From positions 55,468 to 119,467 of the forward strand of contig RDOB01000008.1 in the NCBI GenBank assembly GCA_011364965.1: a DNA stretch of 64,000 nucleotides, written 5' to 3'. Within the stretch, counting starts at the first letter, position 1, and every line of letters begins with the position of its first letter. This document shows, one piece after another, positions 1-64,000 of the stretch. The notes beneath the pieces were generated by a model. The model searched no databases. It saw nothing but the letters and a program-made list of their open reading frames with translations, and was not told where the DNA came from. The DNA is from Candidatus Heimdallarchaeota archaeon (lineage in GTDB: Archaea; Asgardarchaeota; Heimdallarchaeia; Hodarchaeales; Hodarchaeaceae). The translations under genes were made by a program, and so were the position numbers.

Positions 1-561
1 TAACAAAAAAATCAATGTAATAAATTCAATTGCTTGATTCTCTACCCAATATACGATGAATCCTAAAATGAGAACTCCATTGTAAAGAATGACTAGCTCA
101 GAGGGGAGCCGCTTTCGAAATATGAAAATACTTGGATAACGTCCAGAATAATACTTTTGAATAAGAAAAAGTATCAACAGATATGATGAAAGACAAAATA
201 CAAGACTAAATAAATTTAGGAAAATATAGATAGCCCCATAACCAATTAAATCTAAGGAAAGAGTCATATTCAGGAAAGAGGTTTGTAAGAGACCATCTAA
301 ACCAATGGTAGCAGTACCAGCAAGAATACTTCCTCCAATCCCAGTAAGAGTAGGGATGAGGAGGAAAATACTAGCTGCTAGAGGTGCATTATAGGAATGA
401 TAATAGCGCCACTCTTCAAAAATTTTAATTACAGAAACAATGAATAATGTAATATAAAGAATGGTCAGAGAAATTTCACGAGATTGGCTTGTAAGATATG
501 AAAGCAGAGCAAAAACAGAACCAATAACGAGAATCGAAAGAAAAGCATTTCTTTTAACCAA
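1..561 (-). CDS. Multi-pass membrane protein, 3'-truncated by window edge; last visible gene of the Ubl operon (absent from ORF track)
   Basis: Manual translation from TTG at 561: MVKRNAFLSILVIGSVFALLSYLTSQSREISLTILYITLFIVSVIKIFEEWRYYHSYNAPLAASIFLLIPTLTGIGGSILAG...FITLIFLL, open for 187 codons to position 1; about 5-6 hydrophobic segments; starts 12 nt after the JAMM stop, with AGGA upstream. Confidence 0.8.
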   Translation of the reverse strand, partial: MVKRNAFLSILVIGSVFALLSYLTSQSREISLTILYITLFIVSVIKIFEEWRYYHSYNAPLAASIFLLIPTLTGIGGSILAGTATIGLDGLLQTSFLNMTLSLDLIGYGAIYIFLNLFSLVFCLSSYLLILFLIQKYYSGRYPSIFIFRKRLPSELVILYNGVLILGFIVYWVENQAIEFITLIFLL

Positions 562-573
562 CTAATGGACATC

Positions 574-1386
574 CTAATCATGGTCATATTCCAGAAACAT
601 TGTATCACCTTCAGCTAGAGGAAGGAGAGTACTTATCATATCAGGTAACCCGGAAAGTGGACAATTTAATACCTGAAAGCGGGGCTCCTCCCAACTTCGG
701 AGATCTTGCTTCAAACGAAAGATTTTAAATCCATAGGAATTTGTAGATATACGCGTAGGGTCAATAACCAGAGCAACAGGTGCTGTTAATGTGGAATTAT
801 TAGCCCCTAACCTTTGATACCGTACTTGTGTATCAAAATCCGTATCACTCATAAAAGAACCGTAGGATGGATGAGAATGATACCAGCCAAGAATAAATTC
901 CTTTTTTTTACTAGATTCATTAAATACTCGAACCATACTTTGGGGATTTCTAATTTGAGCTGTAATATTTGTACCATGACCAATAGGAAACGCATCAGTA
1001 GCTACTAAACAAGCCATCGGAGTGTCTTTATTCTCAATATATCCAGTTAATAAACCTATAACTTCCACCCATTTATGCTGAGGAATTTTAGGATTAGCAT
1101 ATTTCAAAGCGTGTAAAGTAAGCTTAATATAAGCTTTCAGATGCACTTTTACTCGTATAGGATCGGATTCGGGGTCTAAATCGCCTATTTCGATATCTTC
1201 AACTTCCTCAGAATGAGAATCTAGTTTAATATCATTATTATCATCGATTGGCACTTTTACGGCGTGATTTCCAGCAGTTGGAAATCGAACTGTCAATGTA
1301 AGATTATCAGGATCAAATTGAAGAGCCATGTCTCGTAAAAGAAGCTCAAAAAGGTTTTGAGGTCGGTTATTTGGTTCACGTTTCAT
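574..1386 (-). CDS. MPN+/JAMM metallo-isopeptidase (Rpn11/CSN5-like)
   Basis: EVIGLLTG, GWYHSHPSYGSFMSDTD (HxH-x7-S-x2-D JAMM motif), TQ..YQ and VALVIDPTR; acidic N-terminal extension of about 75 aa. Confidence 0.95.
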   Translation of the reverse strand: MKREPNNRPQNLFELLLRDMALQFDPDNLTLTVRFPTAGNHAVKVPIDDNNDIKLDSHSEEVEDIEIGDLDPESDPIRVKVHLKAYIKLTLHALKYANPKIPQHKWVEVIGLLTGYIENKDTPMACLVATDAFPIGHGTNITAQIRNPQSMVRVFNESSKKKEFILGWYHSHPSYGSFMSDTDFDTQVRYQRLGANNSTLTAPVALVIDPTRISTNSYGFKIFRLKQDLRSWEEPRFQVLNCPLSGLPDMISTLLPLAEGDTMFLEYDHD

Positions 1387-1406
1387 AATCTACCATACCT
1401 CAAACC

Positions 1407-1934
1407 TTACCAGTTCTGTTTTGCATATTTCTTCGTGATTTCTCTGGCTTTCTTCTTGAACTTTTCCTTGCTTTGAAGGTATTCAACTGCAGCTTTTTTA
1501 TTGAAGACATCATGTGGATTGGTATATGCCTCATCAATGTTGAACATTGCAAGAATAGAATAGATAACAGTAGAAATGTTCTTGGAAGGAGACCAACCTT
1601 GAGGAGATCCAATTAAATCAGGATCAACGAGTCCTAGACAAATATTACGCTTTCCTTGATATTCATCAGGCTTAGGCCAAAAATTCGGATGCCAAATTGG
1701 AGTATGGAGCCTAACAAAAGGGGGAGAGTACGGATAATTTGTCCCAAACAGAATTTCGAGCCGAAATTTCCCACCTTCATATGGGGTGCTTTTAGGACCT
1801 TCTAATAACACTGCAAGGTGTTCGATTGATTTTTTACCACCAGGAAATGCTTTGAGTTGTTTGATTGTTTTTTGTTTATAGAGAGTTTTAAGTTGATTAT
1901 AATCATCAGCTATTCTTTTAATGCGAATGGACAA
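1407..1934 (-). CDS. Ubiquitin-conjugating enzyme E2 (UBC fold)
   Basis: GPKSTPYEGGKF, YPYSPPFV, WHPN, ICL (Cys99), WSP, and AREITKKYA C-terminal helix. Confidence 0.97.
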   Translation of the reverse strand: MSIRIKRIADDYNQLKTLYKQKTIKQLKAFPGGKKSIEHLAVLLEGPKSTPYEGGKFRLEILFGTNYPYSPPFVRLHTPIWHPNFWPKPDEYQGKRNICLGLVDPDLIGSPQGWSPSKNISTVIYSILAMFNIDEAYTNPHDVFNKKAAVEYLQSKEKFKKKAREITKKYAKQNW

Positions 1935-1936
1935 AG

Positions 1937-3184
1937 TTAATCCTCCAGTTTAAGATTTAGATACAGTTGAGTCCCATCTGCAAATCCTGTAACAAAAAGA
2001 GATTCATAATCTCTTAATTTGGCCTCAGAAATAGATAATGTCCAATCTAGCTCCTCTATGTTAGAGGAATCGATCCGAAAGATTGTCGGAGGAAATTCCT
2101 CATCAAAATCCAAGCTCTTCTCTTGAGAGAGGCAAATGATAAGCTCTTTTAACAGATAATGATGCTTAGCTTTCACATGATAAATAGGAGAACGCTTAGA
2201 ACCGCACATGGCACAATTAGTGTTGATTGGTTTTTCAAATTCGTAAAATTTGCCCGATAAACCGTTATAAATCATATAATTCAATTGGAGAGAACCAAGT
2301 TTTCGATCTTTATCTGACGTGTGGAGATGATGCAGAATTTTGACTGCTTCTTGTGATTGAAGAGAGGCCATGACTGCGTTAATAGTGATGACTGTGGGTT
2401 CATGATTGTCAACTATCTGAATAATTTGATCATTGGTGAAAGGAATAGCAGTAGGAAAGTATTCTGTGAGTAATTTATTAGCATAATCCCGCACTGTAGT
2501 AACTTCTGAAGCAACAAGGATATCAACAGGATGGTTGTGATCTTTTTCAAATTGGAGTTGCCCCTTTAGAATACAATGTGCTGGACGGCGAGGTTTTCCT
2601 ACTAAGGTACAGGCTCCAAGCTGATCTTGAGCTCGTTCAGTAAGTGGATCACATTCCAAGCAAGCATTAGTAAAAGGCCAAACAATATAGAGGTGACCAT
2701 TATAAGCGGCCGTACCTGCGTCAATAAGCGGTTTTTTGTTATGAACTGCCCTCCGATTCAATTCAGAACGAGCCTCAATAGAATCTAAACCAGCAATATA
2801 GAGATCAACCTCTTTATAGATTTTTGGAGGAAGATCTTGAAGAGGAGAGTTATATGCATCAATTCTGATAAAGGGATTAATATCACGGAGACGCTTAGCA
2901 GCATATTCAGCTTTCGATACTCCTTCTGGAGCTCCAATAAATAAAATCTGGCGATTCAAATTCGAGTATTCCACAATATCGAGATCAACAAGAACTAAAT
3001 GCCCAACACCGACCATAGCAAGATTTTTGGCAACTTCCACACCCAAACCACCGACTCCAGCGATCAGGACAGAGCTGCGTTTCAAGAGTTCTTGACTCCA
3101 GCCAGGAAGACGAAATTGTCGGTCAAAACGCTGCTTCTCAGCTTGACTAAGACTAGTACTTCCAAAATTGGACATTTTATTCAC
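1937..3184 (-). CDS. Ubiquitin-like activating enzyme E1 (ThiF adenylation domain + catalytic-Cys insert + C-terminal UFD-like domain; Uba3/Uba2-like)
   Basis: RFDRQ, GVGGLG, DLDIVEYSNLNRQILF, LDSIEAR, CLEC...CAMC Zn pair, ACTLVGKPRRPAHCI catalytic-Cys motif. Confidence 0.95.
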   Translation of the reverse strand: MNKMSNFGSTSLSQAEKQRFDRQFRLPGWSQELLKRSSVLIAGVGGLGVEVAKNLAMVGVGHLVLVDLDIVEYSNLNRQILFIGAPEGVSKAEYAAKRLRDINPFIRIDAYNSPLQDLPPKIYKEVDLYIAGLDSIEARSELNRRAVHNKKPLIDAGTAAYNGHLYIVWPFTNACLECDPLTERAQDQLGACTLVGKPRRPAHCILKGQLQFEKDHNHPVDILVASEVTTVRDYANKLLTEYFPTAIPFTNDQIIQIVDNHEPTVITINAVMASLQSQEAVKILHHLHTSDKDRKLGSLQLNYMIYNGLSGKFYEFEKPINTNCAMCGSKRSPIYHVKAKHHYLLKELIICLSQEKSLDFDEEFPPTIFRIDSSNIEELDWTLSISEAKLRDYESLFVTGFADGTQLYLNLKLED

Positions 3185-3198
3185 TTCTTAGACCGATT

Positions 3199-3555
3199 CT
3201 AGTACCCTGCAGTACTGACTGGGATGATTAAAACTTCCATTCCATCTTCTACATCATAGTTTGAAACTACATCATCAGAATCAAGAGTACGCCCACTAAT
3301 AGATAAATGAAAATCATTGGGGTCTAATCCAAAGATTTCCCCAATTGTAGTTTTTAACTCACTTACTGACATTTCAGGGTCAACTCTTAATTTTTCTAAC
3401 TTCTCTCGAGGCCCAATAGTGGAACGAAAGAATAAGTTCACTGATGCGCCTCGTGAGGGGGTTTGTTTTGGTGTTTTGGATTGGATGGGTCTTTCTGTTT
3501 CTTGAATTTCTTCATCTAATTCATCTAGCTCTTCAAAATCCTCATTCTCTGACAT
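3199..3555 (-). CDS. Ubiquitin-like protein (Ubl-2), precursor ending STAG-Y
   Basis: Beta-grasp pattern (SVSELKTTI, FHLSISGRTLDSDDVVSNYDVEDGMEVLII); acidic N-terminal tail; 14 nt upstream of E1. Confidence 0.9.
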   Translation of the reverse strand: MSENEDFEELDELDEEIQETERPIQSKTPKQTPSRGASVNLFFRSTIGPREKLEKLRVDPEMSVSELKTTIGEIFGLDPNDFHLSISGRTLDSDDVVSNYDVEDGMEVLIIPVSTAGY

Positions 3556-3583
3556 CTAGCTTTCAATCCTCATATCGTAGTAG

Positions 3584-3629
3584 ACATGAAGTATTACCAA
3601 GATGTGTCTTAAAAGCTAATTGAAATATA
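3584..3629 (-). promoter_or_regulatory. Putative promoter of the Ubl-2/E1/E2/JAMM unit (TATA-like CTTTTAAG)
   Basis: Minus strand TATATTTC-AATT-AGCTTTTAAG-N8-TGGTA-ATAC-TTCATGT, collinear with the element upstream of Ubl-1. Confidence 0.55.
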
Positions 3630-3737
3630 TCCTTCAGAGGGAATGGAGAAATTGAGGAGCCATCACGTTCATACACGAGATAAACTCAGATTGATAGTAA
3701 TCTAGATTCCTCAGAAAAATAATAAGACCGCAAGGAC

Positions 3738-4085
3738 TTAACCTGCGGTCGAGTGAGGAATTAAAAGAACCTCGTCACCATTTTCAATACCATAATCCCC
3801 AATTGGGGCAGACTCGTCCATGGTACGACCAGCGTGACTAAGATGAAAGTCATCAGGGTTTAAACCAAAGATATTTGCTAGAGTATCTCGGACTTCTCTG
3901 ACAGGAGCTCTTTCCCCAACAGAGATCTTTTCAGTTCGTTCAGGACCAACGGTAGATTTAAAGAAAATGTTCTTTCGTGGACCAGCAGAGGCCCCAGAGA
4001 TAGGGGTCTTAGATTGTTGAGGGGTTTTTGATTTAACCTCAATTTTTTCGTCTAGATCAAAATCTAAATCTTCAAAATCACTCAT
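3738..4085 (-). CDS. Ubiquitin-like protein (Ubl-1), ending STAG
   Basis: Clear paralogue of Ubl-2 (NIFFKSTVGP, IFGLNPDDFHLSHAGRTMD, DYGIENGDEVLLIP). ATG at 4085 preferred over TTG at 4094 because GGATG lies upstream and MSDFED matches the Ubl-2 N-terminus. Confidence 0.9.
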   Translation of the reverse strand: MSDFEDLDFDLDEKIEVKSKTPQQSKTPISGASAGPRKNIFFKSTVGPERTEKISVGERAPVREVRDTLANIFGLNPDDFHLSHAGRTMDESAPIGDYGIENGDEVLLIPHSTAG

Positions 4086-4132
4086 ATTTTTCAAACATCC
4101 ATTTTTTTATGTTTAGAGTTTCATAAGAAACT

Positions 4133-4179
4133 ACATGAAAACTACGTACCATAAGTACTTATAAAGCTTACGAAATATA
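4133..4179 (-). promoter_or_regulatory. Putative promoter of Ubl-1 (TATA TTTATAAG) overlapping a 12-bp palindrome
   Basis: Minus strand TATATTTC-GTA-AGCTTTATAAG-TACTTA-TGGTA-N7-TTCATGT; perfect palindrome ATAAGTACTTAT at 4151-4162. Confidence 0.55.
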
Positions 4180-4259
4180 CGTAACACCCGAAAACTATAT
4201 TAGGGCGATTTTTACATATACTTCCTAATGTAAACGTTTTTTCCCCAGAGGTTTTATTT

Positions 4260-4655
4260 GTGTCAAAAGACGCCCAAAATATTAAGATTTCCAGTTCTGC
4301 TTGGGAATTACTGCGCTGGGCAAAATATGAATTAGAAGTGCGTTCCTATAGTGATGTAATAATAGCATTATACCAAAAAATCGAGTTAAAGCACTTAAGC
4401 AAGACATTACGTCAATCATTAAAAGATTTTGATGAAACGCGTCATAGAATTAAAATAAAGACTCCAGAAGATAAAACGGAAGCTCCTTATTTACCTAAAC
4501 CTAAAACCATTCTTCTTAGGCCAGATGCCCATAGAATCCTTAATTTATTAAAAATTGAGAGTAACGAACCAGCTTATACATTTTCAGATGCAATCGAATT
4601 TCTTGCAAAAAACAATTCTAACCTTTGGAATAAAATTCCTAACAGATTAAAATGA
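4260..4655 (+). CDS. Tandem ribbon-helix-helix (antitoxin/DUF217-like) DNA-binding protein
   Basis: Internal duplication NIKISSSAWELLRWAK...SYSDVIIAL / TILLRPDAHRILNLLK...TFSDAIEFL, each a strand-helix-S(F/Y)SD(V/A)I-helix unit. Confidence 0.65.
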   Translation: MSKDAQNIKISSSAWELLRWAKYELEVRSYSDVIIALYQKIELKHLSKTLRQSLKDFDETRHRIKIKTPEDKTEAPYLPKPKTILLRPDAHRILNLLKIESNEPAYTFSDAIEFLAKNNSNLWNKIPNRLK

Positions 4656-4798
4656 GTTCGTAAGATCTTGCTTTATAGAGGAAATTATCCAATAAACGAA
4701 AGCTACTCAATTGATTAAATCCGATAGCGTCTTTATTTTTGTCTATAATGGTCAACTTAAGCAAATTTATACTTTAAAAAGCTAATGACTCATTAGAT

Positions 4799-5506
4799 TC
4801 ATCCGTAAAGAGCAATTCCTGCTTCGATAATTACTGTGAGATATTCTGCTGTATCCCGTACCGCGTCAGAAGCCATTTCTAGATCAGTTGCTACTTCTAA
4901 GATAGTAAATAAGGTAGAATATGGTTCTTTTGCGTTACATATAATTAATGCTTTTTCTTTCATTTCCAGGAAAAGTGCGTCTGCTTCTCGTTCATAGTCC
5001 TCTACTTTTTTCCTCTTTTCAAGGATAAAGGTATCATCTTCTCCGATTTTCTCAATCGATGCCCAAACCAGTTTCACAGAATGATGAATTATTTCAATAA
5101 ATTTAGCGAAATAATCTATGATTTCCTCAGGCGCTTTCAGGTTGGTATGAATAAGTAAATGAAGCGTTTTCATGCTAGATTTGATTAAATTCACTGTAGA
5201 ATCATCCGATTTTAACAATCGAAATAAATTTTGTCTGATTACAGAAGGAAAGTAACCTTTAGCGATTTCATTTGCCAATCGCTCTTCAATTGCATCCGCA
5301 TCATGTTCAAATTTGATGATTCGGTTTATAATCACCTCTAGAGATGTCTCAGACTTGTATTCTGAATCCTGTAATAATTGAAGAAAGTCTCGTGCTGCAG
5401 TTGTTGCGTCATAGACTTTTATTACATGTTGGATCATTAAATTCTTGATTTTTAGATTTCTTCGTTCTTTAAACCATACAAGCATGCTTTTCGTTGTCTT
5501 ACTCAA
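4799..5506 (-). CDS. DUF47 / PhoU-like phosphate transport regulator
   Basis: EHDADAIEERL and EREADAL repeats, LEMASDAVRDTAEYL; all-helical. Confidence 0.85.
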   Translation of the reverse strand: MSKTTKSMLVWFKERRNLKIKNLMIQHVIKVYDATTAARDFLQLLQDSEYKSETSLEVIINRIIKFEHDADAIEERLANEIAKGYFPSVIRQNLFRLLKSDDSTVNLIKSSMKTLHLLIHTNLKAPEEIIDYFAKFIEIIHHSVKLVWASIEKIGEDDTFILEKRKKVEDYEREADALFLEMKEKALIICNAKEPYSTLFTILEVATDLEMASDAVRDTAEYLTVIIEAGIALYG

Positions 5507-6593
5507 GAGAAATCTCCTCCATTAATCCATCTTTGGGAATGGAAAATGCTTGTGTTCGATTCGGATCAAATGATACATAAACTACCTTATCTAAATGTAG
5601 TGGGCCCTCATAATCTGCTAAAACTGTATCGTCTGTACTAAGCCGGATTGCAATTCGATAAAAGCTTCCTGCAAATCTGGATTCTATAACTTTACCTTGG
5701 ATTGACGTTCCTTTCGTCTCTCGACTCGCTATTCTAACATTTTCGGGTCTAATGGCAAGAACTACTGACTCCCCTACTTTTAATGATGACTCATCTGGAA
5801 CCAAGATTCGAATGTTATGTCTTAGACGAACAACCATCGATTTTTCTTTTTTCTGGAGAATATATCCTTCAAAGAAGTTGGTTTCTCCGACAAAATTCAG
5901 TGTGAATAATGACTTAGGGAATTGATAAAGATTATTTGGGGTATTTATCTCATGAATATTACCATTCTTCATTAAAACCACACGATCTGAAATAGATAAG
6001 CATTCCTGCTGGTCATGGGTGATATGTATGGCTGTTAATCCCAATTTTTTTACTAATCCTCTAATTTGATAGCGAAGTTCCGTCCTTACTTTCGCATCGA
6101 GAGCTGAAATAGGTTCATCTAGGATTAATAGTTTTGATTCTTTAGCAATCGCTCTAGCTACCGCTGCTGCTTGTTGAGCGCCACTTGAAAGTTCACGGGG
6201 ATATAATTTCTTTTCTGCCAACAAATTCACGAGCTTTAATGCAGTATCGGATTGTATCTGGACTTCTTGCTCAGTTTTATCCATCATTCGCGTAGGATAC
6301 TCGACATTCTCTTGTATGGTCATATGAGGAAATAACGTAACGCTCTGAAAGACCATAGCAAAACCACGATCCTCAATTGGTAGACCAATGACATTTTTAT
6401 TATCAATACGAATTTCAGAACCCTCATCAGGTTCAATGATACCAGTAATACAGTTTATAAGAGTGGTTTTCCCGCAACCAGAAGGTCCAAGTATCCCAAC
6501 GTACTCTCCATCACTAATCTCGAGCTTTACGTTCCTTAATGCCTTAATATAGCCGAACGTTTTCGAAAGGTTCTTTATCTGAATATTAGGCAT
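5499..6593 (-). CDS. ABC importer ATP-binding subunit (PotA/MalK-like, with TOBE), degenerate signature
   Basis: GPSGCGKT, LILDEP, HITHD; signature reads LSSGAQQAAAVARA. Confidence 0.92.
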   Translation of the reverse strand: MPNIQIKNLSKTFGYIKALRNVKLEISDGEYVGILGPSGCGKTTLINCITGIIEPDEGSEIRIDNKNVIGLPIEDRGFAMVFQSVTLFPHMTIQENVEYPTRMMDKTEQEVQIQSDTALKLVNLLAEKKLYPRELSSGAQQAAAVARAIAKESKLLILDEPISALDAKVRTELRYQIRGLVKKLGLTAIHITHDQQECLSISDRVVLMKNGNIHEINTPNNLYQFPKSLFTLNFVGETNFFEGYILQKKEKSMVVRLRHNIRILVPDESSLKVGESVVLAIRPENVRIASRETKGTSIQGKVIESRFAGSFYRIAIRLSTDDTVLADYEGPLHLDKVVYVSFDPNRTQAFSIPKDGLMEEISLE

Positions 6594-6596
6594 TTC

Positions 6597-7724
6597 CTAT
6601 TCCTCTAAAAAGGGAGTTAAATCATGTGGCTCAATTTTCACCTGAACTAAACTATTAAGCTTGAATTTATCAACATCATAGGAGGAGATTCTAGCGATGA
6701 GAGGATTATTCATTCCTTCAATTTTAACTAAGATATTTGAGAATTTCCCCAAAAATACTCGATCAATGACCTCACCAGTGAAAATATTGTCTCCCTGAAA
6801 TTCATGGTTCGAATCCTCTATAGGATTAAGGTCAATTGTTTCAGTTTTAGCTAAAATTTTAACTTTCACTCCTTTTTCCAGCTCGGAAGGTCTACATATA
6901 AGCTGATGATTGCTAGGGAGCAGAACAATTGTACATTCATCGGTTATTTCTTGTATCACCCCTTCAAGAGACGTCGATTCACCAATGAAATATGCAGCAA
7001 AATAATTTTGTGGTCTATTGTATATAGTGGCTGGTTTCCCCATTTGAACAATTTTTCCTTCTTTAAGAACCAAAATCCTGTCAGCAATGCTTAATGCTTC
7101 ATCTTGGTCGTGTGTAACATGCAAACATGTGATCCCTAAGTCTTTAACTAAATGGCGTATCTCTGTTCGTAATTGTATGTTCAATCGAGCGTCCAATGCT
7201 CTTAAGGGTTCATCTAATAAGAAAATTTTTGTGTCTGCTGCGATTGCGCGGGCTAAACCTACTCGTTGCATCATTCCCCCCGATAATTCATTGGGAAAAG
7301 CATCGTATCTTTCTTTCAATCCGACCATATCAAGAACCTCGGTAACCAATTCAGTCATTTCATTGTCAGTCTTGGTTTTTTTAACTCGGGGAGAGAATAA
7401 CACATTGTCCCGAACATTCATGTATGGGAAGAGAGAATAATTTTGGGGCAGATAAGCGACTTCTCGATCTTCTGGTGGAAGATTGGTTATATCAAAATTT
7501 CCAATTACAATGTTACCTTGAGTTGGTTTGAGTAATCCTGCAATAGTTCTGAGTAGTGTTGTTTTACCAGCGCCTGTTGGACCTAGTATTACTAAATATT
7601 CTTTGGGATGGATTGTTAAGTGTAAATTATCAAGAACGGTTTTTTCTTGGAATTTTACTGTTAAATTACGAATTTTTATCGAATTTTCTGTGTACAATTT
7701 CCATAATTCTTGACGGAATTTCAT
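6597..7724 (-). CDS. ABC importer ATP-binding subunit (PotA/MalK-like, with TOBE)
   Basis: GPTGAGKT, LSGGMMQRVGLARA, LLDEP, HVTHD; the true start may be a few codons downstream. Confidence 0.93.
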   Translation of the reverse strand: MKFRQELWKLYTENSIKIRNLTVKFQEKTVLDNLHLTIHPKEYLVILGPTGAGKTTLLRTIAGLLKPTQGNIVIGNFDITNLPPEDREVAYLPQNYSLFPYMNVRDNVLFSPRVKKTKTDNEMTELVTEVLDMVGLKERYDAFPNELSGGMMQRVGLARAIAADTKIFLLDEPLRALDARLNIQLRTEIRHLVKDLGITCLHVTHDQDEALSIADRILVLKEGKIVQMGKPATIYNRPQNYFAAYFIGESTSLEGVIQEITDECTIVLLPSNHQLICRPSELEKGVKVKILAKTETIDLNPIEDSNHEFQGDNIFTGEVIDRVFLGKFSNILVKIEGMNNPLIARISSYDVDKFKLNSLVQVKIEPHDLTPFLEE

Positions 7725-7799
7725 TTGGCCTTTGATATCCCAAGGAGAATACGTTAACTCCGTCCGAATTCTTCTTGATTGGTCTGAATTTGAAATCTT

Positions 7800-9497
7800 T
7801 TAGACTCTCCTGACCTTTTTCTGGCCAAATGTGGTTCGTAAAACTAGAATAACTAGACTTGTACACACTATTAAAGCAATTATTGCTAATGAAGCATTAA
7901 AAAATTGATGCTCGTTGATTAAATTTACAATGAATACTGGAGCTGTTTCAAATCCAGTAGCAACTGCCAAAGTTGCTCCCGTTTCTCCAACAGAACGAGT
8001 AAAGGACATAATAATCCCAGCAATAATTGAAAATTTTATGATAGGAAGTGTTATTAGATAAAATATCTGAAAATTTCGGGCTCCTAATGTTCTAGCAGTC
8101 TCTTCATAATATAAATCTAAATCCTCAAGCCCACCAATGACATTTCTGACAATGAATGGAAAAGTCATTGCTGAATGTGCCATGATTACGAAAAATAATT
8201 GATTACTTATCAATTGTTGAGCATTCCAAAATAATCCTACAGAAAATCCCAATGCTGATGAAGGAACTACATAGGGAATATCAACTAGTACATTGAAAAA
8301 ATTACTGATTCTATTCTTCTTTCGTGAAATAAAAATTCCCAGTGGTACTCCTAATAAAACATTAATGGTTGTTGCAACAATAGAGACTATCAAGGAATTT
8401 GCAATACTTCCAAAAAATCGAAACCAGTCGACTTGAAGTGAGGAACTTGTAAAACCGATTGGAATATACAGAATTAAAAAGAAAGACGGTATTAAAACAA
8501 ATAAACCTAAAAATACAATTGCCAAGGTGTTTCTCGTTGTTATTGATCTCTTTTCACTTAATTTCCTCTCTGTTTCATACCAGACTTTTTTAATTGGTAT
8601 TTTCACTCTTTTTGCGATTAATCTAGATGTTGACATTAATATTAGAGCAATAAAGATCATTGCAACACATAAAAAAGCAAGAGGGGGAATCAAATCGAGA
8701 TTGACTCGTGCTGGAATATCTATTTCATGTTTCCATGTTCCAATCAAAACGGTTCCAGTCCATACAGAAATTTGCGTTGCAGAAAGTACAGACATCACAC
8801 CTCCCGTATCACTCAAGCTTTTGGCTAAGCTCAGTATAAGCGAAGTTGCTACCCCTGAACGGAATAGAGGAAATGTAATGGTTCGAGCTGCAGTAAAGGA
8901 AGAAGCACCACAGGTTCTTCCAGCGATTTCTAAATAAACATCGATTTCTTCTAGGATAGCTGCTAGGGATCTGACCACATAAGGAAAAGTTGTGGTAAAA
9001 TGAAATAATACAAGAATTGGCAAAGCAGATGTGATTATCCTCAAGGAAAAGGGAGGAGATGAAATACCTGGAACAACTCCCCAAAATAAGGCAACGGATA
9101 ACCCTAATCCAGCGGTTGGAACAGCTAGAGGTAGTTCTATAAGTATATTCAAGATAGTCTTTATTCTTCCTGAAAGCATTCCTCTAACTAGTAGCCAAGC
9201 CAAAGGAATACCAAAGATCAAATCAACAATTGAGACAATGACTGCAACACTAACAGAATAAAATAATGCTTCTTGTATCATATTAAATGCTTCAGGTTGT
9301 GTCTGAAAGTAGGCAATCACGACCTCTGATTGCCCAAAGAGATAAAAAATAACATAAACTGTTGGTGTTAATATTAAAAAGAGAAAAAAAGCTAATACAA
9401 AGAAGTAAAAAATCTTTGAAAGAAGACGACTACTACTAAAGGCAGAGAAATAATCTAAGAAAAGTGAAGCGTTAATTTTTCTCTGTTTGAAAGTCAT
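7800..9497 (-). CDS. ABC importer permease, fused two-domain (FbpB/ThiP/CysTW-like)
   Basis: About 12 TM segments and two EAA-like loops (LEIAGRTCGAS, YEETARTLGA), LPLAVP, FTRSVGETGA. Confidence 0.9.
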   Translation of the reverse strand: MTFKQRKINASLFLDYFSAFSSSRLLSKIFYFFVLAFFLFLILTPTVYVIFYLFGQSEVVIAYFQTQPEAFNMIQEALFYSVSVAVIVSIVDLIFGIPLAWLLVRGMLSGRIKTILNILIELPLAVPTAGLGLSVALFWGVVPGISSPPFSLRIITSALPILVLFHFTTTFPYVVRSLAAILEEIDVYLEIAGRTCGASSFTAARTITFPLFRSGVATSLILSLAKSLSDTGGVMSVLSATQISVWTGTVLIGTWKHEIDIPARVNLDLIPPLAFLCVAMIFIALILMSTSRLIAKRVKIPIKKVWYETERKLSEKRSITTRNTLAIVFLGLFVLIPSFFLILYIPIGFTSSSLQVDWFRFFGSIANSLIVSIVATTINVLLGVPLGIFISRKKNRISNFFNVLVDIPYVVPSSALGFSVGLFWNAQQLISNQLFFVIMAHSAMTFPFIVRNVIGGLEDLDLYYEETARTLGARNFQIFYLITLPIIKFSIIAGIIMSFTRSVGETGATLAVATGFETAPVFIVNLINEHQFFNASLAIIALIVCTSLVILVLRTTFGQKKVRRV

Positions 9498-9516
9498 ACG
9501 CGAACGTCCTATTCTT

Positions 9517-10269
9517 TCATTTAACTGGAGCGGCCATTACGATTGAATATAGGTAATCCGATGCTTTACTACATGCATCTGAAGCATTTTCTAAGGCTTT
9601 AGCAGAGTCCAGAGACAAAAATAACACCGAGTTGGGTAATTTATCACTTAATCGAAGAACAGCTTCTTTCGCTAAATAATAGACATCATCACCTTGCCGT
9701 TCTAATTTCTCAATTTTGTTCCGTTTTACGAGAATTTTTTGGTCATTTACTCCCAATAGATTAAGAGTTTCAATAAATAATATAACTGAATCCCTTGTTA
9801 TCTCAGACAACTGTATAAGATATTCAATCAATGGATCAGGATAGTTTAGTTTTAAATTAAGCATAAGATTTGCATTTTTAGATGCAGTTTTAACCCAATT
9901 TGCTGCTTCATCGATTCTACGAATCATTCGAAACAGATCCTCCTGTATATTGGCAGGAAACTCCCCATGGATAATTTCTTTCTCTGCTAATTCATCTTGG
10001 ATTTTATCTGCGGTTTCTTCGTTTAAACTAATTTGAGAGATTATTTGAAGCAACTTTTCATTTGAGGTATGTTTTATTGATTTATATAATGAAATTGATT
10101 CCTCACAAGTTTTTCTAACAGCAGTTGCATGATTTACCAATTTTTCCTTAACTATAAGATTCCTATTTGATTTAAACCATATTAGTAAACTTCTCTCGGT
10201 ACTCATTTGGTTTTGACTCCGGAGTTCAAAAGAATAGGATTTTTTTTGTTTGTAAACCCTTTGGATCAA
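9517..10269 (-). CDS. DUF47 / PhoU-like protein
   Basis: EETADKIQDEL, ERQGDDVY, LENASDAC; paralogue of 4799-5506. Likely start at MSTERS. Confidence 0.85.
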   Translation of the reverse strand: MIQRVYKQKKSYSFELRSQNQMSTERSLLIWFKSNRNLIVKEKLVNHATAVRKTCEESISLYKSIKHTSNEKLLQIISQISLNEETADKIQDELAEKEIIHGEFPANIQEDLFRMIRRIDEAANWVKTASKNANLMLNLKLNYPDPLIEYLIQLSEITRDSVILFIETLNLLGVNDQKILVKRNKIEKLERQGDDVYYLAKEAVLRLSDKLPNSVLFLSLDSAKALENASDACSKASDYLYSIVMAAPVK

Positions 10270-10456
10270 AATCTGTTTTCACGTTTAAATGTTTCGTGGA
10301 TACAGAAGGGACTGTGTTTCTAGTATACAAAAAAACCCTATAAGATAAATAAATTGTTCCCAAATAATTACTGAGTAGCTGGGGGATATTCAATTATAAA
10401 TAAAGCAAAGAATGTTATTTATTACTCTTGAAACTTAAAAAAAAGAAATTTAATGT

Positions 10457-10877
10457 CTAGAATTCTGAATCAATCCATGAAGCGATCTGATTTCTTACTT
10501 TCCGAAATTTAGAACAAATTTTTCCCTTATTAATAGATCTAAGGTTTGGATCAGGAAAATTACGATATATAATTTTACCAGCTGTAGGGAAATAGGGACA
10601 GTTTCTCACGAGCTTTATCACATAGAGTTATTACTCTGTCAAATTTATCATTAAAGTATAATTCAATTGATTTAGATGATTGATTAGATATATCAATCCC
10701 AATTTCTCTCATCACTTCAATTGTATAAGAGCTTACAACAGTAGGAGAATTTCCTGGATTAAAAATCTCATACCGATCCCCCAATTTAAACCGTAGAAAT
10801 CCTTCAGATATTTGACTTCGAGCTGAATTACGTGTACAAATAAAAAGGATTTTTTCTTTTTGCAGTTTATCGGTCAA
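10457..10877 (-). pseudogene. arsC: Frameshifted arsenate reductase / LMW-PTP family gene
   Basis: ILFICTRNSARSQ P-loop; after a +1 shift at about 10602 the frame continues CPYFPTAGKIIYRNFPDP...FRKVRNQIASWIDSEF* to TAG at 10457. Confidence 0.85.
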
Positions 10878-10933
10878 AATAATACCCTTGTTTTTGTATC
10901 GAATAAAGACTATACGTTTAATACCACAAAGGG

Positions 10934-11509
10934 CTAAAATGGGATTAAAAGTTTTTCTTCATCAATTAAACCAAAAGCTTTTAGATAAAGCAGGGTGGCA
11001 ATAGTCTTCCCATCAATAATTGATCCATTGCTTATCATCTCGAAAGCTAAAGAAAGTGGCATCATTTTCACTTCATGAATTTCATCATTTGGATTATAAT
11101 GATGTTCAATCTTCTTTAAATCCTTCGCTATGCATATCCAAAGGATCTCATTTGAATAATGAGGGGAGGGAATAAAATTAAAGAGTAATTCAACAGGAGA
11201 AGTATACCCTGTTTCCTCTTCTAGCTCTCGTCTAGCAGAATCCTCTATTTGTTCATTTATTTCAACTTTTCCAGCAGGAAATTCATAGGTTAACCGTTTA
11301 ATCGCATAACGATATTGTCTTACCAAAATTACAGTCTGAGGATCTATAAAAGGTGCAATTACGCACACTTGGGGAAAATCAACCCATATTCGTTCCTCTT
11401 GTGTCCCGTTTGAGACTAATACATCATCTACTACCACTCCAAAAGATTTTCCTTTGTAGGACATCTTTTCCCGAAGTTTTGTCTCTGGTTCTTCCATCGA
11501 TAAAGCCAC
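10934..11509 (-). CDS. NUDIX hydrolase (ADP-ribose pyrophosphatase-like)
   Basis: LVRQYRY, EFPAGKVE...ARRELEEETGY Nudix box, IIDGKT. Confidence 0.93.
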   Translation of the reverse strand: MALSMEEPETKLREKMSYKGKSFGVVVDDVLVSNGTQEERIWVDFPQVCVIAPFIDPQTVILVRQYRYAIKRLTYEFPAGKVEINEQIEDSARRELEEETGYTSPVELLFNFIPSPHYSNEILWICIAKDLKKIEHHYNPNDEIHEVKMMPLSLAFEMISNGSIIDGKTIATLLYLKAFGLIDEEKLLIPF

Positions 11510-11681
11510 ATTCCTAGCATATAATTGAATTTTCTAATTTTTAATAATTTAAATTAATATATAATATTGATTATCAAATTAATAGCTTTTAAGCATGAAT
11601 ATTATTAATAAATTTCTGTCTTGAGAAGAGAATATTAAAGCAATGAAAAAGGGAGGAGGAAAAGAATCCCTTAAAATTATG

Positions 11682-12989
11682 TTAAAAGTACTCTTTCTTC
11701 TCTGGAACGCTCTTCCAGTTGAAAAGTAAGACTATCCCACCAAGAAGAGCCATTGTGACCCAAAACAAAAAGGTAGATTCTGGTCCTTCCGCTCCAAGAA
11801 GAATACCAGATCCAAAAGTAGTAATAGCAGAGCCTACATAACCCCAACCATCAATAAATCCAGTAGCTGTGGATGCAGCTTTTCTTGTACCAAATTCCAT
11901 CGGAATTGTGGATACTAGTAATACATGGGGACCAAAGGTTAGAAAACCAATTATAATAAGCAGAGGAGCCCCTATTAACCAATCAAGTGGTGGAAGAATC
12001 GAATAAATGAATATTGAACCAGCTAGTGTTAAAAATAGTATACTAATTAATGGCATTCGTCTTCGTTCTAAGTATCGATCAGAAATCCATGTGCATGTAA
12101 TTGCTCCTATGGTTCCTCCTAGTGGAAAAGCAATGGTTTTCCAGAGAGGAAAAAAATCACCTTTAATGACTTCTTGGGCTAATAGATAAGGAAGCCATTC
12201 TGTAATTCCATATCGTACAATATTTAAGCAAAATAGTCCAAAAGAAGCAAATAAAACCGTTCGATTCCGAATTATTGATCCAATAGTATAAGAAAATCCC
12301 AAATAATTGTCTGTCCGGACATTTCCTAAGGTGGTTTTTCCTGCTTCCTCTTCTTCAATTGTAGGTAAACCAACCTCCTCTGGAGCATTTCGAACACGAA
12401 TGTACCAGTGAATTCCCGAGGCAAGCATAATCAAACCTGCGACCCAAAATGAAAATCGCCAATCCAAGCCGAGTGTAACAATCAAAAAGGTTGCTAAAAT
12501 CCAAGATATAGCTCCACCGATTTGATATGAAGTCCCCAGACGTCCTGACCACTTTCCTCGGTCATTGGGAGGGTACCAGTTTGCAACAGTCTTTACGGAG
12601 GGAGCCCAACCCATCGATTGGAAAAAACCATTTAAACCCCATAGAATAAACATCATCCAAACTAATCCATTTGTAAACCCAAATAATAGATTAATTATTG
12701 ATGATACAATTAAACCGATCGCTACAAACCGCTGTGCTCCGAATTTGTCTCCTAGAGCTCCATTGACGAATTGACCAATAGCGTACATTATGAAAAGTGC
12801 TGTTCCTACTAGACCAAAGGTGGCTGGATCGATAGAAAACTCGGCCATTATAAATGGTTTCGCAATTCCGATATTAACTCGCCCTAGATAATATGTCATA
12901 TATGTTACCCATACTGTAATAAAAATCCGCGCCCGCCAGTATCGCCAAGTCTCATTTATATCTGATTTCACTTCACTCATTTTTCTCAT
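11682..12989 (-). CDS. MFS organophosphate:Pi antiporter (GlpT/UhpC family)
   Basis: YYLGRVN, LNGFFQSMGWAP, WYPPNDRG, PEEVGLP, NIVRYG, ATGFIDGWGYVG; 12 TM. Confidence 0.92.
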   Translation of the reverse strand: MRKMSEVKSDINETWRYWRARIFITVWVTYMTYYLGRVNIGIAKPFIMAEFSIDPATFGLVGTALFIMYAIGQFVNGALGDKFGAQRFVAIGLIVSSIINLLFGFTNGLVWMMFILWGLNGFFQSMGWAPSVKTVANWYPPNDRGKWSGRLGTSYQIGGAISWILATFLIVTLGLDWRFSFWVAGLIMLASGIHWYIRVRNAPEEVGLPTIEEEEAGKTTLGNVRTDNYLGFSYTIGSIIRNRTVLFASFGLFCLNIVRYGITEWLPYLLAQEVIKGDFFPLWKTIAFPLGGTIGAITCTWISDRYLERRRMPLISILFLTLAGSIFIYSILPPLDWLIGAPLLIIIGFLTFGPHVLLVSTIPMEFGTRKAASTATGFIDGWGYVGSAITTFGSGILLGAEGPESTFLFWVTMALLGGIVLLFNWKSVPEKKEYF

Positions 12990-13010
12990 CCCATTATGTC
13001 TGAGTCGAAC

Positions 13011-13775
13011 TTAAAGTAAGCCTTTCTTGATCAATTGTTTTGCGTATTCATAATCTTGCATCGTATCTATCTCAACCCATCCCTTTTGAATATCCACAGA
13101 ATGAACAGGGTACCCCCTTGCAATCAATTCTTGAATCATGTCCGTTAAATAAGCATAATCTAAAATTGTGGCATCATGAAAACGTCCTTCGAACTTACAC
13201 CATTTATTATCTCTTACACGATAATAATTTCTTCTGAAAGTTTCCGAACCTTTCTTAGAAAATTTAGCTAATCCAATAAATTCCCCATATGCTACAGCTG
13301 GATTGAAAAATTTGGATAAGCGAGTTACTAGCCCATCCTCAACACATGCAAGCTCTGCCTCATCTGTGGGATGTTCAGTGCGGCCCTTATATCTTTCTTC
13401 CCATTCAGTGTCGATAATTAAGCTGATATCATGTGGTGAATCCAAGAGTTTTTGTATTACTTCTTTTGAATATAAAATATCGCAATAGGAAACCAGAAAT
13501 TCGTCTTGCATGAATTCCTCAGCATAAAAAAGAGAGCTAAGAATATTATTCTTAAGATAGTTATCGTTGTCAAAGTATGTTAAATTTGGTATTGTGAATT
13601 TCTCTTTCTGATAACCTCTTACTACTGCGATCTCATCTATACCACAGCTTCTATAGGCTTCGAGAAGTCTCTGTAATATTGGTTTCCCTTCTATTGGAAC
13701 TAATGTTTTAGGGCTATCATCCGTTAAAGGTCGCATTCGCGAACTAGGTCCTGCTGCTAATATAATTGCCTTCAT
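13011..13775 (-). CDS. Phosphocholine/phosphonate cytidylyltransferase family (LicC-like)
   Basis: MKAIILAAG.SSRM.PLT...PK, NNILSSL, SYCDILY, GEFIGLAKF, WVEIDT. Confidence 0.9.
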   Translation of the reverse strand: MKAIILAAGPSSRMRPLTDDSPKTLVPIEGKPILQRLLEAYRSCGIDEIAVVRGYQKEKFTIPNLTYFDNDNYLKNNILSSLFYAEEFMQDEFLVSYCDILYSKEVIQKLLDSPHDISLIIDTEWEERYKGRTEHPTDEAELACVEDGLVTRLSKFFNPAVAYGEFIGLAKFSKKGSETFRRNYYRVRDNKWCKFEGRFHDATILDYAYLTDMIQELIARGYPVHSVDIQKGWVEIDTMQDYEYAKQLIKKGLL

Positions 13776-13900
13776 TATTGACTTACCACTGTTTTCTATG
13801 TTATTTAGTGCTGAAGAGATTTTTTGTCATATCAGTTTGTAAATATTTTTAAGTATTATATGATTTTCATTAACATATACAGGAAAATAGAAGATATGAT

Positions 13901-14803
13901 ATGGTTTTTATTAAAAAAGTTCATTCGGGTAGTAAAACCTATTATTATCTTGTCCAGAGTATTTCTGATGGACGAGTAAATATATCACAGAATACCATTC
14001 GACGCTTAACGCCTGAAGAAGCCAATGATCCTACTTTTATATCGAAATTTCTTCAGGAAAATCCAAAATATCAGAAAACAGGAATTCAAGCTATCATTCT
14101 AGCTGCAGGTAAATCACAAAGACTATTCCCTTATTCTCAGGATTTACCTAAAGTATTGATTCCAATTGAGAAGAAAACAATCTTGGAGCATTCGATCGAT
14201 AATTTACATTCTAATGGAATTAATGAATTGTTCGTGGTCACTGGATTTCAAGATGAGAAAATAAGAAGAAAAATCAAAAGTAATGTTAAATATATTTTTA
14301 ATCCATTTTTTACTGTTTCAAATATACTCGCCTCGGTTTGGTTTGCTCTTTCGGATATGAAAGGACCCTTATTTATCTTATATGGTGATATTCTTTATAA
14401 TAAACAGATTATAACTGATCTTTTAAAGGATGAACACGACTTCTCCGTGGCTATTACAACTTATCAAGGAAAAATTGGTGCAGAAAAGGTTCTCGTTGAA
14501 AACGAATATATTCTAGAAGCGAATAAAGATATATATCCCAATCTTACATCTTATGAATATGCAGGGATTGCCAAATTTAATACAACTGGAGTTGGGTATT
14601 TAAAAGAAACGTTAGAAGAGATGTCACGAGAAGAGGGGTTTTTAACATATCTATTTACAGATATTCTTGAACGTTTGATTCTAAAAGGCCATAAGATTTT
14701 CACAATTCATATATCCCCTGACGAATGGATTGATATTGATATCCCCAAGGATATTCACCGTGCGAGTAATGAGATTCTACCCAATCTATTGAAACACCGA
14801 TGA
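13901..14803 (+). CDS. LicC-like NTP-transferase with extra N-terminal beta-rich putative DNA-binding domain
   Basis: Residues ~62-300 carry AIILAAGKSQRL, YGDILY and WIDID; residues 1-40 are MVFIKKVHSGSKTYYYLVQS...TIRRL. Confidence 0.85.
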   Translation: MVFIKKVHSGSKTYYYLVQSISDGRVNISQNTIRRLTPEEANDPTFISKFLQENPKYQKTGIQAIILAAGKSQRLFPYSQDLPKVLIPIEKKTILEHSIDNLHSNGINELFVVTGFQDEKIRRKIKSNVKYIFNPFFTVSNILASVWFALSDMKGPLFILYGDILYNKQIITDLLKDEHDFSVAITTYQGKIGAEKVLVENEYILEANKDIYPNLTSYEYAGIAKFNTTGVGYLKETLEEMSREEGFLTYLFTDILERLILKGHKIFTIHISPDEWIDIDIPKDIHRASNEILPNLLKHR

Positions 14804-14815
14804 TTTTGGTAAAAA

Positions 14816-15169
14816 TCAGTGTTTCCTTAATGTTGGCATTTCAGGTAATTCCCTCTTACTCTCTGTATATGATTTCAAAAAATGCAACAAACCAGCATAA
14901 AAGATTGACGTAGCAATAATAAGGAGGGAGAAAACCTGCAAGAAGCTTATTGTGTTTACTTTTCCGAGATATTCATCTGTATAAATTAAAACTTGTTGCT
15001 GAGTAACAACAGTTTCATTTTCAATTGTATCTAATGTTGCTACTCGATATGTAGGCATGGTATATGTCAAGATATTATATACTAAAACGCTAAAACTTGT
15101 TATAATAACCAGAACCATTATGATGGTTAGAATGAATACAAAGACCTTTGTTACGCCTGAATTCGACAT
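14816..15169 (-). CDS. Small 2-TM hypothetical protein
   Basis: Two hydrophobic helices; GGAG upstream of ATG. Confidence 0.7.
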   Translation of the reverse strand: MSNSGVTKVFVFILTIIMVLVIITSFSVLVYNILTYTMPTYRVATLDTIENETVVTQQQVLIYTDEYLGKVNTISFLQVFSLLIIATSIFYAGLLHFLKSYTESKRELPEMPTLRKH

Positions 15170-15427
15170 GATGAGTACGACTCCGTGACAATTATTTGGG
15201 TAAAGGAGATCTAGTGATTTAAATTATTCCGAATTGAGTTCTGAGGAAAAAATCTTCTCCCTAGAATTAAAAGGGATTATTTGGATAAGCATGCTTTGTG
15301 AGAATAGCTTTCTCAATATCGGTTTACAAAATGGCTGAATTTAGGTTATAACCTGTTGAATGTTTTTAATAATGTCCTGTAAGCTTAAAAAGAATCACAA
15401 TTTATCGTAAATTCTTGGTGAATTATT

Positions 15428-15922
15428 GTGTTCAAGCTCCAATCGATTCATGATCAACTTAATTACATGCTAAATTTTGCTACAAAACCTTTAGATAAAG
15501 CTATCCTACTTATTTCAGATAAATCTCTTGACTGGAAGCCAATAGACGAAGCTATGACTGCATCGCAATTAGCATTTCATATTTATGAAGTTTCATTTAT
15601 CTATATGGTTGGAACACTCAAAGGGGTATTTAATAAATCTGATTATGCAATGATTCCATTTGATATTAATTCGATAAAATCTGCAAAGGAAATTGTGGAT
15701 TATGGTAATAAAGTAAAAGCATATATCAGAGAAAATCTTCCCAAACTAACTGAAGAACATTTAACTACTCAAGTAACCTACAATTGCTGGGGTGGAGTGA
15801 AGATCGGAGGATTTGAAAGTCTGAGTACAATCTTGGAGGAAATCATCCATCATAGGGGGCAACTTGCGCTATATTTACGGATGCTTGGAATTAAACCCCC
15901 GTTCATATATGATTTCACTTGA
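15428..15922 (+). CDS. DinB/DUF664 family protein
   Basis: LDWKP, QLAFHI, IHHRGQLALYLRMLGIKPP. Confidence 0.9.
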   Translation: MFKLQSIHDQLNYMLNFATKPLDKAILLISDKSLDWKPIDEAMTASQLAFHIYEVSFIYMVGTLKGVFNKSDYAMIPFDINSIKSAKEIVDYGNKVKAYIRENLPKLTEEHLTTQVTYNCWGGVKIGGFESLSTILEEIIHHRGQLALYLRMLGIKPPFIYDFT

Positions 15923-15966
15923 AATATACAACAAATTCAACCCCCGAAAGCAAGATAGGATTATTT

Positions 15967-16908
15967 ATGGTTTCTTCACACTCTAAACAACAAATTCTCC
16001 AAAGAGTTTTTACTTACTGGGAAGTTCAACAGATTTGGCAGGAAGAACACTCATTTGTGCAAACTGCACAGTTGATAAATACTTTCCTCGATAACGAGTA
16101 TGAGACTATTCCTCCTCAAGAACGTATAGGGAAGGGGAGATTTTTCATATCAAAAATAGCTGCAAATGGATGTATAAACATCCTCAAAGGTTTGAACAGA
16201 ACCAAGAAAGAAAAAATCTATCTGGATACGCTAAGTCTATTAGATTATGGAGAAGTACATGATCTCCCTTCTTTAATTTATTTTGCAATTACTCTAATTG
16301 CTGAATTCACCCAGATTGATCAAAAATTCCATCAGAAAGCTTTAGAGCAAGCAAAAATCTGGGCAGATCATGAAAAGTGGGAGATAAGGGAAAGTGTAGA
16401 GTATATCATCCGACTAGCCCTAGCCTCCAAACGTGAGTATACTTTAACAACACTCAAAGAATGGATTTCTTCATCATCTCCTAACATAAGACGAATTGTA
16501 GTTGAAAGCCTACGTCCATTTGCAAACCTTAAGTGGCTAAGAGATCCCGCTAAAAATGATGAAGTGTTCTCCATCTTGTATCATCTCAGGAAAGATGCCT
16601 CGAGCTATGTTCGTACGTCTGTGGGTAACAATTTAAAGGATTTAAGTAAGTATATGCCTGAAATAGTACTACAGACGTCAAATTCATGGATAAATGAAGC
16701 AAAAATTAATGTCACTCAAGATTTAGCTTCAAAAGGAGTGAAAGAATTAGGGAGAGACAATTATAACCTTATCTGGACAATCAAACATGGTTTGCGTTGG
16801 TTAAAAAGGCACCATCCTGAATATCGCTCTCATATTGGAAGTATTCTTGGAGAAAATTATGTAAATTTTTTTGATGAAAAACGAAACAGACTTGCTAAGC
16901 CAAAATAA
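15967..16908 (+). CDS. HEAT-repeat DNA alkylation repair protein (AlkC/AlkD-like)
   Basis: WEIRE, NIRRIVVESLRP, YVRTSVGNNLKDLSK, IKHGLRWL; ATG at 15967 preferred (ORF track opens at 15919). Confidence 0.8.
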   Translation: MVSSHSKQQILQRVFTYWEVQQIWQEEHSFVQTAQLINTFLDNEYETIPPQERIGKGRFFISKIAANGCINILKGLNRTKKEKIYLDTLSLLDYGEVHDLPSLIYFAITLIAEFTQIDQKFHQKALEQAKIWADHEKWEIRESVEYIIRLALASKREYTLTTLKEWISSSSPNIRRIVVESLRPFANLKWLRDPAKNDEVFSILYHLRKDASSYVRTSVGNNLKDLSKYMPEIVLQTSNSWINEAKINVTQDLASKGVKELGRDNYNLIWTIKHGLRWLKRHHPEYRSHIGSILGENYVNFFDEKRNRLAKPK

Positions 16909-16994
16909 AAGGATCAAAAAAGCGAATAACAAGGAGATGTGGATAGAAATAACTGGAATAAGAATTAAAATTGCAATAGGTTTTTCAAAAGAAG

Positions 16995-19364
16995 GTGTCT
17001 TTAATGATTGGTTCTGTCTTAAGATTTGCTTTTAAACAATTAAGTAAACGTAGATTACCTATTGTTAATGGTAAGCTTACTGTTTCAGGTTTGCACGATG
17101 AAGTTGAAATAATTAGGGATAAATGGGGTGTTCCTCACATCAGAGCCAAAACGGATTATGATCTTTTCTTCGCTCAAGGTTTTGTGCATGCTCAAGACCG
17201 ACTTTGGCAACTTGAACAGAATAAAAGGGTAGCAAAAGGACAATTAAGCGAAATTATCGGAGATCTTGCGTTGGATACCGATCGAACAGCATTAACATTT
17301 GGATTTGCTCGTTCAGGGAAAGCGGATTGGGAATTGCTAGGAGATGAAATAAAAAGAGCTCTAACAGCATATGCTGATGGTATCAACGCATATATGAGAC
17401 ATCCTACCTCAAAATTACCTTTAGAATTTACATTACTCCGATTTAAACCCGAACTTTGGACACCAGAAGATTCACTTGCAATTTCACGACTAATGGTATG
17501 GCAGCTTTCGCATGCATGGTATGGAGAGATAATTAAGAGTAAGATTATTGAAAAAATAGGTGAGAAACACGCCAAGGAATTAGAGTTCATCTATCCTGAA
17601 GATAATCCTGCAACTTTACCAACTGGAATCGAATTCAACCTTTTAAATATTGATAAGTCTTTAACAGGCATGAAAGGCCCATTTATTTCTAAAGGTAAAG
17701 GAAGTAATTCGTGGGTGGTCTCTGGAAAGCTATCAAAGACTGGAGGTGCTTATTTATGTAATGATATGCATCTTAAAATATCCCTTCCTTCTATATGGTA
17801 TGAGAACCATCTGAAAAGCAAATCAATTCATGCCTCGGGAGTGACTCTACCTGGTGTACCACTCATCCAAGTCGGTCATAATAATCATATCGCATGGGGA
17901 ATGACATTAGCTTTCGTGGATTCAGAGGATCTTTACATAGAAAAACTCAATCCTGAAAATGACGCGCAAGTAGAGTATAATGGAAAGTGGGAGGCGATTA
18001 AAATCTTAAAGGAAGAAATTACTGTCAAAGGACAGAAAGAACCATATATAGAAGAAATAAAAATTACTAGGAATGGACCCATTATTTCAAAGGTTGTATC
18101 AGGCCATAATGAGGTACTTTCAGTTAAATCATTAGCTTTACAGCCAACTCGATCTTTTGAAGGTTGGTATAAACTGAATTGTGCCTCAAACTGGGATGAT
18201 TTTGTATCTAGTATTAAATTGATTGACGCAGCCCAGCTAAATGTCACTTATGCAGACACTGAAGGAAATATCGGATATTATGTATCTGGTAAGGTACCTA
18301 TAAGGAAAAAAGGAAAGGGGGATGTTCCTACCCCTGGTTGGACCAGCGAATATGAATGGACTGGTACTGTCCCTTTTGAAGAAATGCCTCATGCATTTAA
18401 TCCTAAGCAGGGATATTTAGTTACATGCAATCACAAAATTGTAGATGATGATTTTCCATACTTTTTGGGAAATGTATGGATGAATGGGTACCGAGCAAAA
18501 CGATTTGATGATATAATGAACACCATGGATAAAGTAGGTATTGAAGACTTCAAAAAAATGCAATTAGACTTTTTATGTCCTCCCGCACTAGAAATGAAAA
18601 GAATTTTGGCTGATTATAAGAGTCCCAATACCGAAAATCAAATACTACTGGATTATTTTTTTGGATGGAATGGAGTACTATCTCCTGATACTATTGGAGG
18701 AACAATATATGAAATTCTACGATATTTTGTTCTTAAAACAATTTTGGAACCGGGATTAGGCAAAGAATTGACAACTATATATATGGGGACTGGGTTTCAT
18801 CCAATTTTGTATCATTCACATGAATTCTACGGTCATGACACTCCATTATTACTTCGTTTATTAAAAAATCCCGAATCGTGGTGGATAACGAATGCTGGAG
18901 GATATGAAAGTGTGTTAGAAGAAGGATTGAAACAAACTCTCTCTTGGTTGCATTCCCATTTTGGGGAAAAACCACAGAATTGGCAATGGGGTAAATTGCA
19001 TACCGTAACTTTTACTCATGCAATGTCTATTCAGAAACCTCTTGATAAAGTGTTTGATCGTGGACCAGTTGCCATTGGAGGAGATACCGATACATTATGT
19101 CAAACTGCAATAGCACCTGATGACCCTTTTGAAGTTAAAACTTGGGCTCCCAGTCACCGTCAAATCATTGACATGAGAAATCTCTCAAATTCGCTTATAG
19201 ATCATCCACCTGGCCAATCAGGGCAATTAGCAAGTCCCCATTATGATGACCTAATTAATAGCTGGTTGAACGGAGAATATCATCCCATGTTATGGACTGA
19301 TGACCAACTTGAAGTGTATATGAAATCCAAGTTAATCCTCTCCCCAATAAAAGGAGTTCACTAA
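16995..19364 (+). CDS. Penicillin acylase family Ntn-hydrolase
   Basis: RDKWGVPHI, AQGFVHAQDRLWQ, GSNSWVVSG (catalytic Ser), NDMHL, PGQSG...SPHYDD. Confidence 0.96.
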   Translation: MSLMIGSVLRFAFKQLSKRRLPIVNGKLTVSGLHDEVEIIRDKWGVPHIRAKTDYDLFFAQGFVHAQDRLWQLEQNKRVAKGQLSEIIGDLALDTDRTALTFGFARSGKADWELLGDEIKRALTAYADGINAYMRHPTSKLPLEFTLLRFKPELWTPEDSLAISRLMVWQLSHAWYGEIIKSKIIEKIGEKHAKELEFIYPEDNPATLPTGIEFNLLNIDKSLTGMKGPFISKGKGSNSWVVSGKLSKTGGAYLCNDMHLKISLPSIWYENHLKSKSIHASGVTLPGVPLIQVGHNNHIAWGMTLAFVDSEDLYIEKLNPENDAQVEYNGKWEAIKILKEEITVKGQKEPYIEEIKITRNGPIISKVVSGHNEVLSVKSLALQPTRSFEGWYKLNCASNWDDFVSSIKLIDAAQLNVTYADTEGNIGYYVSGKVPIRKKGKGDVPTPGWTSEYEWTGTVPFEEMPHAFNPKQGYLVTCNHKIVDDDFPYFLGNVWMNGYRAKRFDDIMNTMDKVGIEDFKKMQLDFLCPPALEMKRILADYKSPNTENQILLDYFFGWNGVLSPDTIGGTIYEILRYFVLKTILEPGLGKELTTIYMGTGFHPILYHSHEFYGHDTPLLLRLLKNPESWWITNAGGYESVLEEGLKQTLSWLHSHFGEKPQNWQWGKLHTVTFTHAMSIQKPLDKVFDRGPVAIGGDTDTLCQTAIAPDDPFEVKTWAPSHRQIIDMRNLSNSLIDHPPGQSGQLASPHYDDLINSWLNGEYHPMLWTDDQLEVYMKSKLILSPIKGVH

Positions 19365-19405
19365 ACCATGGGACAATATTTAAGGAATTTTAAGGAAGAT
19401 CTATT

Positions 19406-19996
19406 ATGATTCATGATGTTTCAGAGAAAATATTAGCTAGGATGCAATATTTGGAAGAAGAAGATAGAATCGATAGAGAAAATGAAACACCTCGTCTCGA
19501 AAGACTCCGACAAATTCCTCCCGAAACGGGCCAATTTCTCTATTTGCTTGCAATGATGGCTCCTGAAGGTCAATTCATTGAAATTGGTACTAGTGCAGGT
19601 TACTCTACCCTGTGGCTCATTCTTGCATGTAGAAAAAGAGAGTCTTTGATAACTACATTTGAAGTATTACCAGAGAAAATCAAATTAGCCCAAGAGACTT
19701 TTTATCTTACACAAACATCTAAATATGTTGAATTAATAGAAGGTGACGCTCGGGTTTACCTTCCCGATATGAAAAATATTTCATTTTGCTTTCTAGATGC
19801 AGAAAAAGAAGTATATGAAGAATGTTACGACTTAATTATACCACAACTAGTTACAGGGGGATTGTTGATCGCTGATAATGCAATCAATCATCGAGAAACC
19901 CTTCAACTGATGTTAGACAAAGCTCTTTCTGACAAGAGAGTTGACGCCTTGATTGTACCTATTGGAAAGGGAGAATTGGTGTGTAGAAAAAAGTAA
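19406..19996 (+). CDS. SAM-dependent O-methyltransferase (family 3)
   Basis: [30 protein letters not shown]. Confidence 0.93.
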
Positions 19997-20066
19997 AAGA
20001 TATTTCACTAGAGTACATAAAGTTATTTCCTACTGGATATTTTGAATTACTATTTTATCCTGATAC

Positions 20067-20768
20067 TTAACAAACTGCAAAACTTGAGGTTCCGAAGAAA
20101 GCAAAGATATCAAATCCAGGTTCAACTAATAGAACATACGAAAATTCGTACCCTCTACAACCATGGATATAAGCACTCCAAAAATAGTCAATACCGACCC
20201 ACACGAGCCAGTACCAAGAAGGAAATATAAATTCATTAAATATTGCAGTGATTTCGGAATCATCAAGTTCTGATTCTAAAATCTCATGAAAACTCCCATT
20301 TGCATAATAAAAGCCTTGATTGAGATATGGTAAACTCCCTATGTAAGTGGTACTCTTGTACCAATCATGAACAAGATTTCCGATATAAGAATGATTAGTA
20401 GAGGTTTCATTCTTCCCTGTGATGTATAATTCGAGCTCTCCACTTGCAATATCATTCTCTTTGTTGTAATGCTTTTCCGCATCAATAAGAAATTGTGTTA
20501 TATTCTTAACCATATATCCTGAGTATGAATCAAAATCTGAAAAAATAATATCGGAAGAAGAGCTTACTCCTAAATAATTCACTAGATTTAATTTCTCGAG
20601 GAAGGAAAAAAAAGGCTCTAACTCAGTTTCACTGGTCACGCGGGTAAAATTTTTCTCCAGTGACGATTTAACAGGAAGAATGCATCCAGAGAATAAAATG
20701 AGTAAGATCAATAATCCACCTCCAATCCCCCCCCAAACGGATTTGGAATTAATAATAGAACAAGACAC
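20067..20768 (-). CDS. Hypothetical exported/membrane-anchored protein
   Basis: N-terminal hydrophobic segment (LLILLILFSGC); GGTGG upstream; no recognised family. Confidence 0.65.
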   Translation of the reverse strand: MSCSIINSKSVWGGIGGGLLILLILFSGCILPVKSSLEKNFTRVTSETELEPFFSFLEKLNLVNYLGVSSSSDIIFSDFDSYSGYMVKNITQFLIDAEKHYNKENDIASGELELYITGKNETSTNHSYIGNLVHDWYKSTTYIGSLPYLNQGFYYANGSFHEILESELDDSEITAIFNEFIFPSWYWLVWVGIDYFWSAYIHGCRGYEFSYVLLVEPGFDIFAFFGTSSFAVC

Positions 20769-20950
20769 TAGAATCCACCTTTGAAATTATAGCTAACTAA
20801 ATGCTACCACAGGTTTTATTAGTTTTTTACCTGTGAGGAAAAGGCCCATTCATAGGGGAGGAAAATTTACCACAACACAAAACTAAATAACCACGAGATT
20901 TTGTTCTCCTCTCCATTCCTTAGTGATGCTAGTATGAGGATGTATATTTT

Positions 20951-22276
20951 GTGAAGGAAACATTAATTCGACTATTAATCAGTGATAAAACAGAAGAAAA
21001 AGCAACAACTCTACTCTGGAGTTATTTAATACTGGATTCTATAAGATTAATTGCTTTTACAATTTCTAGCATGTTTATTGTCTTATTTTTACTTGATTCA
21101 TTAGAATCAACCGAGGTAGGATTCCTATTTGCCTTAAGTTATTTCATTCTAACAGTCATTGATTATCCAACAGGTGTATTAGGAGATGTAATCGGTCATC
21201 AAAAAGTCTTAATCCTAGCTTATATCTTTCACATCATATCTTTCATCCTATTAATCATTTCAGAGACGTTTCTACCTCTTCTACTTTATAGTGGCATCTC
21301 AGCGTTCGCATCTTCGCAAGAAAGTGGCGCGTTAGAAGCATGGTTTGATAATAATTATAGACGATTAATGAATGCAAAAGATCCTAAGCGGGAAATTTAT
21401 AATAGTTTTCAAGCAAGAAAGTCGATTCTTACCTATAGTTTGTTCGGTTTCTCTATTTTAATTGGGGGTTTCATTGCTTATTTGTTTTCACGTAAAATAC
21501 TATTCTTAGTATCGCTTTTTTTTATCATAATTGTCTTTTTCTTAATTATTGCCCTAGTCATAGATGAAAAGAATAGTAAAGTTGAAATTACTCTTAAAAA
21601 TTACTTTGACCAATTCTCGAATGGTATCAAAGTTCTATTGTCCCATTATGGAATTTTTTTGTTTTTTATAGGATCAACAATTATCTGGGCGGCTAATAAT
21701 AGCATCTGGGTAAATTTCTTGCTTTTTCGAATTTATGAAGGGTATTCAGGTGGTCAGGATAACACTACCGCATTATTACGTGCACTTATTTTCACCTCAG
21801 GGGTTCTCTGGCAGTTCCTAATTATAAGATATATTACGAGACTCAAAAGAAATAAACTTTGGATTTTTATAACTACAAGCTTCTCTAATCCAATATTTTT
21901 CCTTGGGATGTATGTTTACTATCTTTGGTTTCCACCTACAGAGGTCAGTGTGTTCCTCATCATTGGACTTATTTTGATGTTTCAAATGCCCAGTATTTTT
22001 GAGCCCCTTGAAGGGATTTTACGAAACCAATTAAATTTAGATCTTATTCCCGATAGGTCACGAAATAGCTTTTATTCACTTCTACCAACACTGACAAATC
22101 TGATTGGGATATTTGGAGCGTTAATTGCAGGTTTCTTTCTCTCAAATTATGGTTTTGTTGAAACAATTCTTTTAACAGCAATTATTAGTGGCCTTGGGGT
22201 AATTCTTACGGGATTAGGGTTATTTTGGCTCCCTCAGATCCAAAATGCAATAAACCAAGAAAGCAACAGAGAGTAG
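20951..22276 (+). CDS. MFS transporter
   Basis: DYPTGVLGDVIG, SQESGALEAWF; about 12 TM. Confidence 0.88.
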   Translation: MKETLIRLLISDKTEEKATTLLWSYLILDSIRLIAFTISSMFIVLFLLDSLESTEVGFLFALSYFILTVIDYPTGVLGDVIGHQKVLILAYIFHIISFILLIISETFLPLLLYSGISAFASSQESGALEAWFDNNYRRLMNAKDPKREIYNSFQARKSILTYSLFGFSILIGGFIAYLFSRKILFLVSLFFIIIVFFLIIALVIDEKNSKVEITLKNYFDQFSNGIKVLLSHYGIFLFFIGSTIIWAANNSIWVNFLLFRIYEGYSGGQDNTTALLRALIFTSGVLWQFLIIRYITRLKRNKLWIFITTSFSNPIFFLGMYVYYLWFPPTEVSVFLIIGLILMFQMPSIFEPLEGILRNQLNLDLIPDRSRNSFYSLLPTLTNLIGIFGALIAGFFLSNYGFVETILLTAIISGLGVILTGLGLFWLPQIQNAINQESNRE

Positions 22277-22457
22277 TAGAATTAGATACGTGATAAAAAA
22301 GGATGACTCCGATGAATATTGATAACGCCCCAAAATATAAGTAATCATTATTGTTTTTGGAATAAGTGCAATGAAGAAATGGTAACTTGCTTAGACCCAT
22401 CAATCCTCTCATTAAAACTCTTACTTCTCTCTGGCAGTGTATTATTCTTTAATTAAC

Positions 22458-22979
22458 TCAACAATTCATTATTAGATCACTATAAGACTCAGCAATAAGA
22501 TCTTCTGGAGAAACTTTAAATAACTGTAAATAATAATCACATTGTTGTTGAAGCTTTTTGACTCCGATTGATCCATCAGTATCAATTGCTTCAACCTCTA
22601 AAAACGATCCTAACCCTTGTACATTATCAATATGAAATTTCACGTTCCCAACATAATAGATTTCGCGATTCTTATCTACAATAACTAGTATTCCTAAGGT
22701 TTTTTGTAAAATATCTTTTAAAGTTTGAGTTCTGGAAGGATCAGGATGGTGTAAGAGAACATCTGATTGTTTCGGGCCATCCTGATCGGGGCGCTCATAA
22801 AAAATCAAGGCTGTTTCAATAGTTCCTTCGCGAAGCTTTAATCTTCCAGATGTTACATTAAAGTAAGTATCGATTTGATGATCTGTTCCTTGAAAATGTG
22901 CGTGTTTGGATTTTAAGATTTCTCTTATCAGGTTTGGGTTTGGGCATTTTGCCTTGAATTCTATATTCACATGCGTCAT
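22458..22979 (-). CDS. CYTH-domain protein (class IV adenylate cyclase CyaB-like)
   Basis: NIEFKA (ExK), HQIDTYF, RLKLRE, VDKNREIY, LGSFLEVE, SYSDL. Confidence 0.92.
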   Translation of the reverse strand: MTHVNIEFKAKCPNPNLIREILKSKHAHFQGTDHQIDTYFNVTSGRLKLREGTIETALIFYERPDQDGPKQSDVLLHHPDPSRTQTLKDILQKTLGILVIVDKNREIYYVGNVKFHIDNVQGLGSFLEVEAIDTDGSIGVKKLQQQCDYYLQLFKVSPEDLIAESYSDLIMNC

Positions 22980-23044
22980 AAAGGGGATACCTACTCTGTA
23001 TCATATATCTCTATTAAAATAAAAGGTTAAAAAGCGAACAAGGC

Positions 23045-23767
23045 TCATTCCATCTTATCAAAGAATTCATCTAATGGGATAGATCTTGCAATGTTCTGTA
23101 TAATCCTAATAACTTCTTTATTTGAATTTTCAGATTCTTCAGGAGTATTCCAAGGTAGCCGTATCACTTGCATACCCCTACTCCAAGATGGGATACCAGA
23201 GGCAATTTCCCTTAAGAGGTGTTCATATCCTTTTTCTAGTTCCCTAAGATATGCTAGAGGGATTAGATCACCTCGTTCCGCTTTTCGATCTCTCTGAGCA
23301 ATTCTATCTTGAGCTATTTCTGGAGTTACTTCCATATATATTATCAAGCTAGGAGGGATTAATGAGTTACTCATTACAGTGTATGCACGTTCATAGATTG
23401 CCCATTCAATATCATGGATTTTTCCAGCTGTGTGAAGCATTTTAGCGAACACACGATCTCCAGGTAGACCCCTATCCATAACTACTCCCATTCCAGTGAT
23501 CGATTCGAATGAACCGAGCTTTTGAAGGGCAAAGCGTCTGTGTAATAGGTCAATTTGCATTGCAAAAGCCCATCGATCTTGATCTTTGTAGAACATCTCC
23601 AGTAATTCAAGATTAACTGGTTCGTATATAGCCCGATAATTCAATTGTCTAGAGATCATACGAGTGAGAGTCGTTTTTCCACAACCAATTATACCTTCTA
23701 TCCAAATAATTGGTTTTTGACTTGCTTCATATAATTTATCCAGATCTTCTTCCATTTCAAGCCCCAA
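23045..23767 (-). CDS. Deoxynucleoside kinase
   Basis: EGIIGCGKTT, EPV, FYKDQDRWAFAMQ, DR, RIAQRDR. Confidence 0.93.
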   Translation of the reverse strand: MGLEMEEDLDKLYEASQKPIIWIEGIIGCGKTTLTRMISRQLNYRAIYEPVNLELLEMFYKDQDRWAFAMQIDLLHRRFALQKLGSFESITGMGVVMDRGLPGDRVFAKMLHTAGKIHDIEWAIYERAYTVMSNSLIPPSLIIYMEVTPEIAQDRIAQRDRKAERGDLIPLAYLRELEKGYEHLLREIASGIPSWSRGMQVIRLPWNTPEESENSNKEVIRIIQNIARSIPLDEFFDKME

Positions 23768-24033
23768 CTAAGATTCTTGCATCATTTTTTTCCTTTCTAG
23801 ATGTTTGTTACCCTAATGAATGTTTAAACACCGTTATTCAAAATAATGAAAACGTGAGAAATTCCATTTTAGCTCAATCAGCCATTATTTGGCACAGAAA
23901 CCAGATTATATTTTCTGGTTAAATTATATTTTGTATTGACTTATATTGTAGGAAAATCGATTCCTTGAACCCTCAAATAAAAAGCCTCTATTAGGTAAAA
24001 AAAGGCTCAAGATTCAGTAAAGTTTCCAATTCG

Positions 24034-24696
24034 TCAGGTTTTTTTCTTTTGAAATTTTTTTATTCCCCCAATGATACATAAAGTCTCCAAAATTACTATA
24101 AACGTCCACGAAGTAGCTTTTGGATCAGTATTATCATATTCATAATCGATTTCTGTTGTTGTTTCACTTATGGTAATAGTTGCACCATAATTTGGAAAAG
24201 GAAGTTTCTTCGTTTGATTGGAAGAGAATTCAGGATGTGAGGTACCTATTCTAATGTAGTAAATACCATTAGGAAGAGAGGAGAGGTTGCTTGAGTTAAT
24301 TGTAAAGGGAAAAGATTGTGAACGACTTGTAATCCCAGGAGTATAAGTTCGATTGGTAATAACCTGTAAAAAACCTATATTAGGCCCAGCTAAGGAATAA
24401 GAAGAATTCAGGAAATCAGCTGTTATATATATTATGAATTCTCCAGAATCGGAAAAAGTAACTGTTACATTTTCATCTGCTAGATTCTCAATTTTGATTT
24501 CTGTTTGAAAATTAAATTCTGTCTCACTTGTTTTGGCTGTTATTGTCCAAGAAATGTTTGTTAATTGGATACTAAACGGAAGCGAGTCCAATGGGTGATA
24601 TATAGTCGTATTGATCGAATTTGCTAAAAAAGGAGAAATCTGCAACAATAAAAGAAATATAGTGAAGGTAACACAGCTTTTTGCTCTTCGGATCAT
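24034..24696 (-). CDS. Secreted protein with C-terminal TM anchor and basic tail
   Basis: Signal peptide; many N-x-S/T sequons; ends TSWTFIVILETLCIIGGIKKFQKKKT. Confidence 0.75.
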   Translation of the reverse strand: MIRRAKSCVTFTIFLLLLQISPFLANSINTTIYHPLDSLPFSIQLTNISWTITAKTSETEFNFQTEIKIENLADENVTVTFSDSGEFIIYITADFLNSSYSLAGPNIGFLQVITNRTYTPGITSRSQSFPFTINSSNLSSLPNGIYYIRIGTSHPEFSSNQTKKLPFPNYGATITISETTTEIDYEYDNTDPKATSWTFIVILETLCIIGGIKKFQKKKT

Positions 24697-24782
24697 AGGA
24701 TTACTTCTACTTCTCTTATTTATAAGGATTTGAGTATGTGAAGCATAAAATGGATTTCTGAGCTTTTTAGGATTTTAAAAAC

Positions 24783-25679
24783 TTATTCCTGAGTAAAATG
24801 GGTTTGAATTACTTTAGCTGCTCCAGCAAATCTGTAGATTAATTTCATCAACTTAATCGTGAATGCAATGAAGTCCTGATTAATAACTTGAAGAACAGTA
24901 ATATCTTCTGGATCCGTTTCGGATTGAAGGTAAAGAAATGCCATAGCATTAGATGTGGCAGGGTCAATCAATAATACATTTGGACGAGTAAGCAATAATT
25001 CTCCAAACAATTGTAAAATATCCCGAAATTCCTCAGGGATGAAATCAATAAATTGACTGAGATGTTCAAAACTGACTCCGGTTATATTCTTTGCTAATAA
25101 TTCTCTATATTTATCTGGCAACTGATCTACTTCTTCATCCAGCATGATGAGTTTAATATCCACACCCCTCTCTTGAGCTTTAGTTAATGCTTCTAAGACT
25201 TGTTTTATAAAAACTGGAAACGCATTACTAATGATTTCAATTGACGCGTTTTCGATTTGTTCTCTAAGAATCCGAGTTATGTGACTTTGTCCTTTAATCA
25301 CCCATACTTGGTGTATTCCCTCGGATTCGTCCTTCAGAGTAGAAGTAAGATTTACAATGGTATCTGCAGATCTTGCTGCAGCATCATTTATGGGGCCAAC
25401 TAAATTTGAGCATAAATCTGTAATAATTTGATCAGGAGGAGAAATTAAACGGTATAGATTTGCAGTACCTTCAATTTTGGAAGTATTTACAATATCTCTC
25501 TCTTCAAGACCTTCTAGAACTTTATAAATCTTCGTACGAGGTACTTTAGATAGTTGAGCAATCTTAGGTGCATCTGCCTGGCTTCCAAGCTTTATTAATG
25601 CAATTAATGCCTTAGCTTCATTCAGTGTTAGCCCTAAAAGCTGAAGATCATCTAAAAGCGAATTCTCAATTATTTTCAT
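24783..25679 (-). CDS. TrmB-family transcriptional regulator
   Basis: LGLTLNEAKALIAL, SKVPRTKIYKVLEGL, VWVIKG, A.ERGVDIKLI. ATG at 25679 preferred because the longer ORF runs through the promoter palindrome. Confidence 0.92.
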   Translation of the reverse strand: MKIIENSLLDDLQLLGLTLNEAKALIALIKLGSQADAPKIAQLSKVPRTKIYKVLEGLEERDIVNTSKIEGTANLYRLISPPDQIITDLCSNLVGPINDAAARSADTIVNLTSTLKDESEGIHQVWVIKGQSHITRILREQIENASIEIISNAFPVFIKQVLEALTKAQERGVDIKLIMLDEEVDQLPDKYRELLAKNITGVSFEHLSQFIDFIPEEFRDILQLFGELLLTRPNVLLIDPATSNAMAFLYLQSETDPEDITVLQVINQDFIAFTIKLMKLIYRFAGAAKVIQTHFTQE

Positions 25680-25711
25680 CAAATGAAACCTATTGTAATG
25701 AAACTTGATAT

Positions 25712-25734
25712 TGTTACTTACTGCATAAGTAACA
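25712..25734. promoter_or_regulatory. Perfect inverted repeat TGTTACTTA-N5-TAAGTAACA, candidate TrmB operator
   Basis: 9-bp perfect arms between the divergent trmB-like and ABC genes, abutting TTTTTAAA at 25735-25742. Confidence 0.7.
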
Positions 25735-25812
25735 TTTTTAAATGTTCGCATCTATTTATTATACATATTTCTGTCTACACGATTATCTAAAATAGGAGTT
25801 GTTTCGTACATT

Positions 25813-26565
25813 ATGCCTCTTAATGATAAGAGACCTATTGATATAGAAATAAAGAATTTATCCAAGACATTTGGAGATGTTCAAGCTGTTAACCAGTTAG
25901 ATCTAACGATAAACCGAGGAGAAATCTTTTGTTTAGTGGGACCCAACGCGGCAGGCAAAACTACTACGATTCGCTTAATGCTTGGAATATTAAAACCAGA
26001 TTCAGGGTTAATTTCGGTGCGGGGATATAGTATTCCTAAGGAAAAGAAAAAACTTCGGAAAATTATGGGATATTTACCTCAACAACGGGCTTTATACGAT
26101 CTTCTAACTACTCGGGAAAACATTGAATTTTTCGCTCGTGCAAAAGGAGTTTCAAATAAGCGAGTGGTTAAGAATACTAATCAGCTGATTGAGAAACTGT
26201 CCTTAGAACCGCATATAGATAAACTCGCATATCTCCTTTCGGGTGGAACTCAACAAAGAACAGCTCTAGCTGCAGCTATGGTAAATGAACCTCAGATTGC
26301 ATTTTTGGATGAACCAACAGTTGGATTAGATCCTGTTCTTCGGAGAGAGTTCTGGGAATATTTTAGAGAAATTGCAAGAGAGCATGGAACAACAATTCTT
26401 GTGACTACGCATTATCTGAACGAAGCTGAGTGGGCTGATCGAGTGGGAGTGATGCGGAATGGTCGAATTATGGCAATAGATACCCCTGAAAAATTATTGG
26501 AACAAACTGGACAGCATAACATGGAGAATATGTTCTTTGAATTAATTAAGGGGGTTTCAGCATGA
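25813..26565 (+). CDS. ABC-2 type exporter ATP-binding protein
   Basis: GPNAAGKTT, LSGGTQQR, LDEPTVGLDP, TTHY. Confidence 0.95.
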   Translation: MPLNDKRPIDIEIKNLSKTFGDVQAVNQLDLTINRGEIFCLVGPNAAGKTTTIRLMLGILKPDSGLISVRGYSIPKEKKKLRKIMGYLPQQRALYDLLTTRENIEFFARAKGVSNKRVVKNTNQLIEKLSLEPHIDKLAYLLSGGTQQRTALAAAMVNEPQIAFLDEPTVGLDPVLRREFWEYFREIAREHGTTILVTTHYLNEAEWADRVGVMRNGRIMAIDTPEKLLEQTGQHNMENMFFELIKGVSA

Positions 26566-27692
26566 GATTTGCATATTTAATTGCCATTCGGCTATGGAAG
26601 CAGTTATCGCGTGATCGTCGAACGCTAGGTCTTGCAACAGTTGCCCCATTGCTTTTTGTGGTCCTCTTTGGAGTTGCATTTGGTGGTGAAATTGATCATG
26701 TCCCAGTAATAGTAATCAATCAGGATTCGGACGCAGAAATTGTGATCAAATTTGGTATTATAACAATTTTTGAGGAAAATGTATCCGCAATTGGTAATTC
26801 CATTGTTACTGCTTTAGACCTATCTTTGAAAGTCGATATCAATCAAGATTATACAGATTTCGAAACTGCTAAAGAAGAGGTCGTTAATAAACGTTATCGC
26901 TGTGCAATTCTTATTCCTGAGAACTTTACTTATAATATGGTGTCTCCATTAGGGGATAATATTTCCATCAGTTTATACCTGGATAATAGCGACCCTCAGA
27001 TTGCAGGTGTAGTTTTACAAGCAATAAGTGACGCTTTTCAGGATTCTGCAGGCAGCATCACCGTGGAATATGCGTATGGAGACGATCTAAGAACGATTGA
27101 CTTCTTTGGCCCTGCAATCATTGCATTTGGAGTTTTCTTCTTTGCATTTATTTTGGTGATTATGAACTTAATTGGAGAACGAAAGACTGGTACGCTTCCA
27201 CTCTTACTTCAGTGCCCCTTTGACAAAGGACAGATCATCCTTGGCTATTTATTTGCGTTTTCCTTACTCAGTGCTATCCAAACGACTGTAATTATCCTTT
27301 TTTCTAGTTTATTCTTTGGTATTACTTTTGGAACTTCGTTAGCACATTACATTTCCATTTATATCACCGCTATAGTACTCGGATGGACTGGTCTTGTTTT
27401 AGCCATCTTTCTCTCGTCCTTCGCTAGGTCAGAATTTCAAGCAGTTCAATTTATTCCAACTATAATCCTTCCAGTTATTTTACTGAGTGGAATCATCATT
27501 CCTTTGGATCAAATCCCTGAAGTCATACGGTGGGTAGCTTATTTACTTCCAACAACATATGGAGTGAGCTTATTACGGGCAATATCTATCGAAGGGGTGT
27601 TATTAAACATTTTTAGCTTCGAATTCTTATTTCAAATCTTTTTTTTTGTAGTATTCTTATTAGGTTCAAGAATTTCCTTGAGAGAGACGTGA
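26562..27692 (+). CDS. ABC-2 type exporter permease
   Basis: ATGA overlap with the ATPase; RDRRTL, ERKTGTL, ARSEFQAVQFIP, LPTTY. Confidence 0.93.
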   Translation: MRFAYLIAIRLWKQLSRDRRTLGLATVAPLLFVVLFGVAFGGEIDHVPVIVINQDSDAEIVIKFGIITIFEENVSAIGNSIVTALDLSLKVDINQDYTDFETAKEEVVNKRYRCAILIPENFTYNMVSPLGDNISISLYLDNSDPQIAGVVLQAISDAFQDSAGSITVEYAYGDDLRTIDFFGPAIIAFGVFFFAFILVIMNLIGERKTGTLPLLLQCPFDKGQIILGYLFAFSLLSAIQTTVIILFSSLFFGITFGTSLAHYISIYITAIVLGWTGLVLAIFLSSFARSEFQAVQFIPTIILPVILLSGIIIPLDQIPEVIRWVAYLLPTTYGVSLLRAISIEGVLLNIFSFEFLFQIFFFVVFLLGSRISLRET

Positions 27693-27702
27693 GAACACTC
27701 AG

Positions 27703-28635
27703 ATGACTGCAGAAGATAAAAATATTAGAATTTTAGTTTTAGGAGGAACAGGCCATTATGGACAGCATATCGTTAGGGCTTTACTAGCCAAAGAAGTAGC
27801 TGTTCGGGTTTTGTCTCGTAATAAAGAAAAAGCGTTGAAAATTCTTGGAGAAAATTATAACCTTGAAATCATTGAGGGGGATATTCTCAATGAAGAGATG
27901 GTTCGTAAAAGCTTAGAGAGGGTTACAGCAATAATTATTGCAATTTCTGCATTTAATAGAAAATCCATTCGTCAATTACGTTTAATAGAGAGAGACGCGG
28001 TTCTCAATCTTTTTCAACTAGCAAGAGGAGCCAAGATCAATCGAATTGTGTACATCTCTGTGTACGAAAAACCTGTACCTGAAACAAAAATGGAAACAGG
28101 TAGAATAAAACTTGAAGTAGAGGATACATTAGAACGTTCTACCTTCGATTACACCATACTTGGAGCTCCACCTTCAATTGAAATATTCTTTTCATTGATT
28201 CGAGGAGGTACTCTGCGAGTTCCAGGAGGAGGCCCATCTGCATTACCAAACATTTCTCCTATTGATCTTGGAGAAATTGCAGCTCAAGCTGCTCTTCGCT
28301 CAAATTTACCCCAAAAGCGATATCGATTGACAAGTCCATCAGCACCTTCCTTTCCTGAAGCAGCAAGACGAATTTCTGATGAAATAGGACGAAACATTCC
28401 CTTTAGGAAAATTCCTCTCTTTCCATTCAAGATAATAGCTAAGCTAGCAGGTTTCTTAAAACCAGTAATGCCCTATACAGCCCAGTTACTCCCTTTCATT
28501 CTCTTACTTAATGATTTTGAATCCGAGGTTAAATTACAGACAATTACCGATTATCAAATCCTTCAAGAAACTTTTAACTTCGTTCCTCACACTTTGGAAG
28601 ATCATGCCAAGCTCTGGGCTGAAAGAGGCAATTAA
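27703..28635 (+). CDS. NAD(P)H-binding atypical SDR (NmrA-like)
   Basis: ILVLGGTGHYG, VRVLSR, GDIL, RIVYIS. Confidence 0.9.
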   Translation: MTAEDKNIRILVLGGTGHYGQHIVRALLAKEVAVRVLSRNKEKALKILGENYNLEIIEGDILNEEMVRKSLERVTAIIIAISAFNRKSIRQLRLIERDAVLNLFQLARGAKINRIVYISVYEKPVPETKMETGRIKLEVEDTLERSTFDYTILGAPPSIEIFFSLIRGGTLRVPGGGPSALPNISPIDLGEIAAQAALRSNLPQKRYRLTSPSAPSFPEAARRISDEIGRNIPFRKIPLFPFKIIAKLAGFLKPVMPYTAQLLPFILLLNDFESEVKLQTITDYQILQETFNFVPHTLEDHAKLWAERGN

Positions 28636-29196
28636 AGTTAATAATTCTTCTATTTTTCTGAAATTTTCATGCATTCACAAGCATATGGGATTTTTGGGTT
28701 GTATTCTTTCAGATATGAATGTTCAGAAGAAAAATTAACCAATTTTTTTAATTTTTTGAATATTTATTAGAAGAATTTATTTTTAGAAAGTTCTTTTCCA
28801 TTAATGAGGATTTAAGCGGTTTTACATGTCACATTAGGTACCTTTCGATCCATTTCTCCCCTGTTACTCAATTTCTATTATCGTACACCGATAAAGTGAA
28901 TTTATCTTTTTCCTTATATGATTAAATTATTACTTATCCCCTTTTCGCAGAAGCTTTCGATGAAGAAGATAAGAATTGGAAAAAAGGTGAGAATTCTCGT
29001 TAAATGGAGTTCTCGATGCCCTTAAGCTTGAATGAGTAAAAAAGGGTTGTTTTCAATTTTGTTTCTCGTTGTTTCTTACTTTATAATGCGACCTAGTAAC
29101 TTTATCCGAACTAATTATCGAGTAAACTTCAAATAGATTTATTACAATATCATCATGTAATTAAGCGGATACCATGTTTTTACCGAGCTGAATAGA

Positions 29197-32100
29197 TTGC
29201 TTTATTGTAAAGTCGACAAAAAGCGTTCTCTCATGTTTACGTGTCTCTTATTTAGCGTCATAGCGCTCTCTTTCTTTACTTTATTTAATAATATATCATT
29301 AATTAACAACCCAACTATTTTTTCTGCTCCTTCGACTCTATCAGATACTACTGATACACAAAATTGGGAGAACCTTAAGAATTTTCCTCTATTTTCAGTT
29401 CAACCTTTTCAAAAGCCTCAAATTCTATTTATAGTAGATGATTCTCAGACTTTAAGCCCAGAGAGAGATATTTCATTCTTCAATTTTATGAGTACAACAT
29501 TAAATTATAATGTTACTTATCATGATGCGAATAATTCCTATCAGTATGGAAATTTTGACGCTATTGTCATTTCAAGCTCCGTTGGAGAAGCTGCAGCAAC
29601 AATTAGTTCATTAATAAACGCAGAAATTCCAATTCTAACAATGCAAGGAGGACATTATGATGAATTCAAGCTAGGAGATTTCTATAGTATCAAAGATACA
29701 TCAAAATTCTACATTTATGATGGAGATCATTATGTATCTGAAAACCTTAATGCTAAATCCATATTTGCTGTTTATAATGACGAAATGCCTGTAAGCTATA
29801 TTCAAAATTATAATCCCATTCCAGTAGGTGTAGAAATTAATCTTATTGCAGTTCGATCTGATAAACAAGGGAATTTTTATTGGCCAAGTGACGCTACATG
29901 GGTAGTCCTAGATAAGGGAAAAAGTGCATGGGATTTTTCATTAGCTCCAGAACGGAGAGCTTTTTGGGGAGCAGGATGGGGTTCTTCAATGTCATCTAAT
30001 GGATGGAATAACTGGAATAGAACCTTAAGTTGGTTATTGTACAATGAGATTCCTGGAAATGCCACGATTAATGTTGAGGTAACAGACTTAGATGAAAAAT
30101 TGGTTTCTGATGCGCGTGTGATTCTAACAAATTCGAAAAATCAAAAATATTTCTGGATTCAAAATACAACCAGCTTAGGCTTAGCAACATTCAATGATAT
30201 TCCCTTTGGATACTATAATATCACTATAGAATATGAAGATACAATCAATACCGAACTACAGCTTCTAGAGGTCGCAGGAGAACGTACTTTTGATATCGAA
30301 CCTGATTTGTATTATTCTGTACAAATAGCAGAATATAGTGATAATACACCCCCAATGATTCTGGATGTCCAATTTATAACGAAAAATAGTACATTTTTGA
30401 CAAATGTATATGATGAAAGCACAATTTCTTCAGTTAATCTGAGTTTAATGATAAGAAACTCTACAGATGAAGAAATTTTACGAGATTCATCCTATTTTAT
30501 GGTTTCATTGAATGGATTTCATTATTTCAACGATACAGCATTAATAGGAATTCCAAATTCAGGAATTAATGTTGTTTATAATATATCAGCAATTGATGTC
30601 GCAGGGAATATAAAAGTCTCAAATAACCTCTTTTTTACCTTAGGAGATACTACTGCTCCAATAGTTCATGATTATAATGTATCAGATCATGAAGATGGTT
30701 CTTTACTTTTTTATGCAAATGTAACGGATGAAGAAAGCCTTGTTCAACAAGTTGTATTACGAATTAATAATTCTTATTATTATATGTCATTAAATTCCTC
30801 TGGTTTTTGGATTTTCGAAACTTTTGCTTATTACAATATATTATTGAATTATTCTATCCACGCAGCTATTGATAGTGTGGGAAATGAAAATAATGATACA
30901 ATCCATCCGAAATATGGTCTGGTTATTCCCCAGGATTCATTTAATCCAATTATATACGATCTAAGCCATAATTTAACAGAGGATCATGAAAAAGGATTTG
31001 TGGTTTTTCATGCCACAGTGGAAGAAACAAATATTTTTCAAAGTGGAGTAGATCGTAGTAGCATTATGATTCTTCTCTCAATCTATAATGGTACTTGGGA
31101 AAATACTTCTTGGCCACTGTATGCTATTGGAGAAATTACTTATGAATTTGAATACACATTCAACTTCAACGATACCGTGGTTTATCGAATAATGGCAGCT
31201 GATAATGCGGGTAATATTAATTGGGGATATGAGCATATCGCTGTAATTGGAGATAATAGTATGCCCCAAATAAGTTTTGATGCTCACGAATTTGGCAACG
31301 GATCAGTTCAGTTCACTTCTACTGTTGTAGATTGGCCAAATAATGAAACAGAAGTCACGCTTTATTATACACAGGATTATTTTGGGACTTGGGATAGTTC
31401 CTCAATGATACTGGTTGATGACAATACATACATTGAATTAATTCACAATTTTGATTATAGACTTCAGTATGTTTGGTTTTATGCCACAGCTATTGATGCT
31501 GCATCAAATCTTGTTGAAATTACTCCTGATCTATATCAAAAAACCGAGTTGAGTGATACAATCAGTCCAGAGGTTTATTTCGTCATAGAAAATTCAACCA
31601 CGATCGATGGAAAAATAAAAATTACTTCTTGGGCGATAGATCCTTATGGGGATACTCGGGATATAAATAACACATTTTACATTTCTTTTACTCAACAAGG
31701 AACCACCACACAATTTGAAATGATCTATGACTCATTTTATTTTTATAATTTTGATCATATCTTTAATTTTGGGGAAGAAATTAGTATTGAAGTATGGACT
31801 ATAGATAATGCAGGTAATATGGGTATAAAAAATCGATCATTTATAATAGGAGATTTCTCAGCTCCCAAGATTATCAACATGGGAATTGATGAATATCAAA
31901 ATGGCACAGTAACATTTTGGGCTGAAGTAATTGAATACGCTTCGGGAAGTGGACTTCCAAGCGATCAATCATCAGTACGACTTGAATATGTCTTTATCTC
32001 AAAATATAACATTACAATGACAAAGAATATGTTAGAGAACCTCTATACGTATACCGTTTCAGGCTTTGTTCCTGGTAATGCGTTTAACTATCGAATTAGT

Positions 32101-33600
32101 GCTTTTGATAACTGTAATAATACTGCGATTACAAATTGGAATATGGAAATTATTGAAGATGCCTCACCACCGATAATTTATGAATTTGGATATTATGAAA
32201 CTCTTATTAATCATTCATTCACTCAGTTAGATTTCTGGGTAAAAGCTGAAGATAATTTTGGTCCAATTGTTCGCGCAGACATCACAATTAATTACTTGGA
32301 TGGAATCTCTTGGGTAGATATTAATGGCGTGATGGAGATTACAGGAGAAGAATATGTATATTCAATCAGTTTACATTGCAATTGTACTTTTAATTATTCA
32401 ATCCATATTTATGACGCAAAGCCGAATTTAGTGGAGATAGGAGATTCTAGCTTGAGAACATACTGGGGACCGGTTATTATTGAATCGAAAATTATACAAA
32501 GAGGAAAGAATGAGATACTGATATGGGCAAACATCACAGACTGGGGATCAGGAGTAGGAGAAGTTATTCTGGAATATAACTACGAAACTCAAGGAAATGG
32601 AGGCGGTAAGGGAGCTGAACTTCAAATAGAGACAATACCCATGGCTTACAATGGGAGTTTATTTATTGCTACATTACAATTTTCTGAAAGTGGAACGATT
32701 TTATGGACAATAATTGCTAGGGATGGATCAAACACGTTGATAACCTCCTATTCTGCTCCACAGCCGTTCTTTGTTTCTTTACCTCTACAAACAATAACCT
32801 GGGAAGAAGTTTTACCTATAATTATTGGAGGAGTAAGCATCCCTCTAATAATTGTTTTAGCTGTTGTTGGTATTCGACGTAAGCAACAACGCAAAGCGCT
32901 GGCCAAGAAACAAAGAGATAAAGAAATAGCTCAACAATTTTCTGATATATTGAGTATTAGATCAATCATTTGCCGAAATAAATTTGGATTACCCTTTTAC
33001 ACAGAGAATTTTATAACTCAGACTCAAGATTTGGATTTAACAGCGGGATTAACCTCAGCAGTCAGTAATCTTGTTACAGAAGTATCTCAACGAGCTTTGA
33101 AAAAAGGAGAATTCGACCTTCTGGAAAGAGAAGGCTTTAGCATCTTATCCCATCACGGTGAGTATTCTACTATTAGTATAGTATCAGAAGGAAGACTAAG
33201 TCCTTATATGAAAGGGAAAATTGTGCAGTTGCACGATACAATCGAAGTACGATATGATCAAGAAAATCTAAATGATCCATCAATGGGGGAGTACCCAGAA
33301 GAATTTCGAGGATTGATCTATAAATATTTGAATGTTGGACTATTAAGCAAATTAACACTTGATGTCAAGCGTTTGCAAGAGAAAGAAAAACAATTCAGTG
33401 AAAATGAACGAAAACAATTATATTACTTGACAGAACACCTTCCAAAGCAACAGAATGTTCAAATCGCATTTTATATAACAACTTTTACTTCTTCCCTCAC
33501 GAGTAAAGGAATTTCGCTCGTTAAAGCCTATAAGCTTCTGGAGAAATGCTTCCGTTTGAAAATTATTTATCCGATATCACTCGAACCAAGACTTAATTAA
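29197..33600 (+). CDS. Large single-pass membrane protein: extracellular Ig-like repeats, TM helix, cytoplasmic longin-like domain
   Basis: N-terminal signal; about 7-8 repeats opening D-x-x-x-P-x-I and many closing (A)-x-D-x-A-G-N; TM at ~32800-32880 followed by RRKQQRK; cytoplasmic GLPFY...DLTAGLTSAVSNLVTEV...HGEYSTISIVSE. Confidence 0.85.
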   Translation: MLYCKVDKKRSLMFTCLLFSVIALSFFTLFNNISLINNPTIFSAPSTLSDTTDTQNWENLKNFPLFSVQPFQKPQILFIVDDSQTLSPERDISFFNFMSTTLNYNVTYHDANNSYQYGNFDAIVISSSVGEAAATISSLINAEIPILTMQGGHYDEFKLGDFYSIKDTSKFYIYDGDHYVSENLNAKSIFAVYNDEMPVSYIQNYNPIPVGVEINLIAVRSDKQGNFYWPSDATWVVLDKGKSAWDFSLAPERRAFWGAGWGSSMSSNGWNNWNRTLSWLLYNEIPGNATINVEVTDLDEKLVSDARVILTNSKNQKYFWIQNTTSLGLATFNDIPFGYYNITIEYEDTINTELQLLEVAGERTFDIEPDLYYSVQIAEYSDNTPPMILDVQFITKNSTFLTNVYDESTISSVNLSLMIRNSTDEEILRDSSYFMVSLNGFHYFNDTALIGIPNSGINVVYNISAIDVAGNIKVSNNLFFTLGDTTAPIVHDYNVSDHEDGSLLFYANVTDEESLVQQVVLRINNSYYYMSLNSSGFWIFETFAYYNILLNYSIHAAIDSVGNENNDTIHPKYGLVIPQDSFNPIIYDLSHNLTEDHEKGFVVFHATVEETNIFQSGVDRSSIMILLSIYNGTWENTSWPLYAIGEITYEFEYTFNFNDTVVYRIMAADNAGNINWGYEHIAVIGDNSMPQISFDAHEFGNGSVQFTSTVVDWPNNETEVTLYYTQDYFGTWDSSSMILVDDNTYIELIHNFDYRLQYVWFYATAIDAASNLVEITPDLYQKTELSDTISPEVYFVIENSTTIDGKIKITSWAIDPYGDTRDINNTFYISFTQQGTTTQFEMIYDSFYFYNFDHIFNFGEEISIEVWTIDNAGNMGIKNRSFIIGDFSAPKIINMGIDEYQNGTVTFWAEVIEYASGSGLPSDQSSVRLEYVFISKYNITMTKNMLENLYTYTVSGFVPGNAFNYRISAFDNCNNTAITNWNMEIIEDASPPIIYEFGYYETLINHSFTQLDFWVKAEDNFGPIVRADITINYLDGISWVDINGVMEITGEEYVYSISLHCNCTFNYSIHIYDAKPNLVEIGDSSLRTYWGPVIIESKIIQRGKNEILIWANITDWGSGVGEVILEYNYETQGNGGGKGAELQIETIPMAYNGSLFIATLQFSESGTILWTIIARDGSNTLITSYSAPQPFFVSLPLQTITWEEVLPIIIGGVSIPLIIVLAVVGIRRKQQRKALAKKQRDKEIAQQFSDILSIRSIICRNKFGLPFYTENFITQTQDLDLTAGLTSAVSNLVTEVSQRALKKGEFDLLEREGFSILSHHGEYSTISIVSEGRLSPYMKGKIVQLHDTIEVRYDQENLNDPSMGEYPEEFRGLIYKYLNVGLLSKLTLDVKRLQEKEKQFSENERKQLYYLTEHLPKQQNVQIAFYITTFTSSLTSKGISLVKAYKLLEKCFRLKIIYPISLEPRLN

Positions 33601-33623
33601 TTCATGACAAAAGGAAGATTGAA

Positions 33624-34712
33624 TTAGGAATTCCTTCTAGGAAAAATTCCAAATGTCCTCCCAATTTCTAGACTATATGCAATGGAATGGTTTGTAATTA
33701 TACCTAATAGATTGCAGGGAGCCTCGGTGCTAACAACTGGGATTAGTCGCGTCCGTTCTTTCATCATGATTTTATAAGCATCAAAAGCTGAATTCTCTGA
33801 CATAATTGATAGTGGCTTAATGTGTAAATCCCCCACACGTGTAATTTGACGGGCTTCTGGAGGAATTTTAAGAAGCTGGTCCCAAGTTACAACTCCAAGA
33901 AGTGAATTTTCGGTGCAAATAACCAAATCTTTAACTTGAGCTTGAAACATTAAATCTAATGCCTGAGACAATTGCATATTTGGAGAAACAGTCAACACAT
34001 TTTCTCGATCTAGCATAACATCACCCACGCGTAGAGGCTTTAAAATACTTGAAATTCGAGCTGTGTACACTTCTTGGGAGGCTCCGAGATAAATAAATAC
34101 ACCAATAACAGTCAACCAAAAATTTCCCAAAAATCCAGAGAATATCATGAGTAGAGCAAAAAATCGTCCAATTGTTGCTGCATTTTCAGTAGCTAAAACA
34201 AAATCCTTTCGAAAATAAGTAAGAAAAGCTCGTAATACCCGACCACCATCCATAGGGAAAGCAGGAATGAGATTGAAGCCAGCTAAAACAAGATTTAGAA
34301 CCCCCACGTCAAAAAATACAAAACCAGTCCATACAAATAATGGAATAGTCGAAAATGAAAGTGGATAGATAAAATGTATACCTAAAGCTAAGAGTCCGAT
34401 AATAATACTAGTGAATGGACCAATTAAAGCAATCCTTGCCTCAACTCTAGGATTTTCAGGAATGTCTTCAATTTGCGCTGCGCCTCCAATTGGATACAAA
34501 ATAATTTTCCTAACTGGTATATTGTAGTGTTGAGCCATGATTGAATGGGCTAATTCATGGAGAACAACCGATAAAAACAGAATCCCAAATAAAAGTGTGG
34601 GATATATAACTGGATAAGTCAAAATAACCAATAATCCAAGTAATCCAATGAATGTCAAGTGAAGTTCAATTGGAATTCCCCTAATTCGTATAATAGTAAA
34701 TGAGTACTTCAT
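33624..34712 (-). CDS. Site-2 protease (M50) with CBS pair
   Basis: LHELAH, NLIPAFPMDGGR; C-terminal CBS domains. Confidence 0.95.
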   Translation of the reverse strand: MKYSFTIIRIRGIPIELHLTFIGLLGLLVILTYPVIYPTLLFGILFLSVVLHELAHSIMAQHYNIPVRKIILYPIGGAAQIEDIPENPRVEARIALIGPFTSIIIGLLALGIHFIYPLSFSTIPLFVWTGFVFFDVGVLNLVLAGFNLIPAFPMDGGRVLRAFLTYFRKDFVLATENAATIGRFFALLMIFSGFLGNFWLTVIGVFIYLGASQEVYTARISSILKPLRVGDVMLDRENVLTVSPNMQLSQALDLMFQAQVKDLVICTENSLLGVVTWDQLLKIPPEARQITRVGDLHIKPLSIMSENSAFDAYKIMMKERTRLIPVVSTEAPCNLLGIITNHSIAYSLEIGRTFGIFPRRNS

Positions 34713-34882
34713 ATATCTTCAATTAATAATTTGGTTTGAAAACCAATAAATTTGCCTCTAACATTGTCGTAAGGCAGTCATAATAAAAAAACGAATATTA
34801 AAAAAAGGACTTGATTTATAAGCTTCTAAAATATCTATATTTAATCCATCTTTTTGCCAAATAAGGAAGCTGCAATACCAAA

Positions 34883-35342
34883 TTGAGTCGATTGAATCCC
34901 AATAAACTCCATGTCACCATTCTTACCCCAACGACAGCCAACTTACTAATTATACCCCGATGTTATACATTAACCCATTCAGATCGGACAGGAGATTTAT
35001 TCTTAACTATAGCCCCTGATTTCAATAAAAAACAACTCAGAGGGTGGCAAACCCGAATAATGCAGGATGAAGTTCTAGCAGAATGGGTGAACACCGAAAA
35101 AAAATATTCACTTCATATCTATTGCCAAATTAGTGGTAGAATCGCGGGATTGAAGTTTCGAGACAGAATCTTTCGACAGGAATTACCCCTAGTTTTAGAA
35201 TGTTTTCGATTTGGTGATCAGGGATTATATCAAACTCACCCCTTCCTTGATAGAACTCAGATCTGGGTTCACTTCAATTCAAAAAAACGAAAAATTCAAT
35301 AAAATTGAAACATAGGGGTATCTACAAGACTATAAAAGATAA
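34883..35342 (+). pseudogene. STAY-GREEN (SGR / Mg-dechelatase-like) family gene with disrupted C-terminus
   Basis: LNPNKLHV, PRCYTLTHSD.TG.LFLTI, DEVLAEW, IF.QELPLVL..F.FGD, IWVHF.S; the ORF stops at 35302 after an A7 run, and the +1 frame gives NEKFNKIET*GYLQDYKR*. Confidence 0.8.
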
Positions 35343-35389
35343 CTCGAAATTGAATTAACTCAGAGTGGAAAAACAGGGAGAGAAAAGAA

Positions 35390-36094
35390 TTAATTCTTTT
35401 CTCGGAAGGAACGGTGACCTAAAATGATAATTATAGAACAGATTGAAAAAAATGACAATCCAGAAGTTAACTCAGGAGATGTAGTAGTATCAGATTCGTT
35501 TGAGGTAGACGTTAAGGATGTACTTGAGGAAATAGTTGTCTGCGTTGTCTGATAGGTCTCAATTAAAATATTAAATTCTCCTGTATATATTTCATAGAGC
35601 TCAGGAAGGTGTTCCACAGCATAGGTGGTATTGTAATTATCTAAAAGCTTTGCTAGGGCAAGAGGGAAAATTATCGAGTTGGCTACCTCAGTATATGCAA
35701 AGAAATCAAGTTCAAGATAACACTCATTCGCAGAAAAATAATCATTTGCATACCAATCTTGTATATCTCTAAATGGGTTACCAACCATCCAAAAAGCTTG
35801 ATATTGATTAGTTATATCGTAAAAGAAACAAAGAGCAGCTTTGATCTGATAATCGGTTTTATTTATTAGAACTGCAAAAAAAGAAAATGATTCAGTTGCA
35901 TCCATCCGAATAGTGGAGCTGAAGTTATAATTCATCATGAAAGTAAATGTAGATCCACTATGAAAACTATCAATGATTTCAACATCTGATATGACCGTTA
36001 CTGGATTCGAAACTGCAGAGATGGGGAAACAAACACTGAAAGAAAGTATATAGAGAAGAAAACCTATCATTATTTTATTTCGGGTGACATTCAT
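35390..36094 (-). CDS. Secreted surface protein with Ser/Thr-rich stalk and C-terminal TM anchor
   Basis: Signal peptide (IMIGFLLYILSFSVCFPISA), TTQTTISSSTSLTSTS stalk, TSGLSFFSICSIIIILGHRSFREKN end; ATG at 36094 lies 14 nt after the hcp stop. Confidence 0.8.
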   Translation of the reverse strand: MNVTRNKIMIGFLLYILSFSVCFPISAVSNPVTVISDVEIIDSFHSGSTFTFMMNYNFSSTIRMDATESFSFFAVLINKTDYQIKAALCFFYDITNQYQAFWMVGNPFRDIQDWYANDYFSANECYLELDFFAYTEVANSIIFPLALAKLLDNYNTTYAVEHLPELYEIYTGEFNILIETYQTTQTTISSSTSLTSTSNESDTTTSPELTSGLSFFSICSIIIILGHRSFREKN

Positions 36095-36108
36095 CTTCGA
36101 TCCACAGT

Positions 36109-36702
36109 TTAACCGGGTACTCCTCCCCAAGTAGCTTCATATTCAACATCTCCCTTTGCTACTCCCATCTCATCGAATTCCGTATATGTCCATTTAACCT
36201 TTTCATAAACAAAGGAAACCTGTTCGGAGGCAAAAGGATCATTATCAAGGGAAACACTTACATAATTCGAAACAGAGACTACAACTGCATTGGTTAACCT
36301 TATAGTAAGAAAATTCAGACTATTAGGTTCCGCATACACTTTAAAAATAATTTCTAAGATGCCTGTTCCTTTGTCTAAATATTCATACAATTTAGGTGTC
36401 GCTTTATCGACCGCCTTGACAATTCTAAATGGAGTATGAACGATATTACCCGTTGTTCGAGTTTCTAAATCATACAATGCCTTTATTGAATGGGAATAAG
36501 TATAGATTTCAATTGAGCCTTCACGATCCGCAACCTTGCATTCACCATCAATTCCTTCGATCCATAGATTCATACTCAATGGTGACTCTGCTGATAGTGT
36601 TGTCGTGTTTTGAATACTCAAAGCATTATCCAAAAATACCGTACCAATTCCCAAAATGAGAATAGTAGGGATTATAAATTTTGTGACAGTATTATTTTTC
36701 AT
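36109..36702 (-). CDS. hcp: Type VI secretion tube protein Hcp homologue with N-terminal signal/anchor
   Basis: IEGIDGE, REGSIEI..YSH, HTPFRIVKAVDKATPKLYE, LTIRLTNAVVVSV, EQVSFVYEKVKWTY; N-terminal 43 aa contain a hydrophobic helix. Confidence 0.9.
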   Translation of the reverse strand: MKNNTVTKFIIPTILILGIGTVFLDNALSIQNTTTLSAESPLSMNLWIEGIDGECKVADREGSIEIYTYSHSIKALYDLETRTTGNIVHTPFRIVKAVDKATPKLYEYLDKGTGILEIIFKVYAEPNSLNFLTIRLTNAVVVSVSNYVSVSLDNDPFASEQVSFVYEKVKWTYTEFDEMGVAKGDVEYEATWGGVPG

Positions 36703-37013
36703 TCTTTATCTCTCTTTCTGGGGATTTTGAAAAGTCTGATAAAATTAGGGATAAAAGTATAAAGATCTTCCGAAATAAATAGTAGGAAAGTTTTAATGCA
36801 AAAAAGCTGAGGAATAAAGGTACACTCGCAAATATAAAGAAGATCCTTATCAAAGAGTAATTTTGAGTAGAATCGTAATTTCATCCAAGAAATCTCATTA
36901 TGGTTAGTGAAGAAGGGAAAAATCTCTAAAAGAGAAAAAGAGTTAAAAGAATACGCGGAGGATTATTTTAAATCATTTATACTGCCATAATTGATGATTT
37001 GGAGGACAAATCG

Positions 37014-37133
37014 ATGGATTTTGTTAACTTTGGAATTATTAGATGTGGTGCTGCTGCAGGTTTTCACGTAGTAGGAGCAAAAAGCCAGCTGATGGCCTTC
37101 GCGGCAGATCGGTCTGCAAGAGAAAAAAGGTAG
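37014..37133 (+). pseudogene. Internally deleted Gfo/Idh/MocA oxidoreductase remnant
   Basis: GGAGG RBS then MDFVNFGIIRCGAAAGFHV (Rossmann start, G to R) joined directly to a C-terminal-type LMAFAADRSARE. Confidence 0.55.
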
Positions 37134-37177
37134 AAAAAGGCATAGATGAATATGAATAGAAATTGCCTTTCTCTTTC

Positions 37178-37861
37178 TTAATCTCGACGATTTCCGCCAA
37201 AGAGATAGAGGAAAATCACTAGAAGCTCCTTTAAGAGATAGATTATATCATAAAATATCCATAATGCCATAAGAGCTGGAGAGGAGAAAGCTTTGTTCTC
37301 CAACCGAGCAAAATCTATGAACATATAGAGACTAAAAATAATAGCTCCGAATAAGCTAATTAAGAAATAGAACACGGGGTCAGCGCTGGTGATAAAAAGA
37401 CCAAAAATACTAATAATAAGGAAAAGAATAACTAATATCACAATAATTTTTGATAATTGTCCAATTCTTGCATAGGTTTGACCTGAGAAAAGGTAAGCTA
37501 ATAGAACAACTACAGAAGTGACCCCCACAGCGCCTACTACGATCAAGGGGTCGATTGCAAGACCAATCCAAAGTAAAAAAGACAAAGTGATCGAGCTACA
37601 AACAGTAAAAGCATAGAGTAAAAGCGTAGCAGTCGATTCACTAAATTCAGATCGAAATAGTGCAGCAAAGAATAAAATTCCAATAATTAATAATTCACCA
37701 ATTGTTCCTATATAATAAAGGACAATTGGAACACCTAAAAGAAACATCAGACCTACAGTAATGCTAGAAAGAATGAAAGCGATTGCAAGATGTCTATAGG
37801 CTTCTGTTTTGATATTATAATCACTATATTCACGATATTTGTACCCTGAATAATAAGACAT
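37178..37861 (-). CDS. Bax inhibitor-1/YccA family membrane protein
   Basis: 7 TM; IIFSLYMFIDFARL, ALWIFYDIIYL. Confidence 0.8.
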   Translation of the reverse strand: MSYYSGYKYREYSDYNIKTEAYRHLAIAFILSSITVGLMFLLGVPIVLYYIGTIGELLIIGILFFAALFRSEFSESTATLLLYAFTVCSSITLSFLLWIGLAIDPLIVVGAVGVTSVVVLLAYLFSGQTYARIGQLSKIIVILVILFLIISIFGLFITSADPVFYFLISLFGAIIFSLYMFIDFARLENKAFSSPALMALWIFYDIIYLLKELLVIFLYLFGGNRRD

Positions 37862-38018
37862 TTAGAATCACCATTTAATCTTATTAAAATTGCTATTAGT
37901 ATGAATAAGGCTTAAATATTTAAATTTTAATAGAATTTATTATGACTTCCATAACTAAATTTGTCAAATTAGATATAAACATCAGAAAAAGCAATATAAT
38001 AGTAAATAGCTTATATCC

Positions 38019-38840
38019 TCATTTTGGAGGACCATTGCGAATCCTTTCAAGAACAGTATCGAAATTCTTTGCAAACCACATGGATTCGATCCACCAGGTG
38101 GCTCCCGCCTCTTCAAAAGGTTGTACTATCTCTCTTCCTTTTTTAATATTACTTAATGGGGTTGTTCCTTCCACAATTATATCGAATGAATTTTTCAAAG
38201 ATCTTTTTACATCAATGAAATCTTTAATCTGTTTGATATGCTCTGGAGTCACTTCATCGAATTTTCCTTCCTGTGTTTTAATACTAGGAATAATACCATC
38301 AAATTTCAAAGCTCTTTGAATGGATTTCATACGAGGCCAAGCAGCAACAACCCAGATTGGAATGTTAGGTTTTTGAACTATTGAGGGAGGAGGTTCTCTC
38401 TTAAAAAATGAGGATTCGCGAATGTTGTAGTGTTTACCTGTAAAACTGAAGGATCCCTTCCATAATCTGGTAATGATTTCCAAACCTTCATCTAGTAATT
38501 CAGCTCGAGTTTTTCTATCGATTTCTTCTCCAAATTCTGCAAAACCTGTATCAATAGCTCCCAATGCAACAGAAAGATTAACACGTCCTTTTGAAATGTT
38601 GTCAAGAGTTATAAGCTCACTCGCTAATTTCCATGGTCTCATTCGAGAAACAGGTGTAATCATAGTGCCAATACGAATATCCTGAGTATTACATGCAATA
38701 GCTGAAAGGGTAACCCATGCATCAACACCATAAATGGGTTCCCACACAAAGAATCCGTCCCACCCAGCATTTTCTGCTTCCTGCGCAAATTCTATAGCTT
38801 TCAAAACATTTGCTTTAGGAAAAATAAACCCAAATTTCAT
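38019..38840 (-). CDS. LLM-class flavin-dependent oxidoreductase
   Basis: AENAGWDGFFVWE, DAWVTLSAIA, RPWKLA, LDNISKGR, LDEGLEII. Confidence 0.93.
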   Translation of the reverse strand: MKFGFIFPKANVLKAIEFAQEAENAGWDGFFVWEPIYGVDAWVTLSAIACNTQDIRIGTMITPVSRMRPWKLASELITLDNISKGRVNLSVALGAIDTGFAEFGEEIDRKTRAELLDEGLEIITRLWKGSFSFTGKHYNIRESSFFKREPPPSIVQKPNIPIWVVAAWPRMKSIQRALKFDGIIPSIKTQEGKFDEVTPEHIKQIKDFIDVKRSLKNSFDIIVEGTTPLSNIKKGREIVQPFEEAGATWWIESMWFAKNFDTVLERIRNGPPK

Positions 38841-39072
38841 AATATATCACCTAATAATAGTTATTTTCAAAGCCTGCAGCCATTTGACTTCAAATCATTG
38901 ACCATTCTTTTTAATCGTGATAAAATTAGTTGAATCATTTCTATAAAGAATTTCAACTAGAGGACAAAGTTTAAAATTCTTAAATAAAGTACATTAATGT
39001 TATAATGTAAGCACAACGGTCGTTTAAGCTGTACATCAGATAAGCTACTCAAATGAAGGAAGTGAAGCTCAA

Positions 39073-39684
39073 ATGAAGAAAAAATCGTCCTATAAGATGG
39101 CAAGTATTGCTATCGTATTTCTTCTGGTAGCAATAATGTTAGGGGCAGGAATAGCACCAGTAAGCGCTCGTGTACCTGGTCATATCGAATATAATCCCTC
39201 TTATTATAAAAGCGTACGACTATATCATAGAATTACAACAGGCGTAGTAGTTATCTGGGGGATTATCATACTTGATGTCTTTTATAATGGTCAAACAGGG
39301 CTGATTCATGTTACGGACGTCTGGTTTTATACATCAGTAGATTCATGGACAGCAATTGAAATAAAATTGGTAAACTGGATTCCAGTGCCTTTCCCGACAT
39401 ATGGAGAAGTAAAAACTGTGAAAATGCGTTGCTATATTGGTGGACAACTTGTTCATTCCTATAATGTGCACACATCTTCTACTTATATACGAGATGTTCA
39501 CAAAGAGCATGAATATTATTATCGACCTAGTAGTGAATTAACATCAATCTCTGCAAAGATTGAAGTTTCCTATGACTGTCGAGAGTATGGATTGGTCCCA
39601 TTGATTCCCATTCCACTTTATATGTGGCATTATGCTTCTGGAACCATGTCTACTACAACGGGAGCTTATGTCGTGTGGGATTAA
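39073..39684 (+). CDS. Secreted beta-rich hypothetical protein
   Basis: Classical signal peptide (MKKK...APVSA); aromatic- and beta-strand-rich; T-tract after the stop. Confidence 0.75.
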   Translation: MKKKSSYKMASIAIVFLLVAIMLGAGIAPVSARVPGHIEYNPSYYKSVRLYHRITTGVVVIWGIIILDVFYNGQTGLIHVTDVWFYTSVDSWTAIEIKLVNWIPVPFPTYGEVKTVKMRCYIGGQLVHSYNVHTSSTYIRDVHKEHEYYYRPSSELTSISAKIEVSYDCREYGLVPLIPIPLYMWHYASGTMSTTTGAYVVWD

Positions 39685-39807
39685 TAGCATTAGAATAGTT
39701 ATTAATCCTTTTTTTCAAAAAATAATGATTTAAGTGTGCAAACTTCTGTTTATACACTTTTGTATAGCTTTTATCAAAAAAGTTTACTTATTTAAGGAAC
39801 TTCAAAT

Positions 39808-40788
39808 ATGGAAATCTTTCCCCTCGCAGCTGAATCACTGGGTTCCAGAGGAATGTGCGTAGTTGTTAAAACACAGGATCAACAAATCTTAATAGATCCA
39901 TCAGTATCACTGGGACCATTAAGATATGGACTAAAACCTCATTTAAAGGAGATTGCAGCTGCTTATTTATCACGACAATTAATTCTAGAGGCTGTAAAGA
40001 GAAGCACCATCATTATACAAACCCATTACCATGGAGATCATTATACTTTAGGAATTGAACGGCCATACGAATTCACAGACCATAAAATTCAAGAGCAAGT
40101 CTATAATCACCCAAATATCATTATACTTGCGAAAGATCACAAAAAGAAAATAAATTATAATCAGAAGAAGCGAGCACACTGGCTATGGGAGAAAAATGTC
40201 AAGATCTATTCAGCAGATGCAAATAAATTTTTATATGGTAAGACACAAATTACATTTTCCCCTCCCTTACCTCATGGGGCAACAGGATCGCAATCGGGAT
40301 GGGTGATCTCTGTATTCATTGAAGATTTAGAGAGCTCAGTATTACTCACTTCTGATGTTCATGGACCCAGTAATGATGCTGCTCTCGAGTTTATCCTTGA
40401 AAATAATCCCAAGCATTTAATTTTAGATGGGCCCTCAACATATCATCCTAAACAGATGCAGGAGGAAACAGAAGCAGCATTTCGGAGATTACATCAGCTT
40501 CCTCACGAACACTATTATCTAGATCATCATTTCTTGCGCGATAGAAATTGGCCAGGAATTTTAGAAGAACAGAATTTAACTAAAAAGGCATTCCCCCTTT
40601 CGAGTTTAGTGATTAATACCCCTTTATGTCTGGAAAGCAGAAGAGATGAACTTCATGCCATGGAACCCATGAAAGGTCAATATCAAGATTTTTATTCCCT
40701 ATTTGAAGAAAAAAATGAAGCTATTTTGTCAATTATCAAAGACCGTGCCTCTACTCTCCCTTTTGCATTTCTGAAACAAGGTTTGTAA
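39808..40788 (+). CDS. MBL-fold metallo-hydrolase, archaeal UPF0282 family
   Basis: PLAAESLG.RGM, IDPSVSLGP.RYGL.PH, THYHGDH, PHG, SDVHGP, DHHFLRD. Confidence 0.9.
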   Translation: MEIFPLAAESLGSRGMCVVVKTQDQQILIDPSVSLGPLRYGLKPHLKEIAAAYLSRQLILEAVKRSTIIIQTHYHGDHYTLGIERPYEFTDHKIQEQVYNHPNIIILAKDHKKKINYNQKKRAHWLWEKNVKIYSADANKFLYGKTQITFSPPLPHGATGSQSGWVISVFIEDLESSVLLTSDVHGPSNDAALEFILENNPKHLILDGPSTYHPKQMQEETEAAFRRLHQLPHEHYYLDHHFLRDRNWPGILEEQNLTKKAFPLSSLVINTPLCLESRRDELHAMEPMKGQYQDFYSLFEEKNEAILSIIKDRASTLPFAFLKQGL

Positions 40789-40835
40789 AAAAAAAGTGAA
40801 TTTACATCCAATAGATCTGATAGCTTCTATCAACT

Positions 40836-42041
40836 CTAAAACTTATCAGGTTTCTTAACTTTAATGCCAAAAAATGGATGAAGCAGCTCAATTCGCTTGA
40901 TGAGGAACTCAAAAAACGAAAGAGAGACTATGAATGAACTAAGAACAACCACAGGTAGCTTAATTAGAATACTAGCATTCCATTGCACCACAAAAAACGC
41001 TATAATGAGGATAATTGGTTGGTGGACTAAATAAAATGGTAATATCGCTTCTTTCCAATACTGAAGCCAGGTATTACTGAAATCTAGAAACCTCATTCCA
41101 ATAAATAAAATGAAGGCAATCCAACACCACGTGGTAGCTGTTACTAAAATCCAGACGAGGTAGTATTCGGGGGTACTGGGCATGGTGGACCAAGCGAATG
41201 GATCACCTAATTCGAACATTAACAAAAGAATAATTGTAGATCCTAGTGCAATTGTCAAAAAGAGTACCCAATCTCTCTGAATACTCTTTATAATGCGTTC
41301 ATCAGCGAATAGGATGAACCCAATAAGGAAAAAACTAAATTGATAGAAAAAATCAGCCCAATCATGCTCAAGAGGGAATAAAGGACGAAAAATCAATTGA
41401 ACCAATAAAAGAGGAACAATTATTATTAGAATTCCTCCGCGATATACAGAAATTTTTGCTAGTCCTGAAATAACCTGTTTACCCGTATTTCCTTTCATCC
41501 AAAGGAAGATCGGAAGTCCAAGGATTGAGAATGAGAAAAGAAAGCCTAGAAACCATAGATGATAACCTAACGCTCCAAACCACATAGGACTGAAACCAGC
41601 ATTACGATTGAGAATAAACTCGAGAAATGATTCCTGTAGCGATCCTGTCAGAGTATTAAAATACCATTCCAAGTAGAGCATGATAGGAGTGAACAAGATG
41701 ACTCCAACAATATAGGGAATGAGAAGACGCTTGAAACGCTCCTCCACGTATTGTTGGCTACTACGACGGCGTAATGCAAGCCAACTCCCTGCTCCTGCCA
41801 ATAAGAAAAATAATTGCATTCCCCAAAGTGAGAAAAAAATAATAGCTATCGTTAATTCTAGACTTAACTCATTATTTTTGACATGCCAATAAGTTAAATC
41901 AAAAGGGTGAACAGCATGATAAAGAAAAACTCCTAGAATAGCCAACACTCGTAACCAATCTATATAATGTAACCGCGTTGATTTCTGGATACTAAATTTT
42001 AATTCCTGATCAATAACTTCGGATTGCATATTTATTACCAT
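40836..42041 (-). CDS. Acyltransferase family 3 (OpgC/MdoC-like)
   Basis: RLHYIDWLR, MQLFFLLAG, ERFKRLLIP, HLWFL, PFYLVHQ. Confidence 0.92.
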   Translation of the reverse strand: MVINMQSEVIDQELKFSIQKSTRLHYIDWLRVLAILGVFLYHAVHPFDLTYWHVKNNELSLELTIAIIFFSLWGMQLFFLLAGAGSWLALRRRSSQQYVEERFKRLLIPYIVGVILFTPIMLYLEWYFNTLTGSLQESFLEFILNRNAGFSPMWFGALGYHLWFLGFLFSFSILGLPIFLWMKGNTGKQVISGLAKISVYRGGILIIIVPLLLVQLIFRPLFPLEHDWADFFYQFSFFLIGFILFADERIIKSIQRDWVLFLTIALGSTIILLLMFELGDPFAWSTMPSTPEYYLVWILVTATTWCWIAFILFIGMRFLDFSNTWLQYWKEAILPFYLVHQPIILIIAFFVVQWNASILIKLPVVVLSSFIVSLSFFEFLIKRIELLHPFFGIKVKKPDKF

Positions 42042-42280
42042 TTTTTCAGGGATTTTAAGACCTATGGCCTAGAACAACGCAAAAAGTAGAAAACTTTAGC
42101 TTATGTCTGTTAAATAGATTTTTGAGTATTATTTTTATCTTCGTGACATTGCTATACTTGTGAAAGGTCTCCTTTGCATTTCTATTCTCTTATCTTATAA
42201 ATACCTATTGTTAACATGAAAGATAACACAAATAAGTGGTAACAAAGATATTAGAGTAAATATTTCTAATTTAAGGCTTT

Positions 42281-43207
42281 TTATGATTCGTAGTCTTTAT
42301 AATAGAGAGGTTTCAAAATCACTGTTGTACAATTTGCTTTCTCCGAAAATCCTGTTGCTTCCTCTAAACTGCCAATTGTAATATTACCAAGATTGGAAAG
42401 CGTAAATGGATAAGTATAATGCATTGGGATGGCGAATTTAAGGTCTGATGAATTTTTTAGGGATATAATTGCTTCTGCTGCTTCTTCTGCAGTCATCATA
42501 GCCAGTCCCATTACTGGAAGTAACGCAATGTCACAAGATATCAGATTCATTTCAGGAATGTGATCTGTATCCCCAGCATGATAAACACGGAGATCTCCAA
42601 AATCAATTATAACTCCTGTCCAGTTTATTTCAGGGGGATGCCATAATTGCCCGGGAAAACGATATTTATCAATATTATAGGCAGGAACGAATTCTAAGGT
42701 TACACCATGACTTTCTCTAATATCTCCAGGCTTGATACAGCAGATTTCCTTGACTGGTAATGATACAATGTCTTCAATAGAAATAGTTGAGACATTCTCC
42801 ATCTCTACGAGGAACGGAGTATATAGAATAGTATCATTTACTTTAGTAAGTTTCTTGATATCAGAAGCTGACAGGTGATCTGCGTGGCCATGAGACCCAA
42901 AAACGATATCTGCTTTGTCTGTTTCCTTAACCGGGATTTGATATGGATCAAGATATATAACCACATCTTGTGTTTTGAGCTTAAATCCCGCTGACCCCAA
43001 CCAAGTGATATTCACTCCTTTATAATAAAGGAAATATTCTCCGATCACTAATTCTGGAGTGGAAGGTTTAGGTCTATTTTCAATATCCAGATTAACAAAT
43101 ATTATTCCAATAACCACCCCGATCAGTATAATGGAAGCTATTCCCATTAAAATTCTTTTATTATCCAAAGTACCTACCTCTCGAAATTTAAATTCTATAT
43201 TAACCAC
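42281..43207 (-). CDS. MBL-fold metallo-hydrolase with N-terminal TM anchor
   Basis: WLGSAGF, DPY, SHGHADH, YHAGDT, IPMHY. Confidence 0.9.
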   Translation of the reverse strand: MVNIEFKFREVGTLDNKRILMGIASIILIGVVIGIIFVNLDIENRPKPSTPELVIGEYFLYYKGVNITWLGSAGFKLKTQDVVIYLDPYQIPVKETDKADIVFGSHGHADHLSASDIKKLTKVNDTILYTPFLVEMENVSTISIEDIVSLPVKEICCIKPGDIRESHGVTLEFVPAYNIDKYRFPGQLWHPPEINWTGVIIDFGDLRVYHAGDTDHIPEMNLISCDIALLPVMGLAMMTAEEAAEAIISLKNSSDLKFAIPMHYTYPFTLSNLGNITIGSLEEATGFSEKANCTTVILKPLYYKDYES

Positions 43208-43357
43208 ACTAAAGTTCTCGTAGATATGAATCGTGGAGAATCAATCTGCTATTCTCACAGATACTAGTTGATTCAAATTATATAAATAAATTTCCATAAT
43301 TTGGAACGAAACCTTTTATAGATTCAAGAGGAAATCCTTTGTTAAAATGATGATTAG

Positions 43358-43984
43358 TTGGTTTCGATGGATAAAACTTTAAAAAGGCAAGAATATTTAT
43401 CGACAAGATCTTTATTCAAAGCTGCAATCCGATTTCTCTTATTTCGGTATGGAGAGCTAACTGCAAAAGAGATACAGGAAAAATTTGGCTTAAAACGGCA
43501 AACGACATATAATTATCTTAAAGAATTAGCAGAAGAAAATAAAATTGAGGTCAAATATGAAAAAGTCCCAGATCGACCTAACCTAAGTGTGGCTATTTAT
43601 TCTTTCAACTGTCAACAGCTTTTATCACATACTGAGGACTCATTGACAGAAACTATAGCTAAAGAGGCTGAAGAGCATCTTTCAATTTCTATCAGGAGGA
43701 TGCATAATGCTATAGATTCTAGTCTGGGAGCATTATTGGAGCTAAAAGCAGCTTTCAATCGTATGTCAGATGAGGAAATCGAAAATTATGTTAAATGTGA
43801 TCCAATAGGTTGGGGTTTTTTCTCAATGACCCTTTTACTAACTGATACTGAATATAATGAATTAATAGAAGAATTTCAAACACTTATCAATAGATTGAAT
43901 CGAAAATGGACTGAAAAAAAGGAAAATCAAGTGTCTCATTCTGGCAATGTATTTACTTTTACTTTCTATAAGCGCCTTTCCTGA
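43358..43984 (+). CDS. Winged-HTH transcriptional regulator
   Basis: YGELTAKEIQEKFGLKRQTTYNYLKELAEENKI. Confidence 0.8.
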   Translation: MVSMDKTLKRQEYLSTRSLFKAAIRFLLFRYGELTAKEIQEKFGLKRQTTYNYLKELAEENKIEVKYEKVPDRPNLSVAIYSFNCQQLLSHTEDSLTETIAKEAEEHLSISIRRMHNAIDSSLGALLELKAAFNRMSDEEIENYVKCDPIGWGFFSMTLLLTDTEYNELIEEFQTLINRLNRKWTEKKENQVSHSGNVFTFTFYKRLS

Positions 43985-44030
43985 TGAGTGTATTGAAAAT
44001 AGATACTCTTCCTTGTTCATTTAGTAATTA

Positions 44031-44906
44031 TCATTCGAAGAGCTTGGGGATTAAGACAGGAGTCCTTTTCTTGTATTTCTCGTAGTCTTCTTGGCCGCCC
44101 CACTTCTCATCTGCATATTTCTCAAGTAAAGGAAGACCACTTACTTTCGTTATAAGTACTGTAACAAATACTGGAGAAACTAATGTAAGGAGTCTCCAAC
44201 CCTGAAGAGTAGGTAACGCAATTATCGAAATCCCAATCCAAAGGAGAATTTCACCGAAATAATTCGGATGTCGTGAGACGGACCACAAACCAGTATTAAT
44301 AAATTTTCCTTGGTTCAGAGGATCAGATCGAAATTTACTTTTTTGATAGTCAGCAATAGATTCAAAACCAAACCCTATGATCCAGATCACAAGACCTATA
44401 ATGGCAAAAACGTCAAAACCCACGCGTTGTTCTGCGGTTATCGCAGCTAATGCAGCAGCGATCGTAAAACTCACCCATAAACCCTGAAGAGTCCAAGTTA
44501 GTAGGAACCGTGAAACGGATTGCTTAATCTTTTTGAAACGTTTATCCTCGCCTTCCTTCAGAATTCGTTTGAATAGGTATATTCCCAGACGAATCGCCCA
44601 AAGTAAAACCAATATCATCAGTAAAATAGACCGTAGATCGATTTGTGGACTCGAGATAACAGCTAATATTATCACAGTAATGTAAGTAATAGACCCTGTC
44701 AGATCATAGAATTTTTCGGTTTTTTTGATATAAGCTGGTATGAAAGCAATCCATTGAATACCGAATGTAAGAATTAAACATAGTGTAAATAAGGGGATTC
44801 CCCCTAAAATTATTACTCCGCCTTGACTTCCAGCAAGAGCTAGAATCAAGGCAATGATGAAAATGATAAATATAACTATTAATGATTTGAGATCTTTCTG
44901 ATCCAT
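44031..44906 (-). CDS. DUF1295 (steroid 5-alpha-reductase-like) membrane protein
   Basis: FYDLTGS, WAIRLG, EDKRF, ADYQK, GLWSVSRHPNYFGE. Confidence 0.93.
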   Translation of the reverse strand: MDQKDLKSLIVIFIIFIIALILALAGSQGGVIILGGIPLFTLCLILTFGIQWIAFIPAYIKKTEKFYDLTGSITYITVIILAVISSPQIDLRSILLMILVLLWAIRLGIYLFKRILKEGEDKRFKKIKQSVSRFLLTWTLQGLWVSFTIAAALAAITAEQRVGFDVFAIIGLVIWIIGFGFESIADYQKSKFRSDPLNQGKFINTGLWSVSRHPNYFGEILLWIGISIIALPTLQGWRLLTLVSPVFVTVLITKVSGLPLLEKYADEKWGGQEDYEKYKKRTPVLIPKLFE

Positions 44907-45223
44907 TTCAAATTCCTATTTGCCAAATTATATATTTTATTAACATCTCTTACCAGCAATTTAAAATTTTATTTTCTTAATGTTTTGCGAAAAAAGCAAT
45001 CTTTCTCTCTGTCTTTTTCAGGTAAAATCTCCCTCTTCTCTTGTGATTATCTACACCAAAGGATTTTGTTTCATAATTTCGAAAAGATCTATAGCGTAAA
45101 TTTCTATTTGGGTAGGTTATTAAAGAATCGATATCTGGATTTCCATAATTGAAATTTTACACAACTGTAGTACTCTTATTATAAAATTAAAGAATTCTAC
45201 AACTGCGGAGTGTGAAATAAGGA

Positions 45224-48200
45224 TTGATATTGTATAAAAAATCAGATTTCCTGATTAGAGGGATTATTTTATTAAGTATTTTTCTAATTTTCAGCTTTTT
45301 TGATACTCAAGCACATAGCATACCTTTAAAGCCAGATATTGAAAGTAACCAATCTCCTAAGAGACTAATGGGTTTAGAAAAAAAAGTAAATCCAGTTACG
45401 TCGAGAATTATTAACTCAAAACCAGAAGATAATGCAGAGACAATATCTTCAGCTCTACTTTGCCCTAAGAAGAATAATCCAGAGAAAAATCACTCTTCAA
45501 ATACTGTAATAAAGACTGCAGCTGCCTTAGCAAAAGAAATAGGGATTCCATCGTCTTATTTTGATACAAATAGAATCCTTCAAATTACAAATGATAAACT
45601 CCATGTGGTAATTGGGTTTCATTCATCGTTTATTCTCGATTACTCCGATTATAAGTCGTATGTACTTGAATCAAACTTAAAAATAGTCCGAGCACTCCCC
45701 GAAATCAACGCGATTGTTGTAGAAGTGGACATATCAGCATTAAAATTATTTTTAAATTCTTGGAATAATCTACCTTTCATTCGGTATTTGGAACTTGCTC
45801 AAATAACGTCTGTTTCCGCAATAACCGATGATCCAGATTGGGACATCCAATATGGTCCACAAATAATTCAGACTGATCTTGCATGGGACATTCAAAAGGG
45901 GGATCCTAGTACAGTTTTAATAGCAGTTATTGATACGGGTATTGATTATACCCACCCTGACTTAGCAGATCAGTATATCACGGGAGGATATGATTATGTG
46001 AATAATGACTGGGATCCTATGGATGACCATAGCCATGGAACACATTGCGCAGGAACTATAGGAGCCACTATCAATAATTCAATAGGTATTGCGGGAGTGG
46101 CCAATGTTTCGATAATGGGGTATAAAGTATTCAATTCAGGGGGATTTGGATTTGATTACGACGCGGCCGATGCAATCATCAATGCAACGAACTTCGGAGC
46201 AGATATATTATCAAATAGCTATGGATTTCCCAGCTCAAACCCAGTACTAGCTGATGCGGTAGCATATGCTGCGGTACATGATGTTGTTATTGTAGTTTCT
46301 GCAGGGAATAGTGGCGCGCCAGTTTCAAGCTATCCTGCATTGTATCCTGAAACAATCACGGTGAGTGCAACTGATGATTCTGATACTCCAGCATCCTTCA
46401 CCAGCTATGGATCAGCAGTAGATGTAGCAGCTCCTGGGGTTGATATTTGGTCTACTTTACCAGTATCTATGGGAAATTACGGCTATAAAAGTGGTACTTC
46501 TATGGCTTGTCCCCATGTAGCGGGAGTCTGTGCACTAATTCGTGCACAATTCCCTTCATTTACTGCAGATCAAGTCCGACAGCATTTACGAATGAGCGCC
46601 GATGATCTAGGCTCCATAGGATGGGATGATTACTATGGTTATGGACGAGTGAATGCCTTTAAGGCTGTTCAACCCCCTCCCCAACACGAACTAGTTACTT
46701 ATCTCCATGGAAATCCTGAAGCGATACTCCCTGGAGAGACGATTAAACTAAACATTTCAGTTTATAATTATGGACAGGAAAATGAAACAGATATTCAATT
46801 ACAATTATGGATTAATGATACACTGATTGAAGAAAAAACCTTTACTACTCTAAATGTGGGCGATATTGGATCATTTAGTTATTCTTGGTCCCCCAGTCTT
46901 CTAGGAACTTATAATATAAGCGTCTATGCATCTCCTGTTCTAGATGAAACTTATACTGCCAATAATAGAATCATCAAGTATGTTTATGTCAGATATCCGA
47001 TTATATCTTATGATCTTGGGGATTTCATTGAGATGAATTTTGTGTCAGATGGAACTCCAATTATAAATTTCACCTACACAACAGAAATTGACCCAACTCA
47101 TATAAGGATAGACTTCGGAAATGGATATGATTGGTTCATTGTAAACACTCTCACTCGATATATCTCATCAGGGACAACATGGGTCGGTTACTATTATATG
47201 GGGCAGATTGAAACAGGATTAAAAATAGGTGACTCTGTAAAATGGTATGCAACAACGGGTATCGTTAACAATACAGTTTATTATAATTGGGATGGGATGT
47301 TATTAGAAGCATGGAATCTAACGATTGCAGAGGGCGTTTTTGCTTACTATCATAAAACAACAGGGATATGGTTATATTATAATGAATTTGGGACAGAAAT
47401 AGAAATGGTAAATACAAGTTTCATAGTCTGGCAACCTCCCGAACACGAGCTCCGTGCTTCTTTACGAGCTCCTGGAATCATACCTGTCAACAATGCCACT
47501 TTCGTTAATGTAACTGTTTATAATGAAGGACGCAACAATGAAACAAATGTAGAGGTTCAGCTATGGATCAATGATAGCATGGAGAGTTCTCAAATCTTTC
47601 TTTCAGTGAACTCAGGTACTGAAGTTACCCTCTCATATAGCTGGAGACCCCTTTTAAATGGAGTGTATAACATCACAGCTTATGTCATTCCTGTGGTTAA
47701 TGAAACACTCCTGTTCAATAATTTTGAAACTATTTTCTCATTAGTTCAAGAACCATCAGATTACCTTATTATCCAAGATGCAAACCCTTGGAACTTTGAT
47801 TGGACAACACTACTTGGGATTATTGGTATTACCTATGATATAGTGCCCTCAAATTCTTTTGGTGCAATGAATCTCTCTTTCTATGGACGTATAATTATCC
47901 CCTCGGATCAACCTCAAGAATTTTATACTCAAATTGAAAATCAAATGTCGATTCTTGAAGGATTTGTCCAGCAGGGAGGAATTCTTGAGGTTCATGCTAC
48001 CGATCAAGGAGAAAATGAGGGGATGTGGGAAGGATTCCTTCCTAATGGGATCAGTTATATCTCAGTGGAATCAAACAGTATAGAAGTTGAGGATCCAAGT
48101 AACCTGCTTCTCTTTCATCCATATGTGATCACTAAATATGATTTAAACGCTTGGGGACCTGCTGTAGGAGGGTACCTTGCGAATATAGGGAATGCTAATG

Positions 48201-51200
48201 TAATATTAACAAGCTTAAGTCAACCCATCATGATCGAACTTGCAGTAGGAGAAGGATATTATCTTATCACTACTCAGACTTTGGAATTGGGATATTCATA
48301 TGCTGAAAGTCGATTTTTCGAAAATCTCCTCCAATATAATCCTGCACCCCCACCTCACGAAATAGGAGTGGGGTTAGAATGTGCTTCTTTGCTTCCAAAT
48401 GGGACATCAGTTTTACTCAATGCAACATTGGCAAATCATGGTATTAGCACAGAGGCTAATGTCTACTTAGAGATCTGGATTAATGATACATTATATGTAA
48501 ATAACTCCTATCCGTCCTTAATAGGGATGTCAACAGAGTTAGTTCAATATGAATGGAACCCAATAAAGACAGGCTTCTATAATATCACAGTTTTCGCTCC
48601 TCCTGTGATAGGTGAAGTGACTACATTAAATAACTATTTAGAAGCATCGTGTCTGGTTAAATATCTTGTGAACTATACACTGTATGAAACAGAATTCGGT
48701 TGGTTTGATGCATATGCCAATGGATACAATACGAATCTAACGGGAGATGATACATATTATGCACTAAACTTGCCATTCCCATTCTTCTATTATGATGTAA
48801 ATTTCACAAGTATCTATATCAGCTCGAATGGATGGTTCTCATTTACTGATAGTAGCCCTACAACCTTTTCTAATCCAACTTTTCCTACTGCAAGCTTTCC
48901 ATACGCCATTGCAGTATTTTGGGATGATTTACAAGCGCAGGAAAATGTGTATATCTGGAATACAACCTCATTTGTTGCTATAGAATACCACAATTATAGC
49001 ACCCTTGGGGGAAGTGTGATCGGGAATTTTGAACTCATCCTTTTTGAGAATGGAACAATACTAATGCAATATCAAAATATTCTCCTTGATTTCGGAGCAA
49101 CTATTGGTTTAAACTATGGGGAAGACCAGAGCTATTATTCAGCCTATACTAAAGGAATATCAGGAGTTTCTGAGCTTAGATTGCTATTTACTAGTGAACC
49201 ATTGAAAAGACACGATTTAACTACTGAGATAGAAGCTCCTACGGGTATCCTCTATGATGAAATCATGTTGATCGTAATTAACGCCTCCGTCCACAATGCA
49301 GGTACGTACGATGAAAATGACATCGCATTTGAGCTATGGGTCAACTACACCCTTGTACTACAAGAAATTATCCCCTCTCTTCTAGTTGGAGAATCAACCA
49401 CATTCAGCTATGAATGGATTCCAACTACCAGAGGAGATTATAACATTACTTCGGTTGCTTTACCAGTAGAAAATGAGACTTTCACAGTAAATAATAGAGA
49501 AACCCGAACAGGTGTAATTGATGACCCTCGTCTTAATTTCTCATTGGGAGACTATATTGACTTTTACTTCACAATGGGAGGTGATCCTAGTCCTTACGCA
49601 ACTTTTACTTATATATCGATGTTAGATCTCGTTCATGTCTATGTAGAAGTGATTATTCTGGGTGGAATGGGTACAGAATGGATATCGATAAATATTGTTA
49701 ACAGATTAATAGAAGATGGGTCAATATGGGTAGGAATGTACGCTTTCCACCATATTGAAACCGATATAGCTCTTGGAGATACAGTGAAATGGATGGAAGG
49801 AGATGGAACTGTGACTGGAACAGTTTGGCATGCCTGGAATGGAGCTACTTTAGAAGCTTGGAATATCTCACTGAATGAACCTTCTTCAAGCTATTATGCA
49901 TATTATGATAAGATTTCAGGAGTAATACTCTATTTGAAGGACACAGAGAGCGGAATAAGTATGTTTATCGTCGATACAACAATGATCGAATTATATGCAC
50001 CAATAATCAGTAGTGTTTATCCAAGCTCAGGTGATTTTGTTACTGGAGTAATCACAATTACTTGGACAGCAACTGATCCAGATAACGGGACATTACATTA
50101 CACGCTAAACTATTGGAATGGTACGGAATGGATAAATTTAGAAACAGGGCAATTGACCTCAGTTTATATCTGGGATACTACAGTTCTCGCGGATGGAGAT
50201 TTCTATCGACTGCAACTAATTGTAAGTGATGGATACTTTAGTCAAGAAAATATTACTGCTACTTCATTCACAGTAACTAATCAAGCTGAACCCCCCACTG
50301 TACATCTACTCTATCCGAACGGAGGGGAAGTACTTAATGGACAAGTTATTATTAGCTGGAGTGCAACTGATCCTCAAAGTATAACTCTTAATTTTATACT
50401 GTATTACTGGGATGGGGATGACTGGATACTCATTGCAAGTAATATTGGTAATTCATATTATAACTGGGATACCACAACTGTAGAAGATGGTAATTCATAT
50501 TCCATTCGAATAATTGCTAGTAATGGCATCTTATCAGCAGAGGATCAATCCAATTCAAGCTTTACAATCAATAATCCTAATGCTCCAATAGTTCAATTGG
50601 GATATCCTATTGAAGAAGGACCTTATAATGGAACAATAATTATCACGTGGATTGCAACTGATCTTGATGGGGATATTTTAATATTTACTCTTTATTATTG
50701 GAACAGCACATCATGGGTGGAAATTGAGAGTGGTATCACAGGTACGAGCTATCAATGGGACAGCACAACTGTAACTGATGGAGAGGACTATTTAATTCGG
50801 ATTGTAGGCACTGATGGCAGCTTAACAGGAGAAAGTCAATCAGTTGTACCATTTATAATCAATAATCCTGACCCTCCAACTGTGCAGCTGCTAACTCCAC
50901 AGACGGAAGGACCATTTAACGAAACCATTTTAATCACCTGGAATGCAAACGATCTCGATAATGAAACGTTAGTTTACACGCTTTCTTACTGGGATGGTAG
51001 TAACTGGATTGAAATTATTACAGGCCTCACTAGTGAATCATATACCTGGAATGTCTCGACTCTTCCCAATGGAGACCACTATCAACTACGTATTGTAGCC
51101 AGTGACGGTACTCTGACCTGTGAGGCTATTTCATCAACTACTTTTGAAATCTATAACGAATCCTTTACCAGTTCCTCGAATCTCACAACGAATCCAATAA

Positions 51201-51340
51201 CGACTTCCACATCATCTAGTACAAGCCTCCCAGCAACAACACGACCAAAACCTTCCATTGGTTTTGAAACACTCATTGGCATTTTAATCACTGGACTATT
51301 AGGATCGTTCAGAATAAGCAAACGAAGGAAAAGGAGATAA
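45224..51340 (+). CDS. Cell-surface S8 subtilase with CARDB-like repeats, NIDO-like insert, four Ig-like repeats and C-terminal anchor
   Basis: Triad motifs VIDTG, HGTHCAG, GTSMACPHVAG; 4x V.N.G...E......LWIN repeats; 4x ITW.A.D.D...YW.G..W...WD repeats; Thr/Ser stalk then PSIGFE-TM-KRRKRR. Confidence 0.95.
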   Translation: MILYKKSDFLIRGIILLSIFLIFSFFDTQAHSIPLKPDIESNQSPKRLMGLEKKVNPVTSRIINSKPEDNAETISSALLCPKKNNPEKNHSSNTVIKTAAALAKEIGIPSSYFDTNRILQITNDKLHVVIGFHSSFILDYSDYKSYVLESNLKIVRALPEINAIVVEVDISALKLFLNSWNNLPFIRYLELAQITSVSAITDDPDWDIQYGPQIIQTDLAWDIQKGDPSTVLIAVIDTGIDYTHPDLADQYITGGYDYVNNDWDPMDDHSHGTHCAGTIGATINNSIGIAGVANVSIMGYKVFNSGGFGFDYDAADAIINATNFGADILSNSYGFPSSNPVLADAVAYAAVHDVVIVVSAGNSGAPVSSYPALYPETITVSATDDSDTPASFTSYGSAVDVAAPGVDIWSTLPVSMGNYGYKSGTSMACPHVAGVCALIRAQFPSFTADQVRQHLRMSADDLGSIGWDDYYGYGRVNAFKAVQPPPQHELVTYLHGNPEAILPGETIKLNISVYNYGQENETDIQLQLWINDTLIEEKTFTTLNVGDIGSFSYSWSPSLLGTYNISVYASPVLDETYTANNRIIKYVYVRYPIISYDLGDFIEMNFVSDGTPIINFTYTTEIDPTHIRIDFGNGYDWFIVNTLTRYISSGTTWVGYYYMGQIETGLKIGDSVKWYATTGIVNNTVYYNWDGMLLEAWNLTIAEGVFAYYHKTTGIWLYYNEFGTEIEMVNTSFIVWQPPEHELRASLRAPGIIPVNNATFVNVTVYNEGRNNETNVEVQLWINDSMESSQIFLSVNSGTEVTLSYSWRPLLNGVYNITAYVIPVVNETLLFNNFETIFSLVQEPSDYLIIQDANPWNFDWTTLLGIIGITYDIVPSNSFGAMNLSFYGRIIIPSDQPQEFYTQIENQMSILEGFVQQGGILEVHATDQGENEGMWEGFLPNGISYISVESNSIEVEDPSNLLLFHPYVITKYDLNAWGPAVGGYLANIGNANVILTSLSQPIMIELAVGEGYYLITTQTLELGYSYAESRFFENLLQYNPAPPPHEIGVGLECASLLPNGTSVLLNATLANHGISTEANVYLEIWINDTLYVNNSYPSLIGMSTELVQYEWNPIKTGFYNITVFAPPVIGEVTTLNNYLEASCLVKYLVNYTLYETEFGWFDAYANGYNTNLTGDDTYYALNLPFPFFYYDVNFTSIYISSNGWFSFTDSSPTTFSNPTFPTASFPYAIAVFWDDLQAQENVYIWNTTSFVAIEYHNYSTLGGSVIGNFELILFENGTILMQYQNILLDFGATIGLNYGEDQSYYSAYTKGISGVSELRLLFTSEPLKRHDLTTEIEAPTGILYDEIMLIVINASVHNAGTYDENDIAFELWVNYTLVLQEIIPSLLVGESTTFSYEWIPTTRGDYNITSVALPVENETFTVNNRETRTGVIDDPRLNFSLGDYIDFYFTMGGDPSPYATFTYISMLDLVHVYVEVIILGGMGTEWISINIVNRLIEDGSIWVGMYAFHHIETDIALGDTVKWMEGDGTVTGTVWHAWNGATLEAWNISLNEPSSSYYAYYDKISGVILYLKDTESGISMFIVDTTMIELYAPIISSVYPSSGDFVTGVITITWTATDPDNGTLHYTLNYWNGTEWINLETGQLTSVYIWDTTVLADGDFYRLQLIVSDGYFSQENITATSFTVTNQAEPPTVHLLYPNGGEVLNGQVIISWSATDPQSITLNFILYYWDGDDWILIASNIGNSYYNWDTTTVEDGNSYSIRIIASNGILSAEDQSNSSFTINNPNAPIVQLGYPIEEGPYNGTIIITWIATDLDGDILIFTLYYWNSTSWVEIESGITGTSYQWDSTTVTDGEDYLIRIVGTDGSLTGESQSVVPFIINNPDPPTVQLLTPQTEGPFNETILITWNANDLDNETLVYTLSYWDGSNWIEIITGLTSESYTWNVSTLPNGDHYQLRIVASDGTLTCEAISSTTFEIYNESFTSSSNLTTNPITTSTSSSTSLPATTRPKPSIGFETLIGILITGLLGSFRISKRRKRR

Positions 51341-51633
51341 TCTCCCTTCTATTGTTGCTTTTTTTCAAAAATTTTGCCGCTTTTCTTCACTACAGTAATT
51401 TCTAACTTCTGTAATACTCTACACCATTTGCACAATAAATCTCCAAGACAACATCATCCCTCCGTATCTATTAATCTCTTAACGTCTCATTTTTAAGCAA
51501 AAATGTAATAAAATCAGAAAATGATAGTTCACCCTGAAAAAATCTTGATTGAACTCAAAATCTAATTGAAGATATAGATTCAGAATACTATCCCAATAAT
51601 AATCTAAGAAAAAGGAAAAAGAAAGGGGGAGAG

Positions 51634-52584
51634 TTAATACTGGTATTTCTGTTTTATCTGAGCCTGATAAGTACCATCATACTTACCCTGCCGTATGTTA
51701 TTCAAGGTAGAATAGATTTTGTAGCCACTTAAAATCTGCATGATCATTACTGCAAAAATAACAATAGCAGCAACACCTAATGCCAAGAAAGCAGTATCAA
51801 TGGTGGAAGCTGAAAGAGTATCAATAGCAGTTAAGAGCATTAAGTACGTAATTGCTAATATACCCCAATTGGCGAGAGTTAAAAAAGAAAACCACTTAAA
51901 TCGAGCTGTAGGGCCGTTATAAGGTGCTCCTAACATGGTGACGAACTCTTCAAACCAAACAGAGAATTTCAGGGCACTCATTACAAGCAAGACAGAAAAG
52001 CCAAGTTCAGTCACAACAAAGATTATTCCTTGCATCGCTACCTCCCGAAGTTCCTCAAGCGTATCCATGGAGGTCGCTTCAATCCCCTCAAACACAAATC
52101 CTGTAATAAAAGTTCCAACCACATAGATGATAAGGAAAAGTGGAACAGAACGAAGCTGTGTATTAACCGAAGAGGGTTCTGCTTGTGAAATTAAATAAAT
52201 CCCATAAATAAATATCCCAAAACAAATTGGATCAATCAGAGACGCTAGAAGTGAATAAACTTCACTTTCAAAGCCAACAAACATAAAAAGTAAGTTCATA
52301 CCTATTCCAATTAATGGACTCAGCCCGAAAACCAATGCCCCAACAACAAGAATGTTATAGCTAGAATGAAAAATGATATGGCCATACTTTTCACGAACAG
52401 GTTGAATTACAGGTGTAGATACTCCATTATCAGGTGCAACAGGAGGATAGGATTGCTGGTACGTATGTGATATTGGAGCTGGTTGTGTCCCACCTCCAGA
52501 TACTTGTACCAGTCGTTCGCCACATTCCATACAATAAATACCCTGATCAGGATTCTCAGCCCCACATTTAGTGCAATATGTCAT
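51634..52584 (-). CDS. Zinc-ribbon domain membrane protein
   Basis: CTKCG...CMECG N-terminus, Q/P-rich linker, about 6 TM. Confidence 0.85.
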   Translation of the reverse strand: MTYCTKCGAENPDQGIYCMECGERLVQVSGGGTQPAPISHTYQQSYPPVAPDNGVSTPVIQPVREKYGHIIFHSSYNILVVGALVFGLSPLIGIGMNLLFMFVGFESEVYSLLASLIDPICFGIFIYGIYLISQAEPSSVNTQLRSVPLFLIIYVVGTFITGFVFEGIEATSMDTLEELREVAMQGIIFVVTELGFSVLLVMSALKFSVWFEEFVTMLGAPYNGPTARFKWFSFLTLANWGILAITYLMLLTAIDTLSASTIDTAFLALGVAAIVIFAVMIMQILSGYKIYSTLNNIRQGKYDGTYQAQIKQKYQY

Positions 52585-52773
52585 CTCGATACCCCAAAGA
52601 ATGAACAGGTTTGAAAATAACTAGATGTTCAAATACTTTTTGACAAACAAAAATAGAAAAAATGGAATTGAAGAAACATACTCTCGTTCGAGCTTCTACA
52701 CGGGTCAGTAAAATCAGGTTTATTTGATCAAAAGCTACAAGGTACACTTGACTCATGAAGTGTTTCACGATTT

Positions 52774-54516
52774 TTAAGAATATATCGTTCTATCGCTTAT
52801 CCGGAAAATTATAAAGATTGAACTTATTAAAACTCCAACAAGTACCAATAATAAGCTTAAATGCTCAAATTGGTAACCCTGTACAATTAATCCAACTAAA
52901 TCCATGTAGTACAGAGGGGAGAGGAATCTTAGAGGCAAGAGAGGTTCACTAAAGTATGGTAATGTTACTAGAATGATTGTTAAGACTCCCAAAGTATAAA
53001 CAATTTTTTTTCGATGGTCTGGGGAAGGAAGTAGTAAACCAATTGCAATAAGAAAACAAAGTATGGTTCCATAACTGAAAGGGATGATGATGAGAGCCAG
53101 TAGTTGTTCAACGAGCTTTGAATCGACTTCAAGATAGAACTCTCCTAGGAGGAGGAAGAACAGTGTCATTGAACTCAAAATGATCAATTCAATTATAATT
53201 GTCAATATCCGAGGAAAAATAATGCTCTTTGGTTTTATTGGTGCTCCAAGGAGGAGGTCAATTGTTTTGTTATTCCTATCTCTACTTAATACTCTTCCAG
53301 CTTCAATAATAATAAAGGGGAAAAAGTATAACCAAGTATAACCATAGAATTGGGGGTAAATTGGGCCAAGAGGTTCATTAAGAACTTGATCCATCGAATT
53401 TCTCATTATGGCATGAGCAAAGGGATTATTTTGATAAATCTGTGCCATTTCAGCAAATCCTCCTTCTCCTGTAGGAAATCCAATAATGATAGAAACTGCA
53501 CCAAAAAAACAGAGGATAAAGAAAACAAAGAAAATTAATCTATCTGCGAGCCATTGTTCAGCTGATATCGGTGATATGAAGCGGAATAATTGCTGAAGAT
53601 AGTCCTTTATAACAATTTTTCCCCGAATATTGATGAATTTAGTTTTATGACTATCTGTTTCGATTTTATTTATATTTTTTCGACCTTGGCTGATTTGTAA
53701 AGGCAAAGGATCTTTGGAAATGAAAATAAGTACTCCAACCGTTAATAAAAATATTGATATTATTAGAGGTATGAAGTTTTCCAGTTCAAGGGTTTCTCCA
53801 CTTAAAAGAATCGAACTAGGATTAATATAATGAAATATGTTTAGATATTTTAGATCCTCATAAGATGGATTCATATTTACTATCGAGGTGAGGAGAAAAG
53901 ACGAAAGGAAAATGATACCTGCCATTCCTCGTCCAAGATCACTCCTCAATGTAATTGAGGTTACAAAAAACGCGATTGCAAAGAATGTTACTCCAGAAAG
54001 CCACAATAAAATAAATCCCGCAAAAAGTCTATCATAATTGATACTTGTACCTAAAAAATCATAACTAAGAGGAATGAGAATGTAAACTAGAGCAGTAAGA
54101 AAAGTAAGTAGTAAAAGATGGGAAAGCAGATGACGAAACATCAAATGCTCCTTTTTATGAGGACTTGAAATAAAAATATCAGCCATGCCCGATTTTACTT
54201 CATCTGGCGCTCCTGCGCCTCCCAACCATATACCTACAATAGGATAGACGTTCGCCATATACGCGACAAAATATAAAAAAATAAAATAGAGAAAGAAGCC
54301 CGAATTTTCCGAATCAAGATGGCCAATTAGCTCTCCCCAAATAGATTTAACAAAGGGGGTATCTGCGATTCCTAGTATGGCTTGAATTCCCGCTTCACCA
54401 GGATAAGTCCAATATGTAAGCAAAGCGCCAATAAAACCAATACCAAATAATAGGATATAAGTAAGCCATTGTTGCCTAATAATCAGTCTAAAACTGTGAG
54501 TCCACATTTGAAGCAT
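52774..54516 (-). CDS. ABC exporter permease (duplicated ABC-2-like halves)
   Basis: Two homologous halves (EVKSGMADIFISSP / DRNNKTIDLLLGAP; YLNIFHY / FLSPLYY). Confidence 0.85.
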   Translation of the reverse strand: MLQMWTHSFRLIIRQQWLTYILLFGIGFIGALLTYWTYPGEAGIQAILGIADTPFVKSIWGELIGHLDSENSGFFLYFIFLYFVAYMANVYPIVGIWLGGAGAPDEVKSGMADIFISSPHKKEHLMFRHLLSHLLLLTFLTALVYILIPLSYDFLGTSINYDRLFAGFILLWLSGVTFFAIAFFVTSITLRSDLGRGMAGIIFLSSFLLTSIVNMNPSYEDLKYLNIFHYINPSSILLSGETLELENFIPLIISIFLLTVGVLIFISKDPLPLQISQGRKNINKIETDSHKTKFINIRGKIVIKDYLQQLFRFISPISAEQWLADRLIFFVFFILCFFGAVSIIIGFPTGEGGFAEMAQIYQNNPFAHAIMRNSMDQVLNEPLGPIYPQFYGYTWLYFFPFIIIEAGRVLSRDRNNKTIDLLLGAPIKPKSIIFPRILTIIIELIILSSMTLFFLLLGEFYLEVDSKLVEQLLALIIIPFSYGTILCFLIAIGLLLPSPDHRKKIVYTLGVLTIILVTLPYFSEPLLPLRFLSPLYYMDLVGLIVQGYQFEHLSLLLVLVGVLISSIFIIFRISDRTIYS

Positions 54517-54520
54517 AAAG

Positions 54521-55441
54521 TTAAGCCTCCTTATAGTACTGTAGGAAGTAATCCTCTAAGCTTGGTTCAGGGATCACAACATTCTGAATGGATTGATGAT
54601 GCAGTGAGTGAAATAACTCAAAAAAATTAATTTGAGCTGATTTCAGGTAGATAGAATAACGGTATTCATTTCCACCCGTCTCAAGCTTTTCAAAGTGACT
54701 TATAAGAGGGTTTTGAGTTAATAAGGAGTCAATAGGTTCTTCCATAGTGAGAATCACTCTTTGTTCCACACGTTGGCTAAGTTGGTCAATATGGTTGTGA
54801 CTAACAAGGAATCCCTCCCTGATTATCGTCACTTCATCACAGATCCTCTGGACTTCCGCTAAATTGTGAGAGGAAAAGAAAATAGTCTTTCCTCGGTCTC
54901 TAAAGCCTTTCAACACTTGGTATAGACGTTGTTGCATTAATGGATCCAATCCGACAGAAGGCTCGTCAAGGATAAGGAGATCTGGATCATGCATTAGAGC
55001 CTGAATTAGACCCACTTTCTGTTTATTTCCCTTACTTAACTGACCAACATTTCTGGATTCATCAAGATTAAAAGTCTCAATCAAAGAATTCCGAAGTATA
55101 GAAGGGCTTTTTCTTAAGGAAGCAAAATAATCTAAGATGCTTTTAACAGTGAAATGCTTGTATAGATCAAACTCTCCGGGTAAATAACCTATTTTTTCTT
55201 TGAGAGCAACTTGTGAACTCCAATTGGCAATTTCATGGCCAAAAATCCTTATTTGACCTCTCGTTGGTCTCAAAATTCCTAGAAGACAACGAATAGTTGT
55301 GGTTTTTCCCGCAGCATTGGGACCTAAAAAACCAGAAATAATCCCAGGATTTATAGAAATACTTAAATTTTCAATTCCCCGGTGTTTTCCATAATATTTG
55401 GTAAAATTAACAAGCTCTATGGTTGGTTCCACTCTCAACAC
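54521..55441 (-). CDS. ABC exporter ATP-binding protein
   Basis: GPNAAGKTT, LSKGNKQKVG, LDEPSVGLDP, SSH. Confidence 0.95.
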   Translation of the reverse strand: MLRVEPTIELVNFTKYYGKHRGIENLSISINPGIISGFLGPNAAGKTTTIRCLLGILRPTRGQIRIFGHEIANWSSQVALKEKIGYLPGEFDLYKHFTVKSILDYFASLRKSPSILRNSLIETFNLDESRNVGQLSKGNKQKVGLIQALMHDPDLLILDEPSVGLDPLMQQRLYQVLKGFRDRGKTIFFSSHNLAEVQRICDEVTIIREGFLVSHNHIDQLSQRVEQRVILTMEEPIDSLLTQNPLISHFEKLETGGNEYRYSIYLKSAQINFFELFHSLHHQSIQNVVIPEPSLEDYFLQYYKEA

Positions 55442-55883
55442 CTTTTCCTGAGGGATTTTTCCAATATAAAATAATATTAAACACTCTTTTCTATATTCTA
55501 TTCATAAAAATCCTCAAATAAATATGTTTTCAATTGTGAACATTCCCCTTAATTCTTACTTATTGGCAATAATAAAGTATTGGAAGATCTTGTGAAAAAT
55601 AGATTGGTCTATTTTGGCATAATTCATGGATCTAGTATGCTGATTCATTTTTTGAATGTAATTGACTATACCAAATGGAAGTAAGAATCAACTCAAAATG
55701 CCAAAGAATATGTATTGCGAAATAGATCTTCAAGTAAAATCAAAAATTGGTAGTGGAAGATAATTTGCAAAAATCAGTTACAAAAGCAATACAAAGAAAA
55801 AGAAGGCCTATAAAGTAGCAAATACTACTCCATTTAACTTTTTTAGACAAGAATGGAATTCTCAGGTGTAAGAGGAATAAAGT

Positions 55884-56957
55884 ATGAGTGTTGATACTTT
55901 TAAACTTTATCAGGACGCATTTGTAATGGGAGCAGTGATGCAAAGGGGTAATTTTGAACCAGCTGCACATCTTATGACCAGTATTTTAACTCGTTTAGGA
56001 GTTCGATCAAATATTGATGTAAAAGCGATTTTTAGCCCGCCAAACCCGGGGGGAAATGTTATCTCCATTTTCCAAAAAGCAGGTTATGGAAATCTTACGG
56101 GAATAATCAACAGTGGATTCACTTCCTCCCGAATTGGTAATACAGCATTGATTATGGCCATCATTGAGCAGGAAGAACCTCGGCATGATCTCCAGCAAAT
56201 GCTTGAAGTACTTTCCACCGATCTTCAATCACCTCAAATCGCGATCACCATTAACTGGTTTTTCCAATACCCTATAAAAGACCACCTGCTTAGAGAACGC
56301 GATGCGATTGTGAAAGAATTAAAAATTCTCTTGACTCAAGACTCACCCAAGAAAAAGGCTATTTCTAAATTGGGATTCCGAGTCATGGCATTTGCCTCCA
56401 TCATACTTGAATCAATCAATATTGGCATTTTTCTATCTCCTGAAAATCTGATTAATGATATAGTTAAACGAGTTGAAACTCGAGCACGGATCTCATCGAT
56501 GGTGAGAATTGGAATTATTCCAGCTGCACTCGTTTTACTGACAGCAGTAGTTATTCCGTTTCTACCAGCGGAATTGTTATTATCCACGAATTTAATTACG
56601 GAATCAACCTTAAGCTATATTGCAATAATCTTTGGTTCATTCCTCCTTCCAATTACGAAGATCTTATACGATCGTAGCTCGTATCATCGGATTGTAACCG
56701 AAGTGGGTAATTTAATTACTCATCTAGGTTTTGAGCAAATTTTCCGGGACACATTCAATCAAATCCGAGAACAAGGGAAAACGGCCGAAGTTGCAGCAGC
56801 AACTGCACATGCAATCGGAAATGAATTTTTAATCAATTTTTTAATCGGAAAGGAGACAAAATACACTCCAAAACAACTAGAAGAAATGCGTAAGATGTTA
56901 ATAATGCAAAATGAACAAAGAATAAGATTAACACAAGCAAAAACCGAACCAACTTAA
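55884..56957 (+). CDS. Hypothetical membrane protein (2-3 TM)
   Basis: Long ORF with GAGG RBS; hydrophobic hairpin; no family recognised. Confidence 0.75.
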   Translation: MSVDTFKLYQDAFVMGAVMQRGNFEPAAHLMTSILTRLGVRSNIDVKAIFSPPNPGGNVISIFQKAGYGNLTGIINSGFTSSRIGNTALIMAIIEQEEPRHDLQQMLEVLSTDLQSPQIAITINWFFQYPIKDHLLRERDAIVKELKILLTQDSPKKKAISKLGFRVMAFASIILESINIGIFLSPENLINDIVKRVETRARISSMVRIGIIPAALVLLTAVVIPFLPAELLLSTNLITESTLSYIAIIFGSFLLPITKILYDRSSYHRIVTEVGNLITHLGFEQIFRDTFNQIREQGKTAEVAAATAHAIGNEFLINFLIGKETKYTPKQLEEMRKMLIMQNEQRIRLTQAKTEPT

Positions 56958-56971
56958 CAGCAACTCAATAA

Positions 56972-59194
56972 TTACTCAAACGCATGTTTTTTGTAGTAGT
57001 GAGTGATGTACTTGATCAAAGCGTATAAAATAAGTAAAAATAGGATCATCTGAATATACGTTTTTTGATAATTCTGGTTAATCTCGTATAAAGAACTAAT
57101 TTGGATTTGAGTTTGGTATATAAGTTGAAAATATTCGGAAGAAAACCCCAAATTCTCGGATATTAGCCATTTCTTAGCTATTTCAACAGAAAAATCATCA
57201 TAAGCAGTTTTTGTCTCCGCAAGAGGATAACTACCATCTGTTGCCTGCAATTCTTTCTTATATTCTATCATTTCTTCTTCCGGGATGATTACCCATGATG
57301 TTAAAGGAATAGGAGTATGTGCGGGGTATGCTAATCCCGATAAATCAGAGGCAATTATTTCTAAACGTGGTATAAGATGTGAGAAGGCATGCCGTACTCC
57401 TTTGTATTGAAAATAATAGACCCCAGAATTCTCAAATCTAGGATTCAACCATATCGCTTGCCATCCAACTTCTGGGCAAAGAACAGGTTGGATTGCTGTA
57501 TTCGAGTGTAGTTCTTCGTAGATGTTTGTTAACGAAAATTGTGGATCGAGAATGTGGACATTACCAACCTGCATCTCAAAAATGCCAGAATCAAGTGTCT
57601 TGGTTATGATTCTAGCTCTATTTGGCATATCATCTAGTAAACCATCGGTTGCTCTAAAATGGCTACAGGAAGTATCATTTACCCAAATATGAGTTGTATT
57701 ATCCCAACGAATATTTTCAAATTTCTCGAGAATTACTTCATCTATATCAGGATCATATTCTTTGAAAACAACTGGACCACAACCAATTGGCCCGTTATAT
57801 CCCCCTCGGTCGTTAGATCGGCCAGTATTCATTGAATGGAACTCCCAGTCCTCTGGGTGAACTTTCCATTTGGTAATATTAAAATCACCCATAGGAGTAA
57901 ATCCGTGGTCAACTGGATCACCCAATATATGTTCGGGGTATAACGAGCTGCCAAGATAGCTGATTTCCCACGTGGGAAAAACGCTGGCGAATTGAAAGCT
58001 AATTGCCTCATAAAACCCATTTAAATCTTTATCTTCTACAATAAAAGAGTAATTGCCATGTGTGTTTATTTTATCATCCATCCCAAACGCATTGGCAAGG
58101 TTAGAGTAATCATTAGACCCAATAATTGGATTAAGTCGAGCTTGGAAGGAAAACGCAACATCCCACGCATCTACTCTTTCACCATCATGCCAGTAGACAT
58201 CATCCCTTAAAGTAATGTTGTATTGAAGCGCGTTATCTGAATACGTCCCCAAAGTGGATGCAATTCGAGGATAAAGACCCATAAAAGAGGTGGTGCCGAA
58301 ATGTACAGTCATCCAAGAATCTCGATTCATATTCGAGGGGAAAGTCGTCACATATGACGGTGCGGTTCCTATAAGACCGTCTAATGGAGGCATAGCGGAA
58401 TATTGGTTATATATATCAGTGGTTAGTATACTAAGAAAAGAATTGCTCCCTCTCTTAACACCAAGGACTACTTCATCGAGACCCCATTGATTTTCTATTG
58501 AATTTAATGGGTATTGGACGGGATCGTATCCATAAAGCGAAGAGGAAATTGCCTGGACTTCATATTGGATGTAAGTTACTACATTTGGTAAAGCATCATA
58601 CCAGACCTTTTGCCAGTCAATAATACTAGCTCTTACTTTGGAAAGGTTGGTTTCGGTATTGAGTAATTGGATGAGATTTTCAGAGTCATTCGACCTGTAA
58701 TTATAATAATTCTGCCCCTCCTCCGAAGACCAATAACCTATATTGAAGCCATTAGGAGGGAGGGCATCCATACCGAATACCGTTTTTAAAATGTCCCCAG
58801 GGTATTGAAATGCCTCATCTAAAGCCATATCGAGTAAACAGATGTCATATCCCCCATCTTTATAAGACCCCATTATGTTATTGGTAACATGGGAGCCAAG
58901 AGCAGCCCAACTGATAAAATCCACACTAGCTTCGATCCCTAGCTTCGCTAAGTTTTCTTGAAAAGATTGAGCTAATATAGAAGGGATCACAGGGGAACTA
59001 GTAGGTTTAAGAATTGAAACAGAGAATAAAGGTTCAGGTTTTTGTTCCTCTAATACATAAATAGAAAAATCAATAATTAGAGGGACAAATAATAAGGTTC
59101 CTATGATGACAGCTAATAGGATTTCCTGTTTCCAATCCGAGAGGGGCATTACATTCCACCGATGGATGAGAAGAAGAATGTATAACTTCCTCAT
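56972..59194 (-). CDS. Family-5 (OppA/DppA-like) solute-binding protein, permuted domain order, TM at both ends
   Basis: LRDDVYWHDG...DVAFSF, PIGCGP, VRHAFSHLIPR; start may be MPLSDW. Confidence 0.85.
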   Translation of the reverse strand: MRKLYILLLIHRWNVMPLSDWKQEILLAVIIGTLLFVPLIIDFSIYVLEEQKPEPLFSVSILKPTSSPVIPSILAQSFQENLAKLGIEASVDFISWAALGSHVTNNIMGSYKDGGYDICLLDMALDEAFQYPGDILKTVFGMDALPPNGFNIGYWSSEEGQNYYNYRSNDSENLIQLLNTETNLSKVRASIIDWQKVWYDALPNVVTYIQYEVQAISSSLYGYDPVQYPLNSIENQWGLDEVVLGVKRGSNSFLSILTTDIYNQYSAMPPLDGLIGTAPSYVTTFPSNMNRDSWMTVHFGTTSFMGLYPRIASTLGTYSDNALQYNITLRDDVYWHDGERVDAWDVAFSFQARLNPIIGSNDYSNLANAFGMDDKINTHGNYSFIVEDKDLNGFYEAISFQFASVFPTWEISYLGSSLYPEHILGDPVDHGFTPMGDFNITKWKVHPEDWEFHSMNTGRSNDRGGYNGPIGCGPVVFKEYDPDIDEVILEKFENIRWDNTTHIWVNDTSCSHFRATDGLLDDMPNRARIITKTLDSGIFEMQVGNVHILDPQFSLTNIYEELHSNTAIQPVLCPEVGWQAIWLNPRFENSGVYYFQYKGVRHAFSHLIPRLEIIASDLSGLAYPAHTPIPLTSWVIIPEEEMIEYKKELQATDGSYPLAETKTAYDDFSVEIAKKWLISENLGFSSEYFQLIYQTQIQISSLYEINQNYQKTYIQMILFLLILYALIKYITHYYKKHAFE

Positions 59195-59649
59195 AAAATG
59201 GAGCTAAATTCCGCAAGGAGTATATAATTTTGTAGAACTATCCTCAGGTACGAGTGCTAGGAGAGGCACGGGCCTATATAAGATTTCATTTAGAATAAAA
59301 TGGAATACATTTATATCTAGCCTCTAATATAAAGATTGATTTTGCTTGTAAATTCTCTAAAAAGCCTAGACCTTGGGCTAGGGAACAGAGGAACAAAAGA
59401 TTCCCTCTCTTTCAATATTTTCTTCTGTATTGTTTAAATCAATCGAGTTCTTAAGCTCACTATCAGGTCAGGATTCCCTAAATACAACTATTAAGTGCTT
59501 TCTTCTTTTCCTCTTATTTCATCCCCAAATTCTGCTATTTAATGCTTTAAACATTTTAAGAGATGTAATTCAATGGATCTATATCATTTAATATCAACTC
59601 TCTAGGATTCCCATTTATTAGAATTCCCAACTAATTCGATAAAGGAAAG

Positions 59650-60630
59650 ATGGCTATGGCTTATTCTCAAAAAACCTGTGGTTCAATATTGGATATAATT
59701 GGTAATACACCTCTAATAAATCTAAAAAGACTGGTTAAGAATACCGAAGGAGCTTCTGGCCAACTCTTGGCAAAGTTAGAGTATTTAAATCCTGGATATT
59801 CAAAAAAAGATAGAATTGGATTACAAATGATTGAAGAAGCTGAAGTAACTGGAGCTCTGAAACCTGGTCAAACAGTAATTGAACTAACAAGTGGTAATAC
59901 TGGCACTGGTCTTGCTATAGTCTGTGCAATCAAAGGATATCCATTTATTGCAGTTATGAGTAAAGGAAACACCGAAGAGCGAGCACGAATGATGAGAGCG
60001 TTTGGAGCTAAGGTAATACTAGTAGATCAAGCTCCAGGAGCAATTCCAGGACAAGTTTCAGGGGATTCAATAGCATTAGTGGAAAAGGAGACGCAACGAC
60101 TTACAATTAAATATAATGCGTTCAGAGCAGATCAATTCAAACTAGATGGAAATTGGCGTGCTCATTATTTACATACAGGAAAAGAAATAATTAAACAGTC
60201 CAATGGGAATATTGATGCTTTCTGTGATTTCGTGGGATCAGGAGGTAGTTATTCTGGTATATATAAAGCATTAAAAGAATACAATTCAAAAATACAATGT
60301 TTTATAATAGAACCTACAACTGTGGCAGTTCTGGCTGGAAAAAAAATAACCAATATTGACCATAAAATTCAAGGAGGAGGATATAATCTGACAAAACTGA
60401 AGTATCTGGAAAATATAACCCCCGATGGTTTTCTTCAAGTCTCGGATGAAGAAGCAATTATGATGAGTAGAAGATTAGCAAGGGAAGAAGGTATATTTGC
60501 AGGTTTCTCCTCTGGAGCAAATGTTGCAGCTGCAGTTGAATTACTAAAGAATGAGTTAAAGGGAAAATCAATTGCTGTATTATTGCCTGATAGTGGATTA
60601 AAGTATTTAACAACAGATTTGTGGCTTTAA
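59650..60630 (+). CDS. Cysteine synthase family PLP enzyme
   Basis: IGNTPL, KLEYLNPG.SKKDR, TSGNTGTGLA, GSGGS, LAREEGIFAGFSSGA, PDSGLKY. Confidence 0.93.
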   Translation: MAMAYSQKTCGSILDIIGNTPLINLKRLVKNTEGASGQLLAKLEYLNPGYSKKDRIGLQMIEEAEVTGALKPGQTVIELTSGNTGTGLAIVCAIKGYPFIAVMSKGNTEERARMMRAFGAKVILVDQAPGAIPGQVSGDSIALVEKETQRLTIKYNAFRADQFKLDGNWRAHYLHTGKEIIKQSNGNIDAFCDFVGSGGSYSGIYKALKEYNSKIQCFIIEPTTVAVLAGKKITNIDHKIQGGGYNLTKLKYLENITPDGFLQVSDEEAIMMSRRLAREEGIFAGFSSGANVAAAVELLKNELKGKSIAVLLPDSGLKYLTTDLWL

Positions 60631-60704
60631 GAAAAATAATTTTTCACGAATTGGCTTTTATCGGGGTCATGGTATAGTTTTCAAAAGTTTAAATCGGGGA
60701 TACT

Positions 60705-64000: not shown

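What the first reader, a model, noticed from the sequence alone, without database searches (positions are those of the whole stretch)
35390..36702. Orphan T6SS Hcp tube protein with an export signal, paired with a surface-anchored protein, in an archaeon
Seen: residues 44-197 carry the Hcp motif series, preceded in frame by a basic-hydrophobic leader and a Thr-rich linker. No sheath, VgrG, baseplate or phage genes occur in the 64 kb. The next gene, 14 nt downstream, has a signal peptide, an S/T stalk and a C-terminal anchor. Established: Hcp is a signal-less cytoplasmic hexamer that stacks into tubes, and canonical T6SS is bacterial. Inference: a domesticated Hcp exported by Sec to form surface rings or tubes (adhesion, conduit, cargo display), possibly tethered by the neighbouring protein.
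Basis: partly seen in the sequence, partly recalled or inferred. Interest (0 to 1): 0.85.

Follow-up and report, generated by a model that had tools for sequence, protein, structure and literature searches.

The report
Exported Hcp–partner gene pair, Asgard archaea
An Asgard (Hodarchaeales-type) archaeon with no injection machinery encodes a true copy of the bacterial type VI secretion tube protein Hcp behind a conserved export leader, always followed by the same surface-anchored partner gene, so the Hcp ring fold seems to have been reused as a two-protein cell-surface device of unknown job.

Summary
Window 36109-36702(-) encodes 197 aa whose residues 46-173 match Pfam T6SS_HCP (E 1.3e-25) and TIGR03344, and the model folds like solved Hcp1 structures.

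The 43-residue leader and linker are real. They are kept in every orthologue examined, evolve with third-codon-position bias, and are followed by a conserved N-x-S/T sequon. A conserved upstream block precedes ATG 36702, so Met44 is not the start.

No TssC, TssE/gp25, VgrG or phage-sheath gene was found in any of 22 genomes of the genus, one of them a single 4.9 Mb contig.

The gene 14 nt downstream has a signal peptide, a roughly 150-aa domain of no known family, a Thr/Ser stalk and a PGF-like "Heimdall-CTERM" tail. In the genus it occurs in the same 16 of 20 other genomes as Hcp. The pair has duplicated as a unit.

Best reading: a Sec-exported or N-anchored Hcp-like ring working with an anchored glycoprotein. 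Ring formation and binding are inferred, not shown.

NCBI already auto-names these genes "T6SS tube protein Hcp". I found no paper on them. This scan has reported exported orphan Hcps before on other DNA, including this Hodarchaeales pair (e1-5455028).

The parts
36703..36790 (-). Conserved upstream block, putative promoter and 5'UTR of the cassette
   Evidence: Blocks TTCGGxAxATCTTT, CCCTA, CTTTTCAA and GAGAGA are shared with the 72%-identical orthologue locus L038. Similarity fades further upstream. The function is inferred.
36616..36702 (-). Hcp-like gene, codons 1-29: the leader, with a basic n-region MKNNTVTK, a hydrophobic core, and a c-region DNALS with small residues at -3 and -1
   Evidence: The leader is kept in all 15 orthologues of A3 and in every further locus examined. 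Against L038 it shows 14 synonymous and 9 non-synonymous codon changes, with differences by codon position of 10/2/20. AF2 models residues 4-32 as a low-confidence helix.
36574..36615 (-). Codons 30-43: linker carrying the N-x-S/T sequon (N32-T33-T34)
   Evidence: N32 is nearly invariant. Orthologues read VNAS(T) or NTTT at this spot. STT3/AglB is present in the genome.
36112..36573 (-). Codons 44-197: Hcp (TssD-family) beta-barrel domain
   Evidence: PF05638 E 1.3e-25. TIGR03344 78.6 bits. AF2 core pLDDT above 90. Foldseek matches Hcp1 entries 4w64, 1y12 and 7fcf at E 1e-13 to 6e-15 with TM-score by target 0.75-0.88. A profile search of PDB sequences finds 7fcf at E 6e-33.
36109..36111 (-). 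Stop codon TAA of the Hcp-like gene; 14 nt separate it from the partner's ATG
36008..36094 (-). Partner gene, codons 1-29: Sec-type signal peptide ending A27-V28-S29
35558..36007 (-). Partner codons 30-179: conserved ectodomain of no known family, beta-rich followed by a helix. It carries the motifs YNFSST and FWMxGDPF..Q.W and several sequons.
   Evidence: A4 has invariant F90, W102, P107, W114, L127 and A148. The family has 38 members, and every one that NCBI names comes from an Asgard MAG and is called a hypothetical protein, with no Pfam domain. The AF2 model is poor, pLDDT 56.
35462..35557 (-). Partner codons 180-211: Thr/Ser-rich stalk
35390..35461 (-). Partner codons 212-234 and stop: a PGF-like (here SGL) motif, a hydrophobic helix and a basic end, that is, a Heimdall-CTERM-like sorting or anchor tail
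   Evidence: G212 is invariant, and orthologues read PGF, PGL, SGF or SGY. An orthologue scores 18.2 bits on NF045529, below the cut-off of 24. The tail is near-identical in pattern to an above-cut-off tail of the same genome, TTTNPELTSGFELLF...KKRRS. Profile positions 174-223 of the partner hit the tails of other surface proteins.

Best explanation
This is a two-gene surface cassette. Gene 1 encodes an Hcp-family beta-barrel made with an N-terminal Sec leader. The domain is therefore translocated across the single archaeal membrane and probably N-glycosylated at the conserved sequon just after the leader. It then either stays tethered by the uncleaved helix or is released by signal peptidase after A27-L28-S29. 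Outside the cell it most likely assembles into the hexameric ring typical of the fold, lying face-on to the membrane. Gene 2 is probably co-transcribed with gene 1. It encodes a secreted glycoprotein with a roughly 150-aa ectodomain on a Thr/Ser stalk, held at the surface by a PGF-like Heimdall-CTERM tail that an archaeosortase-family enzyme may process. The two proteins act together, as a ring plus a stalked ligand or cap, in a role that involves no sheath, baseplate or spike. Shown: family membership and fold; a conserved and translated leader; no contractile-system genes found in the genus; strict adjacency, co-occurrence and co-duplication with the partner. Inferred: the Sec route, outside topology, glycosylation, ring assembly, physical contact between the two proteins, and any biological role such as envelope architecture, adhesion or cell-cell contact.
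For: Hcp identity rests.

The leader is real. It is kept in 15 of 15 orthologues at 42-72% identity, in the group-B paralogues and in other Asgard classes, where it looks like a classic cleavable signal peptide (..FFVQA|VN..LVLG|VN..LVIA|LT). Substitutions in the leader are biased to the third codon position, 10/2/20, with 14 synonymous and 9 non-synonymous codon changes. A conserved block lies upstream of ATG 36702.

Outside topology is supported by positive charges only before the helix and acidic residues after it, by the conserved N-x-S/T sequon right after the helix, and by AglB in the genome.

No machine was found. VipB/TssC, GPW_gp25/TssE, Phage_GPD/VgrG and Phage_sheath_1 each gave 0 of 22 genomes of the genus, including a single-contig 4.9 Mb genome that carries the cassette. 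The controls rang in E. coli.

The pair behaves as a unit. The partner lies 3-45 nt downstream in all 13 loci measured, while the flanking genes differ. Within the genus the same 16 of 20 other genomes have both genes and the same 4 lack both. The paralogous group-B cassettes again pair a leader-Hcp with a partner homologue at E 1e-19 to 1e-34. Outside the genus a leader-Hcp is always followed by a protein with a signal peptide and a C-terminal anchor.

The ring unit has indirect support. Among close relatives with several Hcp domains in one chain, 9 have exactly 6 domains, 5 have 3 and 7 have 2. Solved fusion proteins carry Hcp1 at the C-terminal end of hexameric ATPases (4ksr, 6ap1, 7o42). 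From these I infer that N-terminal extensions are compatible with the hexamer and leave on one face of it.

For the anchor, the genome has 12 Heimdall-CTERM tails above cut-off and one exosortase/archaeosortase-family gene (TIGR04178, 40 bits).
Against: No signal-peptide or topology predictor was available, so cleavage and orientation are judged by eye. The hydrophobic core is 16 residues here but 20-22 in many orthologues, which fits an uncleaved anchor as well as a signal peptide.

Met44 is invariant in the 15 genus orthologues of A3 and recurs in more distant exported relatives, so a leaderless isoform from internal initiation cannot be excluded.

The window's own partner tail has SGL rather than PGF, and neither the NF045529 protein scan nor the genome search at E <= 0.1 listed it.

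The genome is 87% complete, so absence of the searched families in it alone would be weak. The genus-wide result is what carries the argument.
Confidence: 0.6

Rival explanations
1. Carrier or chaperone variant. The exported Hcp-like ring does not build a structure of its own. Instead it holds the partner's roughly 17 kDa ectodomain in its lumen, as T6SS Hcp holds small effectors, stabilising or presenting it at the surface.
For: The pairing is strict and the pair co-duplicated. The partner ectodomain of about 150 aa is within the size that, from established knowledge (Silverman et al. 2013, recalled from memory), T6SS Hcp lumens accommodate.
Against: There is no direct evidence of contact. 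Outside the genus the downstream anchored protein can be 697-982 aa, too large for a lumen.
Confidence: 0.15
2. Soluble secreted protein. The leader is cleaved and the Hcp-like protein is released into the medium or surface layer as free rings or monomers, unrelated in function to the neighbouring gene except for co-expression.
For: The c-region fits the -3/-1 rule here (A-L-S) and in most orthologues. Relatives outside the genus have textbook cleavable signal peptides.
Against: Co-occurrence and co-duplication with the partner argue for a joint function. The long hydrophobic cores in many orthologues suggest retention in the membrane.
Confidence: 0.15
3. Conventional cytoplasmic tube protein. 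Translation starts at Met44 and the protein serves a T6SS-like or extracellular contractile injection system, or a tailed provirus, encoded elsewhere.
For: Met44 is invariant in the 15 A3 orthologues. NCBI annotates the Ca. Harpocratesius orthologue from a downstream start as a 163-aa Hcp. This genome is 87% complete.
Against: The leader is conserved and under coding constraint. A conserved block lies upstream of ATG 36702. TssC, TssE/gp25, VgrG and phage sheath were each found in 0 of 22 genomes. The ORFs scanned against Pfam include no phage genes. The flanking genes differ between loci.
Confidence: 0.03
4. Bacterial contamination of the metagenome bin.
For: Hcp is overwhelmingly bacterial.
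Against: Orthologous cassettes sit inside single-contig Asgard genomes of 4.94, 4.36 and 3.16 Mb. The window's G+C is even at 0.32-0.40. The partner carries the lineage-specific Heimdall-CTERM-like tail.
Confidence: 0.01

Closest known systems
Hcp / TssD, the inner tube protein of bacterial type VI secretion (Pfam PF05638, TIGR03344; solved examples A. baumannii Hcp1 4W64, P. aeruginosa Hcp1 1Y12, 7FCF)
   Same: The sequence family matches above the curated cut-offs. The fold is the same beta-barrel with one helix, with TM-score by target 0.75-0.88.
   Different: The canonical protein has no signal peptide, assembles in the cytoplasm inside a TssBC sheath on a VgrG/baseplate, and is bacterial. 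Here there is a conserved export or anchor leader and a sequon, no sheath, baseplate or spike gene in 22 genomes, an archaeal host, and an obligate downstream partner.
Exported, leader-bearing Hcp-like proteins of bacteria and other archaea seen in metagenomes and in earlier reports of this scan (for example e1-5208216, e1-5261688, e1-5210200 and e1-5455028)
   Same: An Hcp domain sits behind a hydrophobic leader with no T6SS nearby. 111 of 147 close Hcp domains analysed carry such a leader.
   Different: The Asgard group forms its own clade (25 rows, SH-like support 97). It is defined by the fixed partner with a Heimdall-CTERM-like tail. Deeper relations are unresolved.
PGF-CTERM / archaeosortase A substrates (for example the Haloferax S-layer glycoprotein) and NCBIfam NF045529 Heimdall-CTERM surface proteins, compared with the partner
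   Same: Both have a Thr-rich stalk, a [PS]-G-[FLY] motif, a hydrophobic helix and a basic end at the extreme C-terminus. The genome has 12 such tails above cut-off and an exosortase/archaeosortase-family gene.
   Different: The window's copy reads SGL and scores below cut-off. Processing has never been shown for Heimdall-CTERM; I found no paper on it. The ectodomain has no known family.
Single-chain multi-Hcp proteins (P0008, P0012, P0014 and others, with six tandem Hcp domains)
   Same: They carry the closest Hcp domains outside the Asgard clade (34% identity). They bear extracellular features: Big_13, dockerin and hydrophobic or LExLExRxLLA-type N-termini.
   Different: They are covalent pseudo-hexamers in what look like bacterial contigs. 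The Asgard protein is a single domain.

Membership tests
Hcp/TssD protein family (PF05638, TIGR03344) | Profile match above the curated cut-off | tested here: met
   PF05638 scores 90.6 bits against a cut-off of 23.5. TIGR03344 scores 78.6 bits against 58.9.
Hcp/TssD protein family (PF05638, TIGR03344) | Hcp beta-barrel fold | tested here: met
   The AF2 core has pLDDT above 90. The top 50 Foldseek matches are all Hcp chains or Hcp fusion proteins, at E down to 6e-15.
Hcp/TssD protein family (PF05638, TIGR03344) | Assembles into hexameric rings | not testable with these tools
   A hexamer cannot be modelled here. Support is indirect only: relatives with 6, 3 or 2 tandem domains and Hcp1 C-terminal fusions in hexameric chains.
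Type VI secretion system (as a system) | Tube subunit lacks a signal peptide and is made in the cytoplasm | tested here: not met
   A conserved N-terminal hydrophobic leader is under coding constraint.
Type VI secretion system (as a system) | Genome encodes sheath TssB/C, baseplate TssE and spike VgrG | tested here: not met
   VipB, GPW_gp25 and Phage_GPD were each found in 0 of 22 genomes of the genus. TssB, TssF/G/K and TssM were not searched separately.
Extracellular contractile injection system or phage tail | Sheath and gp25-like baseplate wedge genes | tested here: not met
   Phage_sheath_1 was found in 0 of 22 genomes and GPW_gp25 in 0 of 22. The gp19-type tube family was not searched.
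Sec (type I) signal peptide, for the Hcp leader | Basic n-region, hydrophobic h-region, and small residues at -3 and -1 | tested here: inconclusive
   By eye the leader reads MKNNTVTK / FIIPTILILGIGTVFL / A-L-S|I. Most orthologues fit, but many have h-regions of 20-22 residues. No predictor was available, so a cleaved peptide and a signal anchor both remain open.
Class III (type IV pilin-like) signal peptide | [KR]-[GA] cleavage motif directly before the hydrophobic stretch | tested here: not met
   The residue before the helix is K or R itself, with no G or A, in all orthologues.
Heimdall-CTERM surface proteins (NF045529), for the partner | Profile match above cut-off at the extreme C-terminus | tested here: inconclusive
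   The window's partner gave no hit. Orthologues scored 18.2 and 12.6 bits against a cut-off of 24. The model has only 26 positions.
Heimdall-CTERM surface proteins (NF045529), for the partner | [PS]-G-[FLY] motif, hydrophobic helix and basic end after a Thr-rich stalk; the genome uses the signal and has a sortase-family enzyme | tested here: met
   G212 is invariant and the architecture holds in 13 of 13 sequences. The genome has 12 tails above cut-off. Tails were compared side by side. TIGR04178 scores 40 bits, although PF09721 gave no match.

The most novel reading that the evidence does not exclude
The exported Hcp ring and its stalked partner form a previously unseen archaeal surface structure. 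One possibility is membrane-tethered rings capped or bridged by the partner. Asgard archaea, which lack a classical S-layer in the few species imaged (from memory), might use such a structure for cell-cell contact, adhesion to syntrophic partners, or as a conduit. That would be a second, machine-independent life of the contractile-tail tube fold, shared with the many leader-bearing and six-fold tandem Hcp proteins of bacteria.
Probability: 0.2. Interest if true: 0.85.

Novelty: new variant of a known kind. Interest (0 to 1): 0.62.

Why it matters
Hcp is taught as a signal-less cytoplasmic tube subunit that leaves the cell only when a sheath contracts. This cassette places a bona fide Hcp domain behind an export leader in a lineage that shows no trace of such a machine. 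It also gives the domain a fixed partner that has co-duplicated with it.

That makes a concrete, testable case that the tube or ring fold has an independent extracellular role. Two further observations point the same way: many exported Hcp-like proteins exist in metagenomes, and some chains carry six tandem Hcp domains.

For Asgard biology it adds a defined candidate component of a poorly understood cell surface. It also links that component to the uncharacterised Heimdall-CTERM sorting signal.

Finally, it flags an annotation trap. Automatic pipelines name these genes "T6SS tube protein Hcp" and in at least one genome choose a start that removes the leader.

Tried and rejected
Complex prediction of Hcp residues 44-197 with partner residues 30-190, each as an alignment, scored 0.01 against a mark of 0.32. 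That is no verdict either way.

I tested whether the partner is a diverged Hcp or tube fold. hhalign of A4 against A3 gave probability 0.8%, so there was no support.

Atlas language-model features put the partner nearest to archaeal MAST/Sarcinarray (PF27849) and PGF-CTERM clusters at 0.83-0.86. That is a lead only and was not confirmed; Pfam and NCBIfam scans gave nothing for the ectodomain.

A FastTree of 147 Hcp domains recovered the Asgard clade, but deeper branches were unresolved (18 of 141 starred). No donor or origin can be named.

Archaeal SSU rRNA was not found in this bin, so the domain assignment rests on other evidence.

PF09721 (exosortase EpsH) gave no match, while the broader TIGR04178 did.

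Literature searches for Hcp with Asgard, archaea, signal peptide, tandem or Planctomycetes, and for Heimdall-CTERM, found nothing relevant. Two candidate papers were read and proved unrelated.

A look-up of this scan's notes by sequence found no look-alike window.
Full report
**What is at the coordinates**

On the minus strand, ORF 36109-36702 encodes 197 aa.
- Residues 46-173 match Pfam T6SS_HCP over the whole 129-position model (E 1.3e-25, 90.6 bits against a cut-off of 23.5).
- Residues 53-175 match TIGR03344 TssD above its cut-off.
- An AlphaFold2 model built on 15 orthologues has a confident core (most 10-residue blocks above 90), consisting of a beta-barrel and one helix.
- Its best structural matches are all solved Hcp proteins or Hcp fusion constructs (4w64, 7fcf, 1y12, 3eaa and others; E down to 6e-15; TM-score by target 0.75-0.88).
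- A profile search of PDB sequences agrees (7fcf at E 6e-33).

The Hcp call is therefore secure.

The sequence before the domain reads MKNNTVTK, FIIPTILILGIGTVFL, DNALS, IQ, NTT, LSAESPLS, and then M44.

**Is the leader real?**

That refuter fails on four counts.
- All 15 orthologues aligned (42-72% identity) keep the same layout: MK, a few polar residues, K or R, then a hydrophobic stretch of about 16-22 residues with an invariant Gly. After it comes an N-x-S/T sequon (VNAST in most, NTTT here), a short variable linker, and then the Hcp strand xMNLxIEG.
- Against the 72%-identical orthologue (L038), the 43 leader codons show 14 synonymous and 9 non-synonymous changes. Differences by codon position are 10/2/20. 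The domain shows the same pattern, 23/19/54. The leader is therefore constrained as coding sequence in this frame.
- About 80 nt upstream of ATG 36702 contain conserved blocks, and similarity fades beyond them. This fits a promoter and 5'UTR ahead of the leader, which is inference.
- In other Asgard classes the leader looks like a textbook cleavable signal peptide (..FFVQA|VN..LVLG|VN..LVIA|LT).

One caveat remains. Met44 is invariant in the 15 A3 orthologues and recurs in more distant exported relatives. It may be a fossil of the ancestral start or simply a core residue of the first strand. A minor leaderless isoform cannot be excluded without RNA or protein data.

**Topology**

Positive charges lie only before the helix and acidic residues after it. 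That predicts an N-in, C-out orientation by the positive-inside rule (established knowledge). The conserved sequon right after the helix makes sense only outside the cell, and the genome has an STT3/AglB gene (E 1.8e-50), a search that rang only in the archaeal controls.

The leader has no twin arginine, and no [KR]-[GA] prepilin site before the helix. Sec is therefore the likely route.

Whether signal peptidase cuts after A27-L28-S29 or the helix stays as an anchor is open. The -3/-1 rule fits in most orthologues, but many hydrophobic cores are 20-22 residues long.

**No contractile machine**

The genome is 2.97 Mb in 16 contigs and 87% complete, and it holds a single Hcp gene.

| Family searched | Own genome | Genus (22 genomes) |
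|---|---|---|
| VipB / TssC | none | 0 of 22 |
| GPW_gp25 / TssE | covered by the genus search | 0 of 22 |
| Phage_GPD / VgrG | none | 0 of 22 |
| Phage_sheath_1 | none | 0 of 22 |

The genus set includes a single-contig 4.9 Mb genome that carries the cassette. The E. coli control rang in every one of these searches.

The 22 window ORFs I scanned are transporters, peptidases, a penicillin amidase, a subtilase and the like, with no phage genes.

**The host**

- Partner homologues that carry NCBI names all come from Hodarchaeales, Hodarchaeota, Heimdallarchaeota or Promethearchaeota MAGs.
- The single-contig genus member is a Ca. Heimdallarchaeota archaeon, in which the gene is auto-named "type VI secretion system tube protein Hcp" (UCG04571.1).
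- Earlier notes of this scan also call the genome Hodarchaeales-type Asgard.
- G+C is even across the window.

Contamination is excluded by the orthologous cassettes that sit inside single-contig Asgard genomes.

**The partner**

The downstream protein is 234 aa, from ATG 36094. In order it has:
- a signal peptide ending ..ISAVS|N;
- a conserved domain of about 150 aa rich in sequons, with motifs YNFSST and FWMxGDPF..Q.W;
- a Thr/Ser stalk;
- a tail reading PELTSG-L-SFFSICSIIIILG-HRSFREKN.

The family has 38 members, and every one that NCBI names is an Asgard MAG "hypothetical protein", with no Pfam domain.

The tail follows the pattern [PS]-G-[FLY], hydrophobic helix, basic end, with an invariant Gly.
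- NCBIfam has a 26-position model for such tails, Heimdall-CTERM (NF045529). An orthologue scores 18.2 bits, below the cut-off of 24, and the window's own copy (SGL) is not detected.
- The genome has 12 tails above cut-off. One of them, TTTNPELTSGFELLF...KKRRS, is almost superimposable on the partner's TTTSPELTSGLSFF...REKN.
- Profile positions 174-223 of the partner hit the tails of other surface proteins across the genus.
- An exosortase/archaeosortase-family gene is present (TIGR04178, 40 bits).

The partner is therefore best read as a stalked surface glycoprotein with a PGF-type sorting or anchor signal. Processing of that signal is inferred.

**The two genes are one unit**

- The partner follows the Hcp gene at 3-45 nt in all 13 loci measured, while the flanking genes differ between loci.
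- In the genus, the same 16 of 20 other genomes have both genes and the same four have neither. Every full-length partner match lies next to an Hcp gene. These genomes are kin, so the counts are not independent.
- Some genomes hold a second, diverged cassette (group B). It is again a leader-Hcp followed by a partner homologue at E 1e-19 to 1e-34, so the pair duplicated together.
- Across 301 genomes of the phylum, Hcp-family genes occur in 24, concentrated in this genus and patchy elsewhere.
- In all six out-of-genus loci read, the leader-Hcp is followed by a protein with a signal peptide and a C-terminal anchor. Two of these are recognisable partner homologues, two are of the same size and layout, and two are much larger.

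**Does it form rings?**

This is not shown. Two indirect points support it.
- Among the 150 closest representatives in 1.8 billion proteins, 24 chains carry several Hcp domains. The counts are 9 chains with six domains, 5 with three and 7 with two, with single cases of 4, 5 and 7 that are partly truncated or split. Divisors of six are what a hexameric unit predicts. Several of these chains have extracellular domains (Big_13, dockerin) or secretion-type N-termini.
- Solved hexameric fusion constructs carry Hcp1 at the C-terminal end of the chain (4ksr, 6ap1, 7o42). From this I infer that N-terminal extensions are compatible with the ring and leave it on one face, which would lay a tethered ring flat on the membrane.

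**How it most likely works**

Sec exports the Hcp-like domain, which is glycosylated and either tethered or released. It forms a ring at the surface and acts with the stalked, anchored partner. I put the overall picture at about 0.6.

| Step | My estimate |
|---|---|
| Family membership | about 0.98 |
| Leader is functional | about 0.85 |
| No contractile machine | about 0.9 |
| Functional coupling with the partner | about 0.85 |
| Physical binding to the partner | about 0.5 |
| Ring assembly | about 0.6 |

The biological role is unknown. Candidates are envelope architecture, adhesion, contact with partner cells, or presentation of the partner in the ring lumen.

**Comparison with what is known, and novelty**

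The protein is a member of the Hcp protein family by sequence and fold. It fails the two system-level features of T6SS tested here: a signal-less cytoplasmic subunit, and co-encoded sheath, baseplate and spike genes.

Leader-bearing Hcp-like proteins are frequent among its relatives: 111 of 147 close Hcp domains analysed carry a hydrophobic leader. The Asgard group is a distinct clade (SH-like support 97).

I found no paper on exported Hcp, on Asgard Hcp or on Heimdall-CTERM. Public annotation simply calls the genes T6SS Hcp. In Ca. Harpocratesius repetitus the annotated product is 163 aa, although the 194-aa ORF includes the signal peptide.

This scan has already reported exported orphan Hcps on other DNA, including the same Hodarchaeales pair (e1-5455028). 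Within the scan this is therefore a repeat that adds detail:
- codon-level proof that the leader is translated;
- co-duplication of the pair;
- the link between the partner's tail and the Heimdall-CTERM signal and an archaeosortase-family gene;
- the six-fold tandem relatives.

I rate it a new variant of a known kind, with interest 0.62.

Noticed in passing
P0008 (locus L021:480-6974), P0012, P0014, P0015, P0021, P0024, P0038, P0045, P0079: Giant proteins of 1048-2164 aa carry exactly six tandem Hcp domains in one chain. Others carry three or two. Some have Big_13 or dockerin domains, and some have planctomycete-style LExLExRxLLA N-termini. They look like covalent pseudo-hexameric Hcp rings made for export, and I found no paper on them.
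   Followed up: partly
L033:4254-4835 (G234, Ca. Harpocratesius repetitus, MCF2140055.1): NCBI annotates this Hcp as 163 aa, but the ORF is 194 aa and begins with a classic signal peptide (..FFVQA|VN). The automatic start choice hides the export leader.
   Followed up: partly
window 45224-51340 (+): A 2038-aa subtilase (Peptidase_S8) with CARDB repeats ends in a Thr/Ser stalk and a Heimdall-CTERM-like tail (19.3 bits, below cut-off). It is a large anchored surface protease.
   Followed up: partly
G000:C13:98214-98489 (+), outside the window: This is the only exosortase/archaeosortase-family match in the genome (TIGR04178, 40 bits, ORF of 257 aa). It is a candidate processing enzyme for the 12 or more Heimdall-CTERM proteins. 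PF09721 does not detect it.
   Followed up: no
window 29197-33600 (+): A 1467-aa protein has no Pfam match. It has an N-terminal hydrophobic leader, a huge sequon-rich ectodomain, one transmembrane helix near residue 1190 and a roughly 250-aa cytoplasmic tail. It resembles the giant single-pass receptors noted elsewhere in this genome by the scan.
   Followed up: no
window 34883-35302 (+): A Staygreen-family protein (PF12638, E 6.7e-41), the family of plant Mg-dechelatases, is encoded in an Asgard archaeon directly beside the cassette.
   Followed up: no
window 36571-36573 (codon 44 of the Hcp gene): Met44, at the start of the first Hcp strand, is invariant in the 15 genus orthologues and common in bacterial exported Hcps (..DMFIKIEG, ..PMFIKFEG). 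It may be a fossil of the ancestral start codon.
   Followed up: partly
L036:177-3122 and L037:825-2915: In two Asgard genomes of another family, the leader-Hcp is followed by a 982-aa or 697-aa secreted, C-terminally anchored protein rather than by the roughly 230-aa partner.
   Followed up: no
window 39073-39684 (+): A 203-aa protein has a signal peptide or anchor and no Pfam match.
   Followed up: no
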